This document shows positions 1 through 30,127 of a DNA stretch of 30,127 nucleotides, one piece after another. Each line of letters opens with the position of its first letter. The stretch's first letter is position 1. Both the position numbers and the translations under genes were made by a program. Below the pieces are notes generated by a model. That model ran no database searches. It worked only from the letters and a program-made list of their open reading frames with translations, and was not told where the DNA came from. The stretch is from Deltaproteobacteria bacterium (GTDB lineage Bacteria > SAR324 > NAC60-12): contig JAYOTF010000031.1 in the NCBI GenBank assembly GCA_038150265.1, positions 1-30,127 on the forward strand. Reading direction: 5' to 3'.

Positions 1-2
1 TC

Positions 3-173
3 ACTACCGACTTCCATCTTGGAGACGGCATCGCCGGTATCGCTTGTCTTGGTGGTGGTCTGGTTGAAGGTGGCGGAGGCCGAACCCGTCACACCAAAGT
101 CCCAAGCCATGGCTGGGGTGGCGAGTGCAGCGGTTGCCACTGCGGCGAGCATCAGATTGCTGAGCTTCTTCAT
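3..173 (-). CDS. N-terminus of a secreted / outer-membrane (porin-like) protein, truncated by the window edge
   Basis: Not in the ORF track. ATG at 173 follows an AAGGAGA RBS. Translation MKKLSNLMLAAVATAALATPAMA-WDFGVTGSASATFNQTTTKTSDTGDAVSKMEVG is a classic Sec signal peptide (AMA cleavage) followed by a beta-strand-like segment. The porin call is inference. Confidence 0.8.
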   Translation of the reverse strand, partial: MKKLSNLMLAAVATAALATPAMAWDFGVTGSASATFNQTTTKTSDTGDAVSKMEVGS

Positions 174-199
174 AAGGAAATCTCCTTGATTCATGAAGG

Positions 200-602
200 A
201 TGTTGCTGTCGTGGTCATTCACGACAACGGATCAAAAGCATGGTGCAGATGCAGGCACAGGTGCAACTGCCCTCGTGGTTTCTCTGCTTCAGAAACCGTT
301 CTAGAAGCTCCGTAGGTGCAGCTTCTAGACCAAGAGACCGCGCAAGAGGCGGTGTAGGAGAAGGCGCTTATAAATAAGTACCTCTCCTTGCCAGTAACGG
401 AGTCCAGTGCCCTGGCCGACAGCTGGTCCGTGGTTGTCCCCACAGGCATGATCCTAGTGGAAGCCTGAACGAAATCCCTCGAAGCGACCCCGGTGGAACC
501 TGAGGTTCAGGCTTACGGAGTGCGGAAGTTGCTTCCCCCTTTGCGACGACCCGTCGGTCGTCAAGGAGTTTCGTTCAGGTTCCGAGCCCCCGGAGGGTCT
601 CA
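200..602 (-). promoter_or_regulatory. Long, highly structured putative 5' leader of the secreted-protein gene
   Basis: Inverted repeats: TGTCGTG/CACGACA (~207-226), GGTTTCT/AGAAACC (~277-297), TCTAGAAGCT/AGCTTCTAGA (300-329), GACGACC/GGTCGTC (545-562), and a long helix 459-479/564-583. Confidence 0.45.
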
Positions 603-642
603 AGGATCCGAGTTCATGAGACGGGTTTCCCTCTTCAGAGTC

Positions 643-660
643 AAGTAACTAATGTAACTT
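643..660. promoter_or_regulatory. Putative transcription-factor site (GTAACT-N3-GTAACT direct repeat / imperfect palindrome)
   Basis: AAGTAACTAATGTAACTT in an AT-rich patch next to a minus-strand TTGACT -35-like hexamer. Confidence 0.35.
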
Positions 661-720
661 TAATCGGAAAAGGTCAGCAGATTCGTCCATAAACAGCGTA
701 GTACCGTATGGAACTTGGGT

Positions 721-1443
721 CTAAAGTGCAAGAGCCGAGTTGATTTTTTTTAATCCGGAGGCGAGTTCAGCGGGGGTGAGGGAGTGGACCAGGAGGCGGT
801 GGGGGGCAAAGCGCTCCACCACGATGAGCACAAATTGGGGCCGGTGCCCGGTCAGGTGCTGGATTCCGGCGCCGTACCACGCGGCCTGGAGGTCGAGGTG
901 CCGTCCTGCGAAGAGGTGGGGGAGGTCCTGAGCGGTGACGCTTCCGGTGAACTTGAGGTCAAAGACCACCTGCGCTTCGGGAGCCCAGCCGTCCAGCCGG
1001 GCCTTGCAGGCGAGTCCGTCCTGCTCCCAGAACAGCGACAGCTCGGTGATGGCGGTCTCCAGCAGGTGCCGGGCATGCGGGTGGGCCTCAATCGCTTGCT
1101 GAGCGCGGTGCAGGCCGTCCCAGAGGTTGGCCCGCAGCAGGGTTTTTCCGGTTTGCTGCTCCAGCTCACGCCAGCGCCGCTGCCCCTGGGTGCCTCGAGG
1201 ACGCAGGCCATCGGGAGCGCGGTGGTACTCGGCGTAAAAGCGTTCGGGCTCCAGCAACAGGCAGTGGCCCGCGTTGCCGGCTTCCATCGCCAGACGATGC
1301 CCTGAGGCCCCAGGAGCCGAGGAGGCCAGGCGCTGGCGCAACGTGCTCTGGTTGAGTCCGGGACGTGCCTGGTAGTCCGCAAACGGAAGACCGGCTTCCA
1401 TTCCAGGAACCAGAAAGGCTTGCTGCTGTTGAGGGGAAAGCAA
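721..1443 (-). CDS. PD-(D/E)XK nuclease, RecE/exodeoxyribonuclease VIII C-terminal-like (DUF3799-type)
   Basis: Motifs DYQARPGLNQSTL, GNAGHCLLLEP, TELSLFW, CKARLD, FDLKFT, LQAAWY, FVLIVVER. Start uncertain (TTG 1443 or ATG 1401). The ORF-track start at 1467 lies inside the tRNA. Confidence 0.8.
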   Translation of the reverse strand: MLSPQQQQAFLVPGMEAGLPFADYQARPGLNQSTLRQRLASSAPGASGHRLAMEAGNAGHCLLLEPERFYAEYHRAPDGLRPRGTQGQRRWRELEQQTGKTLLRANLWDGLHRAQQAIEAHPHARHLLETAITELSLFWEQDGLACKARLDGWAPEAQVVFDLKFTGSVTAQDLPHLFAGRHLDLQAAWYGAGIQHLTGHRPQFVLIVVERFAPHRLLVHSLTPAELASGLKKINSALAL

Positions 1444-1459
1444 GAGACCAGGGGGAAAG

Positions 1460-1536
1460 TGGCGCACCCGGATGGATTCGAACCATCGACCTTCTGAACC
1501 GCAATCAGACGCTCTATCCAGCTGAGCTACGGGTGC
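1460..1536 (-). tRNA. tRNA-Arg, anticodon GCG
   Basis: GCACCCGTAGCTCAGCTGGATAGAGCG-TCTGA-TTGCGGT-TCAGA-AGGTCGATGGTTCGAATCCATCCGGGTGCG-CCA: full cloverleaf with encoded CCA. Confidence 0.96.
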
Positions 1537-1544
1537 TAATCAAG

Positions 1545-1634
1545 TGGCGGAGGAGGAGGGATTCGAACCCTCGGTACAGTTTCCCATACGGCACATTAGC
1601 AATGTGCTGGTTTCAGCCACTCACCCACTCCTCC
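1545..1634 (-). tRNA. tRNA-Ser, anticodon GCT
   Basis: GGAGGAGTGGGTGAGTGGCTGAAACCA-GCACA-TTGCTAA-TGTGC, long variable arm, GGTTCGAATCC, encoded CCA. Confidence 0.97.
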
Positions 1635-1675
1635 ACACCTTGAAGGGGTTGGTCTGGAAAAATCCAGAACTGACT

Positions 1676-1704
1676 ATTCTCCGTTCTTTGCCCGGACTTG
1701 TCAA
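1676..1704 (-). promoter_or_regulatory. Sigma70-like promoter for the tRNA pair
   Basis: TTGACA (1704-1699), 17-nt spacer, GAGAAT (1681-1676), about 40 nt upstream of tRNA-Ser. Confidence 0.6.
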
Positions 1705-1744
1705 TGTGAATTTGCAACCAACGCCTGAAAAATCCGGAGGGGCC

Positions 1745-2680
1745 TCATCGGCCGGGGGGCCTCCCGTCGGAAGCACGAGGAAGGGACTGCCAGAAGGCGA
1801 CAAAACTCTCGTAGCGTGAGGTCGTGATCAGGCCCTCTGCCAGAGCGTCCTTGACGGCACAGTCGGGTTCATGCTGATGACTGCAGCCCACAAAGCGGCA
1901 TTGAGTCCGGAAGGGGGTGAGTTCCACAAAGAAGGTGTCGAGGTTGGCCCGGGTCACCCCTGCAGGCTCCAGCTCCCGGATGCCCGGAGTGTCCACGAGG
2001 TAGCCACCGTCCGGAAGCCGGTACATCTCAGCGAGCACCGTGGTGTGCCGGCCCTTGCCCACCTTCTGGTTGACGTGTCCGATGCGGATGTTCCAGTCTG
2101 GAAAGAGGGCTTTGACGAGCGAGGACTTTCCGACTCCGGAGTGTCCGCTGAGGACGGTGGATTGGCGCTGCAAACGTTTGCGGAGGGCGTCGAGCCCCTG
2201 TGATTCGGTGGCACTGGTGAGGAGGACTTCATAGCCGAGTCCCTCGTAGAGGGCCTGCAGGGGGGCGATTTGCTCTGGAGAGGCGAGGTCGGTTTTGTTG
2301 AGCACGATCACTGGCGTCAGGTTCCCGGCCAGTCCGGCGACGAGGAGGCGATCCGTCAGCCCCTGGCGGAAGTCGGGCTTGCGAACAGCCGCAACGATGA
2401 GGAGGGTGTCGGCGTTTGCCACCAGGATCTGCTCGGTGCTGCCTTCGCGGGAAGTCCGGGCGAGTTTGCTGTGTCGGGGAAGGATTTCGAGGATCCAGCC
2501 GGCGTCCTCGGCGGCCGAGAGGTCGAGGCGAACGTGATCGCCGACGGCCACCTTCTGGTCGTAGCGACTCGTTTCAAAGAGGTTGCCGCGGATGCGACAC
2601 AGGCGAGGTTCGGCCTCTCCGACATCCACGTAGTAGAAGCTTCGGGTTCGTCTGAGGACCACGCCTGTGGAAGAGGCCAT
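1745..2680 (-). CDS. rsgA: Ribosome small subunit-dependent GTPase A
   Basis: OB-fold VAVGD, circularly permuted GTPase motifs NKTDL, GHSGVGKSS, GRHTT, DTPG, and Zn site CRFVGCSHQHEPDC. Confidence 0.96.
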   Translation of the reverse strand: MASSTGVVLRRTRSFYYVDVGEAEPRLCRIRGNLFETSRYDQKVAVGDHVRLDLSAAEDAGWILEILPRHSKLARTSREGSTEQILVANADTLLIVAAVRKPDFRQGLTDRLLVAGLAGNLTPVIVLNKTDLASPEQIAPLQALYEGLGYEVLLTSATESQGLDALRKRLQRQSTVLSGHSGVGKSSLVKALFPDWNIRIGHVNQKVGKGRHTTVLAEMYRLPDGGYLVDTPGIRELEPAGVTRANLDTFFVELTPFRTQCRFVGCSHQHEPDCAVKDALAEGLITTSRYESFVAFWQSLPRASDGRPPGR

Positions 2681-2686
2681 GAGCCG

Positions 2687-4153
2687 TCAGGCTTCGGGCT
2701 CGAAGGTTTCTCCCTCGGCCTTGTACTCGTTCAGCTTGTTCCGGAGGGTCCGGATGCTGATGCCGAGGATCTGGGCAGCGTGGGTCCGGTTGCCCTGCGT
2801 TTGCCGGAGGGTTTCAAAGATGAGCTTCTTCTCGGCCTCTCGCATGGACATGCCCACTTCAATGCCGAGCGAGGAGCGGGTGCTCGAGGCGGCTGGGCTG
2901 GACGGCCGAGCGGCAGCAGCGGCGCCTCCACCAGCGGCAGCAGCGAGGTCTTCGTTGATGCTGCGGGTGCCGGCCTGGGAGTGCATGAGCAGGTTGTGGG
3001 GCTGCACCTCCTTGCCATCGCAGAGCAGCAGCGCGCGTTCCACCACGTTTTCCAGCTCCCGGACGTTGCCGCGCCAGTTGTAGTGCATGAGCACATCCAG
3101 AGCCTCCTGGCTGATCTCCGGGCGGTCTCGCTGGTTGAGGCGGGCGTGCTTGCTGAGGAAGTAGTCGGCGAGCACCGGAATGTCGTCCTTGCGTTCCCGC
3201 AGAGGCGGAAGGGCGAGGGGGATGACGTTGAGGCGGAAGTAGAGGTCTTCCCGGAACTTTCCGGATTCGACCATTTCCAGCATGCCTCGGTTGGTGGTGG
3301 CGATCACCCGGACGTCGACGCTGATGGGTTCCTTGCCGCCGACCTTGTCGACCTCCTGCTCCTGAAGCACGCGGAGCAGCTTGGCCTGGAGCGGAAGGGC
3401 CATTTCGCTGATCTCGTCCAGCAGAATGGTTCCGGTGTGGGCCTGCTCGAACTTACCACGGTGGTCCGTGTTGGCTCCGGTGAAGGCGCCTTTCTTGTAG
3501 CCGAACAGCTCGCTCTCCAGCAGGGTCTCCGGAAGAGCGGCGCAGTTGATGGCAACAAAGGGCTTGGCGGCTCGGTCGGAGCTGCGGTGAATGTAGTGGG
3601 CGAGCAGTTCCTTTCCGGTGCCACTCTCGCTTTGAATCAGGATGGTCGCTTTGCTGTTGGCCACATTCTGGGCGACCTTGAGCAGGTTCAGCATGTCCTG
3701 ATTCTGAGTGACAATGTCCTTGTAGGTCTCGGAGGTGCCCGAGGCCTTCTTGGTGGCGGGTGCTGCCGGCTGGGTGGTGGAGCCCTTGTGGTCCTTGTAC
3801 GCGAGGGCGCGTTCGACCACGAAGGTGAACTGGTCAAAGTTGAAGGGCTTGGTGACGTAATCGAACGCCCCCTCCTTCATGGCTTCCACAGCCGTGTCCA
3901 CCGTGGCATAGGCGGTGACCATGATCACCGGTTTGGAGGCATCAAGGTTCTTGATGTCCTTGAGCAACTCCAGCCCGGACCGTTTGGGCATGGTCATGTC
4001 GGTGATGACGAGCGAGTACTCGTTTTCCTTGACCTTCTTCAAGGCGTCCAGGGCGTTGTGCGACAACTCCACAGGGTAGCCGCAGTGCTTGAGCGTCTCC
4101 GACATGGCGATTCGCATTTCGACTTCGTCATCCACGATCAGGATTGGATGCAT
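2687..4153 (-). CDS. Sigma-54-dependent response regulator (NtrC family, FleR/FlrC-like)
   Basis: Receiver domain (ILIVDDE, ITDMTMP, TKPF), AAA+ domain (ESGTGKE, GAFTGA, LLDEISE, FREDLYFRLNV), Fis-type HTH ending ISIRTLRNKLNEY. Confidence 0.93.
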   Translation of the reverse strand: MHPILIVDDEVEMRIAMSETLKHCGYPVELSHNALDALKKVKENEYSLVITDMTMPKRSGLELLKDIKNLDASKPVIMVTAYATVDTAVEAMKEGAFDYVTKPFNFDQFTFVVERALAYKDHKGSTTQPAAPATKKASGTSETYKDIVTQNQDMLNLLKVAQNVANSKATILIQSESGTGKELLAHYIHRSSDRAAKPFVAINCAALPETLLESELFGYKKGAFTGANTDHRGKFEQAHTGTILLDEISEMALPLQAKLLRVLQEQEVDKVGGKEPISVDVRVIATTNRGMLEMVESGKFREDLYFRLNVIPLALPPLRERKDDIPVLADYFLSKHARLNQRDRPEISQEALDVLMHYNWRGNVRELENVVERALLLCDGKEVQPHNLLMHSQAGTRSINEDLAAAAGGGAAAAARPSSPAASSTRSSLGIEVGMSMREAEKKLIFETLRQTQGNRTHAAQILGISIRTLRNKLNEYKAEGETFEPEA

Positions 4154-4189
4154 GAATCTTCCTAATGAGCCTATTGCAGTGGACCGGCG

Positions 4190-5503
4190 TTATGCCGATG
4201 GGGGTTGAACCGGGAACAGGAGGGTGAGGCGGGTGCCTGCGCCTTCCTGACTGTGTGCCTCCAAGACCGCGCCGTGGGCATCCAGGATGCGGCGAACAAT
4301 GGCCAGCCCAAGTCCGGCGCCATGCTCCTTGGTGGTGAAAAACGGGTCAAAGATGCGGGGCAGCACATCTGCAGGAATGCCGCTGCCCGTGTCTTCAAAA
4401 CTGAGCTCCAGCAGCTGCAGGCGGTCGACCCGTTCGCCTCCGGAAGCAAAGCGGTCCAGGATCTTGCGGTTTTCGCTCACGAGGCTGCGGGTGGCAATGT
4501 GCAGCTCCCCGGGCTCCAGCGTGGCCTGCAACGCGTTGAGCAACAAGTTGGAGCAGACCTGCTTGAGCTGTTCCTCGTCGCCAAACACCCAGGGTTGCTC
4601 CGCTTGCAGATCCAAACGCACTTGAACATGTCCGTAATCTACCAGTTGATGAGAAAATCTCAAATTCTGCTTCAGCAGCTCATGCAGATCGAGCACCCTG
4701 CCGGACTCCAGCGGTTTGGGCTGGCTGTATTCAATGAGGTTGGAGATGACGAGGTTGATGCCCTGTGTCGCTGAGGAGAGGTGTTGAAGCAACTCCCGCC
4801 CACGCTCCGAGGTGATTTCCTTCTTCAACAGTCCGGTAAACAGCTCAATGCTGCCCAGCGGATTCCGGATGGTGTGGGCCACGCTGGCGGCAACCTCTCC
4901 CATGCCAGCCATGCGGTTGCGACGCTCCGCCTCGGCTTCCAGGCGCTTCAGTTCCGTCACATCCTGCAGGTTGACAATGACCCCCGTGAGGGTGCCCTGC
5001 GGGGAACGCATGGCCGATGCGGAAAGGCGAACCCGGCGCGTGGTGCCATCCGGACGCGTCAGCTCGGCTTCTCGCTCGTGGATGCGGGTCAGCTCCTCCA
5101 GCCCCTGAGGCTCGCACTCCCAGGGGTGAACGCCTCCCCGAAGCACGTGGTGCAGCGGTTGTCGCTGGACGGCGACCTCGGTGACTCCCAGCAGCTGAGA
5201 GCCCGATTGATTGAGTGAGGTGACCTCGCCTTCAGCATTGGCAACCAGCAACCCCACGGTGGTGCTTTCAAACACGCTGGAGAGGTAGCGCTGCATCTGC
5301 TCCCGCTCGGCCAGGTTGCGCTCCAGCTCCCTGTTCTTCTCGGCCAACTCTTCGCTGAGTTCCTGCACCCGCTGCTCAAACCCACGGTAGGTCTCCTGGA
5401 GCTGCAGGGCGGTCTGGTTGAACACCTCAAACCCACGGAGCAGCTCGTCTTGAGCCGGAGACTCCGGAGTGAAGGACTTGGCGGTAGAAGGGTCGCGCTT
5501 CAT
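4190..5503 (-). CDS. PAS-domain sensor histidine kinase (FleS/FlrB-like, cytoplasmic)
   Basis: N-terminal coiled coil, PAS domain, H-box AHTIRNPL, N-box NLLLNA, G1 DTGSGI, F-box FDPFFTTK, G2 GAGLGL. Start ATG 5503 chosen over 5551. Confidence 0.92.
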   Translation of the reverse strand: MKRDPSTAKSFTPESPAQDELLRGFEVFNQTALQLQETYRGFEQRVQELSEELAEKNRELERNLAEREQMQRYLSSVFESTTVGLLVANAEGEVTSLNQSGSQLLGVTEVAVQRQPLHHVLRGGVHPWECEPQGLEELTRIHEREAELTRPDGTTRRVRLSASAMRSPQGTLTGVIVNLQDVTELKRLEAEAERRNRMAGMGEVAASVAHTIRNPLGSIELFTGLLKKEITSERGRELLQHLSSATQGINLVISNLIEYSQPKPLESGRVLDLHELLKQNLRFSHQLVDYGHVQVRLDLQAEQPWVFGDEEQLKQVCSNLLLNALQATLEPGELHIATRSLVSENRKILDRFASGGERVDRLQLLELSFEDTGSGIPADVLPRIFDPFFTTKEHGAGLGLAIVRRILDAHGAVLEAHSQEGAGTRLTLLFPVQPPSA

Positions 5504-5661
5504 GGTGAGCAGTGGATAAGGGCCAGTTTTCAGGACCCGGAACTCATGCACAAATCATGCTCATGGCTCAGGCACCTCGGCGGAAAGTCCGAAGTCCATG
5601 AACTCATTTCATTTTAAATAATATCTTTAATATCTTTTAACAATTTTAATTGCAAAATAAC

Positions 5662-5690
5662 TTGACGGCTCGGAGGGGATGCATTATCGT
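5662..5690 (+). promoter_or_regulatory. Sigma70-like promoter with AT-rich upstream element
   Basis: TTGACG (5662-5667), 17-nt spacer, TATCGT (5685-5690), preceded by an AT-rich tract at ~5605-5660. Confidence 0.6.
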
Positions 5691-5694
5691 TTTA

Positions 5695-5880
5695 GCAGAC
5701 TCAGCTAGCCTCCGTGGCTAGCGCTTCCACAGCATCGGCTTTCAGGGCAATTCTGGTTTCGACACCTCCTTAAAACAAAGTCGAAGCTTCATGTACCAGA
5801 AAAATCGATGAGGCGAACGCCGAAGATGTCTGCGAGCTGATGCTGGGTTTCCGCTGAGCGGCGACCCATGACCCGGAAGC
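5695..5880 (+). ncRNA. Candidate structured RNA / 5' leader with an anti-Shine-Dalgarno loop
   Basis: Nested helices 5730-5740/5835-5845, 5751-5757/5795-5801 and 5758-5763/5780-5785 close the loop ACCTCCTTAAAACAAA. Side hairpin 5704-5722. Begins at the expected TSS of the 5662 promoter. Confidence 0.5.
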
Positions 5881-5923
5881 AACTCCGTTTTGACAACGTT
5901 TTAGAAGGACGTGAAGGAAGGAA

Positions 5924-6085
5924 ATGCAGCTGTTTGATAAATGGTGGCAGCAGTTTCGAGGCGGATTGGATCACCCGACTCTGACTCCGGAAGAGGAGTT
6001 TTACAGCCACGCCCTGGATTTGAATGATTTGGAGTGGCGCATGGAAGAGTGGCAGCGTCGCCGCAATCAGCGTAGCTTCATCTAA
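5924..6085 (+). CDS. Small 53-aa protein, DUF3563-like
   Basis: Below the ORF-track cutoff. GAAGGAAGGA RBS. Sequence MQLFDKWWQQFRGGLDHPTLTPEEEFYSHALDLNDLEWRMEEWQRRRNQRSFI; the A-x-D-L-x-D-L-E-x-R-M pattern resembles DUF3563. Confidence 0.65.
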   Translation: MQLFDKWWQQFRGGLDHPTLTPEEEFYSHALDLNDLEWRMEEWQRRRNQRSFI

Positions 6086-6941
6086 CGCCTCCCGCCTGAA
6101 TGGCCTCCCACGTGTCGCGGAGGAGCACCGCTTCCGCGACATCATGCATCCGCAGCACGGATGCGCCCCGCTCCAACGCCGCCATCGCAGTCCCCAAGCT
6201 CGGAATCAAACGTTCCTGAACGCCCAACTCCCGACCCGGAGAAACACGGGCGAGGAATGACTTTCGGGAGGGCCCTACCAGCACGGGCGGGCCCAGCGCG
6301 ACCAACTCCTCCAATCGCCTCACCAACTCAAAGCTGTACGCGGGGTGTCCGCTGACAAAGAATCCCAGCCCGGGATCCAGCACCAGCTGCGTCCGGGAAA
6401 GCCCAGCGGCCTCCGCGACCTGTAGGCGTTCGTTGAGGAAGGCCCGCACCTCGGCGACGACGTCTTCATAATCCGGAAACGCCACCTGCGTCCGGGCCGA
6501 GTCATCTTTTGAGAACATCAGCACCACCGGCACCTGATGCTGGGCGACCACGTGGAGCAACTCCGGATCGCCCCGCAACGCGGTGACGTCGTTGATGAGG
6601 TCGGCTCCACGAAGGATCGCCTGCTGCGCCACTTCGGCCCGCCAGGTGTCGATCGAAATCCAGGCATCGGTTTGAGAACGGAGCCGCTCAAGCACGGGGA
6701 GGACCCGGTCCAGCTCTTCCTGTTGAGAGACTCCTGTGCTTCCGGGCCCGGAGGACTCGCCGCCAATGTCAATGAGGTCGGCACCGGCTTCCACCATGGA
6801 GAGGGCGGTGGCGCAGGCCTGCTCAACGCTGGAGAAGCGCCCGCCGTCGGAAAAGGAGTCGGGCGTCACATTGAGGACCCCCATGACACGAGGCCGGTTC
6901 AGGTCAAGGGTGCGGGATCCGGAGCGCAACACGGCAGGCAT
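6078..6941 (-). CDS. folP: Dihydropteroate synthase
   Basis: MGVLNVTPDSFSDGG, IDIGGES, SIDT, LINDV, LDPGLGF, SRKSF, LRMHDV. Confidence 0.97.
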   Translation of the reverse strand: MPAVLRSGSRTLDLNRPRVMGVLNVTPDSFSDGGRFSSVEQACATALSMVEAGADLIDIGGESSGPGSTGVSQQEELDRVLPVLERLRSQTDAWISIDTWRAEVAQQAILRGADLINDVTALRGDPELLHVVAQHQVPVVLMFSKDDSARTQVAFPDYEDVVAEVRAFLNERLQVAEAAGLSRTQLVLDPGLGFFVSGHPAYSFELVRRLEELVALGPPVLVGPSRKSFLARVSPGRELGVQERLIPSLGTAMAALERGASVLRMHDVAEAVLLRDTWEAIQAGGVR

Positions 6942-6945
6942 GGGG

Positions 6946-7869
6946 TCAGGTCAGCTCGTGTTTCCAGGGTGGGTTGGCGCCTTCGCGTTCACAGACCATC
7001 CGGGCCACGCGGTTTCCGAACTGCAGGCATTCGGTCAACTCGGTGTGGGTCAGCGTCCGGAGCCCCGCCCGGGAGAGGCGGTGATGCTCATGAAGCCAAC
7101 TGAGTACACCGGCGTGAAAGGTGTCTCCGGCCCCAACGGCATCGACCACTTCCACCGGCTCCACGGCGACGGTGGCACTTCCGGAGGCTCCGAAGGCGTG
7201 AGAGGCGCGGCTCCCATCGGTGATGAGCACCAATTCGGTCCCCAGAGACTGCCACTCGTTCACCACCTGCTCCAACGAGCGCCCGGGGTAGAGCCAGTTG
7301 AGGTCCTCCACGCTGGCCTTCACCAGGCCACAGTGGGTGATCCAGCGCTCCAGCCGCTGCGTATACGCGGCATGATCCGGAATCAGGCTGGGGCGAATGT
7401 TGGGATCCAGGGCAATGAGGCGGGTGACGGATTCGCGGAACATCAGGTTCTCCAGCGCGGTTGCCACCGGCTCACCGGTCAAGGAAACGGAGCCAAACTG
7501 AAGCGCGGTGACCGAGTCCGGAAGCACGGGAAGCTGCTCCGTCGAGAGGGAGAAGTCTGCGGTGTGCCGGGAGTAGAAGGCGTAGCGGACGTCTTCCTGG
7601 TCGGTGTTGACAAAGGCCAGCGTGGTGGGGCGGTCCACCCGAGGGATCAGGGACGTGTCCACCCCACTTGCCTGCAGGTGGTCCAGAAGCATCTGCCCGA
7701 AAAAATCTTCAGAGACTTGGGTATAAAAACCAACCGGGACGCCAAGGCGAGCCATGGCGACGGCGGTATTCAAGGGTGAGCCCCCGGGACAGGGGCGGTA
7801 AGCGGCTTCTCCCTCCGGAAGCTGACGGGGGACAAAGTCAATGAGCGCTTCACCGCAGGACAAAATCAT
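6946..7869 (-). CDS. PfkB-family carbohydrate kinase (fructokinase-like)
   Basis: CGEALID, PGGSPLN, LDPNIRP, VKAS.ED, DAVGAGDTF. Confidence 0.92.
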   Translation of the reverse strand: MILSCGEALIDFVPRQLPEGEAAYRPCPGGSPLNTAVAMARLGVPVGFYTQVSEDFFGQMLLDHLQASGVDTSLIPRVDRPTTLAFVNTDQEDVRYAFYSRHTADFSLSTEQLPVLPDSVTALQFGSVSLTGEPVATALENLMFRESVTRLIALDPNIRPSLIPDHAAYTQRLERWITHCGLVKASVEDLNWLYPGRSLEQVVNEWQSLGTELVLITDGSRASHAFGASGSATVAVEPVEVVDAVGAGDTFHAGVLSWLHEHHRLSRAGLRTLTHTELTECLQFGNRVARMVCEREGANPPWKHELT

Positions 7870-8081
7870 GAGGACTCCGGGATAAAATTGAAGTTCTGAT
7901 CAGAGCTGACAAAATCAAGAAGGGGCCTCCCAAGTGGAACGGTCGCTTTTCTGGAAAAAACGTAGTAGAACTCCAGTGTGCGTGAAAATGAGCACAAACA
8001 CCAGTGGTCGTGGGGGACCGCATGAGTTCGACTTGACATGAGAACATTTAACTATTCAAATATACAAACTAGGAGATGCCT

Positions 8082-8423
8082 GTGAACGCGCCCATTCCTC
8101 AATGCGAAGCACTCCATGAAGACCTGAGTCGGATGTTCGGCCAGCAGGAGCAGAACCTCGGCCGAGCCGCTCAGGGGTTAAGAGTCATGGCGCACCCGGC
8201 CCGTTTGAAGATTCTTTGTGCCCTCCGGACCGGAGAGCAAACGGTTCAGAATCTTGAGTACTACACCGGGTTGCTGCAGACGACGCTCTCGCAGCACCTG
8301 GCACAGTTGCGGAACCAGGGCATTGTGACCTGCCGCCGGGAGTCGAACTACTCGATCTACAGCTTTGCCGACGAGCGGATGGTGGAGCTGTTTGAGTTGG
8401 TCAAGAGCATCTACTGCAGTTGA
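8082..8423 (+). CDS. ArsR/SmtB transcriptional repressor, BigR/SqrR/YgaV (persulfide-sensing) type
   Basis: AHPARLKILC...LSQHLA.LR...C-terminal IYC, the two-Cys pattern of BigR/SqrR. GTG 8082 preferred because AGGAG directly abuts ATG 8076. Confidence 0.88.
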   Translation: MNAPIPQCEALHEDLSRMFGQQEQNLGRAAQGLRVMAHPARLKILCALRTGEQTVQNLEYYTGLLQTTLSQHLAQLRNQGIVTCRRESNYSIYSFADERMVELFELVKSIYCS

Positions 8424-8479
8424 TGGGCGCCTGAAGAGGCTGTTGTTTTCTTTTCTTCAACCCTTTGTGAAAGAGTGTC

Positions 8480-8902
8480 ATGCAAGAAATGAGTATCTGG
8501 GGCCCGCTGATTGGAGGGATCCTGATTGGAACCGCCTCAGCGATGCTGATGTTTCTGAATGGACGAATCTCCGGAATCTCCGGAATTCTGGAAGGCGTCA
8601 TCCGCCCGAACGGAAGTGAGTTTGCCTGGCGTGCGGCGTTTGTCGGCGGTTTGGTGGGCGGCGGCGTGGTGCTGTACCTGCTCAGCCCGGAGATGTTTGT
8701 GGACATTTCGGGACGTCCCGCTTACGTCGCGGGCATTGCCGGACTGCTCGTTGGGGTAGGCACCCGTATCGGAAGCGGTTGCACCAGTGGACATGGCATC
8801 TGCGGCATCAGCCGGCTGGCGCCCCGTTCCATTGTGGCCACCCTGACCTTCATGCTCACTGGAATCATCACCGTTTACCTCGTGGGAGGCGTCGCACAAT
8901 GA
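8480..8902 (+). CDS. YeeE/YedE-family sulfur-compound transporter, short subunit A (PmpA/B-like pair)
   Basis: [37 protein letters not shown]; hydrophobic helices. Confidence 0.93.
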
Positions 8903-9348
8903 ATCAGGCACGAAACTTCAGCATCGCCAGTTTTCTGTCCGGACTGCTCTTTGCGGTGGGGCTGGGCGTGAGCACGATGACGCAACCCGGGAAGGTGATT
9001 GGCTTCCTTGACCTCTTTGGCAACTGGGACCCGAGCCTGATCTTTGTGATGGGCGGAGGCGTGGTGACCTATGCGGTCCTCTTCCAGTTCATCATGAAGG
9101 CTCCTGCGCCTCTGTTTGCGCCGAAGTTCATGGTGCCGACTCGTCGAGACATGGATGGTCCGCTGATTGTGGGATCGGCCCTGTTTGGCATTGGCTGGGG
9201 GCTCGGAGGCTTTTGTCCGGGACCGGCGCTGACGTCACTCGGCTCCTTGAACCCGAATGCCCTGGTCTTCGTGGTCACCATGATCGTCGGCATGTACGTC
9301 TCTGATCACGTCAAGGCGTTGATGTTCCGGCCTTCTCCGGCAGCATAA
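8899..9348 (+). CDS. YeeE/YedE-family transporter, short subunit B
   Basis: ATGA overlap with the previous gene. GLLFAVGL..S.M..P.KV.GFLD..GNWDPSL and LFGIGWGLGGFCPGP. Confidence 0.92.
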   Translation: MNQARNFSIASFLSGLLFAVGLGVSTMTQPGKVIGFLDLFGNWDPSLIFVMGGGVVTYAVLFQFIMKAPAPLFAPKFMVPTRRDMDGPLIVGSALFGIGWGLGGFCPGPALTSLGSLNPNALVFVVTMIVGMYVSDHVKALMFRPSPAA

Positions 9349-9357
9349 GGGGAATTC

Positions 9358-9534
9358 TTGGACTGGCTCTATCTGATTGGATTTTACGTCGTTTGGTTTG
9401 CGCTCCAGCGCTGGCTCTTGCCCAAGATGGGCGTTTCGACCTGAATGGTTCCTCAGCCACGCCGAGGTTCGGCGTCTGTAACGGAATCGACTCCGGCTCC
9501 GGAGGCTTCTGCTGAAGGCTCCCACAAGTCCTGA
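9358..9534 (+). CDS. Small single-pass membrane protein, candidate selenoprotein (UGA at codon 29)
   Basis: AAGGGG RBS then TTG start. MDWLYLIGFYVVWFALQRWLLPKMGVST-U-MVPQPRRGSASVTESTPAPEASAEGSHKS. In-frame TGA at 9442-9444 is followed by a SECIS-like hairpin. Confidence 0.65.
9447..9488 (+). promoter_or_regulatory. Bacterial SECIS-like stem-loop
   Basis: Lower stem GGTTCC/GGAATC, then CAG/CTG, upper stem ACGCCGA/TCGGCGT, apical loop GGT starting 21 nt after the UGA. Confidence 0.62.
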
Positions 9535-9547
9535 ATCCCTGCGCCCC

Positions 9548-9595
9548 GAGGAGGCTTCGGCCTCCTCACCCCCCCTCGCTTCTTTCCTTCTGTTT
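9548..9595 (+). terminator. Hairpin / probable terminator between convergent operons
   Basis: GAGGAGGC-TTCG-GCCTCCTC (8 bp, UUCG loop) followed by a pyrimidine/T-rich stretch. The U-tract is not immediately adjacent. Confidence 0.55.
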
Positions 9596-9647
9596 TCGAA
9601 TTCAACCAGGTTCTCCGGTCCGCTCTTCTGAGGTTCAGAAGTGGCGC

Positions 9648-12542
9648 TCAGGAGGCGTCGTTGCTGAGGGGCTCCGCTTCTGCCGGTGCGTCTGGAGTGG
9701 GCTCTGCAGCTGGGGCCTCGGGCATTGCTTCCAGCTCGAGTTCCGCGTCTGAAGTGGGCGCTGCTTCTGCCGGTGCGTCTGGAGCCGGGCTCAGCAGGTC
9801 CTGAGGCGTGATGCGCTGCAGGCCGAGGTCCTTCCGGACCTGATCGCCGAGGTTGGGTGTCTCGTTGGTCTGGTCGTAACGGTTCCGGGCTCGCTCGGTG
9901 ATGCGGACGAGGTCCTGCTGGTTCCGGACAATGGTTGGGCGGATGAAGAGCAGGAGGTTCGTTTTGTCCACGCCGTCTGAGTTGTTCCGGAAGAGCCAGC
10001 CAATCAACGGCAGGTCCCCAAAGGCCGGAATTTTGGAGGTGACGCGGTTGGAGCGTTCGTTGATCAGTCCCCCGAGGACGACGATTTCATCGTTGCCGGT
10101 GACCACGGAGGTGTTGAGCTCCCGCTTGAAGGTCGTGATCGCCTGATCGGCGCTGAGGAACTGCTGGGAGGAGACGTTGCTGGACTCCTGCTTGATCTCG
10201 AGCCGGATGCTGTCCTCGCCACTGATCTGGGGCTTGATGGTCAGCTGAATCCCGATGTCCTTGAATTCGTACTGCGTCGTCTGGGCTCCGTTGGAATCGG
10301 TGACCGTCTTGGTGCCAATCGGAACATTGGTGGAGACGTTGATGTTGGCCTCCTCGTTGTTGAGCATCAGCAGCTGCGGATTGGCCAGCACGTTCACATC
10401 CTGATCCGTCTTGGTGGCCGTGATGAAGGCCCCAAAGCTGAAGAATTCCTGGTCACCAATGGAAATGGTGTTGCTATTGAGGACGCCAAGGGTCGCACCG
10501 GCGGCATTGGACACGGCAGAAGAGTCGCCCGTGGCCGCGCTGGTGAAGGCGCCGCCTCCGGGAAAGCCTCCGGTGACAATCCGGTTGTTGTCCGTCATGC
10601 CGGCGGCCTTCCAGTTGATGCCCAGGTTGAGGCTCTTGGTCAGCGAGACCTCCATGATGAGGGCCTCGACGTACACCTGCAGGCGCGGGACATCGAGCTG
10701 GTCCACAAGCTGATCAAAGGTCAGGAAGGTGTCAGCCGGAGCAAAAACAAGCAGGGCGTTGGTGGCGGTGTCAGCCGTGATGGAAATGTCCTGAGCCGGA
10801 GCGGCCGCGGCGTCGGCAGCGATCTGGGCCTGAGGGCTTTCCGGGGTCACCTGACGGGCCACCTGAGTGATCTGACCGGTCAGCTCCCGCAGGAGACCTG
10901 CCAGGTCGGAGGCAACAGCGTACTTGAGGGGGTACAGCTTGAAGTTGCTCTGCACCTTCCCGGTGTCCTGAAAGACGTCCAGCTGCTCCACAAGGTTGAG
11001 GATGCGGTTGATTTCGGTGCGGTCCGCAATGATGATCAGGGCGTTGAGGCGGTTTTCTTCAATGATCTTGATGGGGCTGCTGGAAGCCGTCTGGCCTTCA
11101 TCCTTTCCAGCCACCACGCGATCGGAGAAGACCTTGGACAGCAGCGGAGCAATGACCTTGGCAGAGGTGTACTGCAGCGGATGCAGGCGAATCTGCACCT
11201 CTCCGGAGCCTGTTGAAGAGACGTCCAGCTCCTTGGCGAGGCTCAGGACGCGGTCGGCATCCAGTCGGTCGGCAATGACGATCAGGGCGTTGAGCCGTGG
11301 CTCGGCAATGACCTTGACCGGGCTTCCGGACGCGGTCTGGCCTTCGCCTTTTCCTGCAACAACCTTATCGGCAAAGATGCTAGACAGCAGGGGGGCCAGT
11401 GTTTTGGCCGAGGCGTACTGCAGGCGGTGGAGCTGAATCTGGCGGTTCCCCCGAGGGATGTCGAGCTCCTTGAGGAGGGTGATGACCTCCTGAGTCGTGG
11501 TCGGGTTCGCGATGATGATGAGGGCGTTCAGGGGAGCAAACGGCACCATCTGCAACGAGGCCGTCTTGGGGAAAATCTGGGTGATCAGCGGAACCAGTTG
11601 GCTGGCCTCCGAGTACTTCAGCTCATAAATCGTGCGGTCCGCGCCCTTCACCGGCACGTCGACCTGCTCCAGCAGGGCCAGCAGGTCGTTGGTGGTGTTT
11701 TGGTCAGCAACAATGAACAGGCTGTTGAGCCGGGCTTCAATGAAGAGTTTGAACTTCGGAGGCTTGCCACTGCGGACCAGGTTCGTAAACAGCTCGGTGA
11801 CCGTCTTGTGAATCTCGGCGGCGTCGTTGTGCTTGACGGGATAGAGCGTCACCAGTTGCGCGATTCCTTGCGGGTCCGGGATGTCGAGGGCATCAACCAA
11901 CTCCACAATCCGGTTGACGTTGGAGACCTCGTCAATGACGATCAGCATCTCCAGCGGCTCGTACACCAGCATCACGCCTGTTTTGGAGAAGATGGGCTGA
12001 ATGGTCCCCTGAATGCGTTTCAGGTCGGCGTGCTTGACCCGAATGAGGCGCATGGCGTACCCCTCGCCATTGAGCAACCCCTCTTCATCTTGAGACAGCG
12101 GGAGCTTCCGGAACCGGGCATCTCCGGCAGGGAGGATCTCAACAACCTTGCCGCCCTGGTGGTCCACCATCGTCAGGCCCTGGGACGCCAGAATCTGCTC
12201 GAAGAAGAACATCGCGTCTTCCAGCGAAATGGTCAGGTTCTGCGGCGCCGTGATCGACATCTGCCCCCGGAGGTTCTGCTCCTGATAGAGGAAGACGGTG
12301 TCTGTGGCCTTGGAGATGATCTTGATGAACTCCTTGAGGACCAGCGTCTGGGGCAGGTTGATCGTGGCCTTGGAGCTGCGCTTCTGCGCCAGGGTCGGAG
12401 AAGCCGTGGCCCACCCGAGCAGAACAACGAGGAGGAAGAGCGTTAGCAGGCGGACGAGACGATTCAGGTGTGGAACAGGTAACACAGTGGGGTGCCGTCG
12501 GGTTGGGTGTGTTTTTTCAAAAATGGGGTCGGGGAACCGCAT
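9648..12542 (-). CDS. gspD: Type II secretion system secretin with expanded N-domain region
   Basis: Signal peptide, N0 domain, repeated KH-like domains, secretin core (QVYVEALIMEV, NVLANPQL, DIGIQLTIKPQI, IVVLGGLI, KIPAFGDLPLIGWLF, NLLLFIRPTIV). True start may be GTG 12485. Confidence 0.92.
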   Translation of the reverse strand: MRFPDPIFEKTHPTRRHPTVLPVPHLNRLVRLLTLFLLVVLLGWATASPTLAQKRSSKATINLPQTLVLKEFIKIISKATDTVFLYQEQNLRGQMSITAPQNLTISLEDAMFFFEQILASQGLTMVDHQGGKVVEILPAGDARFRKLPLSQDEEGLLNGEGYAMRLIRVKHADLKRIQGTIQPIFSKTGVMLVYEPLEMLIVIDEVSNVNRIVELVDALDIPDPQGIAQLVTLYPVKHNDAAEIHKTVTELFTNLVRSGKPPKFKLFIEARLNSLFIVADQNTTNDLLALLEQVDVPVKGADRTIYELKYSEASQLVPLITQIFPKTASLQMVPFAPLNALIIIANPTTTQEVITLLKELDIPRGNRQIQLHRLQYASAKTLAPLLSSIFADKVVAGKGEGQTASGSPVKVIAEPRLNALIVIADRLDADRVLSLAKELDVSSTGSGEVQIRLHPLQYTSAKVIAPLLSKVFSDRVVAGKDEGQTASSSPIKIIEENRLNALIIIADRTEINRILNLVEQLDVFQDTGKVQSNFKLYPLKYAVASDLAGLLRELTGQITQVARQVTPESPQAQIAADAAAAPAQDISITADTATNALLVFAPADTFLTFDQLVDQLDVPRLQVYVEALIMEVSLTKSLNLGINWKAAGMTDNNRIVTGGFPGGGAFTSAATGDSSAVSNAAGATLGVLNSNTISIGDQEFFSFGAFITATKTDQDVNVLANPQLLMLNNEEANINVSTNVPIGTKTVTDSNGAQTTQYEFKDIGIQLTIKPQISGEDSIRLEIKQESSNVSSQQFLSADQAITTFKRELNTSVVTGNDEIVVLGGLINERSNRVTSKIPAFGDLPLIGWLFRNNSDGVDKTNLLLFIRPTIVRNQQDLVRITERARNRYDQTNETPNLGDQVRKDLGLQRITPQDLLSPAPDAPAEAAPTSDAELELEAMPEAPAAEPTPDAPAEAEPLSNDAS
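9676..9784. repeat. 22-bp direct repeat in the acidic Pro/Ala tail of the secretin
   Basis: GCTTCTGCCGGTGCGTCTGGAG at 9676-9697 and 9763-9784 (encodes PDAPAEA twice). Confidence 0.8.
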
Positions 12543-12583
12543 ACTTTAGCGGCAGTCGCCAGCGGGTGCAAGCTGAGGGTTGC

Positions 12584-13954
12584 TCAGGCTTGGGTGCCTC
12601 GGATTTGCAGGAGGCGCTGGACCTGGCGCTGCTTGGCGTCGGTGTAGCGGTACGGCAGCATCATGGCAATGGCCAGCAGCAGGAAGATCCCCACTCCCGG
12701 ACCAAACAGCAGCCCGAGCCACTGCAGGGTCTCCGGAGCCTGTTCCTGATTGGCCTCAAATCCAATGGCCCCCAACAAGGCGCCGGTGCCAAAGAAGGCA
12801 AGGCCCCGGGAAACCTTGGCCGCAAAGCGCCAGAGCCCAAAGTAGATGCCGCCCCGGTAGCGTCCGGACCGGAGGTGGTCGAGGTTGATGACATCCGTCA
12901 GCATGGAGTCCAGCAGCACCACCGACCCGACCAACCCGCCCAGGACGCCCCCGGCAAAGAACAAGGTGATGCCGAAGGCCTCTGCCGGCAACAGAGGGTA
13001 GACGATGCAGGTCCCGAGCCCGAGCAGCCCGGCGCCCCAACGGAGCGGCGTCAGCTTCCCGAAGCGTTCCGAGAGCTTGACCCAGAGGACAAGGGAAAGC
13101 GTGAGGATGATCATGAAGGTCATCAGCAGCAAACCGACTTCGCTCTCCGTCAGCCGGAGCCGATACAGGTAGTAGTAACGCGCCAGCGTCGAGTTGAGGG
13201 CAATGCCGGCATTCGCGACAAAGTAGGCGGCAATGAGGACAAGGAAGGCCTGGTTGCTCCGGACGGTCTGCAGGGAGTGCTTGAGAGAATCCGGGGCCTG
13301 GACCTCCGGAGGAGCAGAGTGGTGCCGGGTTTGCTGCCAGGTCAGCAGCGCTGAAAGCAGGGTGAGGGCCGCAAGGATGGCCGCAACGCTGCTCATGCCC
13401 CCTCCGGCCAACTCTCCCTCGGCGGTTCGGGTCAGGAAGACCCCGGGAATGCCTGCTGCCAGGATGCCTCCGATGTTGCCAAACGCAAACCGGAACGCAA
13501 AGAGCACCGACCGTTCATCGCGATCCTGAGTGAGGTCGCCGACCATCGCGTTGTAGGGAACGGCCAGGACAGTCAGGGCCGTGTTGAGCAGCAGGTAGGA
13601 GCCCAGCAGGTAGAAGAACGCGGCCAGCTCGCTTTCCAGAGGCGGTGGCGAGAAGAGCAGCAGCAACGCCCCGGCCAGGAGTCCGGAGCCAAGGACCAGG
13701 TAGGGGTGCCGCCCCCGGAAGCGAGCGTAGGTCCGGTCGGAGAGTTGCCCCATGACCGGGTCGGTCACTGCGTCCCAGAGCAGCCCGATGAGCCCAGCCA
13801 GCCCAGCCCAGAACGGGTCCAGCCCCACGGCGTCTGTGTAAAACGACAGCAGGTAGAGCCGCACCAGCACCTCAACGGCGTTGAGGCCGGTTTCAGCAGT
13901 AGCGTATCCGAGCCGGAGCCGCAGGGGCAGGGCAGAAGAGGGAGGCTGACTCAT
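12584..13954 (-). CDS. MFS transporter, glycoside-pentoside-hexuronide (MelB/MFS_2) type
   Basis: WDAVTDPVMGQLSDRT..RF.GR.PY, VPYNAM..DLT.D.DER, DVI..D....G..R.G.YFG; about 12 TM segments. Confidence 0.9.
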   Translation of the reverse strand: MSQPPSSALPLRLRLGYATAETGLNAVEVLVRLYLLSFYTDAVGLDPFWAGLAGLIGLLWDAVTDPVMGQLSDRTYARFRGRHPYLVLGSGLLAGALLLLFSPPPLESELAAFFYLLGSYLLLNTALTVLAVPYNAMVGDLTQDRDERSVLFAFRFAFGNIGGILAAGIPGVFLTRTAEGELAGGGMSSVAAILAALTLLSALLTWQQTRHHSAPPEVQAPDSLKHSLQTVRSNQAFLVLIAAYFVANAGIALNSTLARYYYLYRLRLTESEVGLLLMTFMIILTLSLVLWVKLSERFGKLTPLRWGAGLLGLGTCIVYPLLPAEAFGITLFFAGGVLGGLVGSVVLLDSMLTDVINLDHLRSGRYRGGIYFGLWRFAAKVSRGLAFFGTGALLGAIGFEANQEQAPETLQWLGLLFGPGVGIFLLLAIAMMLPYRYTDAKQRQVQRLLQIRGTQA

Positions 13955-13975
13955 GGGCGGCGGGAGGAAGTCAGC

Positions 13976-15187
13976 TCAACCTTTTTTGTGTTGGGAACCC
14001 ATGGTCGCAATCAGGTGCCGGGCGTAGTCCTGCCAGTAGCGCTCCGGAAAGGGCTGGCTGGCGAAGGTCTGCAGGTGCTCGCGCGCCAGGGCGTAGCGTT
14101 CCTGCTTGAGGTAGATGAAGCCGAGGACAAACTCCAGAAACGGGTAGCGCCCGGGAAACTCGCGTTCCAGCTCCTTCAGGTCCCGAATGCCACCTTCGTA
14201 CTCCAGCCCGTCCGGATTGAAGCGGAGGATGCCTTCATAGGCGCGGTAGGTCGCTTCGTAGTCGTGCATCCGCAGGTACGTGATGCCGAGGTTCATCCGG
14301 ACGTAATTCAGAGAGGGGTCAATCGCAAGGGCCCGCTGGCTGCTTTCAATGGACTTTTCGTACTCGCCGAGGAGGTAGTAGCTCCAGCCGAGGTTGCCAA
14401 ACAGGTAGGGGCTGGAGGTGTACGCCGCAGCCTCCTCGTAGGCCTCGGCAGACTTCCGGACCAGGCTGAGGTCGTAATCGGCCAGCCCATCGGGTTGGAG
14501 GTGATAGCCCTGGTAATAGTAGCTGGTGCCGATTTCCTGTTGGAGGTTCCCGATCTGCCGGGCGTTTTCCGCGTGCATGAGCCCTTCTCGGAAGGTCTCA
14601 ATGGCTTCGTCAAACTGCCGGGCGGTCGAAAGTCCACGTCCGGCAAGGGCGTAGTAGTCCACCTCCCGGAGGGGGACGCCTGCCGGAAGATCGCGGCTTT
14701 GCCGGAGCCAGCGCTCCAGCAACTGCTGGGCAATGTTGCCGCCTTGCTTGCCGCCGTCTTCTTGCCCAAGCAACTGCTCCAGGCTTTGCCGGAGCGAGGG
14801 CCAGAGGTCGCGGGTTCCCAGGTAGCGTCCCATGTCGTGCGAAGGCCGTCCGCTGTCCCAGAACTGATCCCAGGCGGAGCGCTCCTCGCCGGGTTGGCCT
14901 CCTCCGAGCATCATCAGGAAGGGGTCGTCCTGGCGGGGAAAGGCGGCAAAGAGGATGAGGTAGAAGCAACCGATGACCGCCAGCGCCCGGATGGCAATGA
15001 AGCGGACGGCGCGCATGTTCAGGACCGAAGGGGGCGCCTCAGGTGGGGGCGGCTCCGTGCGAGCCGCTTCTGACGCTTGCCACAGGCGCTGGGCGTCTTC
15101 CGGCTTGCCCTGAGCGAGGGCTTGATTGCCCTGACGGTACAGGCGAACGGATTCCTTCCAGGCAGGGCGAAGCGTCGGGACCTTCAT
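13976..15187 (-). CDS. Membrane-anchored tetratricopeptide-repeat protein
   Basis: One TM segment and several TPR-like repeats (NLGWSYYLLGEYEKSIE, NLGITY, VLGFIYLKQERY..A..HL). ATGA overlap with the upstream DUF2062 gene. Confidence 0.8.
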   Translation of the reverse strand: MKVPTLRPAWKESVRLYRQGNQALAQGKPEDAQRLWQASEAARTEPPPPEAPPSVLNMRAVRFIAIRALAVIGCFYLILFAAFPRQDDPFLMMLGGGQPGEERSAWDQFWDSGRPSHDMGRYLGTRDLWPSLRQSLEQLLGQEDGGKQGGNIAQQLLERWLRQSRDLPAGVPLREVDYYALAGRGLSTARQFDEAIETFREGLMHAENARQIGNLQQEIGTSYYYQGYHLQPDGLADYDLSLVRKSAEAYEEAAAYTSSPYLFGNLGWSYYLLGEYEKSIESSQRALAIDPSLNYVRMNLGITYLRMHDYEATYRAYEGILRFNPDGLEYEGGIRDLKELEREFPGRYPFLEFVLGFIYLKQERYALAREHLQTFASQPFPERYWQDYARHLIATMGSQHKKG

Positions 15188-15735
15188 GGGGCAGGCTTGA
15201 CCGGATGAGCCACATGCTGCGGACCCAGCCCGCGGGCCTTGCGGCGGTTGAGCGCCCGGAGCGTCAGGATGTAGCCGAGGAGGGCTCCGGGAATGGCAAA
15301 GAACTGACTGCCGATGACCATCGGCCACCCGAGGTCCACCAGCAAGAACTTGGTCCCGTTGATCATGGCTTCCCAGGCGTTGCCCTGGGTGCTGATCTGG
15401 GTGAGGGTGTCGCGAAAGTAGTCGTAATTGAGGTTTTCAGACACCTGAAGCACCAGGCCTCCCACCATGAGGAAGGCGTAGTAGATCGGGATCACGGTGA
15501 GGGGGTTGGTGATCCAGACCATGGCGACAGAAACCGGAAGGTTGAACCGGAATCCAAAGGGACGGCAGAGCAGCCACACGCCGGCAGCAAGGTACATCTG
15601 CACCCCCATGGTGGGGGTCAGTCCGATGAAAAGACCAATGGCAACGGCCCACGCGACCTCTGAGGCTGGCGCTTCGCTGGAAAAGATGGGCGCAACGATG
15701 CGTTGGCGAAACAGGTCCCGCAGGCGTTCCAGCAT
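15184..15735 (-). CDS. DUF2062-family membrane protein
   Basis: VAWAVAIGLFIGLTPTMGVQ, NLPVSVAMVWITNPLT.PIYY, WPMVIGS. Confidence 0.88.
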   Translation of the reverse strand: MLERLRDLFRQRIVAPIFSSEAPASEVAWAVAIGLFIGLTPTMGVQMYLAAGVWLLCRPFGFRFNLPVSVAMVWITNPLTVIPIYYAFLMVGGLVLQVSENLNYDYFRDTLTQISTQGNAWEAMINGTKFLLVDLGWPMVIGSQFFAIPGALLGYILTLRALNRRKARGLGPQHVAHPVKPAP

Positions 15736-15736
15736 C

Positions 15737-16156
15737 TTACCACTCACCCTGGCTGGGCATGGAGGCCCACGGCTCCTGAATCGGGAGCGCCTCGCCTTCT
15801 TGAAGCAGCTCCACCGAAACCTGATCAGGGCTCCGGACAAAGGCCATCCGACCATCTCGAGGCGGACGCAGGATGGTGACGCCTCCGCTTTGCAGGCGCT
15901 CGCAGGTCTCGTAGATGTTTTCCACAGAGTAGGCCACGTGTCCGAAGTTCCGGCCCACGGAGTAGGGCTCGTCCTGGTCCCAGTTGTAGGTCAGTTCCAG
16001 AGGCGGATCGTTCTCACTGACAGCAAGAAAGACAAGGGTGAAGCGTCCGTTTTCACTCTCCTTGCGGCGGATCTCCTTGAGTCCGAGCTGGTTGCACCAA
16101 AAATCCAGGGCGGCATCAAGGTCTTTGACACGGATCATTGTGTGAAGGTACTGCAT
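15737..16156 (-). CDS. gloA: Lactoylglutathione lyase (glyoxalase I, VOC family)
   Basis: [58 protein letters not shown]...ELLQ. Confidence 0.9.
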
Positions 16157-16285
16157 GGGAAACTCCTTGCGGGCGGTTAACGCGATAAGAATAACGGGTT
16201 TGGGCGGGGAATGCACGTTTTGATCGTGTTGACCCGCGCCCCTGCTGAATCCGGAGGCCATGGACCTCCCGGGTCCCGCAGCGGG

Positions 16286-16891
16286 CTAGCTCCACCTCCA
16301 GTCAGGCCGGGCTTTTCCGGGAACCCAGAGGGTTTCTTCTTCGCCCAGCGCAACGGTCACCCAGCGTCCGGCGACAAAGAGGAAATCGGAAAGCCGGTTG
16401 AGGTACTTGATGACCTCCGGACTCACGGTGTCTTCACGGCTCAGGCGAATGACCGCCCGCTCAGCACGACGGCAGACGGTGCGGGCCTGATGCAGAAAGG
16501 CATTGAGCGGCGTGCCCCCGGGAAGAATGAAGCTCCGGAGCGGCTCCAGGTCTTCGTTCATGGCGTCAATGACTTCCTCCAGCCAGTCGGCATCCGCAGC
16601 CTCCAGCGTGACCTGTCCCTCGTACTCGTCCCCCGGAAGCGTCGCCAGCTCCGAGCCCATGTCAAAGAGCTTCTGCTGAATGGCCTCGAGGATCAGGTCC
16701 AGCTTGTCTCGGCGGACCGAGGTCTCTTTTTGGGCAAGGAAGGTGCGGCAGAGGCCCACGAGGCTGTTGAGCTCATCTACTGTGCCGTAGCCCTCCAGGC
16801 GCAGGTGGTCCTTGGCAATGCGACGTCCGCCGACCAGTCCGGTGGTGCCAGCGTCGCCGGTGCGGGTGTAAACTTTGGTGATCCGAACCAT
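16286..16891 (-). CDS. pduO: ATP:cob(I)alamin adenosyltransferase, PduO type
   Basis: KVYTRTGDAGTT, YGTVDELNS, FILPGG, ARTVCRRAER, YLNRLSDFLF. Confidence 0.94.
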   Translation of the reverse strand: MVRITKVYTRTGDAGTTGLVGGRRIAKDHLRLEGYGTVDELNSLVGLCRTFLAQKETSVRRDKLDLILEAIQQKLFDMGSELATLPGDEYEGQVTLEAADADWLEEVIDAMNEDLEPLRSFILPGGTPLNAFLHQARTVCRRAERAVIRLSREDTVSPEVIKYLNRLSDFLFVAGRWVTVALGEEETLWVPGKARPDWRWS

Positions 16892-16895
16892 GCAA

Positions 16896-17492
16896 TCAGG
16901 TGATTTGTACCAACTCGTCTGAGCCGTTGTGTTTCAAGAGGTGCTCCCGGAGGGACTGCTGGTCGTCCGGGGTGCGGTTTTGGCTGAGCTTGGCCTTGCC
17001 CTCCCAGCGCGTGACCTGGAGCTCGAAGCCGACAATGGCCGCGAGCATCCGGGTGATCCGGGGGTTCTTCCAGTCGGCCTGCCACGGGTCCGGGCGAGGT
17101 TCCTCGTGGGCAGCAGTGAGCGCATCCACCAGCGCCATCAGCTCCGCCTCGTCTTCCAGGATCCGCAGGGTGCCCTGAGCATGAACGGCCCGGTAGTTCC
17201 AGGTGGGAACCTGATCCGGGCTCTGATACCAGCGGGGCGAAATGTAGCCATGGGCACCCGAAAAGACGGCCAGGGCCGGGGCTCCGGTCTTCAGCAGTCT
17301 GGCATGAGGATTCGCTCGAGCCAAGTGCCCGAGCAAGCGATCTCCGTCTGCAGCGGCTTCCAGGAGCAGCGGCAGGTGGGTCACTTCCGGAACCGGCTCC
17401 CCGTTGCTCAGGAGCAGACCAAAGGGGAAGGCCCGGACCAGTTGGTGACACTGGGCAAGGTCGGGTTCGCGAAAATGCGCAGGGACGTACAT
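16896..17492 (-). CDS. PaiB-family FMN-binding split-barrel protein
   Basis: MYVPAHF, GHLARANP, HGYISPRWY, VPTWNY.AVH..G, KAKLSQN. Confidence 0.9.
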   Translation of the reverse strand: MYVPAHFREPDLAQCHQLVRAFPFGLLLSNGEPVPEVTHLPLLLEAAADGDRLLGHLARANPHARLLKTGAPALAVFSGAHGYISPRWYQSPDQVPTWNYRAVHAQGTLRILEDEAELMALVDALTAAHEEPRPDPWQADWKNPRITRMLAAIVGFELQVTRWEGKAKLSQNRTPDDQQSLREHLLKHNGSDELVQIT

Positions 17493-17605
17493 GGCTGAGA
17501 CCAGAGAGGGTTTTGAGTTTCTGAGGAGAATCCCTCACAATGCAAGCGTGTTCCACGACCCCGAGACGTGCTTGCCAAGAATGCTGATGAATCCGAGTTC
17601 CTCCC

Positions 17606-18718
17606 ATGGCCCGTAAACCGTCGGGTCCACTCCGCCGCGGGTGGACCACCGGAGCCTGTGCCACCGCGGCGTCCAAGGCTGCGGGCATTGCCCTGTTCTC
17701 CGGAACCTTTCCAGAGGCGGTGACCATCCACCTCCCGAAGGGACGCTGTCCCGAGTTTGAAATCACGCACCAGGTGCTGACTGAAGGAAAGGCCACCGCC
17801 GGAGTGATCAAGGATGCCGGTGATGATCCGGATGTGACGCATGGCGCCTTGATCTGTGCGACGGTGGAGCGGGGCCTCCCCGGAACCTCCATTCAGTTTC
17901 AGGCGGGTCCGGGTGTGGGACGCGTCACCAAACCGGGGCTGCCGATTCCGCCGGGGGAGCCTGCGATCAATCCGGTTCCGCGCGAGTTGATGCGAGCCGC
18001 GCTGACCGAAGTGGCGGAGCAGTACCAGGAGGCTCCGGACCTGGTGATCACGGTTTCGGTTCCAAATGGTGCCGAGCTGGCCAAGCAGACCTGGAACCCG
18101 CGGCTCGGCATCGTGGGCGGCCTCTCGATTCTTGGCACAACCGGGGTGGTGGTGCCATATTCCTGCTCCGCGTGGATTCACTCCATTCACAGTGGCATCA
18201 ACCTCGCCCGAGCCAATGCGCTTCCGCATGTGGCTGGCTGCACGGGCTCCGTCAGTGAGAAGGCCGTTCAGGCCTGGTACCAGCTTCCGGATGAGGCGAT
18301 GCTGGACATGGGGGACTTTGCTGGAGGCATGCTGAAGTACCTCCGGAAGCACCCGGTGCCACGCCTGACGATTGGGGGCGGTTTTGGGAAGCTGTGCAAA
18401 CTGGCCCACGGGCATCTTGATCTGCATTCCGGACGGAGCCAAGTCGATTTTCACTGGCTTGCCGATCAGTGGGGGGCAACCGGCGCTGCACTTCCGGAGC
18501 TGGCACGGGTAACCGAGGCCAATACGGCCAACGAGGTGCTGCTGCAGGCAGAAGCTTCCGGAGTCCCCTTGGCCGATCACATTGCCCGGCTCGCACAGGC
18601 GCAGGCCTACGCCGTGCTCCGGCACCGGCAGACGCAAGTGGAGGTGATGATCCTGGACCGTTCCGGAACCCTCGTGGGGCGGGCTCCTTTTGAAGAATCC
18701 GCTGAGGAATCCGCATGA
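17606..18718 (+). CDS. cbiD: Cobalt-precorrin-5B C1-methyltransferase
   Basis: LRRGWTTGACATAA, KDAGDDPDVTHG, GEPAINPVP, NPRLGIVGGLSILGTTG. Confidence 0.96.
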   Translation: MARKPSGPLRRGWTTGACATAASKAAGIALFSGTFPEAVTIHLPKGRCPEFEITHQVLTEGKATAGVIKDAGDDPDVTHGALICATVERGLPGTSIQFQAGPGVGRVTKPGLPIPPGEPAINPVPRELMRAALTEVAEQYQEAPDLVITVSVPNGAELAKQTWNPRLGIVGGLSILGTTGVVVPYSCSAWIHSIHSGINLARANALPHVAGCTGSVSEKAVQAWYQLPDEAMLDMGDFAGGMLKYLRKHPVPRLTIGGGFGKLCKLAHGHLDLHSGRSQVDFHWLADQWGATGAALPELARVTEANTANEVLLQAEASGVPLADHIARLAQAQAYAVLRHRQTQVEVMILDRSGTLVGRAPFEESAEESA

Positions 18719-19458
18719 ACACGCTGCTGATTTTGGGAGGCACCCAGGAGGCGTATCAGCTGGCCCAGGCATTGGCGGACGCACCGGTTCCCGGCCTGCC
18801 GCAGGTCCTGACGTCTCTTGCCGGAGTGACGGTACACCCGCGCCAGCCGGCGGGCTCCCTGCGCGTGGGTGGGTTCGGAGGCGTGGCGGGCCTGAAGGCG
18901 TTTCTCCGGAGCGAGCCCATATCGAGGGTGGTGGATGCGACGCATCCCTTTGCAGCACAAATTTCTCAGCACGCCCAGCAGGCCACTACGTCCCTGGGCG
19001 TGCCCCTGCTGCGCCTGGAACGCCCGGCGTGGGTTCCGGAGCCGGGGGAGCGCTGGCTGAGGGTTCCTGATCTTGAGGCCGCAAGTGACTGGCTGGAGGC
19101 GCACCCCGGACGTGTCTTCCTGACAACCGGGGAGCGGGGCTGGGAGGGGTTCCGGAAGTGCAACGGCTCACACTTTTGGGTGCGAACCCTGAAGGCGCCA
19201 GACCCGGAGGCGTGGCCGGAAGCCGTTTTTGTCCAGCAACGGGGGCCGTTTTCTGTGGAAGCAGAGCGGGCGTGGCTGGAGGCGCAGCAGATTTCGGTGC
19301 TCGTCAGCAAAAACAGCGGTGGCTCGGCGACCCGGGCGAAGCTGGAGGCCGCCCGGCAGCTTCAGCTTCCGGTGCTGATGATTGAGCGCCCAGAGCTGCC
19401 AGACGTTCCGACCGTGGAGACGGTGGAAGCGGCGTTACTCTGGCTGCGGCGGGGCTGA
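18715..19458 (+). CDS. cobK: (Cobalt-)precorrin-6 reductase CobK/CbiJ
   Basis: LILGGTQEA, VGGFGG, VDATHPFA, RLERP, FLTTG, RGPF, LVSKNSGG, K..AA. Confidence 0.95.
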   Translation: MNTLLILGGTQEAYQLAQALADAPVPGLPQVLTSLAGVTVHPRQPAGSLRVGGFGGVAGLKAFLRSEPISRVVDATHPFAAQISQHAQQATTSLGVPLLRLERPAWVPEPGERWLRVPDLEAASDWLEAHPGRVFLTTGERGWEGFRKCNGSHFWVRTLKAPDPEAWPEAVFVQQRGPFSVEAERAWLEAQQISVLVSKNSGGSATRAKLEAARQLQLPVLMIERPELPDVPTVETVEAALLWLRRG

Positions 19459-20214
19459 TTTTTTGGGCCGGAGGATGTGGGCGTGTTCAACGTGGTAGAG
19501 CGCGCTGTCCCGGAATTCCTGAGCTCCGAGCACCCGTCCGACGAAGATCAGGGCGGTGCGGCTGATCCTGGCCTCTCGGACCTGCTCGCGGATGGTGGCG
19601 AGGGTTCCGTGCAGAAACTGCTCATCCGGCCACCCGACGCGGTAAGCTACCACCACCGGGCAGTCGGCGCCGTAGTGCGGAATCAGGGTGTCCTGAACGT
19701 GCTTGAGGTTTCCGATGGAGAGGTGAATGGCCAAGGTGGCTCGGGTGCGTCCGAGGCTGTCAAGGTCCTCGCCTTCCGGCATGGCCGAGGCATGGCGACT
19801 GGTGCGGGTGGCGATGACGGTCTGGCTGATTTCCGGGAGGGTCAGCTCCTGCTTCAGGGCTGCGGCCGCGGCCGCGTAGGCAGGCACGCCGGGCGTGACG
19901 TCGTAGTCGATGCCAAGAGCGTCCAGGCGTCGCATTTGCTCGGCAATGGCTCCATAAAGCGAGGGGTCTCCCGAGTGGACTCGTGCGACGTTCTGTCCGG
20001 ACTCGTGCGCCTTGACCATCTCGGCGATGATTTCATCAAGGTGCATGGGCGCGGTGTCACGAATCTGGGCGTCTGCTGGAGCGTAGGCGAGGATTTCCGG
20101 GGGCACCAGCGAGCCGGCGTAGAGGCACACCGGACAGGCGGCGATGAGGTCTCGTCCCCGGACCGTGATGAGGTCGGGCGCACCGGGACCTGCGCCAATG
20201 AAATGTACGGTCAT
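19435..20214 (-). CDS. cobM: Precorrin-4 C11-methyltransferase CobM/CbiF
   Basis: VHFIGAGPGAPDLIT, LYAGSLV, ARVHSGDPSLYGA, ELTLPEISQT, WPDE. Convergent with cobK, 3' ends overlap. Confidence 0.96.
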   Translation of the reverse strand: MTVHFIGAGPGAPDLITVRGRDLIAACPVCLYAGSLVPPEILAYAPADAQIRDTAPMHLDEIIAEMVKAHESGQNVARVHSGDPSLYGAIAEQMRRLDALGIDYDVTPGVPAYAAAAAALKQELTLPEISQTVIATRTSRHASAMPEGEDLDSLGRTRATLAIHLSIGNLKHVQDTLIPHYGADCPVVVAYRVGWPDEQFLHGTLATIREQVREARISRTALIFVGRVLGAQEFRDSALYHVEHAHILRPKKSAPPQPE

Positions 20215-20218
20215 GAGA

Positions 20219-20686
20219 TTAGATGGACCGTTCTTTCGGATCCACCACCGCGTTGATGGCATTGATGATCCGGATCATCTCCTTGTTGATGGAGATGGGA
20301 GAGAAGACAAGGATCGCGTTGCGGCCTTCGCCGTGAATGAAGTTGATGAGCGCATTGTTCGGAAGCGCGGTCTTTTGGACCCGGAAGAAGTCGTAAACTT
20401 CTGGCTCATTCCGCTTCTCGAGCCGCAGCAGCTCATTGAAGTTGTCTCGGTTGATGTTCTTGAGCAGGTGGTTGAGCTCATGATCAAGCCCCTGCTTGAG
20501 GCGCCGGCTCAGTTCCTTGATGGGGTGCCCGTTGGCGTCGCTGGACTCGCGACGGGCGGTATCGGAGAAGATGGCAAGGCCAAAGCGGGACTGGTGAATG
20601 CAGCTGATGAAGAGGCTGTCCAAGCCCTTTTCCCAATCATTGAATTTATAAAAATGGGCCTGATTGAGAGACTGTTTTGCAGACAT
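20219..20686 (-). CDS. Hypothetical protein (155 aa)
   Basis: ATG start, globular-looking composition, ends 4 nt before the cobM start. No recognised motif. Confidence 0.7.
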   Translation of the reverse strand: MSAKQSLNQAHFYKFNDWEKGLDSLFISCIHQSRFGLAIFSDTARRESSDANGHPIKELSRRLKQGLDHELNHLLKNINRDNFNELLRLEKRNEPEVYDFFRVQKTALPNNALINFIHGEGRNAILVFSPISINKEMIRIINAINAVVDPKERSI

Positions 20687-20991
20687 GAGGTTCCCTGAAG
20701 TGAGGGGGCACCCGACCTGCCTCAGGTGCGACCAGCAGGAGCAGCAAGTGCCAAACGATGAAGAAGTTTACGGCGGTTAGCTTAACGGAAACCGACTCAA
20801 TCAATCAAGCACGATCCTGCCTCAGGGCTGCTGCCTCAGCGGGAGGCTGGCTTGAGGAGGAGTGGGGTGGAGAGTGGGGCCTAAGGGAACTTGCGGATAC
20901 CACACGGAGGGAAAGCCGTCATACTGCTCTTGAGTGGAGCGTGTGATGGAACCCTGCTGCGCTCTCGGATCCCTTGACTGAAGGAGGTGAT

Positions 20992-21858
20992 ATGGAACAA
21001 GCAACCAACATTCTGGTCCCCGTTGACTACAGTAAGATCAGCCGGGACGTGGTCGAATTTGCCGATGCCTGGGCCCATCGAGTCGGGGCCAAGCTGCACA
21101 TCCTTCATGCTTCTCCCATCCTGGATGTGGACTACTACCCGGGCACGTTTGAGCACACCTCGGAACGCGAGGATGCCCGGGAGGTGGTGCGGCTGAGTGA
21201 CTTTGTCAAGGAGCTGAACCTCCAGGCCGAGCACGACCTGCTTCACCTGCACGGCACCCCCTACCTGAAGATTCTGGATGCGGTTCGCTCGACCGAGGCG
21301 GACCTGGTGGTGATGGCTGCGCACTCCCATACGCTGCTGGGACGCCTCTTCCTCGGAAGCAACACGGACTACGTGCTCCACCACGTTCAGGTCCCGGTGT
21401 ACGTGTACCGGCAGCTCAAGGACCATGCGGAGAACCGCCTGGTGGTTCCTGTGGACCTGAGTGAAGCGAGCAAGGAGCTGCTGAAGCAGGCGGACGCTGT
21501 GGCACAGCGCGAAAACTGGGAGCTGCAGCTGCTGCACGTGGTGCAAACGGTGGATTACTCCTACTTCGGAGGCGAAGTCCACTGGGTAACGGGAGTCGAG
21601 ATCACAGCGGATCAGGCCAAGCAGGCCCTGGAAGACTTTGTGGAACCGCTGGAGCTGCAGTCTCCGTGGAAGGCGATCATCAAGTTTGGAAACTCCACCT
21701 ACCACCCGATTCTGGAGCACTGCAACGAGGTGCACCCGAAGCTGGTGATGATGGCCGGACATGAGCATTCCAGCGTCGGACGGCTCTTCCTGGGAAGCAA
21801 CACCGATTACGTGCTGCACCACACGGAGTGCCCCGTGTACGTCCGGAAGCAGCCATGA
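20992..21858 (+). CDS. Tandem-domain universal stress protein
   Basis: AAGGAGG RBS. Two USP domains (ILVPVDYS / LVVPVDLS), each ending GRLFLGSNTDYVLHH...PV.V. Confidence 0.93.
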   Translation: MEQATNILVPVDYSKISRDVVEFADAWAHRVGAKLHILHASPILDVDYYPGTFEHTSEREDAREVVRLSDFVKELNLQAEHDLLHLHGTPYLKILDAVRSTEADLVVMAAHSHTLLGRLFLGSNTDYVLHHVQVPVYVYRQLKDHAENRLVVPVDLSEASKELLKQADAVAQRENWELQLLHVVQTVDYSYFGGEVHWVTGVEITADQAKQALEDFVEPLELQSPWKAIIKFGNSTYHPILEHCNEVHPKLVMMAGHEHSSVGRLFLGSNTDYVLHHTECPVYVRKQP

Positions 21859-21927
21859 CTCCCTCCTTCATGGAGCTGGCGAAAGGGGCCGGCTCCATGA
21901 CCTTCTCACTCTTGCCAGAGGAACTGC

Positions 21928-22374
21928 ATGTCTGAGCATCAAGCCACGACTCGATGGACCCGAACCACAGAGGATTTCGAAATCAAGACCTTTGTCCGCG
22001 ATCATGAGATGACCTTTCAGGGAGGCGCTCTGCTTCCGGGGTCATCGGCTCCCGAGTATTCGGGAGACCCCGCCAAGGTGTGTCCGGAGGAAACCTTTGT
22101 CGCCGCGTTGTCGAGCTGTCACATGCTGACCTTCCTGGCGGTGGCGTCGCTCCGCAAGTTTGTTGTGGATCACTATGAAGATGCGGCCGTGGGGTGGCTG
22201 GAGAAAAATGAGGCAGGCCGGATGGCCATGACGCGCGTGGAGCTCAGGCCGAAGATTCAGTTTTCCGGCAAGCAACCGACGGCTGAAGAGCTGGAGCTGA
22301 TGCACGAGAAGGCGCACCGGGGGTGCTTCATTGCCAACTCCGTTTCCTGCGAAGTGGTCGTCGCCTCCGAGTAA
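21928..22374 (+). CDS. OsmC/Ohr-family protein
   Basis: GDP....PEE.FVAALSSCHMLTFL and AHRGCFIANSV. Confidence 0.9.
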   Translation: MSEHQATTRWTRTTEDFEIKTFVRDHEMTFQGGALLPGSSAPEYSGDPAKVCPEETFVAALSSCHMLTFLAVASLRKFVVDHYEDAAVGWLEKNEAGRMAMTRVELRPKIQFSGKQPTAEELELMHEKAHRGCFIANSVSCEVVVASE

Positions 22375-22384
22375 CCCCTTCCCT

Positions 22385-23017
22385 TCACCCGCTTGCTGGC
22401 TCTCCTGCAAACCGGAGGGCGGCAAAGGCTTCCGGAGTGTTGGCATCCTGCACCTGAAGCTGCTCCTGGGGTTCCGGAGTCACCGGAACGATCTCCCACC
22501 CTTCCCACAAGGCAATCGGACGGCGCTTGCCCTCTGCTCGCAAGCGAGGGGCGTGTTCCAGCACGTCGCGGCGGTACCAGGCGAGCAGCGGATTGGCAAT
22601 GCCACCGTTCTTGGTGCAGGCGCCATCTGCTCCCTGTCCGGCCTGCTGCAGGCGCAGCAGCCAATCGGTCCGGAGGCGTGGCAGGTCACAGCTCAGGACA
22701 AAGACCTGACGGAGTGACGGACTCAGCAACGGAACCGCATCGGCAAGGCCCTGCAGGGGGCCCTGGTCGGCCTGAGAATCCTGCCCCCACCTGAGGAAGG
22801 CCTGAGGAAACTGGGGAAAGGAGGCCTGTGGCTGATCCCTCGCCCGCATGATCACGACTTCAGCAACCAGCGGATGCAGCACGTCCAGGAGGTGCTCGAG
22901 GAGGAGCTTCCCGTCAAGCTCAAGGAAGGCCTTGTCGGCTCCCATGCGGGTGGAACGCCCTCCGGCGAGCAGAATGGCACCGGTTTCAGTCTGAAACGGA
23001 AAGGAAGAGACAACCAT
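22385..23017 (-). CDS. mobA: Molybdenum cofactor guanylyltransferase
   Basis: ILLAGGRSTRMGADKA, D....QGPLQG, LSCDLP, PLLAWY, DANTPE. Start uncertain (ATG 23017 or TTG 23050). Confidence 0.88.
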   Translation of the reverse strand: MVVSSFPFQTETGAILLAGGRSTRMGADKAFLELDGKLLLEHLLDVLHPLVAEVVIMRARDQPQASFPQFPQAFLRWGQDSQADQGPLQGLADAVPLLSPSLRQVFVLSCDLPRLRTDWLLRLQQAGQGADGACTKNGGIANPLLAWYRRDVLEHAPRLRAEGKRRPIALWEGWEIVPVTPEPQEQLQVQDANTPEAFAALRFAGEPASG

Positions 23018-23131
23018 GAAGACCTGCAAACAAGGAGAAAGGGGTTGCAACAGAAAACCATGTTCTCCGGGAGCCGCAAGCTCTTCTGGTTCGGAATGCT
23101 GAGGAAGTCGAGTGAGGAAGCAGAAAGGGTG

Positions 23132-23414
23132 CTGGAGCTACTGTCCCGCCATTGGCTTGATGGAACCATTCCACAAACCATATCAGTAGCCCCAGACAAA
23201 CGGGGAAGCCAGGAATTGCTCAGCGAGCGAAGCGCTCAGGCTGGGGCTACCGTCCCGCCATTGATCCAACAGAACCACTCTGTCAAACCATGCAGTAGCC
23301 CCAGATCCAAGCATTCTCTGTCAGGAATCTTGGGGGTGCTCAGGTTCAGACTGGGGCTGCCGTCCCGCCATTGATCCAACAGAACCACTCCGTCAAACCA
23401 TGCAGCAGCCCCAG
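23132..23414 (-). repeat. Three tandem 64-nt structured repeats (candidate ncRNA modules) with 45- and 46-nt spacers
   Basis: Copies at 23132-23195, 23241-23304 and 23351-23414. Copies 2 and 3 are identical at 61/64 positions. Each copy is closed by a 12-bp terminal inverted repeat. Confidence 0.88.
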
Positions 23415-23683
23415 AGACTGAACCTTTGCTTTTGTCGAACATCCACGACTTGGAGATCGCAGGTGAATGGGTTCGCAACCATCCGACGGGGATTACTCTG
23501 ACAGAGTTGAAAAAGCGTGGCTATACGTAAAAATACTTAATTTATCTATTCTTATCCGGATAGCGTTTTTCGGACAAAATTTCTCGGAGAGAGTTGCTTT
23601 TTTTGACCATGGTTTGCAACTTTTTTCGAGCATGCGAGAATGACTCGATCTCTCTGACTCCACCCTTCTTCGCCAGTGACCAC

Positions 23684-24529
23684 ATGCGTTTCCTGAAATA
23701 CCACGCCTTGGGTAATGATTACTTGGTGTTAGACGCCCGAGACGTCTCGGAGCCGTTGACGTCTCACCAGGTCCAGACGATCTGCCACCGCCACTACGGC
23801 ATCGGTTCCGACGGCATCCTGCTGGGGGCTCCGGAGGCCGAGGAGGGACATTTTGTGCTCAAGATTTTGAACCCGGATGGGAGCGAGGCGGAAAAGAGCG
23901 GAAACGGGTTGCGCATCTTCGCTCGCTTCCTCTGGGATGAGGGAGTGGTGCAAAGTGCCCCCTTTTCCATCCAAACTCCTGGGGGCGTGGTGCAGGCTCA
24001 GGTTCGAGAAGATGGCCGGGAGGTGACGGTCGAGATGGGTCAGGTGTCTTTTTCCAGCGAGGTGATTCCGGTAGCAGGACCGCCCCGAGAAGTGCTGGAG
24101 GAAACAATTGAGGTGGGTGGAGAGGAATTGACCTACTGCGCCGCGACCATTGGCAACCCGCACTGTGTCGTCTTGCGGCCTTCCCGCGCCGATGAGGCCC
24201 AACGCCTGGGACCGCTGCTGGAGACCGCGCCTCGCTTTCCCAACCGCACCAATGTGCAGTTCCTTGAAGTGCGAGACCGAGACCGCATCCGGATTGAAAT
24301 CTGGGAGCGGGGCGCAGGCTACACCCTGGCTTCCGGAAGCAGCAGCAGCGCCGCCGCCGCGGTTGCCCACCGACTGGGGCTGTGCGATTCAACGCTCACC
24401 GTTGAGATGCCCGGAGGAGAGATTCACATTGAAATTGATGCGGATTATCGAATTCGCATGCGCGGCGGCGTCACGCGCATTGGCGAAGGGCAGCTGGCCC
24501 CGGAAGCGTGGAGCGCTCCTCCTCAGTGA
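23684..24529 (+). CDS. dapF: Diaminopimelate epimerase, Ser/Ser active-site variant
   Basis: F.KYHALGNDY, RHYGIGSDG, NPDGSEAEKSGNG, GNPHCV, FPNRTNVQF, WERGAGYTLASGS, PGG. Confidence 0.9.
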   Translation: MRFLKYHALGNDYLVLDARDVSEPLTSHQVQTICHRHYGIGSDGILLGAPEAEEGHFVLKILNPDGSEAEKSGNGLRIFARFLWDEGVVQSAPFSIQTPGGVVQAQVREDGREVTVEMGQVSFSSEVIPVAGPPREVLEETIEVGGEELTYCAATIGNPHCVVLRPSRADEAQRLGPLLETAPRFPNRTNVQFLEVRDRDRIRIEIWERGAGYTLASGSSSSAAAAVAHRLGLCDSTLTVEMPGGEIHIEIDADYRIRMRGGVTRIGEGQLAPEAWSAPPQ

Positions 24530-24729
24530 GCGCGGCTTCAGGAGTTGGCACAAAAGTTGGAAAGGTTGGGGAGGTAGGGAATTTGCGAAAGCGCGACACG
24601 GAACTCAATGGATCGACCCGGTGCCGTCGCGATCTCGCAGAAGAAAGCGCCCCCATCGAGCCGCCGCCGTTTCGTTCTGGAAGAGTGAAGCGTGTTCTTC
24701 TGAATGTCTTGTCCTGAATGGTCCCCTGT

Positions 24730-24960
24730 ATGCAAAATCAAGGTCGGAACGTCGAAGTCCTCAACAGCCGCAACAAGGAAATCGAGTTCGAGAAAGAAGA
24801 AAACTACTTGGTGCTCTGGAGCTACATTCGCCGTCGCTACCCAGACATGGATCTGGAGTCCAAGAGCTTCCGTGACTTGATTCACCTGAAGATTCACCTG
24901 GAAGGCCCCCGGAACCTCCGTGAGTACACCGGAGACATTGCTTCGGTGCGCAAGCACTGA
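24730..24960 (+). CDS. Small hypothetical protein (~76 aa)
   Basis: Codon usage fits a real gene (GC-rich third positions, protein-like composition). Start is ATG 24730 or 24718. Confidence 0.65.
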   Translation: MQNQGRNVEVLNSRNKEIEFEKEENYLVLWSYIRRRYPDMDLESKSFRDLIHLKIHLEGPRNLREYTGDIASVRKH

Positions 24961-24980
24961 CCCCCCGCCATCGGAAGGCG

Positions 24981-26798
24981 ATGAGAGGAGAAGCCGTTGA
25001 GCGCGAGTTAGAGAACCGGTTCCGGCAACGGACGATTCAGGAGGCCCACCTGGCGCAACACGACCAGGAACGCACAGACGCTGTGCCGGTGCCGCCGCTG
25101 GTGTGTTCTCCCGACCTCCCCAACCCGGTTCAGGCGCACATCCAGCGCCTGCTCGCTGAGCTCGTCCGCTTTGCCGCCCAGCAGGGCTTTCCCCTCCGGA
25201 ATCCCCAAAACACCGTCCGCGTTTCCACCCCGGAAGCCCTCTTTCACGAACAGGGACGTCCCGTTCCCTCCAGGCTCAAGCTCCCTGCGGTTCAACTCCG
25301 TGTGACGCCGCAACAGCGCCTGTACACGTTGCTGCTGCCGGCGGTGATGAAGAGCAGCGAACCGCTTCTGGAGGGGCTGCGCCTGCTCCTGGCTCGCTTG
25401 CTGGGCGAACAGTTTCTCGAAGAGTCGGTCTGGCCGCTGGAGTTTTATCGCGACTCGGGGCAAGTGACGGAAAGCGCCGTCAGTGTGGGAGTCGAGGAAC
25501 AGCTGGCGCTGCTTGGAGTTCTGGAGTTTCCGTCTCCCACCCTGGAAAGCCTGCTCCCGGAACCTCCTGCCCGGAAAAAGGTTCCGGACTGGGTGGGCTC
25601 TCAGCGCAAGCAGCACCTGCAGGCCTGGCACCGTCAGTTTCAGGAAGACGCGCTGCCCGAGCCTTCACGAGAGGCCCTGCAGCAGATCTTCTCGGAATTC
25701 CTGACCGCCTTTCAGCACGACCGAAGCGCCTTCCTGCAGCAAGCCAGCGAGGCTGTGTGGCGACTGAATGCCCAGGCCCACTTCCTCCTTCCTCACGAAG
25801 TCCCCGGGTTCCGGCTCCTGCAGGAGCAGCGTCCGGAGCACTTCCTCCGGTCCGTTGGCATTCGTTTGGAAGAGCGTGTGGCGCTGGCGGAATTTGTCCT
25901 GGAGGCCAAGGCCTTCCTGGAGGCGGGTGCGGGAGAGGCGGTGGAGGAGTGGCGGCAGGCCTTCCGGCTGAAGTCTCGGGAGCTGCGCCAAACTGAAGGC
26001 GTGGCCACGCTCTTCATTCCAGAGGTGCTTGGGCCCGAGGCACGTCAAGCGGAGGAGCAGCAGTGGACGCTCCGGCTCCTCAAGCTGGCCAGGGAACAGC
26101 AGGTGCCAGGACCGCGGTGGCGCAAGTGGATTCCCAAAACCCGTCAGGCCTATGAACAGGGGGTGACTCAGAAGCTGTTTGAGGCGCTCCATCGACTCGA
26201 TCAGCTGGCACAGCAACCGGACCCCAGTCAGAAGCTCCCGGAGCTGGAAAAGCTGGGGCACTCCCTTCGGTACCGCATCCCACAGTTCCGGGAGCTGCGG
26301 AGTGCGCTAGGCGCCGTTGTGGACGTCTGTGAGGGGCTGGTTGATGAGCCACGAGGCCAGCGGTTCTCGCTGGAGGCGTTTGGGAAGGCGTGGAGCTACG
26401 TGCTTTCCGTGGCGCTCATCCTGGACTACCATGAAGCGCATCCGGAGCAGAAGATTGTGGGCAACCAGCGCTTCAATTCAGACCGCTACCGCCAGTGGGT
26501 GCTGCAGGAAGCCGAGCGGCGTGCTCGCCTGAGCGTCAATCACTTCCACGGCGTGCTGCTGTTGCTCAAGGCGCTCTATCCGGAAACGGCGTCTGCACCA
26601 GAACACGGGTTGCCGCTTCTGCGTCGCCTGACCCTGCAGCCACTGCCGATTTTGCGCTTCTTTCTCCACCAGATCGAGACCCCTCTTCTGGAGAATCCAA
26701 AGTACGGGCTGGAATATCGTCTCAAAAAATTGGAGAATTATGCCCATGCCCTCTCCCGGGCTTATGCAAATCGGCATCAAGAGGAAATTCCCCCATGA
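24981..26798 (+). CDS. Hypothetical protein (605 aa, predicted alpha-helical)
   Basis: Long L/E/Q/R-rich ORF with a GGAAGG RBS. Stop overlaps the next start (ATGA). No motif recognised. Confidence 0.75.
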   Translation: MRGEAVERELENRFRQRTIQEAHLAQHDQERTDAVPVPPLVCSPDLPNPVQAHIQRLLAELVRFAAQQGFPLRNPQNTVRVSTPEALFHEQGRPVPSRLKLPAVQLRVTPQQRLYTLLLPAVMKSSEPLLEGLRLLLARLLGEQFLEESVWPLEFYRDSGQVTESAVSVGVEEQLALLGVLEFPSPTLESLLPEPPARKKVPDWVGSQRKQHLQAWHRQFQEDALPEPSREALQQIFSEFLTAFQHDRSAFLQQASEAVWRLNAQAHFLLPHEVPGFRLLQEQRPEHFLRSVGIRLEERVALAEFVLEAKAFLEAGAGEAVEEWRQAFRLKSRELRQTEGVATLFIPEVLGPEARQAEEQQWTLRLLKLAREQQVPGPRWRKWIPKTRQAYEQGVTQKLFEALHRLDQLAQQPDPSQKLPELEKLGHSLRYRIPQFRELRSALGAVVDVCEGLVDEPRGQRFSLEAFGKAWSYVLSVALILDYHEAHPEQKIVGNQRFNSDRYRQWVLQEAERRARLSVNHFHGVLLLLKALYPETASAPEHGLPLLRRLTLQPLPILRFFLHQIETPLLENPKYGLEYRLKKLENYAHALSRAYANRHQEEIPP

Positions 26799-27208
26799 TC
26801 GGAGTCCATTCAACCCGATTGCGGTCCCTGCTCAGCTGGGGACTTGGCATCTGGTTACTGGCCGCCTGTACTACCACGGCCCCGGCCCCTCAAACCCCCC
26901 TCTACGAACGGCTGGGTGGCGAGGAAACCCTCGCAGCCCTCTCCCTGCACGTCAGTCGCGCTCCCGAACTTCAAAACGTGGTCACCCGAGAAGGCGAGCG
27001 GTTCTTCCGCATGCGCCTGCAGGACTTCCTCTGTGAAGCGTCAGCAGGACCGTGTGAGCCGCTCCGGACGCAGTCGTTTCAGCAGGAGCTTTCCCTGCGG
27101 CCTGAAGAGGGTCAGCTGCTGCACGAAGCCCTTCAGGAGGCCATGCAGGACCTCACGCTGCCTCTGGCTGAGTCGGAGGAGCTGCTCCGGGTGACGCAGC
27201 TCAACTGA
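26795..27208 (+). CDS. Lipoprotein with a degenerate group I truncated-hemoglobin-like domain
   Basis: Lipobox LAAC, then LYERLGG and L.DFLCEASAGPC, typical of 2/2 globins. No His at the expected proximal position. Confidence 0.7.
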   Translation: MIGVHSTRLRSLLSWGLGIWLLAACTTTAPAPQTPLYERLGGEETLAALSLHVSRAPELQNVVTREGERFFRMRLQDFLCEASAGPCEPLRTQSFQQELSLRPEEGQLLHEALQEAMQDLTLPLAESEELLRVTQLN

Positions 27209-27710
27209 GTCCGGAAGCCGTCAGGTGCTTGACCTGAAGCGACACCCGCTTTCCGTAGACCTCCTGCGTGCCCACCTCAGTAAATCCCATCTTCTCATGA
27301 AAGGCAGCGGACCCCGGATTGGGGGGCTCCGCATCAATTTCGCAGGCGAGCAGAGGCACCTGGTCGGCTAATGCCGCTCGGGTCAAGGCCTGATAGAAGT
27401 GCTGGCCGATGCGGCTCCCATGAGCTTCGGGGGCAACCACCACGCGATCCACGTAGTAAAACCGTGGGTAGTGAGAGGCAAACCAGCGGTAGTTGGGGCT
27501 GTCATAGGCGGCACCTTCCTGAAAAGCCAGGAGGAAGCCAACGACTTGCTGCGCTTGCACCGCCACCTCGTGCACAACCGCCTGCTCGCTGAGCCACTGC
27601 AGACGGGCCTCATCCAGGGGGCTGAGCCAGTGAACAAAGGTTTCATTGAGGTCAAGGATGGTGGGGAAGTCGTCTGGAGTGGCCGGTCGGAAGTGGACGG
27701 TTGCTGTCAT
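27201..27710 (-). CDS. GNAT-family N-acetyltransferase
   Basis: YDSPNYRWF, YVDRVVV...A.G..IG..FY, CEI..EPPN..S..FH...GF.EVG. Confidence 0.9.
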   Translation of the reverse strand: MTATVHFRPATPDDFPTILDLNETFVHWLSPLDEARLQWLSEQAVVHEVAVQAQQVVGFLLAFQEGAAYDSPNYRWFASHYPRFYYVDRVVVAPEAHGSRIGQHFYQALTRAALADQVPLLACEIDAEPPNPGSAAFHEKMGFTEVGTQEVYGKRVSLQVKHLTASGLS

Positions 27711-28753
27711 GCGGCATCGCCTTGCAGCACGCCGTCACGGATGATGACGGTGTCGTCGAGGGTGAGGGTGCAGCCCCGGAGCGGCAGGTCGAAGTGCCCC
27801 AGGGTGTGGCGCCCGGCAAACTCATTGGCGCCGGTCGAGAAGAGGAAATTGCCGGCAAAGGCCCGCAACTCGGTGCCATTGGTGTCGCGCTGGTCATACA
27901 TCGCAAGGGCCTCGTAGCGCGCATGGGGGTTCAGGCCCCAGCCCACATGCGAAACGGCATAGGCCTCCGGATCCTTCCAGGCGGCAAAGTACCGGCGCAT
28001 CAACTCCGCATCCGTGCCTTCCCCCTCAATTCGGGTCACGTAGTCTTCCTCCAGCGTCAAGGTGACAGGACGCTCCAGGTACCGCTTGAAGGTCAGGTTC
28101 GCATCTCCGGCATCAAGAACAAGCGTGCCAGAGACGCTTCCGGATTTGGGGAAGATGACCACGAGCCCGGCTGGCCAGTGGGTGATAGTTCCCGGACGAG
28201 TGGTGGTGCCCCAGACCCCTGAAGCCGGTGCGCCGTTGAGGTTGATGGAAAGGTTGGTGCCGGCAGCGGAAGTGACCTGCAGGTGCTGAGCGGCCTTCGC
28301 CTGCCTGGCGGCTTGCTTCACCCGCTGCTCCAGTTCCGGAGTTGGCACCGTGCGTTCCAGGGCGTCCGGATGTTCATTGCTGATCATCAGCACCCGCGCG
28401 CCTCCTTTCAGAATGGCAGGAAGCTCCGGAGCATGCAGCAGGCCTTCCACGGTGCAATCGACCACCAGGGTGCTGGAAGCCAGCGCCTGCACAACGGGAC
28501 CCAGCCCCTGAAGCGCCGCCGAAGCGCCTGTGGAACGAATGGGCACCGGTGCCGTTTGCGGCGGCGTGGGGCAGACGAGGTGAAACATCCGGGCGCCCAG
28601 ACGCTGCAGCGCCAGTTCAGCGAGGTGCACGTTCAGTTCGCGGGACTGCGTTTCCGAAAGGAGCGCCACGGTGTCGTCCGGACCAACGCCACAGCCCTGG
28701 AAGGTCCTCTCAAAGGCGGCAATCCACTTTGCCTCAATGCGGTCCCGGAGCAT
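27707..28753 (-). CDS. NicX-like (2,5-dihydroxypyridine 5,6-dioxygenase / M29-fold) metalloenzyme
   Basis: PG...HWP.G, SHVGWGLNP.AR, ELRAFAGNFLFSTGAN, GHFDLPLR (candidate His/His/Asp metal triad). Confidence 0.75.
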   Translation of the reverse strand: MLRDRIEAKWIAAFERTFQGCGVGPDDTVALLSETQSRELNVHLAELALQRLGARMFHLVCPTPPQTAPVPIRSTGASAALQGLGPVVQALASSTLVVDCTVEGLLHAPELPAILKGGARVLMISNEHPDALERTVPTPELEQRVKQAARQAKAAQHLQVTSAAGTNLSINLNGAPASGVWGTTTRPGTITHWPAGLVVIFPKSGSVSGTLVLDAGDANLTFKRYLERPVTLTLEEDYVTRIEGEGTDAELMRRYFAAWKDPEAYAVSHVGWGLNPHARYEALAMYDQRDTNGTELRAFAGNFLFSTGANEFAGRHTLGHFDLPLRGCTLTLDDTVIIRDGVLQGDAA

Positions 28754-30006
28754 TACTCGTCCTTTTCCCCACGCTCATAAAGCGTCTCCAGGCCCAGGCG
28801 CTCCAGGGCAATTTCAGCGCTCCAGGGCAGCATCAGGGAGCCGCAACGGCTGTCGCGGTACATGCGTTCCAGCGGCAGCGTCTTGAGCATCGAATGGCCC
28901 CCGCAGGTCCGGATGGCGAGCTGGCAAAGCTGGTTGGCATTTTCCATGACCGTGTACTGGGCGGCATAGGCTCGGAGGCGTTCTTCCTTGGTGGGGTCCA
29001 CCTTGGCTTCGCTGATGACCTGGTACCACAGTGACTTCGTTTGCTCCAGCATGATCTTCATCTGGGCAATCGTCAGTTGCTTGACCGCATGCATCCGGCG
29101 CTTGATGCCTCGGGTTTCCGGGATCTCGCCACGCAGGTACTTGACGGTGAAGTCAAAGGCGCCCTGCATCAGTCCCATGTATGCCGGAGTGAGCGTCATG
29201 AACATGTGGGGCCAGCGGACTGCGGCCTGGTGGTACACCCCTGGCGGCATCAGCTGAGCCTCTTCCGGGACAAAGACATCGTGGAACAGCAGCGTCCGGG
29301 AAACGGTGCCGCGCATTCCCAAAGGGTCCCAGTCTCCCGTGACCTCAAATCCGTCAGCATCTGCAGGAATGGCCAGGTAAAGCGTATCGCGTCGACTGGC
29401 ATCCGCCTTGTCTTCGGTGGCAAGGACGCCGTAAAAGTCGGCATGCCCAGAGAGGGAGGCGAAGACCTTTTTGCCGTTGACCCGCCAGCCGCCTTCCACG
29501 CGTTTCGCGGAGGTGCCAAAGGGGATCTTTCCGGAAGCTGCGGCGTTGCCTTCGGAAAAGGGCTGGGCGTAGATCTTTCCGTGATGGAGGATGCGGTCGT
29601 AGTGCAGGGAGCGGTTGCGGTGGTGCTGCTCACGCTGTGCCGGAGTGAGGTCCAGCGCGTCGGTGAGCGATCCGCTCCAGAGGGTGGAGCAGATGTGCAT
29701 GTTGAAGGTCAGGGCGGTGGCTCCGCAGTAACGTCCAATTTCAGCAGCCGTCAGCATGTAGGTCTTCAGGTCGGCGTCCAGTCCACCGTCTGCTTCCGGA
29801 ATGCAGAGCCCAAAGAACCCCGCCTCGTAAAGATCGTGATAGTTTTCAGTGGGAAAGCGGGCCTCACGGTCCCACTGGGCGGCTCGAGGGGCAAACTGGT
29901 GCTGGGCCAGGGTCCGGGCCCGCGCCGTCAGGGCCTGCTGCTTTTCGGTGAGTTGCCACGAGTCCGGATCAAAGATCGGGGCATCGGTTTCCAACGAGTC
30001 AAACAT
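28753..30006 (-). CDS. Acyl-CoA dehydrogenase-family flavoprotein
   Basis: AGGAGG RBS. FAPRAA..DRE..FP, FSEG, NGKKVFAS, WDPLGMRGT.S....F.DVFVP, CGG.......PLERMYRDSR. Confidence 0.92.
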   Translation of the reverse strand: MFDSLETDAPIFDPDSWQLTEKQQALTARARTLAQHQFAPRAAQWDREARFPTENYHDLYEAGFFGLCIPEADGGLDADLKTYMLTAAEIGRYCGATALTFNMHICSTLWSGSLTDALDLTPAQREQHHRNRSLHYDRILHHGKIYAQPFSEGNAAASGKIPFGTSAKRVEGGWRVNGKKVFASLSGHADFYGVLATEDKADASRRDTLYLAIPADADGFEVTGDWDPLGMRGTVSRTLLFHDVFVPEEAQLMPPGVYHQAAVRWPHMFMTLTPAYMGLMQGAFDFTVKYLRGEIPETRGIKRRMHAVKQLTIAQMKIMLEQTKSLWYQVISEAKVDPTKEERLRAYAAQYTVMENANQLCQLAIRTCGGHSMLKTLPLERMYRDSRCGSLMLPWSAEIALERLGLETLYERGEKDE

Positions 30007-30029
30007 GTCATACCTCCTAAAAGAGCAGC

Positions 30030-30059
30030 ACGATAGTGAAGGTGGGGTCTGGGAGTCAA
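30030..30059 (-). promoter_or_regulatory. Sigma70-like promoter for the ACAD-NicX-GNAT operon
   Basis: TTGACT, 18-nt spacer, TATCGT, just upstream of the AGGAGG RBS. Confidence 0.5.
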
Positions 30060-30127
30060 GTTGATTGGCAGGGCCGTGGACTGCCGCGTTGTGGTCATCC
30101 CAGCGCAGGCGGGGCTCCAGCGAGGGA

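Follow-up and report, generated by a model that had tools for sequence, protein, structure and literature searches.

The gap of about 670 nt between two divergent genes, a mobA-like gene on the minus strand and dapF on the plus strand, harbours an array of three similar repeats, which raises the question of what such an array does in front of a candidate molybdenum cofactor guanylyltransferase gene. MobA commits the molybdenum cofactor (Moco) to the bis-MGD form, which is used by enzymes of the DMSO reductase family, and we know of no RNA-level control of this step. Here, the array was analysed computationally in a stretch of DNA of 30,127 nt, which is referred to as the window throughout, and in related genomes. 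From this analysis we conclude that the hairpins formed by the repeats most likely represent a new, narrowly distributed gene-control element of the mobA leader, a putative function deduced from sequence.

Three hairpin units in the leader of a mobA-like gene

A repeat search identified three direct repeats in register (23127-23196, 23236-23305 and 23346-23415) at spacings of 109 and 110 nt, and TRF reported a period of 110 with a score of 281 for the array. The hairpin cores within these repeats comprise 64 nt each (Table 1), and their limits coincide with those of the three 64-nt units at a period of 109-110 nt, which had been described in an earlier sequence-only reading of the stretch. All three units are contained in the leader of the MobA-like gene, which has a length of about 500 nt.

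The coding sequence of this gene begins with an ATG at 23017, with an alternative in-frame TTG start at 23050, and it ends at 22385. Its product matches PF12804 in Pfam (3.8e-31), all of its eight PDB sequence matches are MobA proteins, and the top NCBIfam model is MobA (TIGR02665), with a score of 88.5 bits that lies below the cut-off of 151.85. The genome carries at least four molybdopterin-oxidoreductase genes (five PF00384 matches, two of which fall within one gene). Since the second MobA-like paralogue of the genome is MocA-like and adjoins XdhC genes, the gene in the window is the best candidate for the guanylyltransferase that supplies the bis-MGD enzymes.

Table 1 Features of the mobA-like locus, listed from the mobA-like gene towards dapF. 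Scores refer to covariance model R1, folding energies to the minus strand and identities to the related genome G002; unit 1 was compared with unit c of G002, units 2 and 3 with their positional orthologues.
Feature	Position	Strand	Basis or content	Score (bits)	Fold (kcal/mol)	z	Identity (%)
MobA-like NTP transferase gene (candidate molybdenum cofactor guanylyltransferase)	22385..23017	minus	PF12804, TIGR02665, PDB matches				
Conserved block CAGAAGAGCUUGCGGCUCCCGG, just 5' of candidate start codons	23067..23088	minus	same in G000 and G002				
C-rich, G-poor (rut-like) tract directly 3' of last unit	23092..23131	minus	composition				
Unit 1, mobA-proximal	23132..23195	minus	GCGGGA bulge 23144-23149	80	-32.5	-4.13	87.7
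Spacer, units 2 to 1	23196..23240	minus	no terminator-like site				47.8
Unit 2, 64-nt bulged hairpin	23241..23304	minus	GCGGGA bulge 23253-23258	92.9	-34.7	-3.89	93.8
Spacer, units 3 to 2	23305..23350	minus	no terminator-like site				65.3
Unit 3, 5'-most on RNA, 64-nt bulged hairpin	23351..23414	minus	GCGGGA bulge 23363-23368	92.9	-37.3	-4.21	95.3
Leader 5' part, conserved box to unit 3	23415..23518	minus	alignment with G002				
Conserved box AAATTAAGTATTTTTACGTATAGCC, candidate promoter or operator	23519..23543	minus	kept in three genomes				
dapF	23684..24529	plus	TIGR00652, 234.5 bits				

A conserved RNA structure on the mobA-sense strand

Each unit forms a single long hairpin on the minus strand, with a P1 helix of 12 bp and a P2 helix of 11-14 bp. 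The unpaired elements of this hairpin are the 6-nt GCGGGA bulge, one bulged A and a 5-nt RUGGK loop. When the units were compared with 200 shuffled sequences each, 0, 2 and 0 of the shuffles folded as well as units 1, 2 and 3, respectively, and the plus-strand folds of the units reach only -23.7 to -25.8 kcal/mol.

The structure was then compared across an alignment (A2) of the three units of the window and four units from two related genomes. RNAalifold independently predicted 26 pairs on this alignment, of which 12 form P1, 11 form P2 and three (CAU/AUG) extend P2. The hairpin as drawn in the sequence-only reading is retained, but P2 is longer than shown there and the junction is mostly paired, so that the presumed 'CAAUGGCGGGA' junction in fact consists of the bulged A and the 6-nt GCGGGA bulge. 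Both the GCGGGA bulge and the UGG of the loop are invariant in all seven units, with loops that read GUGGU, AUGGU or AUGGG, and the unit alignment bears out the earlier observation that the P2 stems differ yet keep their loop.

Standard pairs occupy 178 of the 180 stem cells of the 26-bp structure in the seven units, and pairing decreased to 22-47% when the partners were slid by 1-3 columns. Thirteen of the 26 pairs never vary, nine vary on one side, three vary on both sides and one departs in a single cell. The pairing percentage and the covariation score were each matched by only 2 of 500 shuffles; the covariation statistics are nevertheless weak, since the seven sequences are related (three species) and the double-sided change in three pairs was found with the same count in 138 of 500 shuffles. 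The compensatory change from A-U to G-C, which the sequence-only reading had noticed in the 12-bp P1, is located at alignment columns 14/62. Eight of the 12 pairs of P1 never vary, and the P1 of the single unit in the related genome G001 is identical to that of unit 2 in the window; this near-invariance could alternatively result from recent transfer or gene conversion instead of recognition.

G-U pairs account for 29 of the 180 stem cells (summed from the pair table) and correspond to A-C mismatches on the plus strand. Because these 29 cells pair only on one strand, it is the mobA-sense strand that carries the structure, which agrees with the earlier assignment of the minus strand as the functional one. 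A covariance model (R1) built on alignment A2 likewise scored the units with 80-93 bits on the mobA-sense strand, compared with 13-23 bits on the antisense strand. Taken together, a conserved RNA structure on the minus strand is well supported.

All three hairpins persist when the whole leader (541 nt) is folded, and neither the MFE nor the centroid structure of the leader contains a competing fold for any unit. Neither alternative pairings, anti-terminators or folds that sequester the ribosome-binding site (RBS) nor any other expression platform were identified for the units in these structures and in a scan for terminators. A K-turn, a loop-bulge pseudoknot and pairing of the bulge with downstream C-runs were considered by eye and rejected, as no consistent complementarity was found.

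Occurrence of the element in one genus

The covariance model was searched over 45 genomes of the family, 64 of the order and 88 of the phylum, and scores above 25 bits were obtained only in three genomes of one genus (g1). In total, the unit occurs in seven copies in three species of this genus of uncultured aquatic bacteria, and each carrier genome, i.e. the genome of the window (G000), G001 and G002, has one locus. A weaker match of 24.2 bits in the genome G034 was rejected, as it is a plain GC hairpin without P2. The search for further copies in related genomes that the sequence-only reading had called for therefore returned G001 and G002 only.

In G002, three copies with the same spacing lie between dapF and mobA, and the dapF protein is 86% identical to that of the window. 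The single copy in G001 is located 5' of mobA as well, with a co-directional YdjM-like gene, not dapF, as its upstream neighbour. Despite this difference in the upstream neighbour, all seven copies in the three carrier genomes are sense-oriented and directly upstream of mobA, which makes a tandem cis-regulatory mobA leader the best fit among the three functions that had been offered for the array. When the loci around MobA orthologues of other genera (n = 27) were searched with the filters switched off, the best score was 16.2 bits. From these 27 loci without the element we conclude that it is not needed for the control of mobA in general.

Larger collections were covered by pattern scans. Among genome contigs (one genome per species) 13 loci were retrieved, of which L048 (three copies) and L056 (one copy) score 86-93 bits; the remaining 11 were rejected, since their scores do not exceed 15 bits and helices are missing. 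The strict pattern gave no locus in JGI metagenome contigs and the loose pattern gave 15, the best of which scored 15.1 bits. Viral contigs contained no locus in the pattern scan, and plasmids and phages gave no BLAST match. The stretch, or part of it, is present in 20 public runs, five of which contain at least half of the sampled words. These runs are labelled as estuary, aquatic, pond, salt marsh, seawater and aquaculture, and two of them are metatranscriptome libraries with small shares.

Selection on the individual units

For the orthologous units, the comparison of G000 with G002 gave identities of 93.8, 95.2 and 87.7% over alignment segments and of 95.3, 93.8 and 87.7% in the unit alignment. 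The fourfold-degenerate sites of the flanking genes, as neutral reference, are 47.0% (62/132) identical in dapF and 53.8% (50/93) in mobA, and the segment from the last unit to the ATG shows 57.9% identity. The single unit of G001 is 83-84% identical to the units of the window; the fourfold-degenerate sites of mobA are 30.9% (17/55) identical in this comparison and hence saturated. The identity of the units is thus far above that of neutral sites, and judged from these identities the units are under purifying selection; selection on the minus-strand RNA structure had been proposed in the sequence-only reading.

The members of the array have also been maintained as individuals. Unit 1 shows 75-77% identity with its two neighbours, units 2 and 3, compared with 87.7% with the proximal unit of G002, and shares with the latter a signature consisting of GAUAUGG and AGCUCCAG-CACCC. 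As the proximal unit is closer to its counterpart in G002 than to its own neighbours, the array is older than the split of the two species, and its members have been kept individually. Such individually kept, differentiated copies speak strongly for a function and make a neutral or selfish repeat hard to reconcile with the data.

Other parts of the leader are conserved to different extents. The 5' part of the leader (23415..23518) together with the conserved box upstream of it is 83.3% identical to G002 and is not alignable with G001. Within this box, TTTTACG(T/G)ATAG is present in all three genomes, about 105-115 nt 5' of the first unit. A 22-nt block, CAGAAGAGCUUGCGGCUCCCGG (23067-23088), is identical in G000 and G002 inside the segment of 57.9% identity that leads to the start codon.

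Comparison with described RNA families and repeat classes

The model of the Moco riboswitch (RF01055; family threshold 36 bits) gave no match on 22950-23750, even at E ≤ 10. This negative result is meaningful, since a true Moco element was found with the same model upstream of moaA in the same genome (68.8 bits, without the P3 stem). When all 4227 models of Rfam 15 were run on the locus at E ≤ 10, the only match was a chance-level one to CRISPR-DR8 (14.4 bits, E 7.5, 23012-23051), which is located outside the units. The Rfam comparison proposed in the sequence-only reading hence yielded no family match on the units, either at gathering score or at E ≤ 10, and the view that they correspond neither to the Moco motif nor to another Rfam family holds. 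In the literature searched, no mobA-associated RNA motif was found. We conclude that the element is an RNA family not previously described, the general kind of which, a structured tandem cis-regulatory leader, is already known. Over the whole window, Rfam at gathering score detected two tRNAs and nothing else.

A dispersed repeat of the REP, BIME or MITE type, which had been named as one of the findings that would speak against a regulatory RNA, was rejected, since the 3.39-Mb genome contains no copy besides the three units, which form a single locus according to both BLAST and the covariance model. Apart from the three copies, BLAST of the genome returned short chance matches; one of these, with 29 nt on contig C45, is absent from the covariance model search at E ≤ 10, and the next-best match of the model (17.9 bits on contig C5) falls within a UPF0102 coding sequence.

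CRISPR arrays are defined by near-identical repeats of 23-50 nt and unrelated spacers, usually with cas genes close by. The repeats analysed here are 64-70 nt long and 67-94% alike, their spacers are 48-65% kept between species, and the flanking genes are mobA and dapF, so that a CRISPR array was rejected. A coding repeat was rejected as well, as the period (109/110 nt) cannot be divided by 3; two open reading frames that overlap the repeats (22874-23374 on the plus strand and 23236-23478 on the minus strand) gave no match in Pfam. In both G001 and G002, open frames continue beyond the last unit into mobA. These frames read the conserved block in a different frame than the overlapping frame of G000 and hence do not represent a conserved N-terminal extension of MobA. 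Finally, a degenerate fourth unit over the start of mobA was rejected, since its local alignment score of 18 was equalled by 169 of 500 shuffles.

A putative cis-acting element in front of mobA

We propose, with about an even chance of being correct, that the array is a cis-acting element of the mobA leader, which would bind a trans-acting factor and gate read-through into mobA; the transcript, the binding partner and the Rho-dependent output of this model are all putative. In its 5' leader, the mobA mRNA would carry the very stable 64-nt hairpin once or up to three times, and the GCGGGA bulge, the bulged A and the RUGGK loop would form the surfaces that are recognised by one trans-acting factor. 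Every further copy would provide an extra binding site and may result in a sharper or stronger response, and the occupancy of the units would decide whether RNA polymerase reads through into mobA. The likeliest route for this decision would be the loading of Rho on the C-rich, G-poor tract after the last unit. As an alternative output, the units might affect access to the conserved block before the start codon (23067-23088), which is perhaps a part of translation initiation.

As to the nature of the trans-acting factor, a protein appears somewhat more likely than a small molecule. A protein is favoured because the hairpins are very stable (-32 to -37 kcal/mol), because the 12-bp P1 is near-invariant and because no competing pairing was found. 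A metabolite is only somewhat less likely, since rod-like aptamers exist and since riboswitches, including the Moco riboswitch, occur as triplets.

C-rich, G-poor composition is typical of Rho loading sites. The 40-nt tract after the last unit contains 18 C and 4 G in G000, 20 C and 2 G in G002, and 13 C and 3 G in G001, and represents the most C-rich, G-poor 40-nt stretch of the leader in all three genomes. Strand-specific 40-nt windows with at least 18 C and at most 4 G make up only 0.126% of those in the genome. The sequence of the tract is poorly conserved (57.9% identity of the segment), its composition is kept, and Rho is encoded in the genome (705 bits). The two features expected of a Rho-dependent attenuator, a downstream C-rich, G-poor tract and Rho itself, were thus found at the level of composition and gene presence, and this compositional argument suggests Rho-dependent attenuation.

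Intrinsic terminator-like sites are absent from 22300-23800, and hence from the positions after the array, between the units and before mobA. A consensus scan for sigma-70-like promoters on the minus strand gave no result, including at the conserved box (23519..23543). This box, TTTTACGKATAG, was also considered as a regulon-wide operator, which was rejected, as it is unique in the genome.

Contigs of two metatranscriptome runs and of two DNA runs were compared with the stretch. Among the contigs from the RNA libraries, X14 covers 23171-23249 joined to 23360-23476, with one repeat period skipped, and X18 covers 23300-23466; the contigs from the DNA runs reach 23591 and 23700. Positions below 23035, where almost the entire mobA coding sequence is located, are not covered by a contig of any of the four runs. 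The RNA-library contigs are unstranded, have a depth of about 3-4 and are broken within the repeats like the DNA contigs, and contaminating DNA is possible. Given that they provide neither strand nor ends at this depth, they demonstrate neither transcription nor attenuation and hint, at most weakly, that the leader exists as RNA.

Alternative explanations for the array

Of the explanations that compete with a leader bound by a trans-acting factor, a tandem metabolite-sensing riboswitch survives best, although we consider it unlikely. The hairpins would then be aptamers for GTP or another guanine nucleotide, for Moco or for MGD/bis-MGD, and would together generate a steep, 'digital' response. 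Such a role would suit the location in front of a cofactor-biosynthesis gene, in whose 5' leader a conserved structured domain in sense orientation, as expected of elements of the riboswitch kind, is present in seven copies in three genomes, and would also suit the invariant unpaired GCGGGA and UGG, which are framed by covarying helices. Moreover, moaA in the same genome is already under an RNA sensor (RF01055, 68.8 bits), a copy number of one to three is found in known riboswitch classes according to passages of two studies (PMC9481103, PMC2408646), and rare, genus-limited candidates such as Fibro-purF are known, as stated in a passage of PMC7668255. However, the fold is a simple, continuous hairpin of 26 bp with -32 to -37 kcal/mol, the 12-bp GC-rich P1 of which is unlikely to switch, and for none of the units was a terminator, an anti-terminator or an alternative fold that sequesters the RBS found. 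A small-ligand pocket also does not explain why the sequence of P1 is kept at the distance of a full helical turn from the bulge, and the association with a single gene is of little guidance to a ligand. A more specific version, namely a riboswitch of a new class that responds to the guanine-dinucleotide branch of Moco metabolism (MGD/bis-MGD or GTP) and forms a three-aptamer 'digital' switch of mobA beside the Moco/Tuco riboswitch of moaA, seems improbable to us.

Only a small likelihood is also attributed to a trans-acting sRNA or protein sponge, either as an RNA of its own or processed from the leader, which would titrate an RNA-binding protein via three UGG-type motifs per unit. The repetitive, multivalent build with three RUGG words and a GGGA bulge per unit would be in line with this function, the genome codes for CsrA (89.7 bits), and the matching RNA-library contigs, as a weak argument, fall in the leader. 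The sequence-only reading had offered a CsrB-like sponge or a processed array, but the defining features of either are missing. CsrB/RsmZ-type RNAs expose many GGA in loops or linkers, whereas each unit has one unpaired GGA, located in the bulge and not in the loop, and the GGA of the stem has changed to AGA with a better pair in unit 2. They also constitute a transcription unit with its own terminator, whereas the array, with 0 terminator-like sites in 22300-23800, is followed by none and has none between its units. Furthermore, the orientation and the adjacency to mobA are fixed in all three carrier genomes, the single unit of G001 would make a poor sponge, and nothing similar is found elsewhere in the genome.

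The hairpins might also be constitutive elements of stability or processing, i.e. RNase III substrates or 5' stabilisers that would set the half-life of the mobA mRNA with no sensing involved, for which we see a slim chance. The near-perfect 26-bp helices, interrupted by the bulge, are long enough for double-strand-specific RNases, and the units, which are very stable, fold autonomously within the leader as a whole. A generic double-stranded substrate, however, needs no invariant sequence in bulge and loop, and the fact that a triplication with a differentiated proximal unit is kept between species suggests specific recognition.

A non-functional or selfish hairpin repeat, that is, locally amplified palindromic DNA that came to lie upstream of mobA by chance, would agree with the tandem direct repeats with palindromic arms and with the very narrow distribution (3 of 88 phylum genomes), but is very improbable in view of the single locus per genome, the positional orthology of differentiated copies across species, a unit identity far above neutral sites, the RNA-strand asymmetry that results from the G-U pairs, and the lack of a match in the phage, plasmid or viral collections.

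Relation to known regulatory systems

If functional as proposed, the hairpins would constitute an undescribed RNA family that controls mobA. At 64 nt the unit is small and easy to synthesise, and its natural one- and three-copy versions are suited to study how a response is sharpened by modules in tandem. The restriction to three uncultured species of one genus limits the value of the element, and for now it represents a well-supported orphan motif and no new principle.

The closest relative in terms of pathway is the Moco/Tuco riboswitch (RF01055), which is likewise a structured cis-acting RNA in leaders of molybdenum-cofactor genes, occurs as singlets to triplets and is present in the same genome. 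According to passages of PMC9481103, Moco riboswitches comprise 13 doublets and 2 triplets and c-di-GMP-I riboswitches 12 triplets, and a passage of PMC2408646 discusses a triple Moco/Tuco arrangement, so that a copy number that varies from one to three is a known trait of cis-regulatory RNAs, as far as these passages go. The Moco RNA, however, has a multi-stem fold of about 135 positions, in contrast to the single 64-nt bulged hairpin of the mobA element, with no match in sequence or structure, and the gene under the mobA element acts in the step after Moco synthesis, whereas the RF01055 element of the genome sits at moaA. Fibro-purF, which in a passage of PMC7668255 is described with 30 unique representatives from one genus, upstream of one biosynthetic gene, resembles the mobA element in its small number of sequences and in its association with a single genus and a single gene. 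It differs in fold and gene and in the number of representatives (30, compared with seven copies in three species), and the mobA element is tandem.

With CsrB and RsmZ, the array shares repeated hairpins that display a short G-rich word, in a genome that encodes CsrA, but the loop word is RUGGK instead of A(N)GGA, a terminator of its own is missing, the position before mobA is fixed and one species has a single unit. The leaders of mgtA and ribB are Rho-dependent riboswitch or leader attenuators. The mobA leader is similar to these in that a structured leader is followed by a C-rich, G-poor tract with no intrinsic terminator, a similarity that holds by composition here, and its sensing domain is unrelated.

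The eukaryotic iron-responsive element is a protein-operator hairpin with a conserved bulge and loop, which occurs in variable copy number in untranslated regions of mRNAs. Although the sequences are unrelated and the host of the mobA unit is bacterial, both share the succession of helix, bulge, helix and loop, an invariant bulge and loop, a covarying upper stem, and the presence in one or several copies.

A conserved box upstream of the unit array

A box with the sequence AAATTAAGTATTTTTACGTATAGCC precedes the array of 64-nt units in the leader of the mobA-like gene, and its core, TTTTACG(T/G)ATAG, is present in all three unit-carrying genomes of the genus, about 105-115 nt 5' of the first unit. 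In the window's own genome the box occurs only once, and it showed no fit to the sigma-70 consensus applied in the promoter scan. We regard this box as a candidate promoter or operator. The positions of this and the other features are summarized in the table.

Features of the window and of related loci in the same genome
Feature	Location	Strand	Remarks
tRNA gene	window 1463-1536	-	68.9 bits
tRNA gene, long variable arm	window 1548-1634	-	57.4 bits; adjoins tRNA 1463-1536
Box AAATTAAGTATTTTTACGTATAGCC	window 23519-23543	-	core common to three genomes
TCCGGA palindrome (n=1)	window 23556-23561		AT-rich part of mobA-dapF gap
605-aa ORF	window 24981-26798	+	3' of dapF
Moco riboswitch RF01055	L074:1836-1954 = contig C15:16835-16953	+	68.8 bits
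MobA-like paralogue no. 2, MocA-like	L073:3770-4369, contig C46	-	TIGR03310

The 605-aa ORF had no matches in Pfam or NCBIfam.

Copy number and look-alikes of the unit

In one contig from the RNA-library run X14, position 23249 is fused to 23360, which leaves out exactly one 110-nt period. Either a variant with two units exists in that population, or the repeat was collapsed during assembly.

Several loci from the scans of genomes and metagenomes share a 50-nt stretch, which fits the search pattern yet lacks P1 and reaches 14.8 bits; we consider it an unrelated sequence that recurs and fits the pattern by chance. The same 50 nt, which contain a short hairpin with CAAUGGCGGGA at its end, are identical at four loci (L046:1492-1541, L050, L059 and L065); L070 shares the pattern match.

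Molybdenum cofactor-related loci in the same genome

The second MobA-like paralogue, which scored 167.9 bits against TIGR03310, under the model cut-off, sits between two XdhC-family maturation genes; SufS/SufU as well as MadB/MadC-like genes are located nearby. On contig C15, moaA lies directly 3' of a classical RF01055 Moco riboswitch, in whose alignment the P3 stem is absent; a missing P3 in Moco RNAs has been linked to tungsten-cofactor sensing by Regulski et al. 2008 (PMC2408646).
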